Assembly: GCA_905372585.1 (NCBI GenBank)
Contig: CAJPPL010000001.1
Span: forward strand, 6,638-70,637
From: Streptococcus oralis
Lineage (GTDB): Bacteria; Bacillota; Bacilli; Lactobacillales; Streptococcaceae
DNA length: 64,000 bases
Direction of reading: 5' to 3'
Of the stretch, positions 1-64,000 are shown in pieces. The position numbers were made by a program, and so were the translations under genes. Under the pieces are notes generated by a model that had not been told where the DNA came from, ran no database searches, and saw only the letters and a list, made by a program, of their open reading frames with translations. Within the stretch, counting starts at the first letter, position 1. Each line of letters starts with the position of its first letter.

Positions 1-1893
1 TTACCAAATAATCACACGGTCCTCTGGTGAACGCCACATGCCGTCGCCTTCTTTGACATCATAGGTTATAAAGAAGTCATCGAAGTTTGGTACTTGAACA
101 TTGACACGGAGTTTGGCAGGCGCGTGCACGTCGACACTGGCCATGAGTTTCATCAACTCAGGACGGCCTTTCATACGCCAGATACGAGCAAAGTTGTGGA
201 AGAATTCTTCAGCTGAGAAGTCTGGTTCTCTCTTGGCTGCTTCAAGGGCAGCAGCAATTCCTCCCAAGTCAGCAACATTTTCTGATACAGTTAGTTTTCC
301 GTTGATCGTTGCACCGTAAGATTCTTGCCCATCAAACTGGTCGATAACTTTCTGCGTTTTTTCTTTAAAGGCAGCATAGTCGCTTTCTGTCCACCAATCC
401 TTGAGGCTACCATTTTCATCAAAGGACGCACCATTTGTGTCAAAGGCGTGAGAAATCTCGTGGGCAATAACAGCCCCAATACCACCGTAGTTGGCAGAAG
501 ACGACTGATGCAAGTCATAGAATGGAGCCTGCAAAATGGCCGCTGGGAAGACAATCAAGTTCTTCTGAGGATTGTAGTAGGCATTAACCATGTGAGCTGG
601 CATCCCCCACTCCTTGTAGTCAACCGGTTGGTTCCACTTGCTCCAGCTGTGCTTGATTTCCACACGCGCAAAGGCTAGAGCATTCTCAAAGAGACTGGCA
701 GTTTCATCCACTACTTTGTCCTTGTAGCGTTCTGGCAATTCCTCTGGATAACCGATATAAGGCTTGATGACATTGAGTTTGACAATGGCCTTATCACGCG
801 TTTCAGGTGTGAGCCAGTCGTTCTTAGCCAAGCGTTCCTTATAAACGTCAATCATAGTTGCTACTTTTTTCTCTACGTCTGCCTTGGCTTCTGGAGAGAA
901 TTTTTCATGCGCATACCAGAGACCAAGAGCTTGCTTGAAAGGACCTTGGGCCAAGTGATAAGCTGCCTTGACCTTGTCCTGTGCTTCTGGCACACCTGAA
1001 AGGGCACGTCCGTAGGCACCTGACAAAACACGAATCTCGTCAGTTAGATAGCTGGTTGAGAGATTGACCACACCCAAAGTCAAGGTTGCTTTGAGTAAAG
1101 GCCAAGCTTCTTCACTATAGAATTGGTCTGCTGCTTGCCAGAAACGTTCCTCGTCCACGATAACCTTGTCTGGTACTTGTCCAAGAACGATTTGGAAGAA
1201 GTCATCCAAAGGTAGGGCAGGGGCGAATTTCTTGAAATCTTCATAAGAATATGGATGGTAGAGTTTGGCATATTCTGAACTTTCTTCGTTAGAAAGAACC
1301 ACTGCTGCGATACGACGGTCCAATTCCAATCTCTTCTCTAGTAAGTCTTCGATTTCCTCATCTGAAAAATCATAGGCTTTGAGAAGATTTGCAGTACTTT
1401 CCTTCCAAAGAGTCAAGAGTTCCTCACGCTGAGGATGGTCTTCAGCGTAGTAAGTCGTATCTGGCAAAATAGTCCCTGGTGCACTGGCCCAGAGAACATT
1501 GGTTCTGGCATCCATAAAGTCTGGTGATACGCCAAATGGGAGGAAGTTTGGCTTACCAGCTAGTTCAAACTCTGCCAGTTTGCTGGTGAAATCTGCGAAG
1601 CTCTCCAAGTCTTGGTATTCCTTAAGTAGAGGAAGGACAGGCTTGATTCCATCTGCTTCTCTCTTGTCAAAATCACGTACCATACGATGGTACTTAACAA
1701 AGTTTGCGAGGATAGCATCCTCTGGAACCTCTTCACCCGCCAACCACTTGTCCGTAGTCGCCAGCATCAACTCTTCAATTTCCTCGTCAAGGTCAATAAA
1801 ACCACCTGTTCGAGATTTGTCAGCTGGAATGACAGCTGTTTTTTCCCATTCGCCATTGATTGCATCATAAAAATCGTCTTGATAACGTGTCAT
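1..1893 (-). CDS. pepO: M13-family zinc metalloendopeptidase O
   Basis: Complete 630-aa ORF. Zinc motif VIAHEISHAF and downstream ENVADLGG are typical of neprilysin/PepO enzymes. Confidence 0.9.
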   Translation of the reverse strand: MTRYQDDFYDAINGEWEKTAVIPADKSRTGGFIDLDEEIEELMLATTDKWLAGEEVPEDAILANFVKYHRMVRDFDKREADGIKPVLPLLKEYQDLESFADFTSKLAEFELAGKPNFLPFGVSPDFMDARTNVLWASAPGTILPDTTYYAEDHPQREELLTLWKESTANLLKAYDFSDEEIEDLLEKRLELDRRIAAVVLSNEESSEYAKLYHPYSYEDFKKFAPALPLDDFFQIVLGQVPDKVIVDEERFWQAADQFYSEEAWPLLKATLTLGVVNLSTSYLTDEIRVLSGAYGRALSGVPEAQDKVKAAYHLAQGPFKQALGLWYAHEKFSPEAKADVEKKVATMIDVYKERLAKNDWLTPETRDKAIVKLNVIKPYIGYPEELPERYKDKVVDETASLFENALAFARVEIKHSWSKWNQPVDYKEWGMPAHMVNAYYNPQKNLIVFPAAILQAPFYDLHQSSSANYGGIGAVIAHEISHAFDTNGASFDENGSLKDWWTESDYAAFKEKTQKVIDQFDGQESYGATINGKLTVSENVADLGGIAAALEAAKREPDFSAEEFFHNFARIWRMKGRPELMKLMASVDVHAPAKLRVNVQVPNFDDFFITYDVKEGDGMWRSPEDRVIIW

Positions 1894-2010
1894 CTTGTTC
1901 TCGCTTTCATTTTTTCACTTATTCTTAGCTTAGCAAAAAACACTTGGGAATGCAATTAAAAATGGTTTCTCTTTTTTCTTCATTTTTCAGTTATTATTTT
2001 AAATTTTTCA

Positions 2011-2032
2011 AAAATTAACTTGACTTAATTTT
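2011..2032 (+). promoter_or_regulatory. PsaR/ScaR-type Mn-repressor operator (AAAATTAA-CTTGAC-TTAATTTT palindrome)
   Basis: Perfect 8-bp inverted arms AAAATTAA/TTAATTTT flank and overlap the -35 TTGACT of the psaB promoter. This matches my recollection of the streptococcal psa/sca operator. Confidence 0.6.
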
Positions 2033-2048
2033 TTTTTTAAGGTATATT
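2020..2048 (+). promoter_or_regulatory. psaBCA promoter (-35 TTGACT, 17-nt spacer, -10 TATATT)
   Basis: TTGACT at 2020-2025 and TATATT at 2043-2048. The spacer contains a T10 run (2029-2038). RBS AGGAGG lies upstream of the ATG at 2073. Confidence 0.55.
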
Positions 2049-2072
2049 AAAAGGCAGGAGGAATACAACTGT

Positions 2073-2795
2073 ATGATACGTATCGAAAACCTAAGTGTCT
2101 CCTACAAAGAAACGTTGGCACTAAAGAATATTTCACTAGTGCTCCAAGGACCAACTATTACCGGAATTATTGGTCCAAACGGTGCTGGAAAATCAACTTT
2201 ATTAAAAAGTATGTTGGGAATTATCCCACATGAAGGTCAGGCCTTTCTCGATGACAAAGAATTCAAGAAATCTTTACATCGAGTTGCCTATGTCGAGCAA
2301 AAGATCCATATCGACTACAATTTCCCTATCAAGGTCAAGGAATGCGTCTCTCTGGGACTCTATCCATCCATCCCACTCTTTCACACCTTAAAGGCCAGCC
2401 ACTGGAAAAAAGTGGCAGATGCACTTGAAATCGTTGGGCTCTCAGACTATGCTGATCGCCAAATCAGCCAACTCTCAGGAGGACAATTTCAACGTGTGTT
2501 GATTGCCCGCTGTTTAGTGCAGGAAGCTGACTACATCTTTCTAGATGAGCCATTTGTCGGGATTGACTCGGTTAGTGAAGAGATTATCATGAACACGCTG
2601 AGAGACCTTAAAAAAGCTGGTAAAACAGTTCTCATCGTCCATCATGACCTCAGCAAAGTCCCCCATTATTTCGACCAAGTTTTGCTTCTCAATCGAGAAT
2701 TAATAGACCTTGGTCCAACTGAAGAAACCTTTACCGAAGCCAATCTCAAAAAAGCTTATGGTAGCAAACTCTTTTTTAATGGAGGTGACCTATGA
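2073..2795 (+). CDS. psaB: Manganese ABC transporter ATP-binding protein
   Basis: Walker [10 protein letters not shown], signature LSGGQ, Walker B FLDEP. First gene of the psaBCA-like operon. Confidence 0.9.
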
Positions 2796-3640
2796 TAGCA
2801 GAATTTATCGATGGATTGCAACATTTCCATTTCCTACAAAATGCCTTGATAACAGCTATAGTCATCGGGGTGGTTGCTGGAGCTGTGGGATGTTTTATCA
2901 TCTTACGTGGAATGTCTCTCATGGGGGATGCCATTTCTCACGCAGTTTTGCCCGGCGTAGCCCTTTCCTTTATCCTGGGAATTGATTTCTTTATTGGAGC
3001 GATCATCTTTGGCTTGATGGCTTCCATCATCATTACCTACATCAAGGGTAACTCTATCATCAAGAGTGACACTGCCATTGGTATTACCTTTTCATCTTTC
3101 TTAGCCCTAGGTGTCATCTTGATTAGTGTTGCCAAGAGTTCGACAGACCTCTTCCATATCCTTTTTGGGAATATTCTCGCTGTCCAAGATACGGACATGT
3201 GGATCACCATTGGTGTGGGGGCAATCATTCTCTTGATTATCGGGATTTTCTTTAAACAACTATTGATTACATCCTTTGACGAGCTCCTAGCTAAAGCCAT
3301 GGGAATGCCTGTCAATTTCTACCACTATCTGCTCATGGTGCTCTTGACCCTTGTGTCAGTCACTGCCATGCAAAGTGTTGGAACTATTCTTATTGTGGCC
3401 ATGTTGATCACCCCAGCTGCGACGGCTTACCTTTATGCGAATAGCCTAAAGAGCATGATTTTTCTTTCATCAACCCTAGGGGCAACCGCTTCTGTTTTGG
3501 GACTCTTTATCGGCTATAGCTTCAACCTCGCAGCAGGATCCAGCATCGTGCTCACATCCGCCAGCTTCTTCTTAATCAGTTTCTTTATCTCTCCAAAGCA
3601 ACGATACTTGAAACTAAAAAATAAAAAAATCAATAAATAA
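2792..3640 (+). CDS. psaC: Manganese ABC transporter permease
   Basis: Polytopic hydrophobic 282-aa protein. Its start overlaps the psaB stop by 4 nt, suggesting translational coupling. Confidence 0.9.
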
Positions 3641-3666
3641 GGGGAGACCCTTTCTGGAGGAATCTA

Positions 3667-4596
3667 ATGAAAAAATTAGGTACATTGCTTGTACTCTTTC
3701 TTTCCGTCATTGCACTTGTAGCATGTGCTAGCGGAAAAAAAGATGCTACTTCTGGTCAAAAACTAAAAGTTGTTGCTACAAACTCAATCATCGCTGATAT
3801 TACCAAAAATATCGCTGGCGATAAGATCGATCTTCACAGTATCGTTCCTGTTGGTCAAGACCCACACGAGTACGAACCACTTCCTGAAGACGTAAAGAAA
3901 ACTTCTGAGGCTGACCTCATTTTCTATAACGGTATCAACCTTGAAACAGGTGGCAATGCTTGGTTTACCAAATTGGTCGAAAATGCCAAGAAAACTGAAA
4001 ACAAAGACTACTTTGCAGTCAGCGAAGGCGTTGATGTTATCTACCTTGAAGGCCAAAACGAGAAAGGCAAAGAAGACCCACACGCTTGGCTCAACCTTGA
4101 AAATGGGATGATTTATGCTAAAAATATCGCTAAACAGCTCATTGCCAAAGATCCTAGCAACAAGGAATTCTACGAAAAAAATCTCAAAGACTATACTGAA
4201 AAACTAGACAAACTAGACAAGGAAGCCAAAGAGAAATTTAACAATATCCCTGCTGAGAAGAAACTCATCGTAACCAGCGAAGGATGCTTCAAATACTTCT
4301 CTAAAGCCTACGGAGTTCCAAGTGCCTACATCTGGGAAATCAACACAGAAGAAGAAGGAACACCTGAACAAATTAAGACCTTGGTTGAAAAACTTCGCCA
4401 AACAAAAGTTCCATCCCTCTTTGTTGAATCAAGTGTCGATGACCGTCCAATGAAGACTGTTTCACAAGACACAAATATCCCAATCTACGCACAAATCTTC
4501 ACTGACTCAATCGCTGAAGAAGGTAAAGAAGGTGACAGCTACTACAACATGATGAAATACAACCTTGACAAGATTGCTGAAGGTTTGTCAAAATAA
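3667..4596 (+). CDS. psaA: Manganese-binding lipoprotein (cluster 9 / LraI adhesin family)
   Basis: Signal peptide with lipobox LVAC. 309 aa, with a sequence recognisable as PsaA/ScaA family. Confidence 0.95.
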
Positions 4597-4708
4597 TCCA
4601 TTAAAAACGTCATTCTCACCGAATTGGCGTTTTTCAATTTCCAGTCAAATCATTGGAAAAATCTGACAATTCTCGGTAAAATAAAAGAAAAAAGAATGGA
4701 GTAGTTTC

Positions 4709-5203
4709 ATGACCACTTTTCTCGGAAATCCTGTAACCTTTACAGGTAAACAACTGCAAGTCGGAGACAAGGCACTTGACTTTTCTCTTACGACAACCGA
4801 TCTCTCTAAAAAAACGCTAGCTGACTTTGATGGAAAGAAAAAAGTCTTGAGTGTTGTCCCTTCTATCGATACTGGTATCTGCTCAACGCAAACACGTCGA
4901 TTCAACCAAGAACTAGCTAACCTCGACAATACCGTCGTTCTTACTGTTTCTATGGACCTACCATTTGCCCAAGGACGCTGGTGTGGGGCTGAAGGTCTTG
5001 ACAATGCTATCATGCTTTCAGACTACTTCGACCATTCTTTCGGACGCGATTATGCCCTCTTGATCAACGAATGGCATTTCCTTGCACGTGCCGTCTTTGT
5101 TCTCGATACTGACAATGTCATCCGTTATGTAGAATACGTTGACAATATCAACACGGAACCAGACTTTGAAGCTGCTATTGCTGCAGTGAAAGAACTGGAC
5201 TAA
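4709..5203 (+). CDS. tpx: Thiol peroxidase
   Basis: 164 aa. Peroxidatic Cys context PSIDTGICS. Conserved position downstream of psaA (psaD). Confidence 0.9.
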
Positions 5204-5223
5204 AATCAAAGCCATTAGGGCAG

Positions 5224-5249
5224 AAAGCTAGAGAAATCTAGCTTTTTTT
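5224..5249 (+). terminator. Rho-independent terminator after tpx
   Basis: Stem AGCTAG/CTAGCT with loop AGAAAT, followed by T6. Confidence 0.6.
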
Positions 5250-5286
5250 GGTATACTAGATGGAGAGAATGAACAAGAGGAAACGA

Positions 5287-5937
5287 ATGACGCCAAATAA
5301 AGAAGACTACCTAAAATGTATTTATGAAATCGGTACGGAGATGCAGAAAATCACCAATAAGGAAATTGCTACCCGTATGCAGGTCTCTCCGCCTGCTGTA
5401 ACAGAGATGATCAAACGCATGAAAAGTGAAAATCTCATCCTCAAGGATAAGGAGAATGGCTATCTATTGACAGATATTGGCCTCAAACTGGTTTCTGAGC
5501 TCTATCGCAAACACCGGTTGATTGAGGTCTTTCTAGTTCACCATCTCGACTATACCAGTGACCAGATCCACGAAGAAGCTGAGGTCCTAGAGCACACTGT
5601 CTCTGACCTATTTGTAAAGAGACTGGATAAACTACTGGGCTTCCCTAAAACCTGTCCCCACGGTGGAACCATACCAGCCGAGGGAGAACTCTTGGTTGAA
5701 ATCAATAACCTGCCACTAGCGGCCGTCCAGGAAGCTGGAACCTATCTCCTGACTCGCGTTCATGATAGCTTTGAACTACTCAAATATCTAGAAAAGCACG
5801 CAATTCATATCGGTGACCAACTCCAAGTCAAGCAGTTTGATGGCTTTTCCAATAGCTTTACTCTGGTCAACAAAGGTGAAGACCTCCAAGTTAGCATCGA
5901 TATCGCCAAACAACTCTATGTCGAAAAAATTAACTAA
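5287..5937 (+). CDS. psaR: DtxR-family Mn-dependent transcriptional repressor (PsaR/ScaR-like)
   Basis: N-terminal MTPNKEDYLKCIYEIG...VSPPAVTEM winged-HTH typical of DtxR/MntR. I chose the ATG at 5287 rather than the ORF-track start at 5260. An extended -10 TGGTATACT lies at 5249-5257. Confidence 0.8.
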   Translation: MTPNKEDYLKCIYEIGTEMQKITNKEIATRMQVSPPAVTEMIKRMKSENLILKDKENGYLLTDIGLKLVSELYRKHRLIEVFLVHHLDYTSDQIHEEAEVLEHTVSDLFVKRLDKLLGFPKTCPHGGTIPAEGELLVEINNLPLAAVQEAGTYLLTRVHDSFELLKYLEKHAIHIGDQLQVKQFDGFSNSFTLVNKGEDLQVSIDIAKQLYVEKIN

Positions 5938-5944
5938 GCCCTTA

Positions 5945-5985
5945 ATCCCTGAAAGAAGTTCCCTTCAGGGATCGTTTATTATTTT
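5945..5985 (+). terminator. Rho-independent terminator after the regulator
   Basis: Stem ATCCCTGAA/TTCAGGGAT followed by a T-rich tract. Confidence 0.55.
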
Positions 5986-6045
5986 GCTTGTAAGTCCCAT
6001 TCGTTTGGTGTAGAATGAAGCTAGATAAAAGAGGGAGGTTTTCCT

Positions 6046-6459
6046 ATGAAAAAGCTCTTTAGAATCCATTTTGTAGCCATTGTACTCTGCGATTTGCTAC
6101 TGTTGGTAACTTTCAGACCTCGATACGAACTTTCTTTGGAGAGAGGTCTGATTTTTTGCTTCATTTTCATCCTTGCTCAGGGACTACTGCTGTCTCGCTT
6201 AGTCTTCCGACTCAAAAAACAGTTCTCTGAGATTTATCCTCAGATGAACAAAAAAATTCGCCTCTACTACTTAGGGATTCTCTCCGTTGACCTTCTATTA
6301 TTTGTCTTTTTAGCCATCACTGACCCTCAGTATTTCTACTCTCTTACTCCAGTCTTTACTTCCTGTCATTCTACTTTATACTATATAACGGCTAGCCACC
6401 TAAGAGAAAACTATCCCGACTTTTACAACAAACACATCACCTTCTGGGAGTGTCTATAA
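6046..6459 (+). CDS. Hypothetical small integral membrane protein
   Basis: 137-aa ORF with about four hydrophobic segments. RBS GGGAGG upstream. No family recognised. Confidence 0.5.
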   Translation: MKKLFRIHFVAIVLCDLLLLVTFRPRYELSLERGLIFCFIFILAQGLLLSRLVFRLKKQFSEIYPQMNKKIRLYYLGILSVDLLLFVFLAITDPQYFYSLTPVFTSCHSTLYYITASHLRENYPDFYNKHITFWECL

Positions 6460-6462
6460 ACA

Positions 6463-6488
6463 AAAACCAAGCCAGCTGGCTTGGTTTT
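6463..6488. terminator. Bidirectional terminator hairpin between convergent genes
   Basis: AAAACCAAGCC-AGCT-GGCTTGGTTTT, a perfect 11-bp stem with A/T runs on both sides. Confidence 0.65.
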
Positions 6489-6489
6489 C

Positions 6490-6933
6490 TTATCTATTTT
6501 TAGTATCAAGAATGATGGTAACTGGCCCATCATTTACCAGCTCCACCTGCATATCCGCTCCAAAGATGCCTGTCTGAACAGGGACTTCCTGAGCTAGCTT
6601 TTGGTTTAAAGCCTCATAGAAGGCAGCTGCTATATCCGGCTTGGCTGCACCTGTAAAGGCTGGGCGATTGCCTTTCTTAGTATCCGCAAAGAGGGTAAAC
6701 TGAGAAATAGAAAGGATTTCTCCTTCAATATCCTTGACAGACAGATTCATCTTGCCTTCTGCATCAGAAAAAATCCGCATATTGACAAGCTTTCTCACAG
6801 CATAGTCCAAATCTTCCTCTTGGTCCTCTGGGCCAACACCGACCAGCAATAAGAGACCCTGATTGATTTTTCCCTCTACCTGACCTTCAATACTCACTTG
6901 GGCTTTTTTAACCCGTTGGATAATGATTTTCAT
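6490..6933 (-). CDS. dtd: D-aminoacyl-tRNA deacylase
   Basis: 147 aa. MKIIIQRV start, SQFTL and NDGPVT motifs. Confidence 0.9.
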
Positions 6934-6962
6934 AATAGCCTTTCTAGTAAGAGCTAGGACAA

Positions 6963-9179
6963 TTAGCCATTAGTCCGTTTAACAGAGTAAACCTCTGGCA
7001 CACTCTTAATCTTATCCACGACTGTGGTCAGTGTAGAGAGGTTGGAAATACCAAAGGAGACATGGATATTAGCAAATTTCATATCCTTAGTTGGCTGAGC
7101 ATTAACGGTTGAGATATTCTTGGTCGTGTTTGAGAGAACTTGTAAAACATCATTTAAGAGCCCTGTACGGTTGAGACCATAGATATCGATGTGGGCAGTG
7201 TATTCCTTGCTTGAGAATTGATCTTCCCACTCCACATCAAGGAGACGTTGCTCGTAGTTTTCTTGGGCACGGAGATTCATACAGTCCACACGGTGAATAG
7301 CCACACCGCGTCCCTTAGTAATGTAACCGACAATGTCGTCACCCGGAACTGGATTGCAACACTTGGCAATCCGAACTAGGAGACCTGAAGCCCCTTCAAT
7401 GACCACACCACCCTCATGCTTAACCTTGAGGGTTTCTTTGTTCTCGACTTTAACTTCGCCACCTTTGACAAGCTCTTCTGCTTCCGCCTTGGCCTTGGCA
7501 CGCTCTTCCTCACGGCGTTCCTTTTCGGTCAAACGGTTAAAGACGGTAATAGCGCCAATTTCTCCAAAACCAATGGCTGCGTAGAGAGCCTCCTCTGTCT
7601 TGTAGCTGGTCTTTTGAAGAACCTCATCCATATGGCGCTTGTCCATGAATTTATTGGCTACATAGCCGTTTTCTTGGAACTGGGCCATCAACATCTCACG
7701 GCCCTTGTTAACGGATAATTCCTTGTCTTGATTTTTAAAGAACTGACGAATCTTGTTGCGCGCCTTGCTGGTCTTGACCATGTTGAGCCAGTCACGACTC
7801 GGACCAAAGGAGTTGGGATTGGTGATAATTTCAACCTGATCCCCTGTCTTGAGCTTGGTTGTCAGCGGAACCATACGGCCATTGACCTTGGCACCAGTCG
7901 CTTTTTCACCGACTTTGGTATGGATTTCATAGGCAAAGTCAATCGGTCCTGAATCTTTTGGTAGGGAGCGAACCGCACCATCAGGAGTAAAGACGTAAAT
8001 CTCCTCCGCCAGATAGTTTTCCTTAACAGAGTCCACAAATTCCTTGGCATCATCAGCCTGGTCTTGGAGCTCCATCATCTCCTTGATCCAGTTCATTCCA
8101 ATAGCAGATTCCTTGCTGTTGACCTGCCCTTTAATGCCTTTCTTATAAGCCCAGTGAGCCGCAACCCCATACTCAGCCACCTCATGCATTTCCTTGGTAC
8201 GAATCTGGAATTCAATCGGCCCTTTTGGCCCATAAACAGTCGTATGAATAGACTGGTAACCGTTGGCCTTGCGGTTAGCGATATAGTCTTTGAAGCGGCC
8301 TGGCATGGGTTTCCAAAGTTCATGCACATAACCCAGCATGGCGTAAACATCACTCTGGGTATCTAAGATACAGCGAATGGCAATCAGGTCATAAATTTCC
8401 TCAAAGCGTTTCTTCTTATCCTGCATCTTGCGGTAGATCGAATAGATATGCTTAGGACGACCATAGATTTTCCCTTTGAGATTGCGTTCGGTAGCATAGT
8501 CCTCCAACTTGGTTACGACTTCGTCGACCAGAGCCTCACGTTCTCTGCGTTTTTCTTTCATCATGTGGGTAATCTTGTAAAACTCAGTTGGATTGAGGTA
8601 ACGGAAAGATAGATCTTCCAACTCCCACTTGACACTGGAAATCCCTAGACGATGAGCAAGTGGTGCGTAAATTTCCATGGTTTCTCTGGAGATCCGTTCT
8701 TGCTTGTCCTTTCGCAGGTGTTTAAGAGTCCGCATATTGTGCAAACGATCCGATAATTTAACCAAGATAACACGGATATCCTCAGACATGGCCATAAGCA
8801 TCTTGCGATGATTTTCAGCCAATTGTTCCTCGAGTGATTTGTACTCAACCTTACCAAGTTTGGTTACCCCATCAACGATAATCCGAACATCATGACCGAA
8901 CTCTCTCTCCAAATCATCCAGTGTCGCATCTGTGTCTTCAACTACGTCATGCAAAAAACCACAGGCAACGGTTACGGCATCCAGCTTGAGCTTAGCCAGA
9001 ATGCCTGCTACCTGAATGGGATGGATAATATAGGGCTCACCTGATTTCCGAAACTGCCCACTATGACAGTCAACTGCGTAAATCAATGCTTTTTGTACAA
9101 AAGCAACGTCTTCCTTTGTTAAATATTCTCTCGTTAAAGCGACCACCTGATCGCCCGTCAAATTCACTTCTTTCGGCAT
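6963..9179 (-). CDS. relA: Bifunctional (p)ppGpp synthetase/hydrolase
   Basis: 738 aa. HD hydrolase motif (HDVVEDT), then synthetase, TGS and ACT regions. dtd lies downstream, as is usual in Firmicutes. Confidence 0.95.
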
Positions 9180-9267
9180 CTATACTCTCCAATTCTTCCT
9201 ACCATTTTATCACTTTTTTAAGGATATGAAAACTAGAAAAGCCTGTTTTTATGCCAATACCAATCAT

Positions 9268-9304
9268 TAAAAAAACACTGCCAGATTTCTCTAGCAGTGT
9301 TTTG
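9268..9304 (-). terminator. Rho-independent terminator after msmK
   Basis: Read on the minus strand: ACACTGC...GCAGTGT stem followed by T7. Confidence 0.6.
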
Positions 9305-9317
9305 ACATTTCATTTGC

Positions 9318-10448
9318 TTAGTAGACTGTTTTTTCAGTTTCTACGTCGAAGAAGTGTGCTTTGTTCAAGTCAAATCCAAGTTCAACTGTTGCACCTGTTT
9401 GCAAGTAGTCACGAGCATCCACTTTTGCAACAAATTCGTCTTTACCAACTTGGCAGTAAAGGTGAGATTCTGAACCAAGCAATTCTGATACTGAGATAGT
9501 TGCTTTAACCACTGATTCTGGGAATGTTTCAAGGAAAGCAGGTTCTGCATTCACATCTTCTGGACGGATACCGAAAATCAATTCTTTTCCTTCGTAGCCT
9601 TTGTCACGAAGAACTTTCAAAGCACCTTCTGGCACTTTCAAGCGGAAACCGTCAGAAACAATTTCACCACCAACCAATTTCACATTGATGAAGTTCATAG
9701 CTGGGCTTCCGATGAATCCTGCTACAAATTTGTTAACTGGGTTTTTGTAAACTTCTTGAGGAGTACCGATTTGTTCAACACGTCCGATAGTACCTGTACC
9801 AGCTGGGTTCTTAGTTGCTGACATGATAACGATACGGTCTGCAAGAGTCATCGCTTCTGTTTGGTCGTGAGTTACGTAGATAGTTGTAGCTCCGATACGA
9901 CGGTGAATCTTCGCAATTTCAGCACGCATAGATACACGAAGTTTGGCATCCAAGTTTGACAAAGGTTCGTCCATCAAGAACACTTTTGCATCACGGACGA
10001 TGGCACGACCCATGGCAACACGTTGACGTTGACCACCAGAAAGGTCAGCAGGTTTACGATCCAAGAATTCTTTCAAACCAAGGATTGCTGCTGCTTCTTG
10101 AACACGTTTGTCGATGTCTTCCTTGCTGTATTTACGCAATTTCAAACCGAAAGCCATGTTGTCATATACAGTCATGTGTGGGTAAAGAGCGTAGTTTTGG
10201 AATACCATGGCGATGTCACGGTCTTTTGGAGCTACGTCGTTGACAACCACACCATCGATAGATGCAGTACCTTCTGTAATGTCTTCAAGACCAGCAATCA
10301 TACGAAGAGTTGTTGATTTACCACATCCTGAAGGACCTACGAAAACGATAAATTCCTTGTCTTTGATGTCCAAGTTGAAGTCTTCAACTGAGTAGTGTTC
10401 GCTGTTTGGATATTTTTTGTAAATGTTTTTAAGATTTAATTCTACCAT
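9318..10448 (-). CDS. msmK: Multiple-sugar ABC transporter ATPase (MalK/MsmK type)
   Basis: 376 aa. [28 protein letters not shown], plus a C-terminal MalK-like regulatory domain. Confidence 0.85.
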
Positions 10449-10561
10449 CGAGGTGAACTCCTTTTGTCTTTTGATAGTTTTATTATAGATGAAAACGCTT
10501 TATTTTTCTATGGCAAGGTGACCAAAAAAATAAAAAAGTTCTGTGCAACTTGCACAAAACT

Positions 10562-11431
10562 TTAAAGAATATCTGGTAAAATCAACTGATAACAAAGAGT
10601 GAGATCCGTCAACTCCTTCAACTGAAGTCCTGTCAATTCTTCCCATTTGTCAATCTTGTATTGGAGAGAATTGCGGTGCAGATAGAGTTGCTGGGCTGTT
10701 TTGGTCAGAACAGCACTGTTTTCCCAGAGAGAAAGGATAATTTCCTGAATCTGATCCTGATCCAAAATCATCTGGTGCAGGCAGTCTTTAATGACTCTCA
10801 GGTCCACAATCCTTTCTCCCATACTCCAAAGATAGAGCTGTGAAAAGGTATGTACACCTTGATGCCCCTGACGCCACCAAGTCTTAAACAAATCTCGCTC
10901 CGCTTTGATCAAGTCTGATAGGGCTTGAGGGCCTGTCTGAGGCCAAACCTGGCCTAACATGATCGACAGACGAAGACCAAAGTCATACTCAACCGCTTCA
11001 ATCGTATCAGATAAGATTGAGCGAACAGAGGTGTACTTATCTTGTTGAAGCACAAACACATAATCCTGAGCCCCGACCTGTAGCACTGTTTGGCAGTTGG
11101 GAAAGAGGGTCTGCATCATATCCAGCCAAGAAGCTAGATTTTCCTGTTGGTAATAAGACAGATGGCAATAAACCAGCTGAATCTTTTTGAAAGCTTGCGG
11201 TGCCTGCCCCTTCCCCTCAATCAGATAGGGATACCAAGGATTGAGCGAACGAGCCTGCTCCTGCTGGGTTAAAAGGGCAACCAGCTGCTTTTCACGCTCG
11301 CTGAGCCCAGCTTCCTCCAGTAAAATCCACTGCTTAGAAACTAAAGGGAGAGTGAGGTAGCCTGGTTTCTCTGCTGGCTGATCTGAAATCTGAGCTTCAG
11401 GGAACCAGTCTTGTAATTCCTTTGCAATCAT
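10562..11431 (-). CDS. PucR/CdaR-like HTH-domain protein
   Basis: 289 aa. C-terminal LHRNSLQYKIDKWEELTGL resembles the PucR C-terminal HTH. The N-terminal part is not recognised. Confidence 0.55.
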   Translation of the reverse strand: MIAKELQDWFPEAQISDQPAEKPGYLTLPLVSKQWILLEEAGLSEREKQLVALLTQQEQARSLNPWYPYLIEGKGQAPQAFKKIQLVYCHLSYYQQENLASWLDMMQTLFPNCQTVLQVGAQDYVFVLQQDKYTSVRSILSDTIEAVEYDFGLRLSIMLGQVWPQTGPQALSDLIKAERDLFKTWWRQGHQGVHTFSQLYLWSMGERIVDLRVIKDCLHQMILDQDQIQEIILSLWENSAVLTKTAQQLYLHRNSLQYKIDKWEELTGLQLKELTDLTLCYQLILPDIL

Positions 11432-11434
11432 ATC

Positions 11435-11821
11435 CTAGCCCTCCACTTTTTGGATGCACCAAGAAATTATGGTCTCTAGACGCGCCACATTTTCAGTCAG
11501 ATGGAGATAGCCCATCACTGCTTCAAAACCTGTAGACATGCGGTAAGTCACCACATCTGCATTTTTAGCCTTTGTGTGACTATTGGTATTGCGGCCACGT
11601 TTGTAGATTTCTTCTTCTTTTTCCGTCAGAACTTGCTCTTCCAACATGAGGGCAATCAAGCGAGCCTGAGCCTTGGCTGAGACATACTTGGTCGCCTCTT
11701 GGTGAAGTTTATTGGGTTTGGTCATGCCTTTGAGGATGAGATGACGGCGAATATACATGGAGTAAACTGCATCTCCTTCAAAAGCTAGCGCAATCCCGTT
11801 AATGAGATTGACATCAATCAC
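11435..11821 (-). CDS. mrnC: Mini-ribonuclease III
   Basis: 128 aa. NGIALAFEGDAVYSMYIRRHL motif. Overlaps the 3' end of cysS, which is the conserved cysS-mrnC arrangement. Confidence 0.85.
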   Translation of the reverse strand: MIDVNLINGIALAFEGDAVYSMYIRRHLILKGMTKPNKLHQEATKYVSAKAQARLIALMLEEQVLTEKEEEIYKRGRNTNSHTKAKNADVVTYRMSTGFEAVMGYLHLTENVARLETIISWCIQKVEG

Positions 11822-13157
11822 GAGTCCACCTCACTCCATCTTTTGTATCCAGTAGTTTAATCCCTTGAGAAGCTAGTTGGTCACGGATTTGGTCCGCTGT
11901 TGCAAAGTCACGATTAGCACGCGCTTCTTGACGTTTTTGGATTAAGGCTTCAATCTCTGCATCCAAAACTTCCTCGACAAAGACAATCCCAAAGACTTCC
12001 AACATAGCCGCAAGAGCTTCCTTAACACTTGCATCATAGTTTCCTGAGTTGATCCATTTGGCCATTTCAAAGACAACTGTGATACCATTTGCGGAGTTGA
12101 AATCCTCATCCATAGCGGCAACAAACTTATCTTTAAAAGCCTGTAACTCTTGAGCATCTACAGTCCCAGAAAATGGTTGCTCATAAGTGTTTTTTAGATA
12201 CTTAAGATTGGTCTCGGCATCACGCACTGCTTTTTCCGTAAAGTTGATAGGTTTACGGTAATGCTGAGTGGCAAAGAAGAAACGAAGCACTTGCCCATCA
12301 AGAGTTTTAAGGGCATCATGAACTGTGATAAAGTTGCCCAAGGACTTAGACATCTTGACATTGTCGATATTGACAAAGCCATTGTGCATCCAGTAGTTAG
12401 CAAAAGTCTTGCCTGTTTTTGCTTCTGACTGGGCAATTTCGTTGGTATGGTGAGGAAACTCAAGGTCGGCTCCACCACCATGGATATCAATAGTATCGCC
12501 CAAAATCTCTGTCGACATGACCGAACACTCGATATGCCAGCCCGGACGACCTGCTCCCCAAGGGCTGTTCCAAGAAATCTCGCCTGGTTTTGCAGCTTTC
12601 CAAAGGGCAAAGTCTACAGGATTTTCCTTTCGAGCCGTTTCTTCATCGGTACGACCTGAAGCACCCAACTCCAAATCTTCCAAGGTTTTATTGGCCAACT
12701 TAGCATAGTTGTGGGATTTTTCCACACGGAAGTAAACATCTCCTTGACTCTCGTAAGCATAACCTTTTTCAATCAAGTCTTCCACAAAACGAATGATGTC
12801 CGCCATAAACTCCACTACACGCGGATGGCGAGTCGCAGGTTTCACACCCAAGGCCGTCACATCCTCACGAAAGGCAGCGATGTACTTATCCGCAACCTCC
12901 TGAGGCGTGATCCCTTCTTCCCTTGCGCGATTGATAATCTTATCATCCACATCCGTAAAATTGGAAATATAGGTAACTTCGTAGCCACGATATTCAAAGT
13001 AGCGACGAATGGTATCAAAGGCTACCGTTGAACGAGCATTCCCCACGTGGATATAGTTGTAGACCGTTGGCCCACAGACATACATCTTAACCTTGCCGTC
13101 CTCAATAGGTACAAATTCTCGCAAATCACGAGACATGGTGTCGTAAATTTTAATCAT
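11814..13157 (-). CDS. cysS: Cysteine--tRNA ligase
   Basis: HIGH-type motif (HVGNARS) and KMSKS are present. I chose the start at MIKIYDT (13157) rather than the ORF-track start at 13166. Confidence 0.95.
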   Translation of the reverse strand: MIKIYDTMSRDLREFVPIEDGKVKMYVCGPTVYNYIHVGNARSTVAFDTIRRYFEYRGYEVTYISNFTDVDDKIINRAREEGITPQEVADKYIAAFREDVTALGVKPATRHPRVVEFMADIIRFVEDLIEKGYAYESQGDVYFRVEKSHNYAKLANKTLEDLELGASGRTDEETARKENPVDFALWKAAKPGEISWNSPWGAGRPGWHIECSVMSTEILGDTIDIHGGGADLEFPHHTNEIAQSEAKTGKTFANYWMHNGFVNIDNVKMSKSLGNFITVHDALKTLDGQVLRFFFATQHYRKPINFTEKAVRDAETNLKYLKNTYEQPFSGTVDAQELQAFKDKFVAAMDEDFNSANGITVVFEMAKWINSGNYDASVKEALAAMLEVFGIVFVEEVLDAEIEALIQKRQEARANRDFATADQIRDQLASQGIKLLDTKDGVRWTRD

Positions 13158-13174
13158 GCGGTCCACTCCCTTCT

Positions 13175-13696
13175 CTATTTCTGACTTTTTCGGCTGAAAA
13201 CCAGCTCTGCAAATGGGCCAAATTGTCTGAGGCTATCCAGTTGGTAAAAGCGCTGCCCTTCCTCTTGGGTAAAGAGGGGAACCCCCTTTCCTAGGATAAG
13301 GGGTACTATCTGAATAATGAGGTGGTCGAAAAGATCCGCATCCAAGAGCGGTCCTACCAAGGAATTACCACCAATCACAAAGACATTTTTGCCTTTGTCA
13401 ATCTGGCGAACAAAGTCCACCACATTCCCAGCTACTGGCTGGTAATTGCTGACAGGCAGGTGCCTATCATGCGTAAAGACATAGTTTTCCGTAGCTTGAT
13501 AAAAACTTTCTACATCTTGCAAATCTTGGATTTCCTCAAAGGTCCGCTTGCCCATGATGGTGATATCCATTTGCCTGTAAAAGTCATCATAGCCTGTATC
13601 CTCTACAGAACCAAGCTGATGCAGCCAGTCTATCCTGTGCTGGCCGTCTGCCAAGTAGCCATCCATGGTGATACAGCCGTAAAAATATACTGCCAT
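13175..13696 (-). CDS. Dihydrofolate-reductase-like (RibD C-terminal domain) family protein
   Basis: 173 aa. Overall pattern (MAVYFYGCITMDGY...VIGGNSL) is typical of the RibD_C/DHFR-like family. Confidence 0.65.
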   Translation of the reverse strand: MAVYFYGCITMDGYLADGQHRIDWLHQLGSVEDTGYDDFYRQMDITIMGKRTFEEIQDLQDVESFYQATENYVFTHDRHLPVSNYQPVAGNVVDFVRQIDKGKNVFVIGGNSLVGPLLDADLFDHLIIQIVPLILGKGVPLFTQEEGQRFYQLDSLRQFGPFAELVFSRKSQK

Positions 13697-13704
13697 TCTT
13701 GTAG

Positions 13705-14469
13705 TTACCTTTCTAGTTCCTTTGCTATTTTCAAAGCGATAGTGAAAAAAGTCATGGCATCAGCTGTCCGCTCTTCATGGCGGGCATCCCAGATTCGGTT
13801 ATGATGATCCACATAGTCAGCTGTGTAGAAGAATTGATAGACCTTGCTCTTGCGAAATTGACTCCAAGCCATGATAGCTGAAGCTTCCATATCCACCACT
13901 TGTGCACCAGCAGCCAAGCGACGCTTGACCTTATCAGGCGTTTCTCGATAAAAGGCATCAGTCGTCCAAGACTTGGTGCGGATATGCTCAATATTGTGCT
14001 TGTCAAAGATGGCTTCCAGCTCGATCAGCAGAGACTTGTCATAGGTTACTTCGTCACCTGGTGGGGCATAGTGATAGCTAGTTCCTTCATCTCGCAATGC
14101 AGCCGCAGGCAGGATAATTTTATCCGCCTCAATTGAGCGGTCCAAAACGCCACAGGAACCTAAAATGATAAAATTTTTGAAGCCTCTGGCCGCCAACTCC
14201 TCCAGCTGGCCGACTATCATCGGAGCCCCAATTGGAGCCAACATAACTGCTAGCTTGCTAGGTCCTTGCCCATAAATATACCATGGATGATGGCCGTTTA
14301 TGCTTTTCAAATAGCCTCCCGGATAGACATCTTCTGACTCAATCAAACGTTTCAGAATTTCGCCATTAAAGGACAAGATGATGGTTTCGCATACCTCTCC
14401 CTTGTCATGGACTGGCTTTTCAGTTGGCTCAATAACTGCTGCTACATCTTCAAACTCCTCTAATAGCAT
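13705..14469 (-). CDS. Nucleoside phosphorylase (PNP/UDP family 1)
   Basis: 254 aa. ILGSCGVL and VVDMEASA motifs resemble uridine/purine nucleoside phosphorylases. Confidence 0.65.
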   Translation of the reverse strand: MLLEEFEDVAAVIEPTEKPVHDKGEVCETIILSFNGEILKRLIESEDVYPGGYLKSINGHHPWYIYGQGPSKLAVMLAPIGAPMIVGQLEELAARGFKNFIILGSCGVLDRSIEADKIILPAAALRDEGTSYHYAPPGDEVTYDKSLLIELEAIFDKHNIEHIRTKSWTTDAFYRETPDKVKRRLAAGAQVVDMEASAIMAWSQFRKSKVYQFFYTADYVDHHNRIWDARHEERTADAMTFFTIALKIAKELER

Positions 14470-14482
14470 AACTTCTCTTTCT

Positions 14483-14683
14483 TTAAGGCTCCAGCAAATC
14501 CGCCTTCATTTTATTTAGACGGCGCAGTTTGGTCTCATCTTTTTTGGCTTCACTGATATAATGAGCCCATTCACGCTGGTGGCTAGGTGGCAGTTTAATA
14601 AAGCGCTCCTTAGCAAGACCATCCAAGCGTTCTTGCAACTCAAGAACTGCCTGGTTCAAAATTGCATCTGATAAATCTGACAT
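14483..14683 (-). CDS. Small hypothetical protein (YdeI/OmpD-associated-like C-terminal region?)
   Basis: 66-aa ORF in an operon-like position. Weak resemblance only. Confidence 0.35.
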   Translation of the reverse strand: MSDLSDAILNQAVLELQERLDGLAKERFIKLPPSHQREWAHYISEAKKDETKLRRLNKMKADLLEP

Positions 14684-14732
14684 AGTTCTTACCTCCTGTC
14701 ATACTTCACCTCGATAACTTTGCTACCCTATC

Positions 14733-15350
14733 CTACAGACTTGATGAATGGTGACTGGCTTCACGGGCATGCTCTAGCTTGTCTAGATAGTATTCTCGTT
14801 TTTCTTCAACTTCGTGGATCGTCGGCTCATCTTTCTGTCCATGAACTCGGACGATCTTAGCTGGGATTCCGACAACTGTCACATCGCTCGGAACATCTGC
14901 CACAACCACTGCACCCGCCCCAACTTTGGCTTTCTCTCCAATTTCAATAGGGCCAATCACCTGAGCGTGGGCCGAAATCAGCGCCCCTTTTCGAACAGTC
15001 GGATGGCGTTTGCCAACATCCTTCCCTGTTCCACCAAGAGTCACTCCGTGATAGAGAAGAACGCCTTTTTCAACAATCGCCGTCTCTCCAATCACCAGAC
15101 CTGAACCATGGTCGATAAAAACACCTGATTCTATCTGAGCACCCGGATGAATCTCTATCTGAGTCCAAAAGCGCCAAAACTGACTGTGCATACGAGCCAG
15201 GAGTTTGAAGCCGTGCTTCCAGAGAAAATGCGAGAGACGGTGGGCAGCTAAGGCCTTGACACCTGGATAAGTCAGCAAAACTTCCAAACTGTTGCGTGCC
15301 GCTGGATCATTTTCTTTTACAATATCAATGGTTTCGCGCCACCATCCCAT
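14733..15350 (-). CDS. cysE: Serine O-acetyltransferase
   Basis: 205 aa. Left-handed beta-helix hexapeptide repeats (IGETAIVEKGVLLYHGVTLGGTG) and a SAT N-terminal helical region. Confidence 0.85.
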   Translation of the reverse strand: MGWWRETIDIVKENDPAARNSLEVLLTYPGVKALAAHRLSHFLWKHGFKLLARMHSQFWRFWTQIEIHPGAQIESGVFIDHGSGLVIGETAIVEKGVLLYHGVTLGGTGKDVGKRHPTVRKGALISAHAQVIGPIEIGEKAKVGAGAVVVADVPSDVTVVGIPAKIVRVHGQKDEPTIHEVEEKREYYLDKLEHAREASHHSSSL

Positions 15351-15365
15351 ACATTTCTCCTTTTC

Positions 15366-17579
15366 TTATTCTGAATCTTTTGGTGTTTCTGTAAATTCTT
15401 TCTTAGGTTTGTGGTCCTTGTGATGACGTGGACGGTGAGGTCTCTCAGACTTTTCGCCTTTTTCATCATGCTCAGGTTTTGGTGGACGAGGAAGAAGAGC
15501 CTTCATAGAGGCATCGATACGGCCTTTTTCATCAATCTTGATAACCTTAACATCAACTTCATCACCGATAGCTACCAAATCCTCGACACGGTTGGTACGA
15601 GTCCAAGCCATTTCAGAAATGTGCACAAGTGCATCTGTCTTATCAAAGAGGTTGACAAAGGCACCAAATTTCTCGATACGAACAACCTTCGCATGGTAAA
15701 CTTCATCCACTTTAGCTTCACGGACCAAGCCAGCGATGATTTCTTTGGTTCGGTTAATGGCATCTTGGTCGCTAGAGTAGATAGAAACATTACCTTCTTC
15801 GTCGATATCAATCTTAACGCCTGTCTCAGCGATAATCTTGTCGATGGTTTCTCCACCCTTACCGATGACAATCTTAATTTTGTCCACATCAATCTTGATA
15901 GTATCAATTTTCGGTGCAGTTGGAGCCAATTCTGGACGAACTTCTGGAATAGTTGCTTCAATCACATCAAGGATTTCAAAACGCGCTTTCTTGGCTTGAG
16001 CAAGAGCTTCTGTCAAGATTTCTGCAGTAATTCCTTGGATCTTAATATCCATTTGAAGGGCTGTAATCCCCTCACGAGTACCTGCTACCTTAAAGTCCAT
16101 ATCTCCAAAGTGGTCTTCCAAACCTTGGATATCTGTCAATACTGTGTAGTTATTTCCATCTGAGATGAGACCCATAGCAATCCCTGCTACTGGCGCCTTG
16201 ATTGGCACACCACCAGCCATAAGGGCAAGCGTTCCCGCACAGATAGAGGCTTGAGAAGATGAACCGTTTGATTCTAAGACTTCTGCTACCAAGCGGATAG
16301 CGTATGGAAATTCTTCCAAGCTTGGCAAAACTTGCGCAAGGGCACGCTCACCGAGAGCACCGTGACCAATTTCACGACGGCCTGGTGCACCATAACGACC
16401 AGTTTCCCCTACAGAATATTGAGGGAAGTTATAGTGGTGCATAAAGCGTTTTTTGTACTCTGGGTCCAAACCATCAATGATTTGAGTTTCTCCCATCGGA
16501 GCCAAGGTCAAGACAGAAAGGGCTTGAGTTTGTCCACGAGTAAAGAGACCGGAACCATGCACACGAGGAAGGAAGTCGACAACTGCATCCAAAGGACGGA
16601 TTTCATCGACTTTACGGCCGTCAGGACGAACCTTGTCTTCTGTGATCAAACGGCGTACTTCAGCGTGTTCCATTTGTTCCAAGATTTCAGCCACATCACG
16701 CATGATACGGTCAAATTCTTCGTGGTCTGCATATTTTTCTTCATAAACAGCAGTCACTTGGTCTTTAACTGCTTGAGTTGCAGCTTCACGAGCCAATTTT
16801 TCTTCTACTTGAACCGCTTTTTGAAGGTCGCTGTTATAGGCTGCGATGATTTCAGCTTGCAAGTCAGCATCCACATGAAGCAATTCCACTTCTGCTTTTT
16901 CCTTACCGACCGCAGCAACGATTTCTTCTTGGAAGGCAATCAATTCTTTAACAGCTTCGTGTCCTTTCAGAAGGGCTTCCAACATGATTTCTTCTGACAA
17001 TTCTTTGGCACCAGACTCCACCATATTGATGGCGTGCTTGGTACCAGCTACTGTCAATTCAAGAAGTGAACGCTCTGCTTGTTCTTGATTTGGGTTGATG
17101 ATGATTTGGCCGTCGACATAGCCCACTTGTACCCCAGCGATTGGTCCGTCAAACGGGATATCTGAGATAGAAAGCGCTAAAGATGAACCAAACATAGCCG
17201 CCATTGGAGCAGAGGCATTTTCATCATAAGAGAGCACTGTGTTGATTACTTGCACTTCGTTACGGAAACCTTCCGCAAACATAGGACGGATTGGACGGTC
17301 AATCAAACGCGCTGTCAAAGTCGCATCTGTTGAAGGGCGTCCTTCACGTTTCATAAAACCACCAGGAAACTTCCCGGCTGCATACATTTTTTCTTCGTAG
17401 TTGACTTGGAGTGGGAAGAAATCCCCAGTTGCCATTTTCTTAGACATAACGGCCGCAGTCAAGACAGTTGACTCACCGTAACGCACAACAACTGCGCCAT
17501 TTGCTTGCTTAGCAACCTGGCCAGTCTCTACGATCAACTCACGACCCGCAAAAGTCGTTTGAAACACTTGTTTTGTCAT
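15366..17579 (-). CDS. pnp: Polyribonucleotide nucleotidyltransferase (PNPase)
   Basis: Two RNase PH domains, a KH domain ([10 protein letters not shown]) and an S1 domain. The real start is MTKQVFQ at 17579, with an AAGGGG RBS. The ORF-track N-terminal extension is rejected. Confidence 0.95.
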
Positions 17580-17985
17580 TTTAATCCCCTTTGGATTGAT
17601 GAAATTATACGCCTTGCCTACAAAGATCAAGATACTAAGATCGCAAAAAGCAAAGTAAAAATAGGAAACTGGCGAAGTCTTCGATGAAGACAAGACAGTT
17701 TATCTTTTTTACACAGCTTTTCGGCCGAGTTCAATTACTCATGATAGCATAGATTGACGCAGTGTGCGATGCACACCAGGAAATCTATCTTTTTCACTAG
17801 GGATTTAGCCCGTGTTCAACTACCTAAATACCTTGAAAAGTTTAAAAATATTATTCTTTAGCATTTGTATCTTTTATAGCATAGCAGATTTGAATAGCTA
17901 AGAATATGTTTATACCCTCATCTTTGTATCAAGTACGTACAGAGTCTATTTTATCATATTTTTCTTAAAAAGTGCGGGCTTTTCT

Positions 17986-18026
17986 ATTAAAAAGGAACCA
18001 TTCCCCTCACCTGAGAAGAATGGTTT
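17986..18026 (-). terminator. Terminator after metF
   Basis: Stem AACCATTC/GAATGGTT with T-runs on both strands. Confidence 0.5.
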
Positions 18027-18034
18027 GCTTTTTA

Positions 18035-18907
18035 TTATCCTAAAGACTGATGGTTAAACAAGGCATGGGTTGCTTGGTGGATGTATTTTGCTGTTTCAGC
18101 ATTGTTCATGGTGTAGAGATGCACACCTGCGACATCCTGGGTTACCAAGTCCACGATCTGATCCACGGCATAGGCAAGTCCTGCTGCTCTGAGCGACTCA
18201 GGGTCATGCTCATACTTGTCTAAGATGGCCTTAAATTTACGTGGAAGATGGATATTCTCACAAGTCTTCAAGAGACGAAGCGCTTGATTACGGTTAAGAA
18301 TAGGCATGATCCCCGCATGAATAGGAACATCAATCCCCGCCAAGGTACACTTGTCTTGGAAATCATAGAAACGCTCATTGTCAAAGAAAAGTTGCGTTAC
18401 AAGGCTTGAACAGCCTGCGTCCACTTTCTTCTTGAGATTTTGAATATCCGAGATCTGGTTTGGCGAGTCAGGATGCCCTTCAGGATAACAAGCTCCAATA
18501 ATATCAAAGTGAGGGGCTTGTTCCTTGATGAACTCGATCAAATCCGTTGCGTAGCGGAAATCCTTTTGTGGCTCCACATCAGGGATAATATCCCCACGCA
18601 AGGCCAAGATTTTCTGTACCCCAACCTTATCCAAGTCTGCAATGGTTTCAGCAACCTTTTCCTTGGTCAGATAGATAGCTGGCAAGTGGGCAATGGTTGG
18701 AATCGCCAAATCATTCTGGATAAAGTCAGCCAAACGAACCGTCGTTTCCTTGATATTAAATTTATTATTGCTGGCAGTCACACTGATAAAGTGCGGTGTC
18801 AGCTCTCGCATATCCTGCAAGGCTGAAATAATTTTATCATTACCCACAGCTGGGTTTGGAGGGAACACTTCAAATGAAAGTGACGGAGTTTGGCGTGACA
18901 TAGTCAT
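18035..18907 (-). CDS. metF: 5,10-methylenetetrahydrofolate reductase
   Basis: 290 aa. LSFEVFPP N-terminus typical of MetF. Lies downstream of metE. Confidence 0.9.
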   Translation of the reverse strand: MTMSRQTPSLSFEVFPPNPAVGNDKIISALQDMRELTPHFISVTASNNKFNIKETTVRLADFIQNDLAIPTIAHLPAIYLTKEKVAETIADLDKVGVQKILALRGDIIPDVEPQKDFRYATDLIEFIKEQAPHFDIIGACYPEGHPDSPNQISDIQNLKKKVDAGCSSLVTQLFFDNERFYDFQDKCTLAGIDVPIHAGIMPILNRNQALRLLKTCENIHLPRKFKAILDKYEHDPESLRAAGLAYAVDQIVDLVTQDVAGVHLYTMNNAETAKYIHQATHALFNHQSLG

Positions 18908-18995
18908 TATCCTTTTCTTTTTGATTTCATGATTGCTGAGCCAGCTAGGGCCAAGCAGTTCCTTGATCAGCCAGGGTCAAGAGAGAAATCTTATC

Positions 18996-21245
18996 TTACA
19001 ATTTCTCACGCGCAGCTTTTGCTGCTTCGACAAGGCGGATCAAGCTTTCTTTTGTTTCTGGAATACCACGTGTTTTCAAACCACAGTCAGGGTTGATCCA
19101 AACTTTCTTGCTTGGTACTTTAGCAAGAATAGCATCGATTGTGTGGTCGATTTCGCCTTCATTTGGCACACGAGGTGAGTGGATATCGTATACCCCAGGT
19201 CCCACTTCTGTTTGGAAGTTTTTCGCTTTGAGTTCGTCCAAGATTTCAAGGTTTGAACGGCTTGCTTCAAAGGAAATAACGTCCGCATCCATGTTGTCGA
19301 TAGCTGGGATGATATCTGTAAATTCTGAGTAACACATGTGAGTGTGGATTTGTGTATCTGGCGCAACTGTAGAGTGTACCAAGCGGAAGGCTGGAATAGC
19401 CCAGTCAAGGTAGTCTTCGTACCAGTCGCTACGACGGAGTGGCAATTTCTCACGAAGAGCAGCCTCGTCGATTTGGATGATCTTCACGCCTGCAGCTTCA
19501 AGGTCAAGAACTTCATCCTTGATAGCAAGAGCGATTTGAAGAGTTGAATCCTTGATAGAGATGTCTTCACGTGGGAATGACCAGTTAAGGATGGTAACAG
19601 GTCCTGTCAACATACCTTTAACAGGTTTGTCAGTACGGCTTTGTGCGTAGCTAGACCATTTGACAGTGATTGGGTTGAGACGAGTGACGTCACCCCAGAT
19701 GATTGGTGGTTTCACCCCACGCATACCGTATGATTGTACCCAACCATTTTTAGAGAAGAGGTAACCTGACAAGTTTTGACCGAAGTACTCAACCATGTCG
19801 TTACGCTCGAACTCACCGTGTACAAGCACGTCAAATCCAACTTCTTCTTGCCATTTGATCCATTCGTCGATGGTTTCAGCAAGGAAAGCGTCGTATTCTT
19901 CTTGTGACAACTCTCCCTTACGGAAGGCCAAACGTTTGGCACGGACTTCCTTAGTTTGAGGGAATGAACCAATGGTTGTTGTTGGAAGAGCTGGAAGTTT
20001 GAATGCTTCTTCTTGGATGGCTTCACGTTCCGCAAAGGCTGGCAAACGAGTGTAGTCAGCGTCTGTCAATCCAGCGATACGTGCACGAAGTTCTGCATTT
20101 TCACCAACACGTTCAGTCGCAAAGAGTTCTTTGTTTGCTGCAAGAGCTTCTGCGCCTTGACCATTGCGGATAGCATCCAAGTCACGAAGTTCTTCCAATT
20201 TTTCAACTGCAAATGCAAAGTGGTTCAAGATAGCTGGTTCAAATTCTTCGTTAGCAGTTGTAAATGGCACATGAAGAAGTGAGCATGAGCTTGTCAAAAC
20301 GATGTTTTCAGCTGGGATTTGCTCAAGAACAGCCAAGCTCTTTTCGTAATTGTTGCGCCAGATGTTTTTACCATTGACGATACCTGCATAGAGAGTCTTG
20401 TCAGCTGGGAAGCCACCTTTAACGAGTTCAAGAGTTTTCTTACCTTCAACGAAGTCCAAACCAATGGCATCTACTGGCAAGTTCACAAGATCAGAGTAGA
20501 CGTCACGAACGTCACCGAAGTAAGTTTGAAGCAAGACTTCAAGACCTTTTTTGTCAGCCAAGAGTTTGTTGTAGAGGTTCAAGAAGAGAGCTTTTTCTTC
20601 AGCTGTCAAATCTTTGACAAGAGCTGCTTCGTCCAATTGGATACGAGTCGCACCAAGCTCAGCCAATTTAGCAAAAACTTCTTGGTATGCAGCCACTAAG
20701 CTATCTACGAAGTCTTCTGCTTTCACGCCTTCTTCAAAATCTGATAATTGAAGGAAAGTGAATGGACCGACGAGAACAGGACGAGTGTTCAATCCAAGTT
20801 CTTTGGCTTCTTGGAACTCATCAAAGATCTTGTGACCAGCCAATTTAACTTGAGTGTCTTTTTCAAATTTAGGCACGATGTAGTGGTAGTTGGTGTTGAA
20901 CCATTTCTTCATCGGAAGGGCACGCACGTCTCCTTTTTCTCCTTGGTAACCACGTCCCAAAGCAAAATAGCGCTCAAGGTCAGACAAGTCTAAGTTTTGA
21001 ACAGAAGCAGGAACCACGTTGAAGAGGAAGGCTGCATCTAAGAAGTTGTCATAGTGAGAAAAGTCATTTGATGGGATTTCAGTGATACCTTTTTCTTTGA
21101 CAATGTTCCAGTGTTTCGCGCGCAATTCTTTTGCTGCTGCCAAGAGTTCTTCTTCTGAGATTTCTTTTCTAAAGTATTTTTCAGTTGTAAATTTTAATTC
21201 GCGGAATTCACCCAAACGAGGGAAACCGATGATAGTCGTTGACAT
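18996..21245 (-). CDS. metE: Cobalamin-independent methionine synthase
   Basis: 749 aa. Duplicated Meth_synt domains and [19 protein letters not shown]-terminus. Confidence 0.95.
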
Positions 21246-21327
21246 GATGTGTCCTCCAAAATTTGTTGTTGAAACTATCTTAACAGAAAAGGAACTGTCT
21301 GTATAATTGTAAATAATTAGGCTTTGA

Positions 21328-21344
21328 TATAGTTTGAAACTATA
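21328..21344. promoter_or_regulatory. MET-box (MtaR/MetR LysR-type operator) TATAGTTTGAAACTATA
   Basis: Perfect 8-1-8 palindrome about 85 nt upstream of the metE ATG. It matches the streptococcal MET-box consensus TATAGTTtnaAACTATA. Confidence 0.7.
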
Positions 21345-21360
21345 TCACTCTTTTAGACAA

Positions 21361-21392
21361 CAGAAAAAGATTTGAGACCAGTGTCTCAAATC
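21361..21392 (-). terminator. Terminator after the DenV-like gene
   Basis: 10-bp stem GATTTGAGAC/GTCTCAAATC, followed on the minus strand by TTTTTCTG. Confidence 0.6.
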
Positions 21393-21489
21393 CTTTGTAT
21401 AGCTTATTTTGTGACTGTATTTTAGTTGGAATGCTCAAACGAGCCATTGACGATTCTCATCAGTGACTATGGCTTGTTATTAGAAAAGA

Positions 21490-21852
21490 CTATAGGTTGA
21501 TCCCCTTCTCTCGGAGATTAGCCAGACACTCCTCATAGTATTCTGCATCATGCTCACTATAGATGGGCTTGCCTAGCTTCTCCTCAGGCAAGTCTTCATA
21601 GGGAGGGCAAATTTTGCCACGGTAGTCCTTATCCAGCCACTCTGGACTGACATTGTAGCCACGGTCAGCCATCTCCTCCATGATCAAGCGATGATAGGCA
21701 TAGAGACGATAGGGCGAGTGGGTAAAGACATAGTCCACCGTCGCATGCTTTCTGCCCCAGCCATTGCCACGCAGGGAACAGCACTCTCGATGTTGGCCCA
21801 AAAGTTGCGGACGGGGAAGTTGTGAAATCAAATCCTCATGCCAAAGTCTCAT
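21490..21852 (-). CDS. Pyrimidine-dimer DNA glycosylase (endonuclease V / DenV-like) family protein
   Basis: 120 aa. MRLWHEDLISQLPRPQLLGQHRE N-terminus is characteristic of the Pyr_excise family. Confidence 0.7.
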   Translation of the reverse strand: MRLWHEDLISQLPRPQLLGQHRECCSLRGNGWGRKHATVDYVFTHSPYRLYAYHRLIMEEMADRGYNVSPEWLDKDYRGKICPPYEDLPEEKLGKPIYSEHDAEYYEECLANLREKGINL

Positions 21853-22240
21853 GGGAGTCTCCTTTCAGTAAAGTCGAATGTTGCAAGTAGCTATTTGGAT
21901 AGAGTTCAAGCAACTCTCGAGTCTTAACAATCAAGTCTTCCTTGGAAGCTTGAGCAAAGCGGTAGCGATCCAGCAAGAGCATATAGTCCTTGCGCTCAGC
22001 ATCTGTCGCTTTCTTTTTAAAATAGCCCCAAATATGCTGAAAGGCATTGCAAACCTGACCCCTGTGCTCTGGAATCTGACAGGCACGGTCAATCAGTTCT
22101 TGAACATGACTCAGCTCTACCTCTTCATTCTTCAAGTATTGGCGAATCTCATTGTAAATATTGCTGGAATGGCTCAAAACGAGGTATTTATTTTCCGCCC
22201 AGAGTTGTTGACACTGGGATTTTTGGTTAGTTTGTTCCAT
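21836..22240 (-). CDS. DUF1722 (YbgA-like) family protein
   Basis: 134 aa and helical. Overlaps the DenV-like gene start. Assigned from pattern recollection only. Confidence 0.5.
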   Translation of the reverse strand: MEQTNQKSQCQQLWAENKYLVLSHSSNIYNEIRQYLKNEEVELSHVQELIDRACQIPEHRGQVCNAFQHIWGYFKKKATDAERKDYMLLLDRYRFAQASKEDLIVKTRELLELYPNSYLQHSTLLKGDSHETLA

Positions 22241-22374
22241 GTTTCTCCTTACTTTCTATCAGTTTCCAGGAAATATGGAAACAAAGTTGTATCTAAAAAA
22301 TGAGCGGAATATGAGCGAATAAAGAGTGTTTTTTGTATAACCTGATTTTTCTAATAAACCTTGTTTGACAATCC

Positions 22375-25300
22375 TTAAATACCTGAATAAGTATCTACCA
22401 ACAACTGAATCTTACGTAAAACTTCTTGCTTTTTCCGTTCACGCGCTCCCTGTCTACGAGAAGTCGGTGGAATAATCGAATCCAAATCAGCTCCACTATT
22501 CTCAGCATAACCACGTTGAATAGAACGATCAATGAATAATTGATAATCTTTTACAAGATTTTCAGACTCTGCCAATTCACGAATAGCGACTGCTTTACGT
22601 TCTTTACCATAAGCATAGAACGCATTGATAATTTCATCGTGGTCTTTCAGACTCGCTAAATCCGTATCATTAATGAATCCAATAACCAACTTTTCCTTAG
22701 TACGAATATCTACACTTGACCGAATAACACGGCTAACTTCAGCTTTCATTGCTTCTTTAGACTCAGAATTCTTCGATTTTTCAACAATCAAGGCCAGAAT
22801 ATAGTCTAGGTTGATCTCATCTGTTTTTAAGAGTTCAATTTCAAATTCAACATCTGAAAGGTCAACCTCTAAATCTTTGGTCTTTTCATAGTTTTTCAGA
22901 TTTAAGAATTCATCTCGAATTTCCACATAGGCGCTTCTTAAATCCTGAAGATAACCTTCAGAAATAGGTTTGTCGATTTCTTGGAATTCGTCATAATTTC
23001 GAAGAACATTATCAAGTTTCAACAACTCACCAAATAACTTAACAAACTCTTTTTTCTCATGTTCTGTTTCAATTTCTTGAGGATTTGGGAATTTCTCAAG
23101 AATTTCCTGACAAACTGCAATGTATCCTTTGACCTCGATACCCATTACTTGATCCACGAAACCATCCATGTATTCACTAAAGCTTTTTTCTAAGATGATT
23201 TCAAGCTTATTAGTGTCTCCAAAAGTCTTAATAGCTTCTTGCGTAGCCTTTTCTAAATCACGGAAACAAACAATATTCCCAAAAGGCTTAACCTTATTAA
23301 AAATTCGATTGGTTCTCGAGAATGCCTGAATCAATCCATGATAACGAAGATTTTTATCGACAAAGAGAGTATTCATAGTTGGAGCATCAAATCCCGTCAA
23401 AAACATGCCTACTACAATTAAAAGGTCAACTTCTTTAGACTTAACTCTCTTAGAAAGGTCGCGATAGTAATTTTGGAACTCCTTCCCATCAGTTGAGAAG
23501 TTAGTCTTGAACATTAGATTATAGTCATCAATCGCTTTTTCCAGAAACTCTTTAGACGATAGAGGCATAGCTGTATCTTGAGGTTCTAGCTCTTCGTCTT
23601 GAATTTCCCCATAAGCAGACTGTTCTTCATTAGGTGCAAAGCTAAAGATGGTAGCAACTTTTAAACGCTTAGCCTCTGGTAAAGCTACTTGTTGTCGCTG
23701 GAGTTCTTCATAGTATAACTTAGCAGCTTCAATACTTTGTACAGCTAGCATGGCATTAAACCCAAACAGTTGCTTTTGCTTATGAGTATAATGTTGATTT
23801 CGATGCGTCTTGTCATTATAAACTCTCAACAGGTACTCTGTGATGGTTGCTATCCGTTCTGGATGCAAAAGGAGTTCCTTCTCCATCTTTTTGAGTTTCT
23901 TCTCATCAACCTCTTTTCCAATTACCCCTACTGCTTGTTCTGCCTCTCGATATTTATTCAGCTCTGGCTTGATATAATTATAGTCTACTTTAAATTTTAA
24001 TACCTTCTTATCCCTTATTGCATCAGTAATAACATAGGAGTGTAACATGTCACCAAATACATCTTGAGTTGTCTCACCAGTTAATGTATTCGCTGAAAAG
24101 ATAGGAGTCCCTGTAAAACCAAATAATGAGAACTTCTTAAATGCTTTCTTGATTCTATTTTGAGCTTTACCAAATTGAGAACGATGGCACTCATCAAAAA
24201 TCAAAATACATTTTTTGTCATAAATAGGATGGTCAGTGTTTTTTGTAATGAAATTATTTAGCTTCTGAATCGTCGTAACAATAATTTTATCATCTGACAT
24301 TTCAATATTACGTTTTAGTTCTTTTGTATTATTGCTACCATTGACTGAATTTGGCTGAAATTTTTGATACTCCTTCATGGTCTGATAGTCAAGGTCTTTT
24401 CTATCAACGACGAATATCACTTTGTCAATGTAGTCCAACTCTGTTGCCAAGCGTGCAGTCTTAAAGCTGGTCAAGGTTTTCCCCGACCCTGTCGTATGCC
24501 AGATATAGCCACAAGCATTGATAGAGCCAAAGTTCTTCATTTCATTGGAAGAATGAATCTTGCGCAAGATACTCTCAGTTGCTGCTATCTGATAAGGGCG
24601 CATAATGAGCAAGGTATTATCAGCATCAAAAACACAATACTTGGTCAAAACTTCTAAGAGGACTCGCTTACTTAAGAAAGTGACAGTAAAGTCCTCGAGG
24701 TCATGAATTGTTTTATTTTTGCGGTCCGCCCACTCACAGGTGAACTCATAATGATTTTTATTTTGAGCTGTTGTATTGGCAAAGTAGCGTGTATAAGTGC
24801 CATTCGAAATGACAAAAATCTGAATGTATTTGTATAAAGAATTTGCGCTATTGAAGCTTTCCTTACTATAACGGTGAACCTGATTAAAGGCTTCTTGCAG
24901 ACTAACTCCACGTCTCTTCAATTCAATCTGAACTAACGGAAGACCATTCACTAAAATAGTCACGTCATAACGGTTGGTATGACTGCCCACTTGAGTCACT
25001 TGGTTGATCACCTGCATAGTGTTGTTATGAATATTTTTCTTATCAAGGATGAAAATATTTTTAATCCGTCCATCATCAAAGACAAAGTCATAGATGTAAT
25101 TTTCCTGGATTTTTCGAGTTTTTTCAACTAGACCTTCATTGGGACAGTCTAAATACTCTACCACAAAGCGATCCCACTCAGCATTCGAAAAAGTCACCTT
25201 ATTAAGTTTTTCTATTTGCACCTTAGCATTTGCTAAGAGCTCTTCAGGCGTATGGATATCTAGTCGTTCGTAGTTAAGATAATTAACCAAATCAGAAATC

Positions 25301-25428
25301 AATTGATTTTCTAGGTCAGCCTCAGACTGATATTCTCTATCTGTGCGATACTCTGGTTGATACTCAGCCAAGAGAATCCCTTCATTTGTTTCCGCAATTA
25401 CTTTTGTATCAGTAGGATAAGTAACCAA
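22375..25428 (-). CDS. hsdR: Type I restriction enzyme R subunit
   Basis: 1017 aa. N-terminal nuclease region, SF2 motor motif I HTTGSGKTLT and motif II IFDECHRSQ, and a long C-terminal helical domain. Confidence 0.9.
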   Translation of the reverse strand: MVTYPTDTKVIAETNEGILLAEYQPEYRTDREYQSEADLENQLISDLVNYLNYERLDIHTPEELLANAKVQIEKLNKVTFSNAEWDRFVVEYLDCPNEGLVEKTRKIQENYIYDFVFDDGRIKNIFILDKKNIHNNTMQVINQVTQVGSHTNRYDVTILVNGLPLVQIELKRRGVSLQEAFNQVHRYSKESFNSANSLYKYIQIFVISNGTYTRYFANTTAQNKNHYEFTCEWADRKNKTIHDLEDFTVTFLSKRVLLEVLTKYCVFDADNTLLIMRPYQIAATESILRKIHSSNEMKNFGSINACGYIWHTTGSGKTLTSFKTARLATELDYIDKVIFVVDRKDLDYQTMKEYQKFQPNSVNGSNNTKELKRNIEMSDDKIIVTTIQKLNNFITKNTDHPIYDKKCILIFDECHRSQFGKAQNRIKKAFKKFSLFGFTGTPIFSANTLTGETTQDVFGDMLHSYVITDAIRDKKVLKFKVDYNYIKPELNKYREAEQAVGVIGKEVDEKKLKKMEKELLLHPERIATITEYLLRVYNDKTHRNQHYTHKQKQLFGFNAMLAVQSIEAAKLYYEELQRQQVALPEAKRLKVATIFSFAPNEEQSAYGEIQDEELEPQDTAMPLSSKEFLEKAIDDYNLMFKTNFSTDGKEFQNYYRDLSKRVKSKEVDLLIVVGMFLTGFDAPTMNTLFVDKNLRYHGLIQAFSRTNRIFNKVKPFGNIVCFRDLEKATQEAIKTFGDTNKLEIILEKSFSEYMDGFVDQVMGIEVKGYIAVCQEILEKFPNPQEIETEHEKKEFVKLFGELLKLDNVLRNYDEFQEIDKPISEGYLQDLRSAYVEIRDEFLNLKNYEKTKDLEVDLSDVEFEIELLKTDEINLDYILALIVEKSKNSESKEAMKAEVSRVIRSSVDIRTKEKLVIGFINDTDLASLKDHDEIINAFYAYGKERKAVAIRELAESENLVKDYQLFIDRSIQRGYAENSGADLDSIIPPTSRRQGARERKKQEVLRKIQLLVDTYSGI

Positions 25429-25442
25429 TATTTATCTCCTTC

Positions 25443-26567
25443 TTAACTTTTCCAATTAAAGTTTTCAATAAATTGCTGATAGACCCGCTTTAAAACATTC
25501 TGTAGTTGTGGAGCCATTTGTTTTCCTTCATAATCAGAATATGAACTATGACTATGTAGGTTAATCATTCTTATATAAGGCGCACTATCTTCTATATTCC
25601 CTTCATCATCCTTTAGAATCACACAATCTCCCCATGTTCCATATCCTAAAAAAGTAGCTGTCTTTTCTAGCAAATTTCGTAAGAGATTAAAATGATACTT
25701 TTCTATTCGATTATTATCAATAGCGTCTTCCAGTTCTTTTTTTAACATTAAATGATATGCAAAAGGAGAATCACTTCGTTGTTTTTCAAGATAATAAAGT
25801 CTTTTTATTTTACTAAGTGTATATTTTTCACCATTCAACTCATTATGAAGGACATTATAAAATAAAGCATGGTGCGTTGTAATAATAAACTTTAAATTCG
25901 TATTGCTTGATTTTATTAACTTAGCTAAGTCTAAAGCAACATCAATAATCCTCCTATCATCTACGGACGAAATAGGATCGTCTATAAAAATGTACTCTAA
26001 TTTATCATACTCCGTTGACCGTCTATCCCCCTCAGGAAGACTTAACTGCTCAATTACATATTCAAGAAAAACATAAAATACAGACCATATAAAATTGCTT
26101 TCCTCTCCTCTGGAAATTTTAATATTATCAGAGGTATTTCCATCAATAGAAGAACTAAATGTAACAGAAGAAGAATCAGAGCTAAAAGATGCATCTAAAA
26201 CTACATTGTTAGAATTATTATTATCTGCCAAATAACTTTGAAACTTATTTACAATACGTACAGTATCACCTTCAACATTAATAATATTTTTTATCCAATA
26301 CGAACCAGGATTAATAAGGAGTCTTCTATTACAATCATATTCAAGGTCATTATCCCAATAAAATAAATCCTCTGTAAAAGCATTATAATACAGTATTTTA
26401 TTATATTGGTCCTCTTCTCCACTAGATAATAAGTTTTTAAACTCTATTGACAATCTCGTTTTACCGGTTCCATTAAACGCATATATTAACTGAACCTTTT
26501 TCTTACATTGCAGAATCTCTGATGCCACATCTACTAGTTCTTCATAACCGTTTTCATTAGTGATCAT
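25443..26567 (-). CDS. prrC: PrrC-like anticodon nuclease (AAA_13/ABC-type ATPase N-domain plus ACNase C-domain)
   Basis: 374 aa. Walker A FNGTGKT and Walker B FIDDPISSVDD. C-terminal LRNLLE...INLHSHS reproduces the R-x3-E...H arrangement of the PrrC catalytic triad. The position between hsdS and hsdR matches the E. coli prr locus. Confidence 0.7.
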   Translation of the reverse strand: MITNENGYEELVDVASEILQCKKKVQLIYAFNGTGKTRLSIEFKNLLSSGEEDQYNKILYYNAFTEDLFYWDNDLEYDCNRRLLINPGSYWIKNIINVEGDTVRIVNKFQSYLADNNNSNNVVLDASFSSDSSSVTFSSSIDGNTSDNIKISRGEESNFIWSVFYVFLEYVIEQLSLPEGDRRSTEYDKLEYIFIDDPISSVDDRRIIDVALDLAKLIKSSNTNLKFIITTHHALFYNVLHNELNGEKYTLSKIKRLYYLEKQRSDSPFAYHLMLKKELEDAIDNNRIEKYHFNLLRNLLEKTATFLGYGTWGDCVILKDDEGNIEDSAPYIRMINLHSHSSYSDYEGKQMAPQLQNVLKRVYQQFIENFNWKS

Positions 26568-26599
26568 AACTTTTTCCTAACTTTTTTACTTACTAAAAT

Positions 26600-27115
26600 C
26601 TAATAATTGACTCGCCAGTATTCGCACTGTTTTTGACGAAGTTCAATCTCCTTGGGCAGTCCCATATTTAAGTCGCTACAAACCATGTCAAAGTTGTCAA
26701 GAATCTGAACAATACCCGACTGTATTTCTAGAGAAGGGATGGGGATACAGAACTTTGAATAGGTTCCAATCCACTGTCTACTAAGTTGTTCTAGTTTATA
26801 AGTTATTGTATCCAAATAATACCATACGTAACGTAATAATACTTCACTTTCAAACCCATCCTTTATCGTTAATATTTTCATAGCTGATGATTTTACTTTA
26901 AAATTAAAATCTACCCATTGTTTTGATATCGTAAGATCATCAAAAATAATAACAGGATTGTTTTTACTAGCTTGATAAATACCATCTGTTTCATTTGGGT
27001 AACCTAAAATAAATGATTGTCCCACAGTTAAAACAGGGCTATCATTACTATCAGCATACTCTGTACTTAATACAATATATTTGTTTGGTTGCTCATAATC
27101 TACCACGTCCCCCAA
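26600..27115 (-). CDS. hsdS: Type I R-M specificity subunit, C-terminal half (TRD2 plus distal conserved region)
   Basis: The ORF lies in the same frame as the upstream hsdM-hsdS ORF, separated only by a TAG (27140-27142) and 8 sense codons (CFQVKWNE). It has a typical TRD entry (VKWNELGDVV) and a distal conserved helix (IPIPSLEIQSGIVQILDNF...ELRQKQCEYW). Only a TTG start with a weak RBS is available. Confidence 0.7.
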   Translation of the reverse strand: MGDVVDYEQPNKYIVLSTEYADSNDSPVLTVGQSFILGYPNETDGIYQASKNNPVIIFDDLTISKQWVDFNFKVKSSAMKILTIKDGFESEVLLRYVWYYLDTITYKLEQLSRQWIGTYSKFCIPIPSLEIQSGIVQILDNFDMVCSDLNMGLPKEIELRQKQCEYWRVNY

Positions 27116-27139
27116 TTCATTCCACTTAACCTGAAAACA

Positions 27140-29248
27140 CTAATCCTCAAATGATAATAGCTTATCTCGATAAAAAGAATATTGCTTTTTCCGTGAGGTC
27201 AATTCTGAGGTTAATTCTGAGGTTAATTCAGTAACATACTCAGTCATTTTGTCAAGTGTTTGCACTATTTCCTCTTGAATTTCTTCACTTTTAGGAATTG
27301 GTATAAGAGTAGTTTTTGCTTTACTCCAATGTCTTTTATAGCTTCCTTCTTTCTTATAAAAATTACAAAAGCAATAGTATATATATTTTGCTTTTATACC
27401 ACTCTTAGGTTTCAAAATTTTTAAGCCATCAGCTCCTTGAACAAAAGCGAAATCTATATATTTTACATGCTCTGAGTGATCCCCAAAAATGATATATTCA
27501 TCCTTATTCAGATATTTTTCATAATCTGAATAACCTGCAATGAATTGTTCCCCTTGATCAACAATTGGTATTTTCCCTGTTACTTGATACTCCTTTTTAG
27601 TTAATTTTACTGGACTTGTCACAGTATCAACCACTTCCCCCAACTCTTTCCATTCAACGGAACCGTTTTGGATTTCTTCTAGTATATTTCCTAATTTCTC
27701 TACTATCTTATCTATCTCTGCACGCAAATGAGCAATCTTTGTAACGGTCTCAGGAATTTCTTGATTAAGTTCATCAATATCAATCTTCTCACTTGTATCT
27801 TCTTGTTCAACATAGGTTGAGACAGAAAGATTATAGCCCTGCTCTGAACCAATCACTTCATTATCAACAAGAGCTGCTTTGTAGTCTAAACTTTGATAAT
27901 TAGCAAATAATTCAACGATATGGTCGATATTGTCATCCGTCAAGATATTGTTATTGGTCTCTTTTTTGAATTCCTTACTCGCATCGATAAAGAGTGTTTT
28001 ATTTTCTAGTTTATTCTTCGCCAACACTAAAATCGTGGTAGCGATAGGGGTTCCAAAAAAGAGATTTTCTGGAAGGGCAATAACCGCTTCAACAAAGTTG
28101 TTATCTACCAAATATTGACGAATAGTCTTCTCAGCACCACTACGATATAAAATGCCTGGAAAACAAACAATGGCTGCTCGACCTCTGTTAGACAAGTGAT
28201 TAAGACTATGCATGATAAAGGCAAAGTCAGCTTTTGACTTAGGAGCTAGTTTACCTGCTGGCGCAAAACGGTCATCGTTTATGAGAGTTGGATCTCCCTC
28301 TCCCACCCATTTGACAGAGTAAGGAGGGTTCGAAACAATAGCATCAAACGGTTTTTCATCCAAATGCTGAGGATTTAAAAGGGTGTCTCCTCGCTTGATA
28401 TCGAAGTTATTGTAGTTGATATTGTGCAAGAACATATTCATACGAGCCAAGTTATAGTTAGTCATATTAATTTCTTGACCAAAGAAACCATCCTCTAAGA
28501 TATGGTCTTCGTATTGCTTTTTCATCTGTAACAAGAGAGAACCTGACCCACATGTTGGATCGTAAACCTTGTTAATCTTGTCCTTACCAACCATTACCAA
28601 ACGAGCAAGTAATTTAGAAACTGTCTGAGGAGTGAAAAATTCACCACCACTTTTCCCAGCATTACTCGCATAGTTTGAAATCAAGAACTCATAGGCATCC
28701 CCAAAGGCATCAATATCATTTTCCTCAAAATTACCAAAGTTAATGCTATTGATACCATTAAGAATATCAGAAAGACGTTTATTTTTTTCTGGAACGGTTC
28801 CACCTAGGATATCACTTCTTGTATCCAAGTTATAGAACAAACCTTTGATATCTTCTTCTGATTTGAACCCAATTGCCGATTTTTCAATATCTTGGAAAAT
28901 ATTGGCCAACTCTTCGTTTAAATTTTCATTTTGTGAAGCGTTCTCGACAACATTTTCAAATAATTGACTTGGAAGGATAAAGAAACCTTTATCCTCAACT
29001 GTACCTGGTTTAAAATCTCGCTCAGCTTCTTGGTCACTCAAATTAGCATAACAAAATTCTAAATCCCCAGCTTCATGCTCAGCTCGATCGAAATAGTCAG
29101 CCATATGCTCTGAAATAAAGCGATAGAAAAGGATTCCCAGTATATACTGTTTAAAATCCCAGCCATCTACCGCCCCACGAACATCTTCTGCAATCGCCCA
29201 AATTTTACGGTGAAGCTCCTTGCGCTCTGCATTTTCTTTACTTGCCAT
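27140..29248 (-). CDS. hsdM: Type I R-M methyltransferase fused in frame to the N-terminal half of HsdS (TRD1 plus central conserved region)
   Basis: 702 aa. N6-adenine MTase motif [11 protein letters not shown] and motif IV SNPPYS. From about residue 520 onward there is an HsdS-type TRD ([12 protein letters not shown]...) and a conserved helix ([19 protein letters not shown]...(TSEL)3...[15 protein letters not shown]). Confidence 0.85.
27194..27229 (-). repeat. 3 x 12-bp tandem repeat encoding (TSEL)3 in the HsdS central conserved region
   Basis: Units are TGAGGTCAATTC, TGAGGTTAATTC and TGAGGTTAATTC on the plus strand. Translated, they give [12 protein letters not shown]. Confidence 0.9.
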
Positions 29249-29282
29249 TTTTACTTTCCTTAATTAATGTATTATTTTTTCT

Positions 29283-29291
29283 ATTATATCA
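29283..29291 (-). promoter_or_regulatory. Extended -10 (TGATATAAT) promoter for the hsdM operon
   Basis: The minus strand reads ATATGATATAAT about 35 nt upstream of the hsdM ATG. An AAGGAAAG RBS is present. Confidence 0.5.
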
Positions 29292-29320
29292 TATTTTCGA
29301 TAGTAAAAAGCAATCGAACT

Positions 29321-29356
29321 AAGAAAACCCACTCGACCTGAATAGATCGAGTGGGG
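29321..29356 (-). terminator. Rho-independent terminator after the DUF4238-like gene
   Basis: 9-bp stem CCCACTCGA/TCGAGTGGG, followed on the minus strand by TTTTCTT. It separates the two-gene cassette from the R-M operon. Confidence 0.65.
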
Positions 29357-29385
29357 TAGATAAATATAAAGCTTGATTGAGATGG

Positions 29386-30297
29386 CTATGAAACACTTTC
29401 TAGATAATCCATTAAATCTGGATGAACAAATATCTGTTTCTCAGCATGCCTGACTTGAAAATCATTAACTAAATTTATAAATGAAATATCTGCGTTTGAA
29501 AGAAATCCTAATGTGTTATTCACATTTTTCATGATTCCTCCCCAAAAGTTCCTTGGTACTATTTTAATAAGAATTTTATTGGACAATGGATAGTAGATAA
29601 ATGTATCATCTCTTCCTACACCGTTGTCAGCGTAAGAAACTGAATTTCTAATAAAATTATACATCACAACTGGAGAATCACTTGTAATAAAAGGAACACT
29701 AGAATTATTGAAATAAATTAACCAAATTTTATCAACTAATGCCTTAGAAAGTTTTTCCAGTCTATCTACCTCTGCAATTAATGGAATAGTCATATCTCTT
29801 ATAAAGTCATTTTTATTATTTACAAAATCTTCTAGTATGCCTTTTATTATTTCAGGATGTAATTCAAACTGTTCTGATGTTTCGTTGATCTTTTCATCAA
29901 AAATAATTTCCCCATGTTCAAATCTACGTTCTAAAAATCCTGGTACCCGTAATATTTGAAAGGAGATCATTTTAGATAACGAGTGAATCTGAGAAACTGT
30001 TAAAACATCATTCTTTTTTTGAGATAACGTTAGTGAAGCAATTATGTTAGTCATCTCTGGTCCATATAAAGGTTCAATCTCGCTGGAGAAAAATTTCTCC
30101 CAATGTTTAGAATCTTTTTTATCACTAACGTCATAAAAGTTTTTCCTAAACGCCACATTATCAACTGAATCTATAAAAATTTTATTAGATTTTAATTGTT
30201 TAACTGCTATATTATAGCCTTTATTATTCAGATTTTTGTTACCGAATCGTTTTAAATAACTTTTAGGAACAACGTGCTGTTTAATATTTGATTTAAT
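29386..30297 (-). CDS. DUF4238-like protein (proposed ATT start)
   Basis: The reading frame is open from 30315. Codons upstream of the ORF-track GTG (30156) encode IKSNIKQHVVPKSYLKRFGN, which matches the conserved DUF4238 N-terminal HyvPqfyLrrF signature. A GGAGG sits 6 nt upstream of the ATT at 30297. There is no ATG, GTG or TTG in that stretch. Confidence 0.65.
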   Translation of the reverse strand: MKSNIKQHVVPKSYLKRFGNKNLNNKGYNIAVKQLKSNKIFIDSVDNVAFRKNFYDVSDKKDSKHWEKFFSSEIEPLYGPEMTNIIASLTLSQKKNDVLTVSQIHSLSKMISFQILRVPGFLERRFEHGEIIFDEKINETSEQFELHPEIIKGILEDFVNNKNDFIRDMTIPLIAEVDRLEKLSKALVDKIWLIYFNNSSVPFITSDSPVVMYNFIRNSVSYADNGVGRDDTFIYYPLSNKILIKIVPRNFWGGIMKNVNNTLGFLSNADISFINLVNDFQVRHAEKQIFVHPDLMDYLESVS

Positions 30298-30307
30298 CGT
30301 ATTCCTC

Positions 30308-31564
30308 CTATCTATCTAATTCACACAAGCCGACTTCTCGGAAACAAGATAGTATATCTTCTGAACTTAATTTTCCTGTTTTAAACTGTTCAAACATTTT
30401 TAAGAAAATAAGACTATCTACTATCAACACATTATTAGCCGCATTGCTGGCTACTTCAATAACATTATTGCTAACAGGTAGCCGTTCCTCAGGTTTTATA
30501 TCTTTAAATCGATTTACTATGATTATCTTTTTAATTACGTCTGGAACAACTTCTTTTGTTTCTTCATAAATATGTCCGTGAGTCACTAATTGTGAAACAT
30601 TTGATTTTTTTACATCTTTTGTTAACCCTTTAAATTCAAAAATGTAATGAATCCCATTTTTCTCGAAAGAATAATCTTCATTTTTTCTATCTTCAAATTC
30701 ACTTTGAACATCACACATTATTTCTAACATTTCTATCAAAATTACTTCTAATTCCGATCCTGATTTAAATAAAATTGATTCAAAACGTTTATTTTCACGA
30801 ATAATTTCTTTTGAAATTTTTATTTTATCTTTAGACTCTTCAATCTTTTTATTTTCTATTTGTATAGCTTCATTTTGATTAATATCATCAAAAAAATGTA
30901 GTTCTTGAAACCAGTCAGGTGCCTCTTCTTCGGTTTCATCCATCAAAACATTTTGTACCAAGACTGATAATTCATCATTATTTTTAGCTTGTAGAGTAGT
31001 TAATGAATACTTGCCATGTGATACAAATACTAATTTTTCGCTTCCGTCTGAATAGACCATATCCTCTGGTAGATTATAACCGTCATAATAATTCTCCCCC
31101 ATTTTTGAGTCAAAGTAGAAATCAGCTGATAGTTTAGTACCTGACAAATTTGTATGAGTTTTTTCGTAATACAAATCAATATCTATTGGTATAACTTTTT
31201 CTAAATTATGAACCAAATACCTGATAATATCTTTAAGTTGCTCCCTAGCCAAAAAATCTTTGTCTCTTCCTCTAATTGGTGTTGCATATTCCGTTTTAAA
31301 GCTAATATTTGGTGGTAGAATGTATAAGAATTTTGTCTTAGATGAGTGACAAACGCTAGTTAATAGCGTTTGAAAGTCATTATCGCAGTCTAGTTTTTCA
31401 AAATCCTTATTATAACAATAGTTTAACCAAATTGATGAACTAGTCAAATCGATAATATTTAAATCATAGGAATCTAAGGAATGAGCATGTCCAAATGAAT
31501 TACACTCCGTTACACTATAATCATTTTCATTACGTCCATTATAATTTATTAACTGTATCTGCAT
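30308..31564 (-). CDS. Hypothetical 418-aa protein: unknown N-domain, charged coiled-coil linker, PD-(D/E)xK-like C-domain
   Basis: ATG with a GAAAGGAAAAGA RBS. The C-terminal segment NEDYSFEKNGIHYIFEFKG gives a D-x12-E-x-K pattern, preceded by a helix containing E (ELEVILIEMLE). The stop codon lies within the SD sequence of the next gene. The DNA is very AT-rich. Confidence 0.7.
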   Translation of the reverse strand: MQIQLINYNGRNENDYSVTECNSFGHAHSLDSYDLNIIDLTSSSIWLNYCYNKDFEKLDCDNDFQTLLTSVCHSSKTKFLYILPPNISFKTEYATPIRGRDKDFLAREQLKDIIRYLVHNLEKVIPIDIDLYYEKTHTNLSGTKLSADFYFDSKMGENYYDGYNLPEDMVYSDGSEKLVFVSHGKYSLTTLQAKNNDELSVLVQNVLMDETEEEAPDWFQELHFFDDINQNEAIQIENKKIEESKDKIKISKEIIRENKRFESILFKSGSELEVILIEMLEIMCDVQSEFEDRKNEDYSFEKNGIHYIFEFKGLTKDVKKSNVSQLVTHGHIYEETKEVVPDVIKKIIIVNRFKDIKPEERLPVSNNVIEVASNAANNVLIVDSLIFLKMFEQFKTGKLSSEDILSCFREVGLCELDR

Positions 31565-31621
31565 TCTTTTCCTTTCTATCTTACATCGAATCTATTTTCT
31601 CTTTTTAATTTCCCTACCAAA

Positions 31622-31630
31622 ATTATACCA
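31622..31630 (-). promoter_or_regulatory. Extended -10 (TGGTATAAT) promoter for the two-gene cassette
   Basis: The minus strand reads CGTGGTATAATTTTGG about 55 nt upstream of the ATG at 31564. Confidence 0.5.
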
Positions 31631-31645
31631 CGAAACTACAGAAAT

Positions 31646-31671
31646 CCCCTTAGAAATCAATTCCTAAGGGG
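31646..31671. terminator. Hairpin/terminator at the island boundary
   Basis: Stem CCCCTTAG...CTAAGGGG with T-rich flanks on both strands. It lies directly after the stop of the 31678-32439 gene. Confidence 0.55.
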
Positions 31672-31677
31672 TTGTTT

Positions 31678-32439
31678 TTATCCTGCAACTGTTGCTGCTT
31701 CTTCTACTTTTACTTTTTTATCCTTCTTACTAGAACCAGTCAATCGCCGCTTGCTATCTCGGATTGTATTGAGGTCTTTAAGGAGTTGGGTCAGGTGTTC
31801 CTTTTCAGGATAGGCTTCTGCACTAGCTGCGGTATAGCGCATAAAGAGGTCATAGATGCTGGTTAGTTCGGTGCGGACTTGTCTGGTCTTGCCGACTTCC
31901 TTGGCAGACTTATGCGCACGTGCCTGACTTTCCACCTTATCATACTCCTCTTGAGCACTGATCACCGCCGTCAGCATAGGGGTCAATCCTAGACTAGTCA
32001 CTGCTGTCTGGTAGGGTTCCTCACTCAGGGTTTTGAGCAGGCTCTTGATTTCTGCCGTTTCCACATCATTGCTGTGCTTGGTGATATCCTTGTACTTGGC
32101 AAAGACTGGTTTCAAGGTCTCATTGGCTTCTTTGAGTTTGGTTTCCTTGATCTTAGCAAATCCTCGATGAAGGGTAAAGAGACCGACTAGGGCACTGTCA
32201 CGATTGCGATCGACTTCGGTCAGGTTCGTCGCCTCTTTCTTTTCCACTGTAGCTAGTTGGGCTTGGAAGTCTGCTAGTCTACTCTTGAAGGAATCAAGGT
32301 GCTTGCTATACATAGGTTCGTCCTTATGCGCCTTAGCAAAAACTTCTAGTAGTTGACCCGTGTCTACCATGAGACTTTCAAACTCACGGTTGGTAAAGTT
32401 GGTATAGCTTAGTGGACGGATAGTGAATATTTTTGTCAT
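31678..32439 (-). CDS. Hypothetical all-helical 253-aa protein (possibly DUF6261-like)
   Basis: Start chosen at MTKIFTI (ATG 32439, AAAGG RBS). Lys/Glu-rich and predicted helical, with core-like GC content. The family assignment is tentative and from memory. Confidence 0.55.
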   Translation of the reverse strand: MTKIFTIRPLSYTNFTNREFESLMVDTGQLLEVFAKAHKDEPMYSKHLDSFKSRLADFQAQLATVEKKEATNLTEVDRNRDSALVGLFTLHRGFAKIKETKLKEANETLKPVFAKYKDITKHSNDVETAEIKSLLKTLSEEPYQTAVTSLGLTPMLTAVISAQEEYDKVESQARAHKSAKEVGKTRQVRTELTSIYDLFMRYTAASAEAYPEKEHLTQLLKDLNTIRDSKRRLTGSSKKDKKVKVEEAATVAG

Positions 32440-32464
32440 GATGATAACCTTTCTATTTAACGAA

Positions 32465-32680
32465 TCATTTAGTTTTTTCTTTATCAAACCAAGACTGGAT
32501 CAGTTCTGGAAGATAGACCTGTTTTTGATCTGTTTTTACAATGCTTCCTTGTCTAGGAGGTTGAATCAAAGGTCTATCCTTAGATACAAAGACTTGAAAC
32601 AAAACACAGAACAACAATATGAGTCCCCATAAAAGAAGTGTCGATAGGAAACTCTCCTCATTTTCTTTATCTTTCTTCAT
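32465..32680 (-). CDS. Small (71-aa) single-pass membrane protein
   Basis: ATG at 32680 preceded by a perfect AAAGGAG RBS. One hydrophobic helix (LSTLLLWGLILLFCVLFQVFV). Lies 25 nt upstream of the next gene. Confidence 0.5.
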   Translation of the reverse strand: MKKDKENEESFLSTLLLWGLILLFCVLFQVFVSKDRPLIQPPRQGSIVKTDQKQVYLPELIQSWFDKEKTK

Positions 32681-32904
32681 CAGATTTTCTCCTTTAAGTT
32701 GATAAGACAATTCTAACAAATAGCAAAGAACTTAGAACACTCATCCGCTCAACTGTCTACTTTATCATCCCAACAGCACTTTTTTTGGCTATTTTTTTAC
32801 TTTTATAGAATAAATCCATCATTTCAGAAATAGAAAATCCCTATCTGACTGGAAACATATCCGTCTGTCAGATAGAGACTCTCACTATTTTTAGATTTTA
32901 ACTT

Positions 32905-33100
32905 TTCTAGCTTTAGAATACATCTAAACTTTAGGAAAGACGACTATTCGAAAGCTCGAAGACCATAAAACTTTCTCAGATAGATCATTCGAAACTTAGA
33001 ATACCCATAAATTTATGTATTTCTTATCATTCTAAGTTTAGAATACATATAACCTTTAGGTAGTCAGCTGATCCGATACTTAGAATAAGGTCTAAAATAT
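32905..33100. repeat. Cluster of TTAGAATA-containing direct and inverted repeats in a 450-bp non-coding gap
   Basis: 24-bp repeat TTTAGAATACAT(C/A)TAA(A/C)CTTTAGG at 32912-32935 and 33037-33060 (22/24 identical). Shorter CTTAGAATA copies at 32995 and 33079. A 7-2-7 palindrome ATTCTAA-GT-TTAGAAT at 33029-33044. Confidence 0.7.
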
Positions 33101-33170
33101 CTCGAACTCAGATTAGTTTTTATTATCAAAATATGGTATAGTAGAATCATACTATCTATGAGGAGTTTAC

Positions 33171-33788
33171 ATGTCACAGGATAAGCAAATGAAAGCTGTT
33201 TCTCCCCTTCTACAGCAAGTCATCAATATTTCATCTATCGTTGGGGGAGTCGGCACCTTGATTTTCTGTATTTGGGCCTATCAGGCGGGTGTTTTACAAT
33301 CCAAGGAAACCCTATCGGCCTTTATCCAGCAAGCTGGGGTTTGGGGACCACCACTCTTTATCTTTTTACAGATCCTACAAACCGTTGTTCCAATCATTCC
33401 GGGAGCTTTGACCTCAGTGGCTGGGGTCTTTATTTACGGCCACATCATCGGAACCATCTATAACTATATCGGCATCGTGATTGGCTGTGCTATTATCTTT
33501 TACCTCGTCCGTCTCTATGGAGCTGCCTTTGTCCAGTCCGTCGTCAGCAAGCGTACCTATGACAAATACATCGGTTGGCTAGATAAGGGCAATCGTTTCG
33601 AGCGGTTCTTTATCTTTATGATGATCTGGCCTGTCAGTCCAGCTGACTTTCTCTGCATGCTGGCTGCCCTCACCAAGATGACCTTCAAACGCTATATGAT
33701 TATCATCATTCTGACCAAGCCCTTTACCCTAGTGGTTTATACTTATGGTTTGACTTATATTATTGATTTCTTCTGGCAGATGTTTTGA
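33171..33788 (+). CDS. TVP38/TMEM64 (DedA-related) family membrane protein
   Basis: 205 aa and polytopic. Extended -10 TGGTATAGT at 33134-33142 and a GAGGAG RBS. Confidence 0.75.
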   Translation: MSQDKQMKAVSPLLQQVINISSIVGGVGTLIFCIWAYQAGVLQSKETLSAFIQQAGVWGPPLFIFLQILQTVVPIIPGALTSVAGVFIYGHIIGTIYNYIGIVIGCAIIFYLVRLYGAAFVQSVVSKRTYDKYIGWLDKGNRFERFFIFMMIWPVSPADFLCMLAALTKMTFKRYMIIIILTKPFTLVVYTYGLTYIIDFFWQMF

Positions 33789-33834
33789 GAATAGAAAAAT
33801 CCGTTTGGTTGCCCAAGCGGATATTTTCTTTGTT

Positions 33835-34722
33835 TTATTTTGCGACACTCTTAGCAAGGACAAAGTTCCCAAGTGTGGCAGAACCATTTCCAGCAACTGC
33901 TGGAGTCACGATATAGTCACGCACATCTGGTACTGGTAGGTAGCCGTTGAGGAGAGCTGTGAATTTCTCACGCACACGGTCCAGCATGTGTTGTTGGGCC
34001 ATAACCCCACCACCAAAGACGATGACGTCTGGACGGAACGTCACGGTGGCATTGACCGCAGCTTGAGCGATATAGTAGGCTTGAACGTCCCAGACAGAAC
34101 TATTGAGTTCGATGTTTTCACCACGAATACCTGTACGGGCTTCGAGGCTTGGACCAGCCGCAAAGCCTTCCAAACAGCCCTTGTGGAAAGGACAAACTCC
34201 GTTAAATTCTTTCTCCTCGTCCATTGGGTGTTTAGCCACATAGTAATGACCCATCTCAGGGTGACCCACACCACCGATAAACTCACCACGTTGGATAACA
34301 CCTGCACCGATCCCTGTACCGATCGTGTAGTAAACCAAGTTTTCGATACGGCCACCAGCATTGTTACGAGCAACCACTTCACCATAGGCAGAGCTGTTCA
34401 CGTCAGTGGTGAAATACATGGGTACGTTGAGGGCACGACGAAGGGCACCAAGTAGGTCTACATTTGCCCAGTGAGGTTTTGGAGTCGTTGTGATAAAACC
34501 ATAGGTTTTTGAGTTTTTATCGATATCAATAGGACCAAAGGAACCGATGGCAAGGCCTGCAAGATTATCGAATTTTGAAAAGAATTCGATGGTTTTATCG
34601 ATCGTTTCGATAGGAGTTGTTGTAGGAAACTGTGTTTTTTCTACAATGTTAAAATTTTCATCTCCGACAGCACAGACAAACTTTGTACCGCCCGCTTCTA
34701 AGCTTCCATATAATTTTGTCAT
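33835..34722 (-). CDS. scrK: Fructokinase (ROK family)
   Basis: Start at MTKLYGSLEAGGTKF (ATG 34722, AAGAGG RBS). ROK glycine-rich and Cys/His zinc motifs (GVCPFHKGCLE). Confidence 0.9.
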   Translation of the reverse strand: MTKLYGSLEAGGTKFVCAVGDENFNIVEKTQFPTTTPIETIDKTIEFFSKFDNLAGLAIGSFGPIDIDKNSKTYGFITTTPKPHWANVDLLGALRRALNVPMYFTTDVNSSAYGEVVARNNAGGRIENLVYYTIGTGIGAGVIQRGEFIGGVGHPEMGHYYVAKHPMDEEKEFNGVCPFHKGCLEGFAAGPSLEARTGIRGENIELNSSVWDVQAYYIAQAAVNATVTFRPDVIVFGGGVMAQQHMLDRVREKFTALLNGYLPVPDVRDYIVTPAVAGNGSATLGNFVLAKSVAK

Positions 34723-34880
34723 GATAAACCTCTTATCTTTGTTTTCTCTATTATAGCACATTTTAAAGGGCTAGATTTCTCAATATTTTAGATTTTCCTC
34801 TGTAAATCTTACCATCCAAGTAAAAACGAACAAACATAATATTTGTTCGTTTTGTTTTTAAATTTGATTTTCGAAGAGGA

Positions 34881-36776
34881 CTAGGCTTTCACTTCGATGA
34901 TAGCGTCACCCTTGACAACTGAACCGCTTGCGACTGGTGTCACAGAAGCGTAGTCTGCTGTGTTGGTTACGATAACCATTGTTGTGTTATCAAGACCTGC
35001 AGCAGCAATCTTAGCTGAGTCAAATGTTCCAAGAACATCTCCAGCTTTAACCTTGTCACCTTGGGCAACTTTATGGTTGAAGCCTTCACCGTTCATTGAA
35101 ACAGTGTCGATACCAACGTGAATTAAGATTTCAGCACCGTTAGCTGTTCTCAATCCATAAGCATGGCCAGTTGGGAAGACGATTGTTACTTCAGCATCAG
35201 CTGGTGCATAAACAACATCTTGGCTAGGTTTCACGGCGATACCTTGTCCCATAGCTCCACTTGAGAATACTGGGTCATTCACATTTGAAAGAGCAACAAC
35301 GTCACCAACGATTGGTGTTTGGATAACACCTTCGCTAGGTGAAACCACAGTACCAGTTACTGCTTCTTCTGTTAAACGGTCAGTTTCAGCTTCAGAAATT
35401 GCTCCTGAAACTTCTTCTACTTCATCTTCGTAACCAAACATGTAAGTAAGAGCAAAACCAAGTACAAATGATACAGCTACCATAAGAAGGTATTGTAGAA
35501 GTTGTCCGTTACCAATGTAAAGCATTGTACCAGGGATGACTGTGATACCATTACCAGTACCAGCAAGTCCAAGGATAGATGCCAATCCACCACCGATTGC
35601 ACCAGCAATCAATGAAAGGAAGAATGGTTTACGGAAACGCAAGTTAACCCCGAAGATAGCAGGCTCAGTAATACCTAGGAAGGCAGAAAGAGCAGCTGGG
35701 AAAGCAAGTGTTTTAAGTTTAGGATTTTTAGTTTTCACACCAACGGCTACTGTCGCAGCACCTTGAGCAGTCATGGCAGCTGTGATGATAGCGTTGAATG
35801 GGTTAGCATGGTCAGCAGCAAGCAATTGAACTTCAAGCAAGTTGAAGATGTGATGAACACCTGATACGACGATTAATTGGTGAACTCCACCAATCAAGAA
35901 ACCACCAAGTCCGAATGGCAAGTTAAGAATAGCTTTTGTTCCAATGAGGATGTAACTTTCAACAACGTGGAAGACTGGTCCGATAACAAACAATCCAAGG
36001 ATTGACATTACAAGGAGTGTTACGAACGGTGTTACCAAGAGGTCAAGTACATCTGGAACAACTTTACGAACAGCTTTTTCAAATTTAGCTCCGACAACCC
36101 CGATGATGAAGGCTGGAAGAACTGAACCTTGCAAACCTACAACTGGGATAAATCCGAAGAACTGCATTGCAGTTACTTCACCACCAGAAGCAACAGCCCA
36201 GGCATTTGGAAGTGAGTCAGATACGAGCATCATACCAAGGACGATACCAACGGCTGGGTTACCACCGAATACACGGAAGGTTGACCAAACAACCAATCCT
36301 GGCAAGATAATAAAGGCTGTATCAGTCAAGATTTGAGTGTAAGTTGTCACATCTTCTGGAAGTGTCATCCCAAGAGCAGTCAAGAGACCACGAACACCCA
36401 TGAAGAGACCAGTTGCTACGATAACTGGGATGATTGGCACGAAGACGTCACCGAAAGTACGGATAGCACGTTGGAACCAGTTTCCTTGTTTAGCAGCTTC
36501 TGCTTTCATGTCTTCTTTAGAAGAGGTTGGCAAACCAAGTGCAACGACTTCATCGTACATCTTGTTTACTGTACCAGTACCAAAGATGATTTGGTATTGG
36601 CCTGAGTTAAAGAAAGCTCCTTGAACTTTATCCAAGTTCTCAATCACTTCCTTATTGATTTTCCCTTCATCTTTGACCATGACACGTAGACGAGTCGCAC
36701 AGTGGGCTACACTGTTGACATTTTCACGTCCACCAAGGGCTTCGATGACCTTTTTTGCAATATCCTGATTGTTCAT
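34881..36776 (-). CDS. scrA: Sucrose-specific PTS EIIBCA
   Basis: EIIB Cys motif HCATRLRV, a large EIIC membrane domain, and a C-terminal EIIA His motif ILIHVGIDTV. ATG at 36776 preferred over the TTG at 36782. Confidence 0.9.
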   Translation of the reverse strand: MNNQDIAKKVIEALGGRENVNSVAHCATRLRVMVKDEGKINKEVIENLDKVQGAFFNSGQYQIIFGTGTVNKMYDEVVALGLPTSSKEDMKAEAAKQGNWFQRAIRTFGDVFVPIIPVIVATGLFMGVRGLLTALGMTLPEDVTTYTQILTDTAFIILPGLVVWSTFRVFGGNPAVGIVLGMMLVSDSLPNAWAVASGGEVTAMQFFGFIPVVGLQGSVLPAFIIGVVGAKFEKAVRKVVPDVLDLLVTPFVTLLVMSILGLFVIGPVFHVVESYILIGTKAILNLPFGLGGFLIGGVHQLIVVSGVHHIFNLLEVQLLAADHANPFNAIITAAMTAQGAATVAVGVKTKNPKLKTLAFPAALSAFLGITEPAIFGVNLRFRKPFFLSLIAGAIGGGLASILGLAGTGNGITVIPGTMLYIGNGQLLQYLLMVAVSFVLGFALTYMFGYEDEVEEVSGAISEAETDRLTEEAVTGTVVSPSEGVIQTPIVGDVVALSNVNDPVFSSGAMGQGIAVKPSQDVVYAPADAEVTIVFPTGHAYGLRTANGAEILIHVGIDTVSMNGEGFNHKVAQGDKVKAGDVLGTFDSAKIAAAGLDNTTMVIVTNTADYASVTPVASGSVVKGDAIIEVKA

Positions 36777-36864
36777 TTGCAAAAATCTCCTTATAAAATT
36801 TTGTTCTTGTTTGAAAGCGATTTTATTCGCCCTACGACTATTATTTTATCACGTTTCTAAAATA

Positions 36865-36880
36865 TGTCAAGCGTTTTGCA
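36865..36880. promoter_or_regulatory. LacI-type (ScrR) operator candidate near the scrA promoter
   Basis: TGTCAAGCGTTTTGCA is a pseudo-palindrome of the TGNAANCGNTTNCA class. Confidence 0.45.
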
Positions 36881-37047
36881 GAATTTTTTATTCTTCTCCT
36901 CTTCTTTATATTCCTTTATGATAGTTTTTGACTGAGTTCTCCTATTTACTCATAAAAATATCTTGTTATTAGAGGGTTCAAAGCTTTTATTTTTCATTTT
37001 CTTTCATTTTTTCGTGAAAGTTAGCTGAATCCTCTTCTTTTATTTTA

Positions 37048-37063
37048 TGATAATCGTTTGACA
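37048..37063. promoter_or_regulatory. LacI-type (ScrR) operator candidate near the scrB promoter
   Basis: TGATAATCGTTTGACA. Its reverse complement TGTCAAACGATTATCA closely resembles the site at 36865. Confidence 0.45.
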
Positions 37064-37152
37064 TTTTTTGCTATTTTTTAACATAAAAGACTTGCTTTTT
37101 TGGTCGAAAACGGTTACTATTAAGATAGCAGAACTTATGGAGGAAAGATAAA

Positions 37153-38607
37153 ATGGAATGGACAACCGAGCGCCGTTACAGACGCTATGAAGACTGGTCT
37201 AATGATGAAATCAAGCAAATCAAGGAAAAGATGGCACAATCTCCTTGGCATACTCGTTACCATGTTGAGCCTAAAATGGGGCTTCTCAATGATCCAAATG
37301 GCTTTTCTTATTTTGATGGCAAATGGATTCTCTTTTACCAAAACTTCCCCTTTGGTGCAGCCCATGGGTTGAAGTCTTGGGTGCAGCTTGAAAGTGATGA
37401 TTTAGTGCACTTTACAGAAACTGGAGTCAAAGTTTTGCCAGATACTCCATTAGATAGCCACGGTGCCTACTCTGGTTCTGCCATGCAGTTCGGCGATCAG
37501 TTGTTCCTATTTTATACTGGAAATGTCCGAGATGATAATTGGATCCGTCACCCTTACCAGATTGGTGCTTTGATGGATAAGGATGGCAAGATTACAAAGA
37601 TTGACAAGATCTTGATTGACCAGCCAGCAGACTCTACTGACCACTTCCGCGATCCGCAAATTTTTAACTTTAAGGGGCAATATTATGCCATCGTCGGTGG
37701 ACAGGACTTGGAGAAAAAAGGCTTCGTCCGTCTCTATAAGGCTATAGATAATGACTACACCAACTGGCAAGCGATTGGTGACCTTGACTTTGCTAACGAC
37801 CGCACTGCCTACATGATGGAATGTCCAAATCTAGTCTTTGTAGGGGAGCAACCTGTCCTTCTCTACTGTCCACAAGGATTGGATAAGAGTGTTCTAGACT
37901 ATGATAATATCTATCCAAACATGTACAAAGTCGGGGCTTCCTTTGCCCCTGAAAATGCCAAAATGGTAGATGTGTCTCCATTGCAAAATCTAGACTATGG
38001 TTTTGAAGCCTATGCAACTCAAGCATTTAACGCTCCAGATGGACGTGCACTAGCAGTAAGTTGGCTTGGGTTACCAGATGTTTCTTACCCATCTGACCGT
38101 TTTGACCACCAAGGAACCTTCTCATTGATCAAAGAACTCACTATCAAAGATGGCAAACTCTACCAATACCCTGTCGCAGCCGTCAAAGAACTTCGTTCTT
38201 CTGAAGAGGTCTTCTCAAATCGTACCCAAACCAATAACACCTATGAACTCGAGCTCAACTTGGAGGCCAATAGCCAAAGCGAGATTGTCTTACTTGCTGA
38301 TAAAGAAGGCAAGGGGCTTTCCATCAACTTTGACCTTGTCAATGGACAGGTGACAGTGGATCGTAGTCAGGCTGGTGAACAGTATGCTCAAGAATTTGGT
38401 ATGACTCGTTCTTGCCCTATCGATAACCAAGCTACTACTGCCACTATCTTCATCGACAAGTCAGTCTTTGAAATTTTCATCAATAAAGGAGAAAAAGTAT
38501 TTTCTGGTCGTGTCTTCCCACATGCGGACCAAAATGGTATCCTGATCAAGTCTGGAAACCCAACTGGAACTTACTATGAATTAGATTATGGTCGCAAAAC
38601 TAACTGA
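37153..38607 (+). CDS. scrB: Sucrose-6-phosphate hydrolase (GH32)
   Basis: GH32 motifs NDPNG, FRDP and MECPN. Confidence 0.9.
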   Translation: MEWTTERRYRRYEDWSNDEIKQIKEKMAQSPWHTRYHVEPKMGLLNDPNGFSYFDGKWILFYQNFPFGAAHGLKSWVQLESDDLVHFTETGVKVLPDTPLDSHGAYSGSAMQFGDQLFLFYTGNVRDDNWIRHPYQIGALMDKDGKITKIDKILIDQPADSTDHFRDPQIFNFKGQYYAIVGGQDLEKKGFVRLYKAIDNDYTNWQAIGDLDFANDRTAYMMECPNLVFVGEQPVLLYCPQGLDKSVLDYDNIYPNMYKVGASFAPENAKMVDVSPLQNLDYGFEAYATQAFNAPDGRALAVSWLGLPDVSYPSDRFDHQGTFSLIKELTIKDGKLYQYPVAAVKELRSSEEVFSNRTQTNNTYELELNLEANSQSEIVLLADKEGKGLSINFDLVNGQVTVDRSQAGEQYAQEFGMTRSCPIDNQATTATIFIDKSVFEIFINKGEKVFSGRVFPHADQNGILIKSGNPTGTYYELDYGRKTN

Positions 38608-39553
38608 TGTCGCAAAACTAGCAGGCGTCAGCCCCACTACCGTCTCACGGGTCATCAATAAAAAGGGTTATCTATCTGAGAAAACCATTCAAAAGGTTAA
38701 TGAAGCCATGCGAGAATTGGGCTATAAACCCAACAATCTGGCTCGAAGCCTCCAAGGAAAATCTGCCAAGTTGATTGGACTTATTTTTCCTAACATCAGT
38801 CACGTCTTTTATGCTGAGTTGATTGACAAGTTGGAACACCAACTATTCAAGAATGGCTACAAGACCATCATCTGTAACAGCGAACACGACTCTGAAAAAG
38901 AACGGGAGTACATTGAAATGCTGGAGGCCAATCAGGTAGACGGTATCATTTCTGGAAGTCACAACTTGGGAATCGAAGACTACAATCGCGTGACAGCACC
39001 GATCATTTCCTTTGACCGAAACTTGTCTCCAGACATCCCTGTCGTCTCCTCTGATAACTACGGTGGCGGGGTCCTCGCAGCCCAAACCTTGGTCAAGACA
39101 GGCGCTCGGTCTATCATCATGATTACAGGAAATGACAATTCCAACTCACCGACTGGACTGCGCCATGCTGGATTTGCCTCTGTACTCCCAAAAGCGCCTA
39201 TTATCAATGTTTCGAGTGACTTTTCTCCCGTCCGAAAAGAAATGGAAATCAAGAATATCTTGACCCATCAGAAACCAGATGCGATTTTTGCTTCGGATGA
39301 TTTGACAGCTATTCTAGTGATCAAAATCGCTCAAGAGCTGGGAATTTCTGTTCCTGATGAGCTCAAGGTCATCGGCTATGATGGAACTTACTTTATCGAG
39401 AACTACTATCCTCACCTGACAACGATTAAGCAACCTATGAAAGAGATTGCCCAACTCACTGTCGATCTCCTCTTGCAGAAGATTGAAGGCAAGGAAGTAG
39501 CGACAACTGGTTACTTCTTACCCGTCACCCTATTACCAGGAAAAAGTATTTAA
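38588..39553 (+). CDS. scrR: LacI-family sucrose operon repressor
   Basis: N-terminal HTH KLTDVAKLAGVSPTTVSRVIN plus a periplasmic-binding-like sugar domain. Overlaps the scrB 3' end. Confidence 0.85.
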   Translation: MVAKLTDVAKLAGVSPTTVSRVINKKGYLSEKTIQKVNEAMRELGYKPNNLARSLQGKSAKLIGLIFPNISHVFYAELIDKLEHQLFKNGYKTIICNSEHDSEKEREYIEMLEANQVDGIISGSHNLGIEDYNRVTAPIISFDRNLSPDIPVVSSDNYGGGVLAAQTLVKTGARSIIMITGNDNSNSPTGLRHAGFASVLPKAPIINVSSDFSPVRKEMEIKNILTHQKPDAIFASDDLTAILVIKIAQELGISVPDELKVIGYDGTYFIENYYPHLTTIKQPMKEIAQLTVDLLLQKIEGKEVATTGYFLPVTLLPGKSI

Positions 39554-39666
39554 TACTCTTCGAAAATCTCTTTAAACCATGTCAGCTTCCATCTGCAACC
39601 TCAAAACAGTGTTTTGAGCAGCCTGCGGCTAGTTTCCTAGTTTGCTTTTGGATTTTCATTGAGTAT
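39554..39666 (-). repeat. BOX element (boxA-boxC, no boxB), minus orientation
   Basis: The reverse complement begins ATACTCAATGAAAATCCAAAAGCAAACTAGGAAACTAGCCGCAGGCTGCTCAAAACACTG (boxA-like). It ends TTTTGAGGTTGCAGATGGAAGCTGACATGGTTTAAAGAGATTTTCGAAGAGTA (boxC-like), as I recall the pneumococcal BOX consensus. Confidence 0.75.
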
Positions 39667-39674
39667 AAACACAA

Positions 39675-39705
39675 GAAAACTCAGACGAATTCGTCTGAGT
39701 TTTTT
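39675..39705. terminator. Bidirectional terminator between scrR and mvaA
   Basis: Near-perfect palindrome AAAACTCAGACGA-A-TCGTCTGAGTTTT. Confidence 0.7.
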
Positions 39706-40978
39706 ATGATCGTAAACTTTTCAGATAGCGCTGGGCTGTCTCTAAGTTAAAGGTTTTATCTGCGATGAGGCGCTCAACGAGGGGAGCTACCTCGGACTCA
39801 CTAGCACCTGCTAGGAGAGCTAAGGATTTGGCCTGTAATTTCATGTGGCCTTGCTGGATGCCCGTACTGACCAAGGCTTTGAGGGCCGCAAAGTTTTGGG
39901 CAAGACCGATGGACACGATAATCTGAGCTAATTCCTTAGCTGAAGGATTTCCCAGTAGTTCATGACTGAGGGCTACACGTGGGTTGAGTCCGATTGAGCC
40001 ACCCTTGGTCGCTACCGGCATGGGTAGTGTCATCTCACCGACCAATTCTTCTCTTTCCATGTCCAGCGTCCATTGACTGAGACCTTGATAGCGTCCATCT
40101 CGACTGGCAAAGGCATGGGCCCCAGCTTCGATGGCACGCCAGTCATTACCCGTGGCGATTAAAATGGCATCGATACCGTTAAAAATCCCTTTATTATGAG
40201 TAGCTGCTCGGTAAGGATCAGCCTGCGCAAGCTGGCTAGCCAAGGCTATTTTCTCCGCAATTTCTCGTCCTTGGTCCCTTTGGGGACTCAAGTAGCGAAA
40301 GGCGATACGACAACTTGCAGTCACCAGAGAATCGGTTGCGTAGTTGGACAAAATTCCCATGAGACTCTGTCCTTGACTGAGTTCTTCTAAGACTGCCTTC
40401 AAGGCTTCCAGCATGGTGTTGAGCATATTGGCTCCCATAGCTTCCTGGGTATCGACATGGAGATAGACAACGAGAAAGTCTGTTTCACCTTTGATCTGCT
40501 CTACATGTAAATCACGCGCCCCGCCTCCACGTTTGACGATAGAAGGATAGGCTTGATTGGCAAGTTCCAAGAGTTCGGCTTTCTTGCTGGAAATCTTCTC
40601 TTGCGCTTTTTCAGGTTCAGCAACTTGATAAAGGGCTACCTGACCAATCATCTGGCGCTCATGTACTTGAGCAGTAAAGCCACCTGCTCGCTTGATGATT
40701 TTACTAGCATAGCTAGCCGCAGCAACCACAGACGGTTCTTCTGTCACATAGGGAACTGTGTAGCCCTGACCATTCACCACAAGCTCTGGAATGATGGAAT
40801 AAGGTAGAGAAAAAGTTCCCACTACATTCTCACTCAGCTGGTCTGCAACTGCCAAGCTGACTTGTTCATCCTGCTCGAGACTCGTTTGCTTTTCAGGACT
40901 AAGGAGCGCCTGAGCTTTCAGTAACTCAAGGCGCTCATGGTATGATTTTTTAGAAAATCCATTCCAACTTATCTTCAT
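39704..40978 (-). CDS. mvaA: Class II HMG-CoA reductase
   Basis: 424 aa. Typical class II pattern (ENVVG, DAMGANM-like EAMGANMLN). Coupled to mvaS by a start/stop overlap at 40978. Confidence 0.9.
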   Translation of the reverse strand: MKISWNGFSKKSYHERLELLKAQALLSPEKQTSLEQDEQVSLAVADQLSENVVGTFSLPYSIIPELVVNGQGYTVPYVTEEPSVVAAASYASKIIKRAGGFTAQVHERQMIGQVALYQVAEPEKAQEKISSKKAELLELANQAYPSIVKRGGGARDLHVEQIKGETDFLVVYLHVDTQEAMGANMLNTMLEALKAVLEELSQGQSLMGILSNYATDSLVTASCRIAFRYLSPQRDQGREIAEKIALASQLAQADPYRAATHNKGIFNGIDAILIATGNDWRAIEAGAHAFASRDGRYQGLSQWTLDMEREELVGEMTLPMPVATKGGSIGLNPRVALSHELLGNPSAKELAQIIVSIGLAQNFAALKALVSTGIQQGHMKLQAKSLALLAGASESEVAPLVERLIADKTFNLETAQRYLKSLRS

Positions 40979-42150
40979 TATTTTTCAACCTTGCTATAAC
41001 GGCGTTGGTGGTCGATAATTTCAACCAAGGCATAGTCTTGATGTTCATAGTCTGCAAATTGAGCTGAGCCAGACTCATCCAACTGCAATTCTTCGAAGAA
41101 GACTTTTTCATAGTCTGCAACTGACAATGCTGTACGTTGCTTGAGTTTGCTCAAGCGGTCCTTATCAAGGTAAGCTTCATAGTCTTCGACCAATTCACCA
41201 CTAAAGAACTCTGAAACCGCTCCACTTCCGTAACTGTAGAGGGCAATTTTATCTCCAGCCTTCAAAGTCTCTGCATTTTCCAAAAGAGAAAGGAGGCCGA
41301 GGAAGAGGGAACCTGTATAGATATTCCCAATCATCTGACTGTAGAGAATGGACTTGTCAAAGTTCTCTTGCAAACTATCCTTTTTTTCTTTAGACAAAGT
41401 TTTGTCCATCATCTTGCGCAAGCCTTTTAGGGCCAACTTAGGATAAGGCAAGTGGAAACAGATAGCCGCAAAGTCATCCATAGTCCAATCGTAGCGTTTC
41501 TTGTATTCATCCCAAGTCGTTGTCAGGCAATCAAGATACTGTTGGGTCGAGTACATGCCGTTTACATAAGGAGTGCTTGAATAGTTTGGACGCCAGAAAT
41601 CCATGATGTCACGAGTTTGAGCAACGTTATCATTGTTAAAAGCCATGATACGTGGATTTTGCGTGATTAGCATCGCCACACTTCCAGCTCCCTGGGTTGG
41701 CTCACCCGGAGTTTCCACACCATACTTGGCAATATCACTGGCAATGACTAAAACCTTGGACTCTGGAGAATTTTCCACATGCAATTTAGCATAATGAAGG
41801 GCAGCTGTCGCTCCATAGCAGGCTTCTTTGATTTCAAAGCTACGGGCGAAAGGCTGAATGCCTAATAGGCCATGAACAAAGACTGCCGCTGCCTTACTCT
41901 GGTCAATTCCTGACTCAGTCGCCACGATGACCATATCGATTTCTTCTTTTTCTTTGTCTGTTAAAATAGAGTTGCTTGCACTAGCTGCCAAGGTAACAAT
42001 GTCCTCAGTCAGTGGAGCAATACTAATTTCATTTAACAAGAGTCCCTTGCTAAATTTTTCGGGGTCAACTCCCCTCGCTTCTGCTAAGTCTTGTAATTTC
42101 AAGACATATTGACTGGTCGCAAAACCAATCTTATCAATACCGATTGTCAT
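40978..42150 (-). CDS. mvaS: HMG-CoA synthase
   Basis: Start at MTIGIDKIGF (ATG 42150). Thiolase-fold catalytic Cys context EACYGAT. Confidence 0.9.
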   Translation of the reverse strand: MTIGIDKIGFATSQYVLKLQDLAEARGVDPEKFSKGLLLNEISIAPLTEDIVTLAASASNSILTDKEKEEIDMVIVATESGIDQSKAAAVFVHGLLGIQPFARSFEIKEACYGATAALHYAKLHVENSPESKVLVIASDIAKYGVETPGEPTQGAGSVAMLITQNPRIMAFNNDNVAQTRDIMDFWRPNYSSTPYVNGMYSTQQYLDCLTTTWDEYKKRYDWTMDDFAAICFHLPYPKLALKGLRKMMDKTLSKEKKDSLQENFDKSILYSQMIGNIYTGSLFLGLLSLLENAETLKAGDKIALYSYGSGAVSEFFSGELVEDYEAYLDKDRLSKLKQRTALSVADYEKVFFEELQLDESGSAQFADYEHQDYALVEIIDHQRRYSKVEK

Positions 42151-42223
42151 ATTTACCTCTGTTTTTTCATTCATTGTAAAAAATCGTTTCATTCTATTTT
42201 ATCACAAATAGGAACAAAAGAGA

Positions 42224-42254
42224 GAAAAAAGACTTGATTCAACAAATCAAGTCT
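42224..42254 (-). terminator. Terminator after the ThrE-family gene pair
   Basis: 10-bp stem AGACTTGATT/AATCAAGTCT, followed on the minus strand by T6. Confidence 0.65.
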
Positions 42255-42268
42255 TTGCTTTGATTGTA

Positions 42269-42724
42269 TTAGGAAGAGATTCCTCGTTGTTTTCGGATGT
42301 AGTAATAAAGCTTTAGAATTACCGTTCCACTTGCCATTCCAATAGAAATAACAAGAGCTAACATAACCACCAAAGTCGCGCTAGCAATTGCATGGCTGTA
42401 ATCGCCTGTCACAAAGAAAGCTGTCGTTCGATAGGATAAATAACCTGGCACCAAGGGGGCAAGAATAGCCAAGACAAAGACCACCGCTGGTGTCTTGTAG
42501 ACAATACTTAAAATCTGGCTGATGCAAGAGCCAATTACTGCTGCGATAAAGGTCGCGACAATAACATTGGTTGGTTCTTTGAGGACGAGATAGAGGAGCC
42601 AAACGCCCATTCCCAAAACACCACCAGGTAGGAGCATGGAGCGTTGAACATTCAGTACGATTAGAAAGGTGATAATGGCGAGTAAACTCGCCACTGCTTG
42701 GAGCAAAATACTTGTTAGAGTCAT
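42269..42724 (-). CDS. Threonine/serine exporter family protein (YjjB-like, DUF3815)
   Basis: 151 aa, entirely hydrophobic. Paired with the upstream YjjP-like gene. Confidence 0.65.
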   Translation of the reverse strand: MTLTSILLQAVASLLAIITFLIVLNVQRSMLLPGGVLGMGVWLLYLVLKEPTNVIVATFIAAVIGSCISQILSIVYKTPAVVFVLAILAPLVPGYLSYRTTAFFVTGDYSHAIASATLVVMLALVISIGMASGTVILKLYYYIRKQRGISS

Positions 42725-42725
42725 C

Positions 42726-43484
42726 TTAAGTCATCAAAACCAGGGCGACAGAGGTGCCGGCCCCTAAAGCGAGGGTAATGAGCAAAGATTCAAACATCTT
42801 GCTCATACCAGAGTTGATATGGTTGGTCATGATATCCCGTACCGCATTTGTCAGAGCAATCCCTGGAACAAAGGGCATGACCGCTCCTGCTATAATCAGG
42901 TCTGCCGTCGAAGGAAATCCTGTATAGCGGGCCCAGAACTGGGCGATCAATCCGAAAACAAAGGCACCCGCAAAGGCCGTTACAAAAGGAATGCGGACAA
43001 ACTTCTCTACGTAGAGAGAGAAGGCAAATCCAAATAAGGTCGCAATAGCCGCGCCAAAAGCGTCATAGACATTGCCCCCAAACATAATCGAGAAGAAAGG
43101 GGCACTGAGGGTCGCTGCCACAGTCACTTGGAACTTGGTATAAGGAAGGGCTTGATTGCCGATTTCTTTCAGCTTTTTAAAGGCTGTCGAGAGATCAATC
43201 TGCCCTCCGACAAGCTCCCGTGATACTTGGTTGACATCACAGACTTTTTCAATGTTATAAGAGGACGAGGTCACCCGTTTCATCCGAGAAATATTGGTGT
43301 TTTCGATAGAAAAAAAAATAGCTGCGGGCATGGCAAGAACATTGCAATCCATTATTCCCTGCGAATGGGCAATACGGATCATAGTATCCTCAACCCGATG
43401 AATCTCTGAGCCACTTTTCAGGAGAATGGTTCCTGCTAGCATAATCACATCAATGACGGCATTCAACTCTCTCGATTCGTCCAT
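42726..43484 (-). CDS. Threonine/serine exporter family protein (ThrE/YjjP-like, DUF1212)
   Basis: 252 aa. N-terminal cytosolic helix bundle followed by TM segments. Contains an internal T9 run (plus-strand A9 at 43313-43321). Confidence 0.65.
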   Translation of the reverse strand: MDESRELNAVIDVIMLAGTILLKSGSEIHRVEDTMIRIAHSQGIMDCNVLAMPAAIFFSIENTNISRMKRVTSSSYNIEKVCDVNQVSRELVGGQIDLSTAFKKLKEIGNQALPYTKFQVTVAATLSAPFFSIMFGGNVYDAFGAAIATLFGFAFSLYVEKFVRIPFVTAFAGAFVFGLIAQFWARYTGFPSTADLIIAGAVMPFVPGIALTNAVRDIMTNHINSGMSKMFESLLITLALGAGTSVALVLMT

Positions 43485-43532
43485 TTTCTCCTCCTTTTTT
43501 CTACTCCCTATATTTTATCACAAAATCTTGTG

Positions 43533-43568
43533 AAAAAAAATCTTTGTCATGAAATCATGACAAAGATT
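43533..43568 (-). terminator. Strong rho-independent terminator after stkP
   Basis: 14-bp perfect stem AATCTTTGTCATGA/TCATGACAAAGATT, followed on the minus strand by T8. Confidence 0.8.
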
Positions 43569-43571
43569 CGT

Positions 43572-45473
43572 TTAATCTCGAGAACTTTCGTGAGTTCCTT
43601 CACTATTGGATGAACTGCTAGAAGGAGTGTTCCCTTGTTGATTTCCTTGTTGGTTCCCCTGGTTTGGACTTGTAGGAGAACCCTGGTTCCCACGTTGGGC
43701 AGGATTAGAGGATGAAGTTGACGGTGGTGTTTTTGGTTTGTAGATGGAAAGTTTGATACGCGTACTTGCAAGATCAACCTGTTCTCCTGCTCTTGGCGTT
43801 TGATTTACAACAGTTCCTTCTGCCGTTCCTTCAGGAGCAGTCGATACTTCTACAACCTCAATATTTGCTTCCTTCACACCGACAATCTGAGTCAAGTTAT
43901 TCTTTGTAAACTCGAGACTTGAACCGATGTAGTTCGGCATGCTGACACTAGTCACCTTCTTAGCTACTGTTAAGGTAATCGTAGTGGCTTTTGAGAGATC
44001 ATAAGTCGAACCCGAAGCAGGAGTCTGTCTGAGGACGGTTCCAGGTTCGCTTTCGCTGGATTCTTCCTCTTCCATCTTAATTAGATTTTCAGGAACCTTC
44101 TTCTCCTTGAGTTCGGCTACGACTTCCGTATACTTACGTCCGACGTAATTGCTCAATTGGAAGGATTGCTTACCAGAAGAAACAATCAAATTGACCTTGG
44201 TTCCTTCTTTTCGGCTGCTACCAGCTTCTGGATCCGTTCGAATAACACGTCCCTCTGCTACTGTATCGCTGGCTTCTGACTTTTCTTCACCGGCTTCAAA
44301 CTTGGATTTTTTCAGAGCTTCCTTAGCCTCTGCAACGGTTTGTCCAGCTACGTCAGGAATAGCAATCGTTGCTGGTGTTCTTGCCAAAATCCAGACCAAA
44401 GAGGCTGCAACCAATAGAAGACTAGCTAAAAGAATCATATAGCGAGCCTTAAACTTCCGTTTCTTGGCAGGCTTTGGCGCTGGAGCAGGCTCTGCCACTG
44501 GTTGAGTTGGTTTCTTTGGCTGAGGGCGTTCTTCTTGCGCCGGAGCTTTTGGAATCGATGTCAGTGTACTTTGTGGAACTTTAGGCAAAGTCTTAGTATC
44601 TGCCTTACTCGCATCGTCAAAGACCAGTTTCGGTTCATTGCGACGATTATAAGACAAGCTAGTTGACAAGTCCACATACATTTCCGAAACAGACTGATAA
44701 CGATCTGACAGCTTCTTAGCAGTCGCCTTGATGACAACATTTTCCAAAGCCTGAGGGACAGATGGGTTTTCAGCTATGACGGACGGAAGTGGCTTCTGGA
44801 AATGCTGGAGGGCAATCGTAACTGCGCTATCCCCATCATAGGGGATATGACCTGTCAGCATTTCATAGAAGATGATCCCCATTGCATAGATATCACTCTG
44901 GAAGGTCGCTTTAGAACCACGCGCTTGCTCAGGTGACAAATAATGAACAGAGCCTAACATTGAGTTTGTCTGGGTCAGACTGGTCTCTGCAAAGGCTACG
45001 GCAATCCCAAAGTCCGTGACCTTAGCTGTGCCGTCAGGTGTCAAGAGGATATTTTGAGGTTTCAAATCCCGGTGAACGATTCCTCGAGTATGGGCTAAGC
45101 GCATGGCCAAGAGGATTTGCCCCATAATCCGAACTGCTTCTTCATTTGAAAGAGGATAGTGTTCTTTGATATAACGCTTGAGGTCAAGGCCTGCTACGTA
45201 TTCCATAGCCAGGTACTGTTGACCGTCTTCCTCACCAATATCTGTTATCCGAACGATATGAGGATGGTCCAGATCCGCCATGGCTCTCGCTTCGCGCTGA
45301 AAACGTGCCACAGCAATCGGGTCCGTCTGGTAGTTGGTCCTCAGGACCTTCACTGCCACTTCTTCCCCGTCTAGGATCAAATCCTTGGCCAAGTAAACAT
45401 CTGCCATGCCTCCTCGACCAATCTGCTTGACAATCCGATACCGCCCGGCAAAAATCTTGCCGATTTGGATCAT
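43572..45473 (-). CDS. stkP: Ser/Thr protein kinase with extracellular PASTA domains
   Basis: Hanks kinase motifs [11 protein letters not shown] and SPE, one TM helix, three PASTA-like repeats, and a Q/N/S/G-rich C-terminal tail. Confidence 0.95.
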
Positions 45474-46210
45474 TCTGCTGCCTCCTCGTTCATGTAAACA
45501 AGGGCAACCGTAATGTTGTCTAAACCTCCTGCATTGTTAGCGAAGCGAATGAGGGTTGCCGCCTTGTCTGCTAGGGAAATATCACTGGTTACGATATCAT
45601 AAATCTCGCTTGCCGAAATCATATTGGTCAAACCATCACTATTGAGCAAGAGATAATCTCCTGACTCCAATGTAATCATCCCAAAATCTGGCTGGATTTC
45701 ATCCTTTTGTCCGATAGACTGGGTAATGATATTCTTTTGAGGGTGAGTTTCTGCTTCTTCTGGAGTCAATTGACCAGCCTTGAGCAATTCATTGACCAAA
45801 GAATGGTCACTCGTCAACTGGTGGTATTCTTCTCCACGAATCAAACCGATACGAGAATCTCCAATGTGAGCATAGATGGCTTGGTTGTCAATAAACGCAA
45901 CAGCTTCTAGCGTTGTTCCCATACCTCTGTAGGCTTCGTCCTGACCTAGTTGATGAATTTTTTGATTTTCAATCTCCAGGTAGTGGGCAAACCACTCACG
46001 AACTTCATTGACTGAGTCAATTTGGGTATCCACCCAAGCCACACCAAGGTCTGTTACGGCCATCTCACTAGCGATATTTCCTGCACGGTGCCCTCCCATC
46101 CCGTCAGCCAAGATGATCATAGTGCGTCCTGCTCGGTTGACAAAGTGATTGACATAGTCCTGATTATTTGTCCGTTTCTGACCAACATCTGTTAATAATG
46201 CTATTTCCAT
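45470..46210 (-). CDS. phpP: PP2C-family Ser/Thr phosphatase
   Basis: 246 aa. ADGMGGH motif. Overlaps the stkP start. Confidence 0.95.
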
Positions 46211-46225
46211 TGTGTCAGTTCCTTC

Positions 46226-47542
46226 CTATTCTGATATCTTGCGAAATTGGCTGATAAAAAATCCATCACTTCCATACAATTCAGGAGTGATCAGGATGCA
46301 GCCATCTTTCAGGATATCTTTACATTCGTGTTCTAGTTTAACCTGCTCGAACTCGGGATGACTTTCTAAAAACGCCTCAACGACTTGAAAGTTCTCCTCA
46401 GAGACAATAGTACAGGTACTATAAGTTATTATACCACCTTTACGTAGCGTTTGACAAACACTACCTAATATTTCCAGCTGAATTTCCTGTAAGGATGTGA
46501 AATCTGCTGTTTCTTTATTGTATTTGATGTCTGGTTTACGACGTAAAAGTCCAATTCCAGAACAGGGAGCATCTACTAAAATCTTATCAAAAGAGTCCCG
46601 ACCGAAAAACTCATGCACTTTTCTGGCATCCAATTTTTGCGTTTGCACTCGATCTGCCACACCCAGACGCTCCGCATTTTCTTGGATCAAGTCCAACTTA
46701 TGGTCATACAAGTCCAGAGCCGTCACCTTACCAGATGTGAGGTAAGAAGCCATATGAGCTGTTTTCCCACCCGGAGCGGCACAGGCATCTAGGACCTGTT
46801 CATCACCTTGTAGATCAAGAGTCGGAGCAACCAGTTGACTGGACTCATCTTGGATGGTAATGGCCCCTTCTGCGAACAAATCATGTCCTGCAAAGTGGCC
46901 TTGCTCCTTGACCAGACCAGTGGCCGCTAAAGGGGAATCGGTCGCCTCTAACAAAGCTTTGATTTCCTCTTTTCGGCTCAAGTTGGTCACCCGGATGCTA
47001 GCTTTGTTGCGCACCAAGAGACTTTTAAAGATGGCTTGTGCTCTCTCTTCACCGTACTCTTCCTTGAGCTTAGATACTAGCCAAACTGGGAGAGAATAGG
47101 CAATGGAATCACGCTTGTTTTTACGTTTGATACTGTCAATGTCTGGCCAGCCTTCTCGCAAAATACGACGCAGGACAGCGTTGACCAATTTTTCACTGCC
47201 TTTTTTACGGGCTTTAGCTAGCTCTACCGCTTCATTGACTACAGCGTGATTAGGAATCTTATCCAAATACCGAAGTTGGTAGGCACTCAGAAGGAGCAGG
47301 ATATAGAGCCAGTTATCTAGCTTATCCCGGTCTTCGATAAAGTGGGACAGGTACCATTCCAGAGTCAGTTTTCGGGCTACCGTACCGTAGACAATCTCTG
47401 TCACCAAACCCTTATCTGCTGCTGAGAGTTGACTCCCCTTGAGGTGTTTGTTTAAAGCAATATTCGAATATGCTTGGTTGACTAGAACATCCTCTAGCAC
47501 TGCTAGAGCTAGACTTCTAGCCGTTTCTACTTTAGTCACCAA
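46226..47542 (-). CDS. rsmB: 16S rRNA (cytosine967-C5)-methyltransferase
   Basis: NusB-like N-domain plus SAM motif [10 protein letters not shown]. Confidence 0.9.
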
Positions 47543-48467
47543 ATCGTTCTCCTACAGTCAAAGTACGACCAACTCCGTTGAGGAAGGAAGCGATGTCCAT
47601 CTTAGGCTTGCCTGCTGGCTGCACTTGTTTGAGAGATAGAGCTCCTTCAGCCGTTGCGACGATCAATTCCTTTTTACCAATTGAGAGGATCTCACCTGGA
47701 GCTCCCTGACCTTTTACTGGCAGGGCTTCATAAATCTTAAAGCGGTCGCCCTTAAGGAAAGTATGAGCAACAGGCCACGGATTCATCCCACGGATTTGGT
47801 TGAAAAGTTGGCGATTGGTTTTAGTCCAATCCAGTTTCTCTTCTTCTGGCTTGATATTTGGCGAGAAAGTGACTTGACTAGGATCCTGTGGTTCAGGTTG
47901 GATTTCTCCTGTTAGGTAGCCAGGTAGCGTATCCAAAAGCAAATCACGACCAACAATCGCCAATTTTTCAAACAAGGTACCAACATTGTCCTCATCTGTG
48001 ATGGGAATACTGCGACGGGAAATCATATCTCCTGCATCCATTTCTTTAACCATTTCCATAATGGTCACACCAGCTTCCTCATCTCCTTGAATCAAGGCAT
48101 AATGAATGGGAGCGCCACCACGGTGTTTGGGAAGAAGGGAAGCGTGAACGTTAACCGCAAAGTCCATGCTATCAAGAAGTTTACTTGGGAGAAACTGCCC
48201 AAAAGCAGCGGTCACAATCCCATCTGCTCCTAAATTCATAATAGCTTCCAGCTCTGGGCTTCCAGATAATTTTTCTGGTTGGTAGATAGGAAGGCCTGCT
48301 TCTTTAGCAGCCTGCTTGACTGGGGTTTCTTGGACCACTTTTTTACGGCCGACAGCGCGGTCTGGCTGGGTCACAACAGCTAGAATCTCGTAACGATCAT
48401 CTGATAACAAACCCTTCAAAACTGTCGCTGAAAAATCAGGTGTTCCCATAAAGATTAGTTTTGTCAT
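47532..48467 (-). CDS. fmt: Methionyl-tRNA formyltransferase
   Basis: 311 aa. [14 protein letters not shown]-terminus and HASLLP motif. Confidence 0.95.
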
Positions 48468-48479
48468 TTCTTCTCCTTC

Positions 48480-50876
48480 TTATAAAAACTGTTGCGGTTC
48501 GTGGTCAATGCTGAGACGAAGCTCGCTATTTTCACGTTCTTGAGTCAAGGCCAAGACCTGGTTAAGAGTTGGTCCCAGCTCATCTTCTAAACGGTATTTA
48601 ATCAAAATCTGGTAATGATAAAGGTTGTGGGTACGGGCAATGGGTTTTGGTGTCGGTCCAAGGATTTTACTAGTTTCCGATAAACCTGATCGCAAAATTC
48701 CCATAACTTCATAGGCACGTTTGACAACCTCTTCTTCTTTCTTGTGAGAGAGGGTAATCCCAATAGTGAAATAATAAGGCGGATAGCCGAGTTGGCGTCT
48801 GATACTCATTTCATAGGCATAAAAACCTTCGTAATCCTGATCTTTTGCAAAACGAATGGCATAGTGTTCTGGATTGTAAGACTGGATCAAGACCTGCCCA
48901 GCCTTTTCCGCTCGACCTGCACGACCAGCCACCTGGGTCAAGAGTTGGAAGGTTCTCTCAGAAGAACGGAAATCAGGCAGATTCAAGGCCGTATCCGCAT
49001 TGAGCACTCCGACCAAGGTCACATTTGGGAAATCCAAGCCCTTGGCAATCATCTGAGTTCCCAGCAAGATATCCGCTTCCCCTTGACCAAACTGGTCAAG
49101 AAGAGCTTGGTGACTACCTTTCCTGCGGGTCGTATCCACATCCATCCGCAGAATGCGAGCCTGAGGAAAGAGCTCTGCCAGCTCATCGTAAGCTTTCTGA
49201 GTCCCTGTACCGTAGTAGCGAATGCTGCGACTCTGACAGTTGGGACAGACATGAGGAATTCCCTTAGAAAAGCCACAGTAATGGCAGTTCATGGTCTTGG
49301 TATCCATGTGGAGAGTCAAAGAAATGTCACAGTTGGGGCAGCTATCTACCGTCCCACACTCTCGACACATAACAAAGCTAGAATAACCCCGACGGTTGAG
49401 CATGAGGACTACCTGCTCTTTTTTATCCAGACGGTCTTGGATGGCCTCTAGCAAAGGAGGCGTAAAGTTTGATGTCTCATTTTGTCCGATATAGTCCCGA
49501 AAGTCAATCACTTGAACCTCTGGAATCGTAGCCATAGGATTGGCTCGTTGGGTCAGACGTAAGTGGTGATAGACACCTTTTCCAGCACGGGCACGACTCT
49601 CAAGGCTCGGTGTGGCAGACCCAAGTACGAGAGCTGCTTGATTGTACTGGGCCCGTAGAATGGCGACCTCTCTAGCATGGTAACGTGGATTGCTGTCTTG
49701 TTTGTAGCTAGCTTCATGCTCTTCGTCGATAATTATAACACCTAGATTTTTCAAAGGAGCAAAGATAGCTGATCGAGCGCCAACAACAACTTGGGCATCG
49801 CCACGCTCAACCTTGCGCCATTCGTCGTACTTTTCACCATTGGACAGGCCTGAGTGAAGAATGGCTACTTTCTCACCAAATCGAGCAATAAAACGCTCCG
49901 TCATTTGTGGCGTCAGAGAAATCTCAGGCACCAGCAAAATAGCCGTCTTACCCTTATCCAAGGCTCCTTGGATAATCTGCAAGTAAACCTCCGTTTTCCC
50001 ACTTCCTGTAATCCCTTGAAGGAGGAATGGAGGCTGTTGACTACCAATAGCACTGACAACCGCATCGCGAGCTTGTCTTTGCTCTGGGTTCAGCTCCAAA
50101 GGTGTACTTGCTTCAATGCCTTCAAAATAAGCGGCTGAGCGTTGCACTTCCTTTTGGACTATAGACACAGCACCTTGTTCCACAAAGAAGTTGACTTGCT
50201 CCCGTGAGTAGGAATCTAACAAACTAGCCAGAGGAGCACTTTCAGGATGAGACAGCAGATAGTCTCTCAGCTCTGCCTTTTTCTTAGCACGCGCAGAAAT
50301 CTCAATCTGCTCTAGTCGAGTATCATCAACCTCATACCAAGACTGGGTCTTGACCTTCTTTTGATCGACTGCCTGGTATTCTAAGCGGAGCAGACCTTTT
50401 CTAGTCAAGCGCATCATTTCTGCCTGCTTGGCAAGGTCTAGAGAAGAAAAGGCTAGCGAATCTTCTGAACCAAACAGACGCTCTCGGTCTGCCTGACTCA
50501 GACCTTCCAGAGGATAGAGAATCTTATCATAACTGGAGTTTAAAAATCCAGGCAACATGGCTTTTAGGATGGAGATTTTATAAGAAAAGACAGACTTGCG
50601 TAACTCCTCAGCCAGCCAGAGTTGCTCTTGAGTCAAGACGGGAGAAAAGTCTAGCACCTCTGCAATCTCCTTCAAGTCCTGATCAGCTTCTTCCTCATCT
50701 GACTGGAACTCCAAATCTAGCACAATCCCTTGGATCAAACGATTACCCTTGCCGAAGGGGACATGGACCCGCATACCGACTTCCAGCATGTCTACAAATT
50801 CCTCAGGGACCTTGTAACTGTAAGGCTGGTCCGTCTGCATCAGGGGAACATCCACGATAATTTTTGCGATAGCCAT
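48480..50876 (-). CDS. priA: Primosomal replication restart helicase PriA
   Basis: 798 aa. Walker A GITGSGKTEVY, a DEEH box, and a Cys-rich zinc-binding insertion (CRECG...CPNC...CHYCG...CPNC). Confidence 0.95.
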   Translation of the reverse strand: MAIAKIIVDVPLMQTDQPYSYKVPEEFVDMLEVGMRVHVPFGKGNRLIQGIVLDLEFQSDEEEADQDLKEIAEVLDFSPVLTQEQLWLAEELRKSVFSYKISILKAMLPGFLNSSYDKILYPLEGLSQADRERLFGSEDSLAFSSLDLAKQAEMMRLTRKGLLRLEYQAVDQKKVKTQSWYEVDDTRLEQIEISARAKKKAELRDYLLSHPESAPLASLLDSYSREQVNFFVEQGAVSIVQKEVQRSAAYFEGIEASTPLELNPEQRQARDAVVSAIGSQQPPFLLQGITGSGKTEVYLQIIQGALDKGKTAILLVPEISLTPQMTERFIARFGEKVAILHSGLSNGEKYDEWRKVERGDAQVVVGARSAIFAPLKNLGVIIIDEEHEASYKQDSNPRYHAREVAILRAQYNQAALVLGSATPSLESRARAGKGVYHHLRLTQRANPMATIPEVQVIDFRDYIGQNETSNFTPPLLEAIQDRLDKKEQVVLMLNRRGYSSFVMCRECGTVDSCPNCDISLTLHMDTKTMNCHYCGFSKGIPHVCPNCQSRSIRYYGTGTQKAYDELAELFPQARILRMDVDTTRRKGSHQALLDQFGQGEADILLGTQMIAKGLDFPNVTLVGVLNADTALNLPDFRSSERTFQLLTQVAGRAGRAEKAGQVLIQSYNPEHYAIRFAKDQDYEGFYAYEMSIRRQLGYPPYYFTIGITLSHKKEEEVVKRAYEVMGILRSGLSETSKILGPTPKPIARTHNLYHYQILIKYRLEDELGPTLNQVLALTQERENSELRLSIDHEPQQFL

Positions 50877-50941
50877 CTTCTCACCTCCTCCTTGTCAGTA
50901 AATTCTTGCAATAGAAAAAATAAGATTGAGTCCCCCCAACC

Positions 50942-51256
50942 TTAAATTTTTTCACCATCTTCTTTTTCTTTAGCGATTTGCTCTTTGATTTTCTTTTCTT
51001 CTTCTTCTTTGCGGCGTTTTTCTTCTTCGATACGGAGACGAACCGCTTCACGTTTTCCTTCTGGATCTGGGTGAATGGTTACATTTCCTGACTCGATTTC
51101 TTCCAAAGCGCGAAGAGTTGATTTTTCAGACTTAAACTCTTGAGTTGCTGGCGCGCCTGCTTCTAGTTCGTGGGCACGTTTTGCTTCCAAGATTACGAGT
51201 GAATATTTTGATGGCACCTTGTCTAGCAAGGTATCGATAGAGGGTTTTAACATCAT
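50942..51256 (-). CDS. rpoZ: RNA polymerase omega subunit
   Basis: 104 aa. Conserved [16 protein letters not shown] motif and a charged C-terminal tail. Confidence 0.9.
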
Positions 51257-51280
51257 TTGCTTGTACCTGTTTCCTATAGT

Positions 51281-51964
<684 letters not shown>

Positions 51965-52004
51965 TCACGTCAGTTATCCTTCTACAGTCTTTCTATCTAG
52001 TGTA

Positions 52005-52033
52005 ACAAAAAAGCAGTAATATTTCAACTGCTC
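52005..52033 (-). terminator. Weak terminator after rny
   Basis: Short stem GCAGT/ACTGC, followed on the minus strand by T6. Confidence 0.4.
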
Positions 52034-52041
52034 TTTCTTAT

Positions 52042-53655
52042 TTATTTAGCATAATCTACTGCACGAAGTTCGCGGATCACGGTTACCTTGATATTTCCTG
52101 GGTAATCGAGATTATTTTCAATTTTCTCACGAACTTTGTGAGCCAAGATTGTGACTTTGTCGTCTTTGATTTGTCCTGGATTAACCATGATACGAATTTC
52201 ACGTCCTGCTTGAAGGGCAAAGCTATTTTGCACTCCTTCAAAGCCATTGGCGATTTCTTCCAAATCATGGAGACGCTTGATGTAGCTTTCAAGAGATTCA
52301 CTACGAGCACCTGGACGCGCTGCACTCAAGGCATCTGCTGCAGCAACGATCACTGCAATGACGCTTTCGGCTTCGACATCGCCGTGGTGGCTAGCAATGG
52401 TATTCACTACAACTGGGTGTTCCTTGTACTTACGAGCCAACTCCGTACCAATCTCAACGTGGCTACCTTCAACCTCGCGGTCAATAGCTTTCCCGATGTC
52501 ATGAAGGAATCCAGCACGACGGGCAAGAGCTGCATTTTCACCAAGTTCACTGGCGATGATACCAGATAACTTAGCAACCTCAATCGAATGACGCAAGACA
52601 TTTTGCCCATAAGAAGTACGGAACTGCAAGCGTCCCATAATCTTCATCAAGTCTGGATGAAGGTTTGGCGCACCAATCTCATAGGCAGCAGCCTCACCGT
52701 ATTCACGGATCTTATTGTCAATCTCTTGACGGTTTTTCTCCACCAACTCCTCGATACGAGCTGGGTGGATACGGCCGTCCTTGAGCAACATTTCCATGGT
52801 CATACGAGCAATCTCACGTCGAATCGGATCAAATCCTGACAAGGTTACCACTTCCGGTGTATCGTCGATAATCACATCAACCCCTGTCAAACTTTCAAAG
52901 GTACGAATATTGCGACCTTCACGACCGATAATGCGCCCCTTCATGGTATCATCTGGTAGGTGAACTGTCGAGTTTGTTGACTCTGCTACATAGTCACCAG
53001 CGATACGCTGCATAGCCTGAACCAAGATATCTTTGGCAATCTTGTCTGAACGTTCCTTCACCTCTTGCTCAGCCTCACGAATGCGACTAGCAATTTCCTT
53101 GCTCAAGTTTTCCTCTGTTTGAGCCAAGATAATATCTCGAGCCTCAGTTTGGGAAAGGGAACTGATACGTTCAAGTTCAGCTTCTTTTTGTCTTTCGACT
53201 TCCTCTAATTGCTCTTCACGTGCATCAAGGTTTTTTGCTCTATCAGAAATACTTTGTTCTTTTTGTTCAAGTGTTTTTTCTTTGTTCGTCAAATTGTCGT
53301 CTTTGCGGTCAAGGCTCGCAGCTCTCTCCGTCAACCGACTTTCAATTTGCTTGAGCTCCTGACGTTCTGACTTAAATTCAGCGTCCACTTCTTCACGGTA
53401 TTTTCTGGCTTCCTCTTTGGCCTCCAATAGTGCTTCTTTTTTAAGAGACTTGCTTTCGCTCTTGGCTTCATTTAGCAATAAATCCGCTTCGCGCTCAGCT
53501 TGTCCTCGTAAATTAGTTGCTTCTTGTTCAGCATTTAGAAGCATCAACTCTGCAGCCTCTTGAGATGATTTCATCTTAGCTGAGATGCTGACATATCCAA
53601 TGACTAAACCAATGATGACGGCAAAAACAGCAATCGCAAGTGTCATGATTTCCAT
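52042..53655 (-). CDS. rny: Ribonuclease Y
   Basis: N-terminal TM helix, coiled coil, KH domain and HD domain (FLHDIGKA). Extended -10 TGATAGAAT upstream. Confidence 0.95.
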
Positions 53656-53750
53656 GTTTTTACCTCATTAAATTTGTTTATCGAATGACATACATTCCTT
53701 AATATTCTATCATAAAAAACCGATTTTCACAAACCCAAATTGAAGAGTTT

Positions 53751-55490
53751 CTATTGAAATTTAGACAAAGAACCATCTATTTCAAAGCTCTCTTGTATTA
53801 ATTTGTCTAATGGAATATTATTAATTGTAATTTGTCGATCTAACTTCGTAGGTAGGCAATGTTTTATAAAGTTCTGATACCTTGTATCTTCAAATTTCTT
53901 TACGTCATTAATTCGATAATCATCTTTTATATTATTGTTAAAAACATCATAGTAAATTTCAACTAAACACTTTTGGGGCTCGCTAATAAGTTCTTTAGTA
54001 GGATTATAATACACTTTGTTGTCTGTTTTTGATATAAATAAATTCCCTAGTCCTACTTCCCATAGACAGGATAATAATTGAAAATAATATATAAGTTTGT
54101 TTTCATAGCTGAGATTAAAATACATCTCTTCTTTTGAAGTAGGCACAGAATCCTCAGAACTTAAATATATAAACTTCTCTAACATTTCAAAATGAAAATA
54201 GGCGTCTAATTCATATCCCTTATCATATTCATCTATTTGATAAGCGTATTTATAATTATTATAAATTTCAAAAAATGATACTAGAATACTACCAGTTCCC
54301 ATGCGTCCATTCATACAATCAACGATATAATTTGATATCTTTCTACTAGAATATGGTAGAAACATATTCGTTCTATAATCGCTCTCGATTATATTTGAAA
54401 GTTCTTCTAATGACTTCTGGAACTCTCTTAAACTTGATTTTTTTACTTTTAAATCTTTGTTCTTATCTTGTACAACTCTTTCCTCTATATTTGCATAATA
54501 AATTTTAAAAATCAAAGATAGAATTTTCCCAAAGTCATCATCTCTCAATTTACTCTTTTTCAATATGTTTTCTATAACTTCTTCTGTAGATGCCATTGGA
54601 TTCTGATTCAGCTTAAATTTATTATCAATGAGGTTTTTCTTTGTTGATTTTATTTCCTCACTATTTAAAACTACAATAATTTTGAATCTTTTATTCTCAG
54701 AAAGATAGTCAATATAACCTAATAAATCATTATAATCTGAAGGGTTATCTGATGTTTCTGTATATGAAACCCGTTCAAAATCATCAAAAATAATGATAGA
54801 ATCCCGCTTCATCAAATCCGTTCCAACTGTTTTAAAGAACCATTTAAAAACTCCTCCAACAAGTGGAATAAAGTCCAAATTTCCGAGTATGGATTGTTTT
54901 TCTATTTCATTGATCAATATTTTCTCGGCTTGCTCTCTTGTTTTTATCCCAAAGCAGGAAATATAGTAGATTTCTTTCTTTTTGTAAATTTGATTTTCAA
55001 AAAACGTCTTTATAAAAAATGTTTTCCCACTCCCCCAAGAACCATCCAGCCAGAAGACATTATGAATAGAGTCTGGACTATTTAAAAACTCCACCAGATG
55101 AGCTTGATAAGGATATTCATCTAAATCATATTCTGGAAATAGCTCTGGATCCAGTTTCTTGTAACTAACTTTTTTAAAAATTATGTCTAAAAACCAGAAC
55201 AATATTGTTGGTATAGTCAGTGCTAACAATACTATTACACGATTCTCATATAAATTTGAAATAATAGCTTTTAAAAAATTATAATTAGATAAAAATTTAT
55301 AGATAGGTAAAGCAAAGCGTTTAAATTGTTCAATCTCAAGTGCAAGATATAGTACCCATATACTGGCTATAAATATTTTGTACCATTCTACAATTCTAAC
55401 ATTACTACTCCATGATGGCCTTCTCAATAAATATTTCAATGGTTTGAAATTCAGAAAAAAATTAAGAATCCTCGTCATTATATTTTTCAT
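53751..55490 (-). CDS. KAP-family P-loop NTPase with two N-terminal transmembrane helices
   Basis: 579 aa. Walker A WLDGSWGSGKTFF and Walker B-like SIIIFDDFERV (KAP hhhhDDLDR pattern). Hydrophobic helices at about aa 35-55 and 85-105. Strongly AT-rich. Confidence 0.8.
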   Translation of the reverse strand: MKNIMTRILNFFLNFKPLKYLLRRPSWSSNVRIVEWYKIFIASIWVLYLALEIEQFKRFALPIYKFLSNYNFLKAIISNLYENRVIVLLALTIPTILFWFLDIIFKKVSYKKLDPELFPEYDLDEYPYQAHLVEFLNSPDSIHNVFWLDGSWGSGKTFFIKTFFENQIYKKKEIYYISCFGIKTREQAEKILINEIEKQSILGNLDFIPLVGGVFKWFFKTVGTDLMKRDSIIIFDDFERVSYTETSDNPSDYNDLLGYIDYLSENKRFKIIVVLNSEEIKSTKKNLIDNKFKLNQNPMASTEEVIENILKKSKLRDDDFGKILSLIFKIYYANIEERVVQDKNKDLKVKKSSLREFQKSLEELSNIIESDYRTNMFLPYSSRKISNYIVDCMNGRMGTGSILVSFFEIYNNYKYAYQIDEYDKGYELDAYFHFEMLEKFIYLSSEDSVPTSKEEMYFNLSYENKLIYYFQLLSCLWEVGLGNLFISKTDNKVYYNPTKELISEPQKCLVEIYYDVFNNNIKDDYRINDVKKFEDTRYQNFIKHCLPTKLDRQITINNIPLDKLIQESFEIDGSLSKFQ

Positions 55491-55519
55491 ATAAACCCCT
55501 TTTAATCTATATTATCATG

Positions 55520-55528
55520 ATTATACCA
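55520..55528 (-). promoter_or_regulatory. Extended -10 (TGGTATAAT) promoter for the KAP NTPase gene
   Basis: The minus strand reads TGTGGTATAATCATG about 30 nt upstream of the ATG. An AAAAGGGG RBS is present. Confidence 0.45.
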
Positions 55529-55675
55529 CAAAATAAGAGCTATAAAGCGGATTCAAGGGACAAGAATCTAGTTATTATACTAATAATTTTTTACTGATTT
55601 CTTAACTTAGGAAGTCTGTCATTTTCCAAAAACTTTATCTTCAATTGACTATCTAAAATTTCTAAAATAAAAAAA

Positions 55676-55697
55676 CCTACCTTTCAGTAGACTTAGT
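55676..55697. repeat. Direct repeat copy 1 (CCTACCTTTCAGTAGACTTAGT) spanning the yoeB stop codon and a terminator hairpin
   Basis: 22/22 identical to 56321-56342. Looser similarity extends about 20 bp further through the A-run. Confidence 0.9.
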
Positions 55698-55947
55698 AAT
55701 GATCTTTGAAGGACAAGAAAGCCACGCTATCTCCATCTATCATATAAATCAAGCGATTTTCTGCATCAATGCGCCGCGACCAAGCTCCTTGATAATCATA
55801 CTTGAGCGGTTCTGGTTTCCCCATTCCTACAAAAGGATCGCGTTGAATATCCTTGATTAATTTATTGATTCTTTTTAATGTTTTCTTATCTTGGTTTTGC
55901 CAATAGCAATAATCCGCCCAGGCATCTTCTGTAAATTTGAGCAGCAT
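55693..55947 (-). CDS. yoeB: YoeB-family mRNA interferase toxin
   Basis: 84 aa. MLLKFTEDAWADYCYWQ...SRRIDAENRLIY...KDHY is typical of YoeB. Confidence 0.9.
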   Translation of the reverse strand: MLLKFTEDAWADYCYWQNQDKKTLKRINKLIKDIQRDPFVGMGKPEPLKYDYQGAWSRRIDAENRLIYMIDGDSVAFLSFKDHY

Positions 55948-55950
55948 TCC

Positions 55951-56205
55951 TCACTCCTCAATCACATGCAGCTGAGCGCTTCCAGCACGAACTTGAGCTA
56001 TTCCTCGCAAGACCTTGTCAGAAAGTTCCTTATTTTGAGCGATTCTCAGAGTTTCCTGAATACTATCCCACTCGCTCTTTGAAAGGACTACAATATCCTC
56101 ATCTGGGTTTTTATTGACCACTGTCAAAGGCTCAAATTCATCGTTTACCTTTTTCATGTAGTCCTTTAAATGATTTCGGAATGTTGAGTAAAGAACTGCT
56201 TCCAT
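55951..56205 (-). CDS. yefM: YefM-family (Phd-type) antitoxin
   Basis: Start at MEAVLYSTFRNHLKDYMKKV (ATG 56205, GAGG RBS). Ends 3 nt before yoeB. Confidence 0.9.
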   Translation of the reverse strand: MEAVLYSTFRNHLKDYMKKVNDEFEPLTVVNKNPDEDIVVLSKSEWDSIQETLRIAQNKELSDKVLRGIAQVRAGSAQLHVIEE

Positions 56206-56320
56206 AACCATACCTCGTTTTACCTCTTTTCCACTATTATACACAAAAAGAAAGAAATTATCAGGAACTTGTACAAGATTTTTCTTTTCTATCTATTTAT
56301 TCGAAAATCTTCTAAAAAAG

Positions 56321-56342
56321 CCTACCTTTCAGTAGACTTAGT
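56321..56342. repeat. Direct repeat copy 2, spanning the tmcAL stop codon and a terminator hairpin
   Basis: Identical 22-mer. On the minus strand it reads TAAGTCTACTGAAAGGTAGG(C)TTTTTT, meaning stop codon, 6-bp hairpin and T-run. Confidence 0.9.
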
Positions 56343-57435
56343 TTGTTTCTATTCTAATCGGCGCTCTTCCGAAATTCTGCTCTGCTATACTTGGGTGTCC
56401 TAGTTGGTAAATCTGGTCTGCCTTTTGTGTCATGGTATCCCAAGGTTCTTTGCCAATTCGGCTGACTAGATGGACCTGCCCTTTCAGAGACTTGAGGTGT
56501 TGTCTGCCTTTTTCGGTAAAGCCAAGGACATGAATGGCTTCTGGCAAGTCACTTTCTCTGACCTGCACCAAGATATAGGTCAAGAGGCGTCGTACACGCG
56601 CCTTGGTGTAGCGTTTGGTGGCAACTACCTCGACCAATTCCTCCACAGACTGGGCTATCTTGATGGCATCCTTGATACGCACTGCCATTTCTTGATTGAC
56701 CTGATAGATGGTGGTCAGGTCTGGATTTGACAAGATTTGATAGCGGAGCAAGGGAAAATAGTCTTCCCAGCTCACCTTACTGGTCTGCTCAAAGAGGGCA
56801 ACCGAAGGCATAAAGCGTTCTAAGAAATCTTTGTCTGATTGATGCTGGCGGATAGCTGTCGCCGAGGCAAAGTCCACATCCTTGTCCACAGAATGGTAAC
56901 CCGCCCCCTGACGTTGAATTGGATGCAGGTTGATGTTTCGTCCTGCAATTGCCTTGGCATAAGCTAGAGCTAGAACATGATTGGGCGTATTGCCAGAAAA
57001 ATCAAGGCCAGCAAATTCCTTCCACATGGCTTGGGTTTTCTGGGGATAAGAGAGGGAATCAGGCAGATTATCTACAAATTTCTGCATGTCAGCACCTTGC
57101 TCGGTGTATAGGTCGGCAATTCTCTGATAATCCAGAACTTCCTCCGTCCCAAAAGCGAGGCTATCAATGCCCAACCTAGCCAAGATATCCACAGCTCCTT
57201 GGCCAAAGAAATCAGCCGCCTGAACACTGACTAAAAAGGGCAATTCTACTACCAGATCTGCACCATTTTCCAGCGCCATCTGAGCCCGTGTCCACTTGTC
57301 TACGATAGCAGGCTCTCCACGCTGCATGAAATTTCCAGATATGGCTACGATTTTCAGTCCCTTCGCCTGCTCAAGCAAGTATTTGTGCCCATTATGAAAA
57401 GGATTGAACTCTGCGATAATACCTGTGATGGTCAT
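56338..57435 (-). CDS. tmcAL: tRNA(Met) cytidine acetate ligase / UPF0348 nucleotidyltransferase
   Basis: 365 aa. [21 protein letters not shown]-like nucleotidyltransferase motif. Confidence 0.8.
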
Positions 57436-57449
57436 AATGTTCTCCCTTT

Positions 57450-57848
57450 CTAATGACGAAATCTACGATACCGCTCAGGCAATCTTCCTCTCCAGTTAAG
57501 CCATTGTTTTTCTCCTACTGGAAGGATTTCTGCCAGTTGTTCATTACTATAATTTTTTTGTAACTCAGGATAAGCTATCAACATAGTTGGTCTATGGCAT
57601 CCAGCAACTGTCATTGGCCATGTTCCATACATCAGCATATGTCGGATATCATCCTCCGATTTTATTTCATTTACTAACATATCAAAAAGTTTCTTAGACA
57701 TATCGTAAACGACTAACTCTGAAAATACGGTTCCTTCTTCCTGAACATAGAAGTATTGCCCATCTTTCTCCCAAAGCGTTCCATTTTGACGAATACGATT
57801 AAACTGCGAAACTTCTTCCCAAGAATATTTTGATCGAACCATATCCAT
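57450..57848 (-). CDS. Hypothetical 132-aa protein
   Basis: ORF tightly packed between the methyltransferase and tmcAL genes. No family recognised. Confidence 0.45.
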
Positions 57849-57851
57849 CTC

Positions 57852-58592
57852 CTACTTCTGCGCGACAAAAAACCAACGGGTGCTGGTTTCTGTTGGCTCC
57901 TTGTCCTCAAAGTCCGCATAGAGTTTGAAAGACTTGAAACCAGCCTGTTCCAGCAAAATATCATAGGTCAAGACCTCATAGGTTCGCTCCTCATGTACTT
58001 CATCGTGACGACTAAAGGAACCGTCAGCCTCCTTGACAAAGAAAGTCAACTCATGCACGATGGAGTGAGGAGCTTCGTCCTCATAGGTGTCCCAAAGCAT
58101 AGCGAAATCTTCCGCATTTTCATGGTAGGAATAGCCTGGAAAAACTTTATCTGTCTGGTAGGTCGAATGCACATCAAAGATAAAAACTCCATCTTCATTG
58201 AGGGCACTATACACTTCCTTAAAGACATCTCCTACCTCGACCTCATCCTGCATGTAGCAGATAGAGTCCGAGTAACAAGTCACAAAATCATATTTACCAG
58301 CCTTGGATAAATCCAGCATATTGCCTTCAATAAAATCAATCTTTTGCTTGGCTGAAGCAGCTCTCTTCTCCGCAATCTTCAACATATCCGCGCTCAAGTC
58401 AAGTCCTGTCACATCAAAGCCAGCCTGAGAAAAGCGGACAGACTGGATACCTGTTCCACAAGCCAATTCCAAAAGCTTCTTTCTCTCCTTGGTCTTAGGC
58501 AAATGACGCAGCGAAAAATCCGTCCATTTATCATATAAACTATCATCCATCACAGCATCGTAAACAGCCGCAAAGGTTTCATAAGTAGCCAT
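57852..58592 (-). CDS. Class I SAM-dependent methyltransferase (YqeM-like)
   Basis: Motif I LELACGTGIQS. Start chosen at MATYETFAAVYD (58592). The ORF-track N-terminal extension runs into repeat DNA. Confidence 0.75.
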   Translation of the reverse strand: MATYETFAAVYDAVMDDSLYDKWTDFSLRHLPKTKERKKLLELACGTGIQSVRFSQAGFDVTGLDLSADMLKIAEKRAASAKQKIDFIEGNMLDLSKAGKYDFVTCYSDSICYMQDEVEVGDVFKEVYSALNEDGVFIFDVHSTYQTDKVFPGYSYHENAEDFAMLWDTYEDEAPHSIVHELTFFVKEADGSFSRHDEVHEERTYEVLTYDILLEQAGFKSFKLYADFEDKEPTETSTRWFFVAQK

Positions 58593-58827
58593 AATTAAGA
58601 TACAAAGAGCATTAAAAGCAAGAAGAAAATAGGAAACTTTCTGCTGTATCGTCAGATACAAAGGAAGTTACTCTTTTTCTCGCAGCTTTTAGCTCGTGTT
58701 CAGTTTCGAGATGAACAAAACACGACGCTCTCACCTTTCTATCCATTTTTTTCTAAACTAAGCAAAGAAACCCAGTTGACTGCAACTGAGTTCGATTGAA
58801 GACAAAGTCTTTTTAAGACTTTCCTTA

Positions 58828-58935
58828 GGTGATTTCGGACGTCTGAGACCTTCTTCGAAGTTCCAAGACTTAGTTTTGAGCCTAAGGTCTCAAAACTCCC
58901 GACTTCTTGAAACATTTTTGTTTCAAGAAGTTTTA
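58828..58935 (+). repeat. Dispersed structured intergenic repeat, copy 1 (core TTTGAGCCTAAGGTCTCAAA plus terminator-like hairpin)
   Basis: Shares about 70 bp of aligned similarity, including a 20-bp identical core (58875-58894), with 61025-61088. It is followed by an 11-bp stem CTTCTTGAAAC/GTTTCAAGAAG plus TTTT on the plus strand. Confidence 0.65.
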
Positions 58936-59045
58936 TCACAACGGAAAGTCTCGGTAATTTCTCACTTTCTCACTCAGAAAACAAGAATAATCTCAATACA
59001 TTGTCGAATTTCAAAGTAATTCCCAGCCGAAGTTCAAGTCATCTT

Positions 59046-59399
<354 letters not shown>

Positions 59400-59993
59400 T
59401 TAGTCCTCTTTCAAATAGTGCACAAAGGCGTTATAGGTTTCAAGGGTTTGGGGATAGATGGGGAATCCCTGATGAGCTAGATGCTCCACGGTACGAGCTG
59501 TTTCATAGGCCACTGCCTTATTGAGCGATAGCTCAGCAATTTCACGCGCCTGGTCCACACCTGGAAAGGCACGATTGTGCTCGATATAATCTGCGACGTA
59601 GATTACCTTATCAAGATTGGTCATCTGACCAGCTCCGACTGTATGGATTTCAATAGCTCGCAGGATTTCAGGATCATGCAAATCCAAATCTTCCTGAATC
59701 TTGTAGATGCCAACCATACCATGCCAGACATTATTGCCCCAGTTTTTAAGGTCAGGGTTTAGCTGATAACGGTCAATCAAGTCTAGAAATTCCTGATCTG
59801 ACAGTTTTTTAGCATAGTCGTGAAGAAGGCCTGCTAGACCCGCTTTCTCAGTATCGACTCCGAATCGTTTCGCAAGCTCTATGGCTGCACGCTCCACCCC
59901 CAAACAATGGGTTAAACGTTTTTCAGGCAGAAGCTCTGCCATTTTTTCCAACAAAGCCTCACGGGAGCAGTTGATATAGTCTTGATAGGTCAT
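59400..59993 (-). CDS. yqeK: HD-domain bis(5'-nucleosyl)-tetraphosphatase YqeK
   Basis: HD motifs HCLGV and LLHDYAK. Lies adjacent to nadD. Confidence 0.85.
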
Positions 59994-60622
59994 CAGTAGA
60001 GACCCTCCTTCTCGATGTAGTCTAGCACTGGCTGAGGTAGGAGAAAGTTGGGTTTCCGACCTTGGGCAAGGAAATCACGCACCATGCTCGACGAGATGTC
60101 CATGAGAGGCACATCCACCCAGATAACTGGATAGGAAGTCCCTGCCTTGTAACGTGGGCGCTGAACTCCCACAAACTGAACCATGTCGACCAACTCATCA
60201 ATTCGGTACCACTTAGGCAGATAGTCCACCATATCAGCCCCGATAATGAAGTAATAATCCGTATCTGGATGTTGCTCTGTCAAAATCTTCATAGTGTCGT
60301 AGGTGTAGGAAATGCCCTTGCGCTCCAGCTCAATAGTTTCAATGGCTAAGCCTTCAATCCCCTCAATCGCCAACTCAAGCATCTTGAGACGGTGGCGTTC
60401 AGGGATGGTTTCCTTTTTATCTACATGAGGTGGTTGGTATTCGGGCATAAGCAGGACCTGGTCCAGTCCTAACTGTTGTCGTACTTGGTCTGCAACGATC
60501 AGATGGGCATTGTGAACAGGGTTGAAATTTCCCCCTAAAATCCCGACTTGTTTGCGTTTTTTCTCCTTGATTTCTGGCTCCAACTCTACCTTGGTAAAGG
60601 GAGTCAATAATTCGATTGCCAT
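59993..60622 (-). CDS. nadD: Nicotinate-nucleotide adenylyltransferase
   Basis: [11 protein letters not shown] motif and ISSSMVR motif. Confidence 0.9.
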
Positions 60623-60672
60623 AGGCTCGTCTTCCTTTAATTCTCTGTATAAACAGTTGTTTGGAGTAGGTT

Positions 60673-60984
60673 TTAGATTTCTTTGACTTTCTTAGAAATC
60701 TTGCGATTTTCTTTCTTGCTGGATTGTTTAAACAAAATCAAGATGCGTCCGATTTTTTGGACAGTATCCACACCGATTTCTTCTTCCAAGATTTCAGCTA
60801 CTTCGTGGATGTTTTCATCTGTATTTTGCAAGAGCGTAACTTTAATCAATTCACGGGCGTCAAGAGCCTGACGGATGCTGGTTTTGATTTGGTCGTTAAG
60901 TCCATTTTTCCCGATTTGGATGATGGGTTTGAGGGTGTGTGCCTGGCTGTTGAGGAAGGCACGTTGTTTTGATGTTAATGACAT
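60673..60984 (-). CDS. yhbY: Ribosome assembly RNA-binding protein YhbY (CRM domain)
   Basis: 103 aa. LTSKQRAFLNSQAHTLKPIIQIGKNGL. Confidence 0.85.
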   Translation of the reverse strand: MSLTSKQRAFLNSQAHTLKPIIQIGKNGLNDQIKTSIRQALDARELIKVTLLQNTDENIHEVAEILEEEIGVDTVQKIGRILILFKQSSKKENRKISKKVKEI

Positions 60985-61024
60985 AATTTCTTTAAAAGAG
61001 TTTCTTTTAATACTTTTCTGAAGT

Positions 61025-61123
61025 GGTGACGGACGTCAGCAAAGTCCTTCGGACTTTCATGACTAAAATTTGAGCCTAAGGTCTCAAATTTTCCGCAGTT
61101 GGTACAACTCCTTGTACCAACTG
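61025..61123 (+). repeat. Dispersed structured intergenic repeat, copy 2
   Basis: Same 20-bp core (61069-61088) and flanking similarity as 58828-58894. It is followed by a 12-bp perfect stem CAGTTGGTACAA-CTCC-TTGTACCAACTG. Confidence 0.65.
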
Positions 61124-61197
61124 ACACCACGGCGAAAAGTATTCGTTATGGGCTCGCAGAGCTCGCCCGAATCCAGACAACTCTTTCCTTTCTGTGT

Positions 61198-62304
61198 TTA
61201 AATGATTGCTTTTCGTGTGACGACGGCGACGCCTTCTGGTGCCCAGACGGCGACCTTGGCGGTGCCTGTTACGCGGATCCAGCCTAGGCCTGAGATGACC
61301 AGATCTGTCTTGTCCTTAATGGTAAAGACATGCTGGACTAGTTTTGGAAAATCTTCTTTTTCTTTACTATTTGGTGGTGTGAGAAGGGTTCCAAGGTGCT
61401 TGTCGTAGAAAGCACTAGCGCCTTCAAGCTTGGTACGGTGGAGTTTGAGTTCATTGTCAAAGAAAGCAGTAAATCCTTGCTTTTCTCCTGATATAAAGTC
61501 AAATCGTCCGAGACCACCTAGAAACAGGGTTTGTTCAGGGTTAAGCTGATAGGTTTTGGGCTTGATTTCCTTTTTAGGGCTGACATACTTAAGGTTTTTA
61601 GCCGTTAAGTAGTGGGCCATCTGGTGGCGGTGGATGATTCCCGGCGTATCGTAGATATAAGATCCGTCGTCAAGCGGAATCTCAATCTTGTCCAAGGTTG
61701 TTCCTGGGAAACGCGAAGTCGTGATGACATTTTGGTCACCCGTGATTTCTTGGATAATAGCATTGATGAGGGTTGATTTTCCAACGTTAGTCACACCGAC
61801 CACATAGACATCGCGTCCCTTACGATAATGCTCAATCTTATCAATAACTTCCTTAATTGCATGCTTGTTTTGGGCTGAAGTCAGGACAACATCTACTGGA
61901 CGAAGTCCTTCTTCGTGGGCACGTTCCATAAGCCACTGGCTAATCTTGCCCGGTTTAACTGACTTGGGCAGGATATCTTTCTTATTTCCAACCAAGAGGA
62001 CATCATTGCCCGATACAAAGCGTGGCAAGCCTGGGATGACAGAGCCATTAAAGTCAAAGATATCAATGACATTGACCACCAAGGCATCACTGTCTCCCAC
62101 CTCGTGCAAGAGTTTGAGGAAATCATCGTCCGTCAACTGGACATCTGTGATTTCATTGTAGTGACGGAGACGGAAACAGCGCTGGCAATAGACTTCTCCA
62201 GTCTCCAAACCTTTTTCAAGTGCCGACTGGGGAGTGAAACCAAGACCAGCCTTGTCTGTCGTCTGAATGGTTGCTCCACAACCAATACAGAGAATTTCTT
62301 CCAT
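61198..62304 (-). CDS. yqeH: Ribosome biogenesis GTPase YqeH
   Basis: N-terminal CxxC...CxxC zinc finger. Circularly permuted GTPase motifs (NKKD before GVTNVGKST). Confidence 0.9.
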   Translation of the reverse strand: MEEILCIGCGATIQTTDKAGLGFTPQSALEKGLETGEVYCQRCFRLRHYNEITDVQLTDDDFLKLLHEVGDSDALVVNVIDIFDFNGSVIPGLPRFVSGNDVLLVGNKKDILPKSVKPGKISQWLMERAHEEGLRPVDVVLTSAQNKHAIKEVIDKIEHYRKGRDVYVVGVTNVGKSTLINAIIQEITGDQNVITTSRFPGTTLDKIEIPLDDGSYIYDTPGIIHRHQMAHYLTAKNLKYVSPKKEIKPKTYQLNPEQTLFLGGLGRFDFISGEKQGFTAFFDNELKLHRTKLEGASAFYDKHLGTLLTPPNSKEKEDFPKLVQHVFTIKDKTDLVISGLGWIRVTGTAKVAVWAPEGVAVVTRKAII

Positions 62305-62306
62305 AG

Positions 62307-62834
62307 TTAAATTCCTTTTTTATATGTAATCGGTCCGTACTTTTCAGTAATTTTACGCATGACACGGCGCTCGCGAGCCCGATTAATCTGCGTTTTGATG
62401 GAATCGTGTTGGACCAAGGGTTTGACTAAGATCGAGCGAATACCTGCACGGTGGGCTGCTCGTATATCCGTCATGAGCTGGTCGCCGACCATGACCACTT
62501 CATTTTTCTCATAGTGGAATTCCTTCATGGCACGGTCAATCCCAAATGTGAAAGGCTTCAAGGCCCAATAAACGTAATCAATTCCAAATTTCTCAACTGC
62601 ACGTTGAACCCGTTTTTTGGTGTTATTTGAGACCACGATGATGCGAATGCCCGCGTCCCGAAGGTCATGTAGCCATTGCTTCATCTCTAGCGTTCCATCA
62701 GGGTTGTTCCAAGCAATGAGAGTATTATCCAGATCGACCAAAACAGCCTTGATACCATGCGCTTGCAGGCTTGGGACTGTCAGATCATAGACTGCTTCCA
62801 CAGCAAAATCTGGCATATAATTTTCAATCGCCAT
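62307..62834 (-). CDS. yqeG: YqeG-family HAD phosphatase
   Basis: Start at MAIENYMPDF (ATG 62834, AAAGGAG RBS). HAD motif I VLVDLDNTL. Confidence 0.8.
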   Translation of the reverse strand: MAIENYMPDFAVEAVYDLTVPSLQAHGIKAVLVDLDNTLIAWNNPDGTLEMKQWLHDLRDAGIRIIVVSNNTKKRVQRAVEKFGIDYVYWALKPFTFGIDRAMKEFHYEKNEVVMVGDQLMTDIRAAHRAGIRSILVKPLVQHDSIKTQINRARERRVMRKITEKYGPITYKKGI

Positions 62835-62848
62835 TCTGGCTCCTTTTC

Positions 62849-63760
62849 TTAACTTTTTTTCGCAATTTTTCTCAAAATCAATGACAGGACCAGCCATAAG
62901 ACCGCACTCGCCAAGCTGATGTAGACCCAAGCATAGGGCTCATCTGTGAAGGGGAGAGGAACATTCATCCCGAAAAAGCCCGTCACTACTGCCAAGACTG
63001 CTAGCAAGACTGAAATGATGGTCAAGGTTGTCAAGTTATCATTCAGGTTGTTGTTTAGGATATTGTTGTAAGAGGCTGATAGTTGTTGCAGAACTTGAGA
63101 AATCAAATCGGTCATCGAAACCAGCTGGTGAGCCTCAATCATGGCATCATCAAACTGTTCTCTCTCAACTTCGTTAAATCTGCGATAAAGGGCATGTCCT
63201 TGGATATGTTCTAGCAACATGCGATTCTGCTTGGCAGCCGCTGTCAGATAGACCATACCAGTCTCCAAGTCGGAAAGGGCAAAGAGGTTTTTCTTGGTCG
63301 TTCGCTGACGCAAGAGGCCATTGACCTCATCTTTACTTTTATCCATCTGCTCGATGACAGGATAGTAAGCATTGCTGATGATTTCCAGACTAGCAAAGAG
63401 AAATTTGTAGATTGAAACAACTTCATGGCTTTCAAGGTAGGTTGCCATACGTTTAATCACATAACTATTCTTATGATTGCTAATTGTGATTAGCCGTTGT
63501 TTTTCAACGATAAAGGTCATCGGAATTGCTTCATAATATTCTTTATCTTTTTCTAAGTCAAGAACATTATAAATGAAGGTTACCGTTCCCGTTTCACGGT
63601 GATAGTCCATGTGGGCACGCTCATTTCTATCCAGAGCATACTCGATGGTTTCCTTGTCCAATCCATAGACATCCGAAAGGTCTTCCATGTTTTTAATCTT
63701 GTCTACATCAAGGTCTATCCAGGTACAATCGTGACCTAATTTTTTCTCTACAAATAGCAT
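62849..63760 (-). CDS. corA: CorA-family divalent metal transporter
   Basis: 303 aa. C-terminal two TM helices with the GMN signature (FFGMNVPLPF). Confidence 0.8.
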   Translation of the reverse strand: MLFVEKKLGHDCTWIDLDVDKIKNMEDLSDVYGLDKETIEYALDRNERAHMDYHRETGTVTFIYNVLDLEKDKEYYEAIPMTFIVEKQRLITISNHKNSYVIKRMATYLESHEVVSIYKFLFASLEIISNAYYPVIEQMDKSKDEVNGLLRQRTTKKNLFALSDLETGMVYLTAAAKQNRMLLEHIQGHALYRRFNEVEREQFDDAMIEAHQLVSMTDLISQVLQQLSASYNNILNNNLNDNLTTLTIISVLLAVLAVVTGFFGMNVPLPFTDEPYAWVYISLASAVLWLVLSLILRKIAKKS

Positions 63761-63817
63761 ACTCTCTCCTTTACCAAACTCCTTCTATTGTACCATAAAT
63801 CTGCTAAAATAGCCGGC

Positions 63818-64000
63818 CTATTCAGTACGAGATAGATTGCTGACAACAGTGATATTGCGATTGGGAACAAAGTGAAGGGCTTGATCATCACCTCGCAGTT
63901 GCGTTGTACGGATCCCTACGCTAACGACTTTTCCAGAAACGGTAATCGGTCCATTTGTGAGAACGACTTCATCACCCACATCAAGCTGGCGTTCAAAAAG
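63818..64000 (-). CDS. Mechanosensitive channel (MscS family), C-terminal fragment (gene continues beyond the window)
   Basis: The minus-strand translation reads ...LFERQLDVGDEVVLTNGPITVSGKVVSVGIRTTQLRGDDQALHFVPNRNITVVSNLSRTE*. This resembles the MscS beta-domain pattern (vGD...G.V..i.lR.T.lr..d....iPN). Confidence 0.55.
   Translation of the reverse strand, partial: LFERQLDVGDEVVLTNGPITVSGKVVSVGIRTTQLRGDDQALHFVPNRNITVVSNLSRTE

What the first reader, a model, noticed from the sequence alone, without database searches (positions are those of the whole stretch)
29321..31671. Self-contained two-gene operon (418-aa PD-(D/E)xK-like protein plus DUF4238-like protein) next to the type I R-M/PrrC locus: candidate uncharacterised defence system
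Seen in the sequence:
- Two co-directional minus-strand ORFs (30308-31564 and 29386-30297) form a compact unit. They have their own extended -10 promoter (TGGTATAAT, 31622-31630) and their own terminator (29321-29356).
- The stop codon of gene 1 lies inside the Shine-Dalgarno sequence of gene 2, which suggests translational coupling.
- The DNA is by eye far more AT-rich than the flanking core genes. It sits immediately upstream of a type I R-M system with an embedded anticodon nuclease.
- Gene 1 has an N-terminal region of about 210 aa that I cannot assign to any family. This is followed by a highly charged linker (ENKKIEESKDKIKISKEIIRENKRFE) and a C-terminal module with a helix containing E and then D-x12-E-x-K (NEDYSF...HYIFEFKG). 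That is the layout of a PD-(D/E)xK nuclease core.
- Gene 2 carries the DUF4238 N-terminal signature (QHVVPKSYLKRF).

From knowledge: DUF4238 has no assigned biochemical function. I recall it as enriched in defence islands and possibly a component of the two-gene Dazbog system, but I cannot verify that here.

Inference: this looks like a nuclease effector paired with a DUF4238 partner, acting as an anti-phage or abortive-infection module. The specific pairing and architecture may be undescribed.
Basis: partly seen in the sequence, partly recalled or inferred. Interest (0 to 1): 0.85.

Follow-up and report, generated by a model that had tools for sequence, protein, structure and literature searches.

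The report
Two stacked single-gene defence candidates
The two genes are real and share one transcription unit, but they look like two independent anti-phage genes parked beside a restriction system: an unnamed, widespread predicted nuclease and a DUF4238 protein of a family already shown to block phage.

Summary
Two minus-strand genes (30308-31564 and 29386-30297/30300) lie between two terminators, behind a conserved extended -10, in 28-30% GC DNA. One correction: gene 2 has no canonical start. Where relatives have ATG, the window has ACG followed by ATT, behind a perfect AGGAGG.

Gene 2 is a full-length DUF4238 protein (Pfam E=3.9e-33). That family already has a published single-gene anti-phage member. 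It is not Dazbog: PADLOC gives no hit.

Gene 1 belongs to a large family with no Pfam or PADLOC model: 2587 clusters at 50% identity, all about 410 aa. It has an N-terminal alpha/beta domain, a long helix, and a C-terminal FokI/restriction-endonuclease-like PD-(D/E)xK domain. D297, E310 and K312 are essentially invariant.

The pairing is the weak point. DUF4238 sits next to gene 1 only in the mitis-clade loci (11 of 74), and in 0 of the other 63. In 28 loci gene 1 lies on the same strand as type I R-M genes, in the tightest cases 3-30 nt from them. The nearest outgroup DUF4238 genes stand alone, mostly as hsdS-DUF4238-hsdM.

My reading is two independent R-M-embedded cargo genes stacked in a defence hotspot. 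Gene 1's family is the novel lead. Interest is moderate.

The parts
31646..31671 (-). Terminator-like hairpin closing the upstream DUF6261 gene. It marks the upstream boundary of the cassette.
   Evidence: 11-bp stem, 4-nt loop, T-rich tail.
31622..31630 (-). Extended -10 promoter element, TGgTATAAT.
   Evidence: Read. The GTATAAT core is invariant in 11/11 mitis-clade loci and the TG in 10/11, including loci with unrelated upstream DNA. The sigma-70 scan found no -35 partner.
30308..31564 (-). Gene 1: a 418-aa protein of a large family with no Pfam or PADLOC model.
   Evidence: 2587 clusters at E<=1e-3, 449 at E<=1e-30. No Pfam, NCBIfam, PHROG or PADLOC hit. AlphaFold2 model with pLDDT 87.2.
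30929..31564 (-). Gene 1 N-terminal alpha/beta domain (aa 1-212), a possible sensor or ligand-binding module.
   Evidence: Model. Weak fold matches to class I glutamine-amidotransferase/flavodoxin-like proteins, E 0.01-0.5. Near-invariant D31, N36, D63, N86, K111, E134 and T138, with no conserved Cys/His triad.
30710..30928 (-). Gene 1 helical linker (aa 213-285).
   Evidence: secondary structure. The segment is acidic, pI about 4.5.
30311..30709 (-). Gene 1 C-terminal PD-(D/E)xK (FokI/restriction-endonuclease-like) domain (aa 286-418). The core D297...E310-x-K312 lies at 30629-30676.
   Evidence: The model from residue 269 reads helix, strands, helix, strand. Foldseek matches: FokI 2fok_A E=6.9e-3 with prob 1.0, then R.BspD6I small subunit, La Crosse virus endonuclease, Avs4, Cdn1 and Hjc. 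Viral 'restriction endonuclease' and Mrr-domain proteins also match. D292, D297 and K312 are conserved in 118/118; E310 and Q325 in 117/118; H329 in 114/118.
30295..30310 (-). Gene 1/gene 2 junction: TAG stop (30310-30308) overlapping AGGAGG (30309-30304), then ACG (30300-30298) and ATT (30297-30295).
   Evidence: Relatives carry ATG where the window has ACG.
29386..30300 (-). Gene 2: a DUF4238 protein of 303-304 codons with a non-AUG start (ACG or ATT).
   Evidence: Pfam PF14022 E=3.9e-33. The ORF is intact, and dN/dS is 0.22-0.36 among the comparable genomes that share the ACG allele. AlphaFold2 model with pLDDT 91.6 and pTM 0.88. No PDB fold match.
29318..29355 (-). Intrinsic-terminator-like hairpin plus T-run closing the cassette.
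   Evidence: 12-bp stem, 7 GC pairs.
22375..29248 (-). Context: a type I R-M block with embedded PrrC. It comprises the hsdM-hsdS(N-half) fusion (27140-29248), an hsdS half (26600-27115), prrC (25443-26567) and hsdR (22375-25428).
   Evidence: Pfam. PADLOC PrrC E=3.3e-123 and Specificity_I E=4.5e-37. The block is absent next to the pair in 8 of the 11 related loci.
31678..32487 (-). Context: a DUF6261 gene that flanks the variable cargo site.
   Evidence: Pfam PF19775 E=4e-36. The same gene flanks other cargo in L013, L075, L080 and L082.

Best explanation
The cassette is one transcription unit carrying two evolutionarily independent single-gene defence candidates. They are stacked at a variable cargo site next to a DUF6261 gene, at the 5' edge of a type I R-M/PrrC operon.

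Gene 1 belongs to a large family with no Pfam or PADLOC model. Its usual home is inside type I R-M operons, most often between hsdS and hsdR. I infer that it is a latent nuclease. The C-terminal FokI-like PD-(D/E)xK domain would cut nucleic acid. The long helix would mediate the dimerisation such domains need. The conserved polar pocket of the N-terminal alpha/beta domain would hold the enzyme off until a signal of infection arrives.

Gene 2 is a DUF4238 protein, a family with a published single-gene anti-phage member. Its Streptococcus subfamily normally sits alone between hsdS and hsdM. In this strain it is probably translated at a low level from a non-AUG codon, by coupling to gene 1.

Shown here: gene structure, family membership, gene neighbourhoods and predicted folds. 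Inferred: nuclease activity, the trigger and the anti-phage function.
For: Cassette boundaries and the conserved -10 element.

Gene 1:
- The family is large and has one uniform architecture.
- It has no Pfam or PADLOC model, although this PADLOC copy includes the guilt-by-embedding PDC candidates.
- In 28 of 74 loci, hsd genes lie on the same strand within 5 kb. The tightest cases show gaps of -8 to +30 nt on both sides: L023, L035, L041, L053.
- Immediate neighbours are dominated by HsdR and HsdS, with AbiH and Abi_2 also present.
- The nuclease motif and fold are supported.

Independence of the two genes:
- DUF4238 is found in 0 of 63 non-mitis gene 1 loci.
- Gene 1 homologs of 44-52% identity in S. 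sanguinis, S. raffinosi, S. varani and S. pacificus lack it.
- DUF4238 relatives of 43-55% identity stand alone as hsdS-DUF4238-hsdM or beside Hachiman.

Other points:
- DUF4238 alone protects against T7 (PMC9122126).
- The pair occurs with or without the adjacent R-M block.
- Gene 2 is still under purifying selection despite the ACG codon.
Against: - The two genes share one promoter and one terminator. They are 7-10 nt apart, and the stop codon lies inside the Shine-Dalgarno sequence.
- They are adjacent in all 11 mitis-clade genomes, and fused in one of them, L007. This is what a true two-gene system would also look like.
- No experiment exists for either protein in Streptococcus.
- Fold matches for the nuclease domain are weak by E-value (best 6.9e-3), and the N-domain match is weaker still.
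- 46 of 74 gene 1 loci show no R-M on the same strand within 5 kb, and many of their neighbours are not obviously defence genes.
Confidence: 0.55

Rival explanations
1. This is an obligate two-gene defence system. DUF4238 would sense infection or regulate, and gene 1 would be its nuclease effector. In the mitis clade the two would work only together.
For: - One promoter and one terminator, with the stop inside the Shine-Dalgarno sequence.
- The genes are adjacent in 11/11 mitis-clade loci and in L080.
- An in-frame natural fusion exists in L007.
- The cassette moves as a unit, with or without the R-M block.
Against: - Adjacency is confined to one shallow clade (gene 1 at least 87% identical), so shared descent explains it.
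- 0 of 63 other gene 1 loci have DUF4238.
- Six of the seven distinct DUF4238 contexts examined lack gene 1.
- DUF4238 works alone in E. coli.
- No fused proteins appear in the protein searches.
Confidence: 0.2
2. Gene 1 is not an autonomous defence gene. It would be an accessory or guard of type I R-M enzymes, analogous to PrrC: held inactive by the Hsd complex and released when a phage anti-restriction protein attacks that complex.
For: - Its operon position is between hsdS and hsdR, with gaps of a few nucleotides in many phyla.
- PrrC occupies a similar embedded position in this very window.
- The whole protein is acidic, which fits protein binding at least as well as DNA binding by the N-domain.
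Against: - 46 of 74 loci have no hsd gene on the same strand within 5 kb.
- 8 of the 11 mitis-clade loci carry the pair without the adjacent R-M block.
- The window already has a PrrC.
- Embedding is also typical of fully autonomous systems, as described in the preprint 10.1101/2024.01.29.577857.
Confidence: 0.15
3. The cassette is partly decayed or unrelated to defence. Gene 2 would be a start-codon pseudogene in this strain, and gene 1 a mobile-element or housekeeping nuclease that merely hitch-hikes in AT-rich acquired DNA.
For: - ATG is replaced by ACG in the window.
- Gene callers elsewhere report truncated 256-258-aa products.
- Gene 1 is split by frameshifts in L011, L016, L059 and L062.
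- There is no functional data.
Against: - The gene 2 ORF is intact in all six genomes with the ACG allele. dN/dS is 0.22-0.36 in every pair that does not involve L011, whose indel breaks the ungapped comparison.
- Those genomes also have a stronger Shine-Dalgarno sequence.
- Gene 1 keeps its full length and its catalytic residues across 118 distant relatives.
- Gene 1 has no match in 50,697 phage records. Its one plasmid-collection match is a 2.1-Mb record.
- The neighbourhoods are rich in defence genes.
Confidence: 0.1

Closest known systems
DUF4238 single-gene anti-phage system (Rousset et al. 2022, PMC9122126)
   Same: Gene 2 is a full-length Pfam PF14022 protein. It sits in defence hotspots and often stands alone.
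   Different: Gene 2 is only 22-26% identical to the enterobacterial plasmid DUF4238 proteins found here. Its subfamily is typically embedded between hsdS and hsdM. In this window it lacks an AUG start and is co-transcribed with gene 1. The mechanism of the family is unknown, and a confident model has no PDB fold match.
PrrC / RloC (anticodon nucleases embedded in type I R-M operons)
   Same: Gene 1 homologs occupy a comparable embedded position inside hsd operons. A latent nuclease linked to R-M is a plausible working model.
   Different: There is no sequence or domain relationship. PrrC is an ABC-ATPase/HEPN-type RNase and is present separately in this window. Gene 1 has a PD-(D/E)xK domain and no ATPase. 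Most gene 1 loci have no adjacent R-M.
FokI-type cleavage domain, and Mrr-like type IV or type IIS restriction enzymes
   Same: These are the best fold matches of the C-terminal domain. The layout is also the same: an N-terminal specificity or sensor module, a helical linker and a C-terminal PD-(D/E)xK domain.
   Different: There is no detectable sequence similarity: no PDB sequence hit at E<=10. The N-domain resembles no known DNA-recognition domain and is acidic. No cognate methylase is dedicated to it.
Guilt-by-embedding candidates (HEC/PDC, Payne et al. 2024 preprint 10.1101/2024.01.29.577857) and TgvAB (PMC11411939)
   Same: The logic and genomic position are the same: uncharacterised genes nested in type I R-M operons that turn out to be independent defences.
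   Different: Gene 1 matches none of the PDC/HEC models in PADLOC-DB 2.0.0. That database does contain PDC models. TgvAB is GmrSD-like and unrelated.
   Same: It is a two-gene defence system. Nothing further could be shown to be shared.
   Different: Neither protein hits any PADLOC model at E<=10. A literature search for Dazbog, DzbA and DzbB returned nothing usable.

Membership tests
DUF4238 (Pfam PF14022) defence family | Full-length match to the PF14022 profile above the gathering score | tested here: met
   E=3.9e-33, 115.5 bits against a cutoff of 27, covering profile positions 1-279 of 281.
DUF4238 (Pfam PF14022) defence family | Functions as a single gene, with no obligate partner | tested here: inconclusive
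   Relatives of 32-55% identity stand without gene 1. The window's own clade always has gene 1 upstream.
DUF4238 (Pfam PF14022) defence family | Anti-phage activity | not testable with these tools
   The only evidence is the published E. coli P2-hotspot homolog tested against T7 (PMC9122126).
DUF4238 (Pfam PF14022) defence family | An expressed, intact gene | tested here: inconclusive
   The ORF is intact and under purifying selection. The start codon is ACG/ATT rather than ATG.
PD-(D/E)xK nuclease superfamily (gene 1 C-domain) | A conserved acidic-acidic-lysine motif, D...(D/E)xK | tested here: met
   D297 in 118/118, E310 in 117/118 and K312 in 118/118 relatives.
PD-(D/E)xK nuclease superfamily (gene 1 C-domain) | The alpha-beta-beta-beta-alpha-beta core fold | tested here: met
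   The predicted topology runs H269-284, E298-302, E305-315, H320-337, E344-352 at pLDDT around 90. The top Foldseek matches are FokI, R.BspD6I, bunyavirus endonuclease and Hjc, but the best E-value is only 6.9e-3.
PD-(D/E)xK nuclease superfamily (gene 1 C-domain) | Metal-dependent nuclease activity | not testable with these tools
   This needs biochemistry.
Dazbog | Match to the DzbA/DzbB profiles | tested here: not met
   No PADLOC-DB 2.0.0 hit for either protein at E<=10. That this database holds Dazbog models rests on my own knowledge of it.
Shedu (SduA, DUF4263 nuclease) | DUF4263 domain or the PADLOC SduA profile | tested here: not met
   No Pfam or PADLOC hit for gene 1 or for 118 relatives.
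PrrC-like R-M-dependent abortive-infection nuclease | Embedded in a type I R-M operon | tested here: inconclusive
   True for 28 of 74 gene 1 loci. In the window gene 1 lies outside the operon, upstream of a terminator, and 8 of the 11 mitis-clade loci lack the R-M block.
PrrC-like R-M-dependent abortive-infection nuclease | Homology to PrrC (ABC-ATPase plus anticodon-nuclease domain) | tested here: not met
   The PADLOC PrrC model hits the 374-aa ORF at 25443-26567 (E=3.3e-123), not gene 1.
PADLOC guilt-by-embedding candidates (PDC/HEC) | Match to any PDC/HEC profile | tested here: not met
   No hit. PDC models are present in the library, for example PDC-M16A and PDC-S06.

The most novel reading that the evidence does not exclude
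Gene 1 would be the founding example of a widespread, undescribed family of about 410-aa defence nucleases. At least 449 clusters at 50% identity match strongly (E<=1e-30). The related loci come from Bacillota (including Mollicutes-type lineages), Campylobacter, Deferribacteraceae and one Methanobrevibacter genome, and a Fusobacterium record also matches. The family would have a new N-terminal sensor domain and would habitually ride inside type I R-M operons, perhaps acting as a back-up that fires when restriction is evaded or inhibited. In the mitis clade it would additionally have been welded to DUF4238 into a co-translated unit.
Probability: 0.3. Interest if true: 0.65.

Novelty: new variant of a known kind. 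Interest (0 to 1): 0.45.

Why it matters
If gene 1's family is a real defence nuclease, it adds a large family that Pfam and PADLOC do not cover to the set of immune genes nested in type I R-M operons. It would also add a new sensor domain fused to a FokI-like cutter, which could be of use for engineering.

The DUF4238 part adds little beyond a Streptococcus subfamily with a characteristic hsdS-DUF4238-hsdM position and an unusual non-AUG start. For oral streptococci, the DUF6261-flanked site is a compact, swappable defence hotspot worth cataloguing.

Tried and rejected
- Pfam, NCBIfam, PHROGs and PADLOC on gene 1 gave only noise.
- Scanning 118 diverse family members individually against Pfam at E<=1 gave no recurrent family. 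The commonest were RST in 7 members and mCpol in 4, taken as noise.
- Profile searches of PDB sequences with both families found nothing meaningful.
- A Foldseek search of the confident DUF4238 model against the PDB gave nothing (best E 0.83, prob 0.04). No mechanism can be read from its fold.
- A literature search for Dazbog, DzbA and DzbB returned nothing.
- A programmed +1 frameshift joining gene 1 to gene 2 was considered and dropped. The AGGAGG lies downstream of the stop rather than upstream as in prfB. The only fusion seen, L007, comes from a 4-nt deletion in GATAGATAG.
- A glutamine-amidotransferase function for the N-domain was rejected. No Cys/His/Glu triad is conserved.
- A CARF/Card1-like reading was not pursued. 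Cdn1 matched over only 111-142 alignment columns.
- tblastn of gene 1 against phages found no match. Against plasmids it found one match, in a 2.1-Mb record without annotation.
Full report
**1. The observation.**

Gene 1 is an ATG-started 418-codon ORF at 30308..31564 on the minus strand. Directly after its TAG stop (30310-30308), a second frame stays open down to 29386. The stop overlaps a perfect AGGAGG (30309-30304). An extended -10 element, TGgTATAAT, lies at 31630-31622. Terminator-like hairpins lie at 31671-31646, closing the upstream gene, and at 29355-29328, closing the pair. GC is 0.28-0.30 over the pair against 0.42-0.48 in the flanking core genes.

The correction concerns gene 2's start. 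The codon at 30297 is ATT. The first canonical start is GTG at 30156, which would give 256 aa. That product would lack the N-terminal QHxVPxxYLxxF motif, and H8, Y14, L15 and F18 of that motif are invariant in the subfamily.

**2. Gene 2's start codon.**

Relatives begin MIKSN.... Alignment of the junction in 11 related genomes shows two alleles:
- TAGGAGGAATACGATT in the window, L001, L003, L006, L009 and L011.
- TAGAAGGAATATGATT in L002, L004 and L010, with the ATG also present in variant junctions in L005, L007 and L008.

So the window carries ACG where others have ATG, together with a stronger Shine-Dalgarno sequence. All six genomes with the ACG allele keep the ORF intact. Pairwise dN/dS is 0.22-0.36, leaving out pairs with L011, whose indel breaks the ungapped comparison. 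The first 47 codons show 0-1 non-synonymous changes.

I conclude that gene 2 is still coding here and starts at a non-AUG codon. ATT lies 6 nt after the AGGAGG and ACG 3 nt after it. Translation is probably coupled to gene 1. This is an inference.

Two junction variants exist. In L007, loss of one GATA unit of GATAGATAG fuses the two ORFs in frame into 735 codons. In L008 the stop has become TTG.

**3. What gene 2 is.**

Gene 2 matches Pfam DUF4238 over the whole profile (E=3.9e-33). A single DUF4238 protein from an E. coli P2-prophage hotspot gives strong resistance to T7 (PMC9122126). The domain also appears in a TIR-containing defence system (PMC11350192). It is listed as a defence system in Pseudomonas surveys.

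A confident AlphaFold2 model (pLDDT 91.6, pTM 0.88) has no PDB fold match (best E 0.83). Sequence profiles find no solved relative either. The mechanism therefore stays unknown. The invariant residues are H8, Y14, Y55, E67, Q114, R117, N197 and T205-S206-D207-x-P209.

Distant relatives (22-26% identity) lie on 636 plasmid records, of which 588 are conjugative and most are from Enterobacteriaceae. PADLOC has no hit, so the recalled Dazbog link is not supported.

**4. What gene 1 is.**

Gene 1 has no Pfam, NCBIfam, PHROG or PADLOC model. A word-indexed search found 58 relatives, and every one that carries an organism name is from Streptococcus. An exhaustive profile search then found 2587 clusters at 50% identity with E<=1e-3, of which 449 have E<=1e-30. 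The 150 best listed are nearly all 380-440 aa and aligned end to end. Scanning 118 of them one by one against Pfam at E<=1 gave no recurrent family.

The AlphaFold2 model (pLDDT 87.2) shows three parts:
- an alpha/beta domain, residues 1-212;
- a 39-residue helix, 227-265;
- a C-terminal helix-strands-helix-strand unit.

In the C-terminal unit D292, D297 and K312 are conserved in 118/118 relatives, E310 and Q325 in 117/118, and H329 in 114/118.

Foldseek's best matches for the whole model include these PD-(D/E)xK nucleases:
- FokI, E=6.9e-3, probability 1.0
- the R.BspD6I small subunit
- the La Crosse virus endonuclease
- Avs4
- Cdn1
- Hjc

Viral 'restriction endonuclease' and Mrr-domain proteins also match. 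The E-values are weak, but the matches agree with the motif and the topology. I accept the nuclease-fold assignment.

The N-domain weakly resembles class I glutamine-amidotransferase/flavodoxin-like folds (E 0.01-0.5). It has no conserved Cys/His triad. It does carry near-invariant D31, N36, D63, N86, K111, E134 and T138, which suggests a ligand or catalytic pocket. The whole protein is acidic.

**5. Is it a two-gene system?**

I scanned one genome per species (GTDB) and obtained 74 loci encoding a gene 1 relative. They come from Streptococcus, many Clostridia, Mollicutes/Tenericutes, Campylobacter, Deferribacteraceae and one Methanobrevibacter.

DUF4238 lies next to gene 1 only in L001-L011, all from mitis, australis or infantis-type streptococci with gene 1 at least 87% identical. 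A DUF4238 profile HMM finds it in 0 of the other 63 loci.

Instead, 28 of the 74 loci have hsd genes on the same strand within 5 kb. The typical order is (Fic)-hsdM-hsdS-gene 1-hsdR. In the tightest cases the gaps on both sides are -8 to +30 nt: L023 27/27, L035 9/-4, L041 8/3, L053 12/18. A second order is hsdR-gene 1-...-hsdS-...-hsdM, seen in L012, L016 and L050.

The immediate neighbours outside the mitis clade are most often HsdR (13-14 of 112 flanks) and HsdS (9 of 112). AbiH and Abi_2 also occur.

The converse holds for gene 2. Its nearest relatives outside the clade lack gene 1:
- P0113 (55% identity) follows Hachiman at the same DUF6261-flanked site.
- P0114 (52%), P0262 (51%, with Gabija-like genes) and P0267 (43%, with a reverse transcriptase) are each hsdS-DUF4238-hsdM.
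- P0263 stands alone among housekeeping genes.
- P0274 follows BREX genes.

Only P0093 (84%) repeats the window's layout.

So each gene has its own independent history as cargo in or near type I R-M operons. Their adjacency is confined to one shallow clade.

**6. What still argues for linkage.**

The cassette behaves as a unit. The GTATAAT core upstream of gene 1 is invariant in 11/11 loci, even where the upstream DNA is unrelated, as in L006 and L009. The pair occurs with the adjacent R-M block (window, L004, L011, L080; in L006 after hsdS). It also occurs without that block, directly followed by the DUF1722 and pyrimidine-dimer glycosylase genes and metE, in L001, L002, L003, L005, L007, L008, L009 and L010.

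Co-transcription, and probably coupled translation, are therefore likely. Functional cooperation in this clade cannot be excluded. I give it 0.2.

**7. Context.**

Downstream lies a type I R-M block:
- a 702-aa HsdM fused to the N-terminal half of an HsdS;
- a second HsdS half;
- PrrC (PADLOC E=3.3e-123);
- HsdR.

The DUF6261 gene (31678-32487) flanks alternative cargo in other streptococci:
- Hachiman plus DUF4238;
- a reverse transcriptase plus hsdS-DUF4238-hsdM;
- an unknown 508-aa protein plus gene 1;
- an SNF2-like helicase.

This marks a defence hotspot.

**8. Mechanism.**

Most likely (0.55), these are two autonomous single-gene modules that are co-transcribed. Gene 1 would be a latent, probably dimeric FokI-like nuclease controlled by its N-domain. 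Gene 2 would be a DUF4238 defence protein of unknown chemistry, expressed at a low level from a non-AUG start.

A PrrC-like guard role for gene 1 is attractive because of its operon position. It is weakened because most loci, including 8 of the 11 in the mitis clade, have no adjacent R-M (0.15). Decay or a non-defence role is unlikely given the conservation (0.1).

**9. Novelty and score.**

DUF4238 is a known kind of defence gene. Gene 1's family is absent from Pfam and from PADLOC-DB 2.0.0, even though that database includes the guilt-by-embedding PDC candidates. My literature searches surfaced nothing that describes such a family. It is a good candidate for a new defence nuclease of a familiar type: embedded in R-M operons, with a PD-(D/E)xK effector.

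The specific claim of a new two-gene system is not supported. Hundreds of comparable embedded candidates already exist, so interest is moderate at 0.45.

Noticed in passing
window 26600-29248 (-): The hsdM ORF is 702 aa. It consists of HsdM fused in frame to the N-terminal half of an HsdS (PADLOC Specificity_I E=4.5e-37 on aa 510-702), and it ends in a [13 protein letters not shown] repeat. A separate 171-aa HsdS half follows. Relatives (L004, L080) instead have hsdM, rhuM, hsdS and a second hsdS, so rhuM has been lost and the specificity gene rearranged here.
   Followed up: partly
window 25443-26567 (-): The 374-aa ORF inside the R-M operon is a clear PrrC (PADLOC PrrC E=3.3e-123).
   Followed up: yes
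window 30295-30310; L001-L011 near 9250-9275: Two junction alleles exist among species representatives. AGGAGG with ACG occurs in 6 genomes. AGAAGG-type with ATG occurs in the rest. The weak start codon travels with the stronger Shine-Dalgarno sequence, which may tune down expression of DUF4238.
   Followed up: partly
L007 7974-10178; L008 near 9255-9270: In L007, loss of one GATA unit of GATAGATAG fuses gene 1 and gene 2 into a single 735-codon ORF. In L008 the gene 1 stop has become TTG. No fused protein appears in the large protein databases, so these look like one-off events.
   Followed up: partly
L011, L016, L059, L062 (gene 1 homologs): Gene 1 is split into two ORFs in four species representatives, apparently by frameshift or stop. 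This indicates occasional decay of the family.
   Followed up: no
window 31678-32487 and L013, L075, L080, L082: The DUF6261 gene flanks a variable cargo site in several oral streptococci. Alternative contents are Hachiman plus DUF4238, a reverse transcriptase plus hsdS-DUF4238-hsdM, an unknown 508-aa protein plus gene 1, and an SNF2-like helicase.
   Followed up: partly
gene 2 model m8356e66f6708 (window 29386-30300): A high-confidence DUF4238 model (pLDDT 91.6, pTM 0.88) has no Foldseek match in the PDB (best E 0.83). No solved structure resembles the fold.
   Followed up: yes
plasmid collection (hits H3-H14): Distant DUF4238 relatives (22-26% identity) occur on 636 plasmid records, 588 of them conjugative. 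Most are from Escherichia, Salmonella and Klebsiella.
   Followed up: no
gene 1 family members (alignment A6): Four of 118 family members give weak Pfam hits to mCpol, the minimal CRISPR polymerase domain (best E 1.3e-3). This is probably noise. It would be worth a profile-profile check of the N-domain against nucleotide-cyclase/Palm folds.
   Followed up: no
window 21490-22240 (-): Two small genes, DUF1722 and a pyrimidine-dimer DNA glycosylase (Pyr_excise), lie between hsdR and metE. In genomes without the R-M block they directly follow the gene 1/DUF4238 pair. The roughly 6.9-kb R-M/PrrC block is therefore an insertion or deletion difference between genomes.
   Followed up: partly
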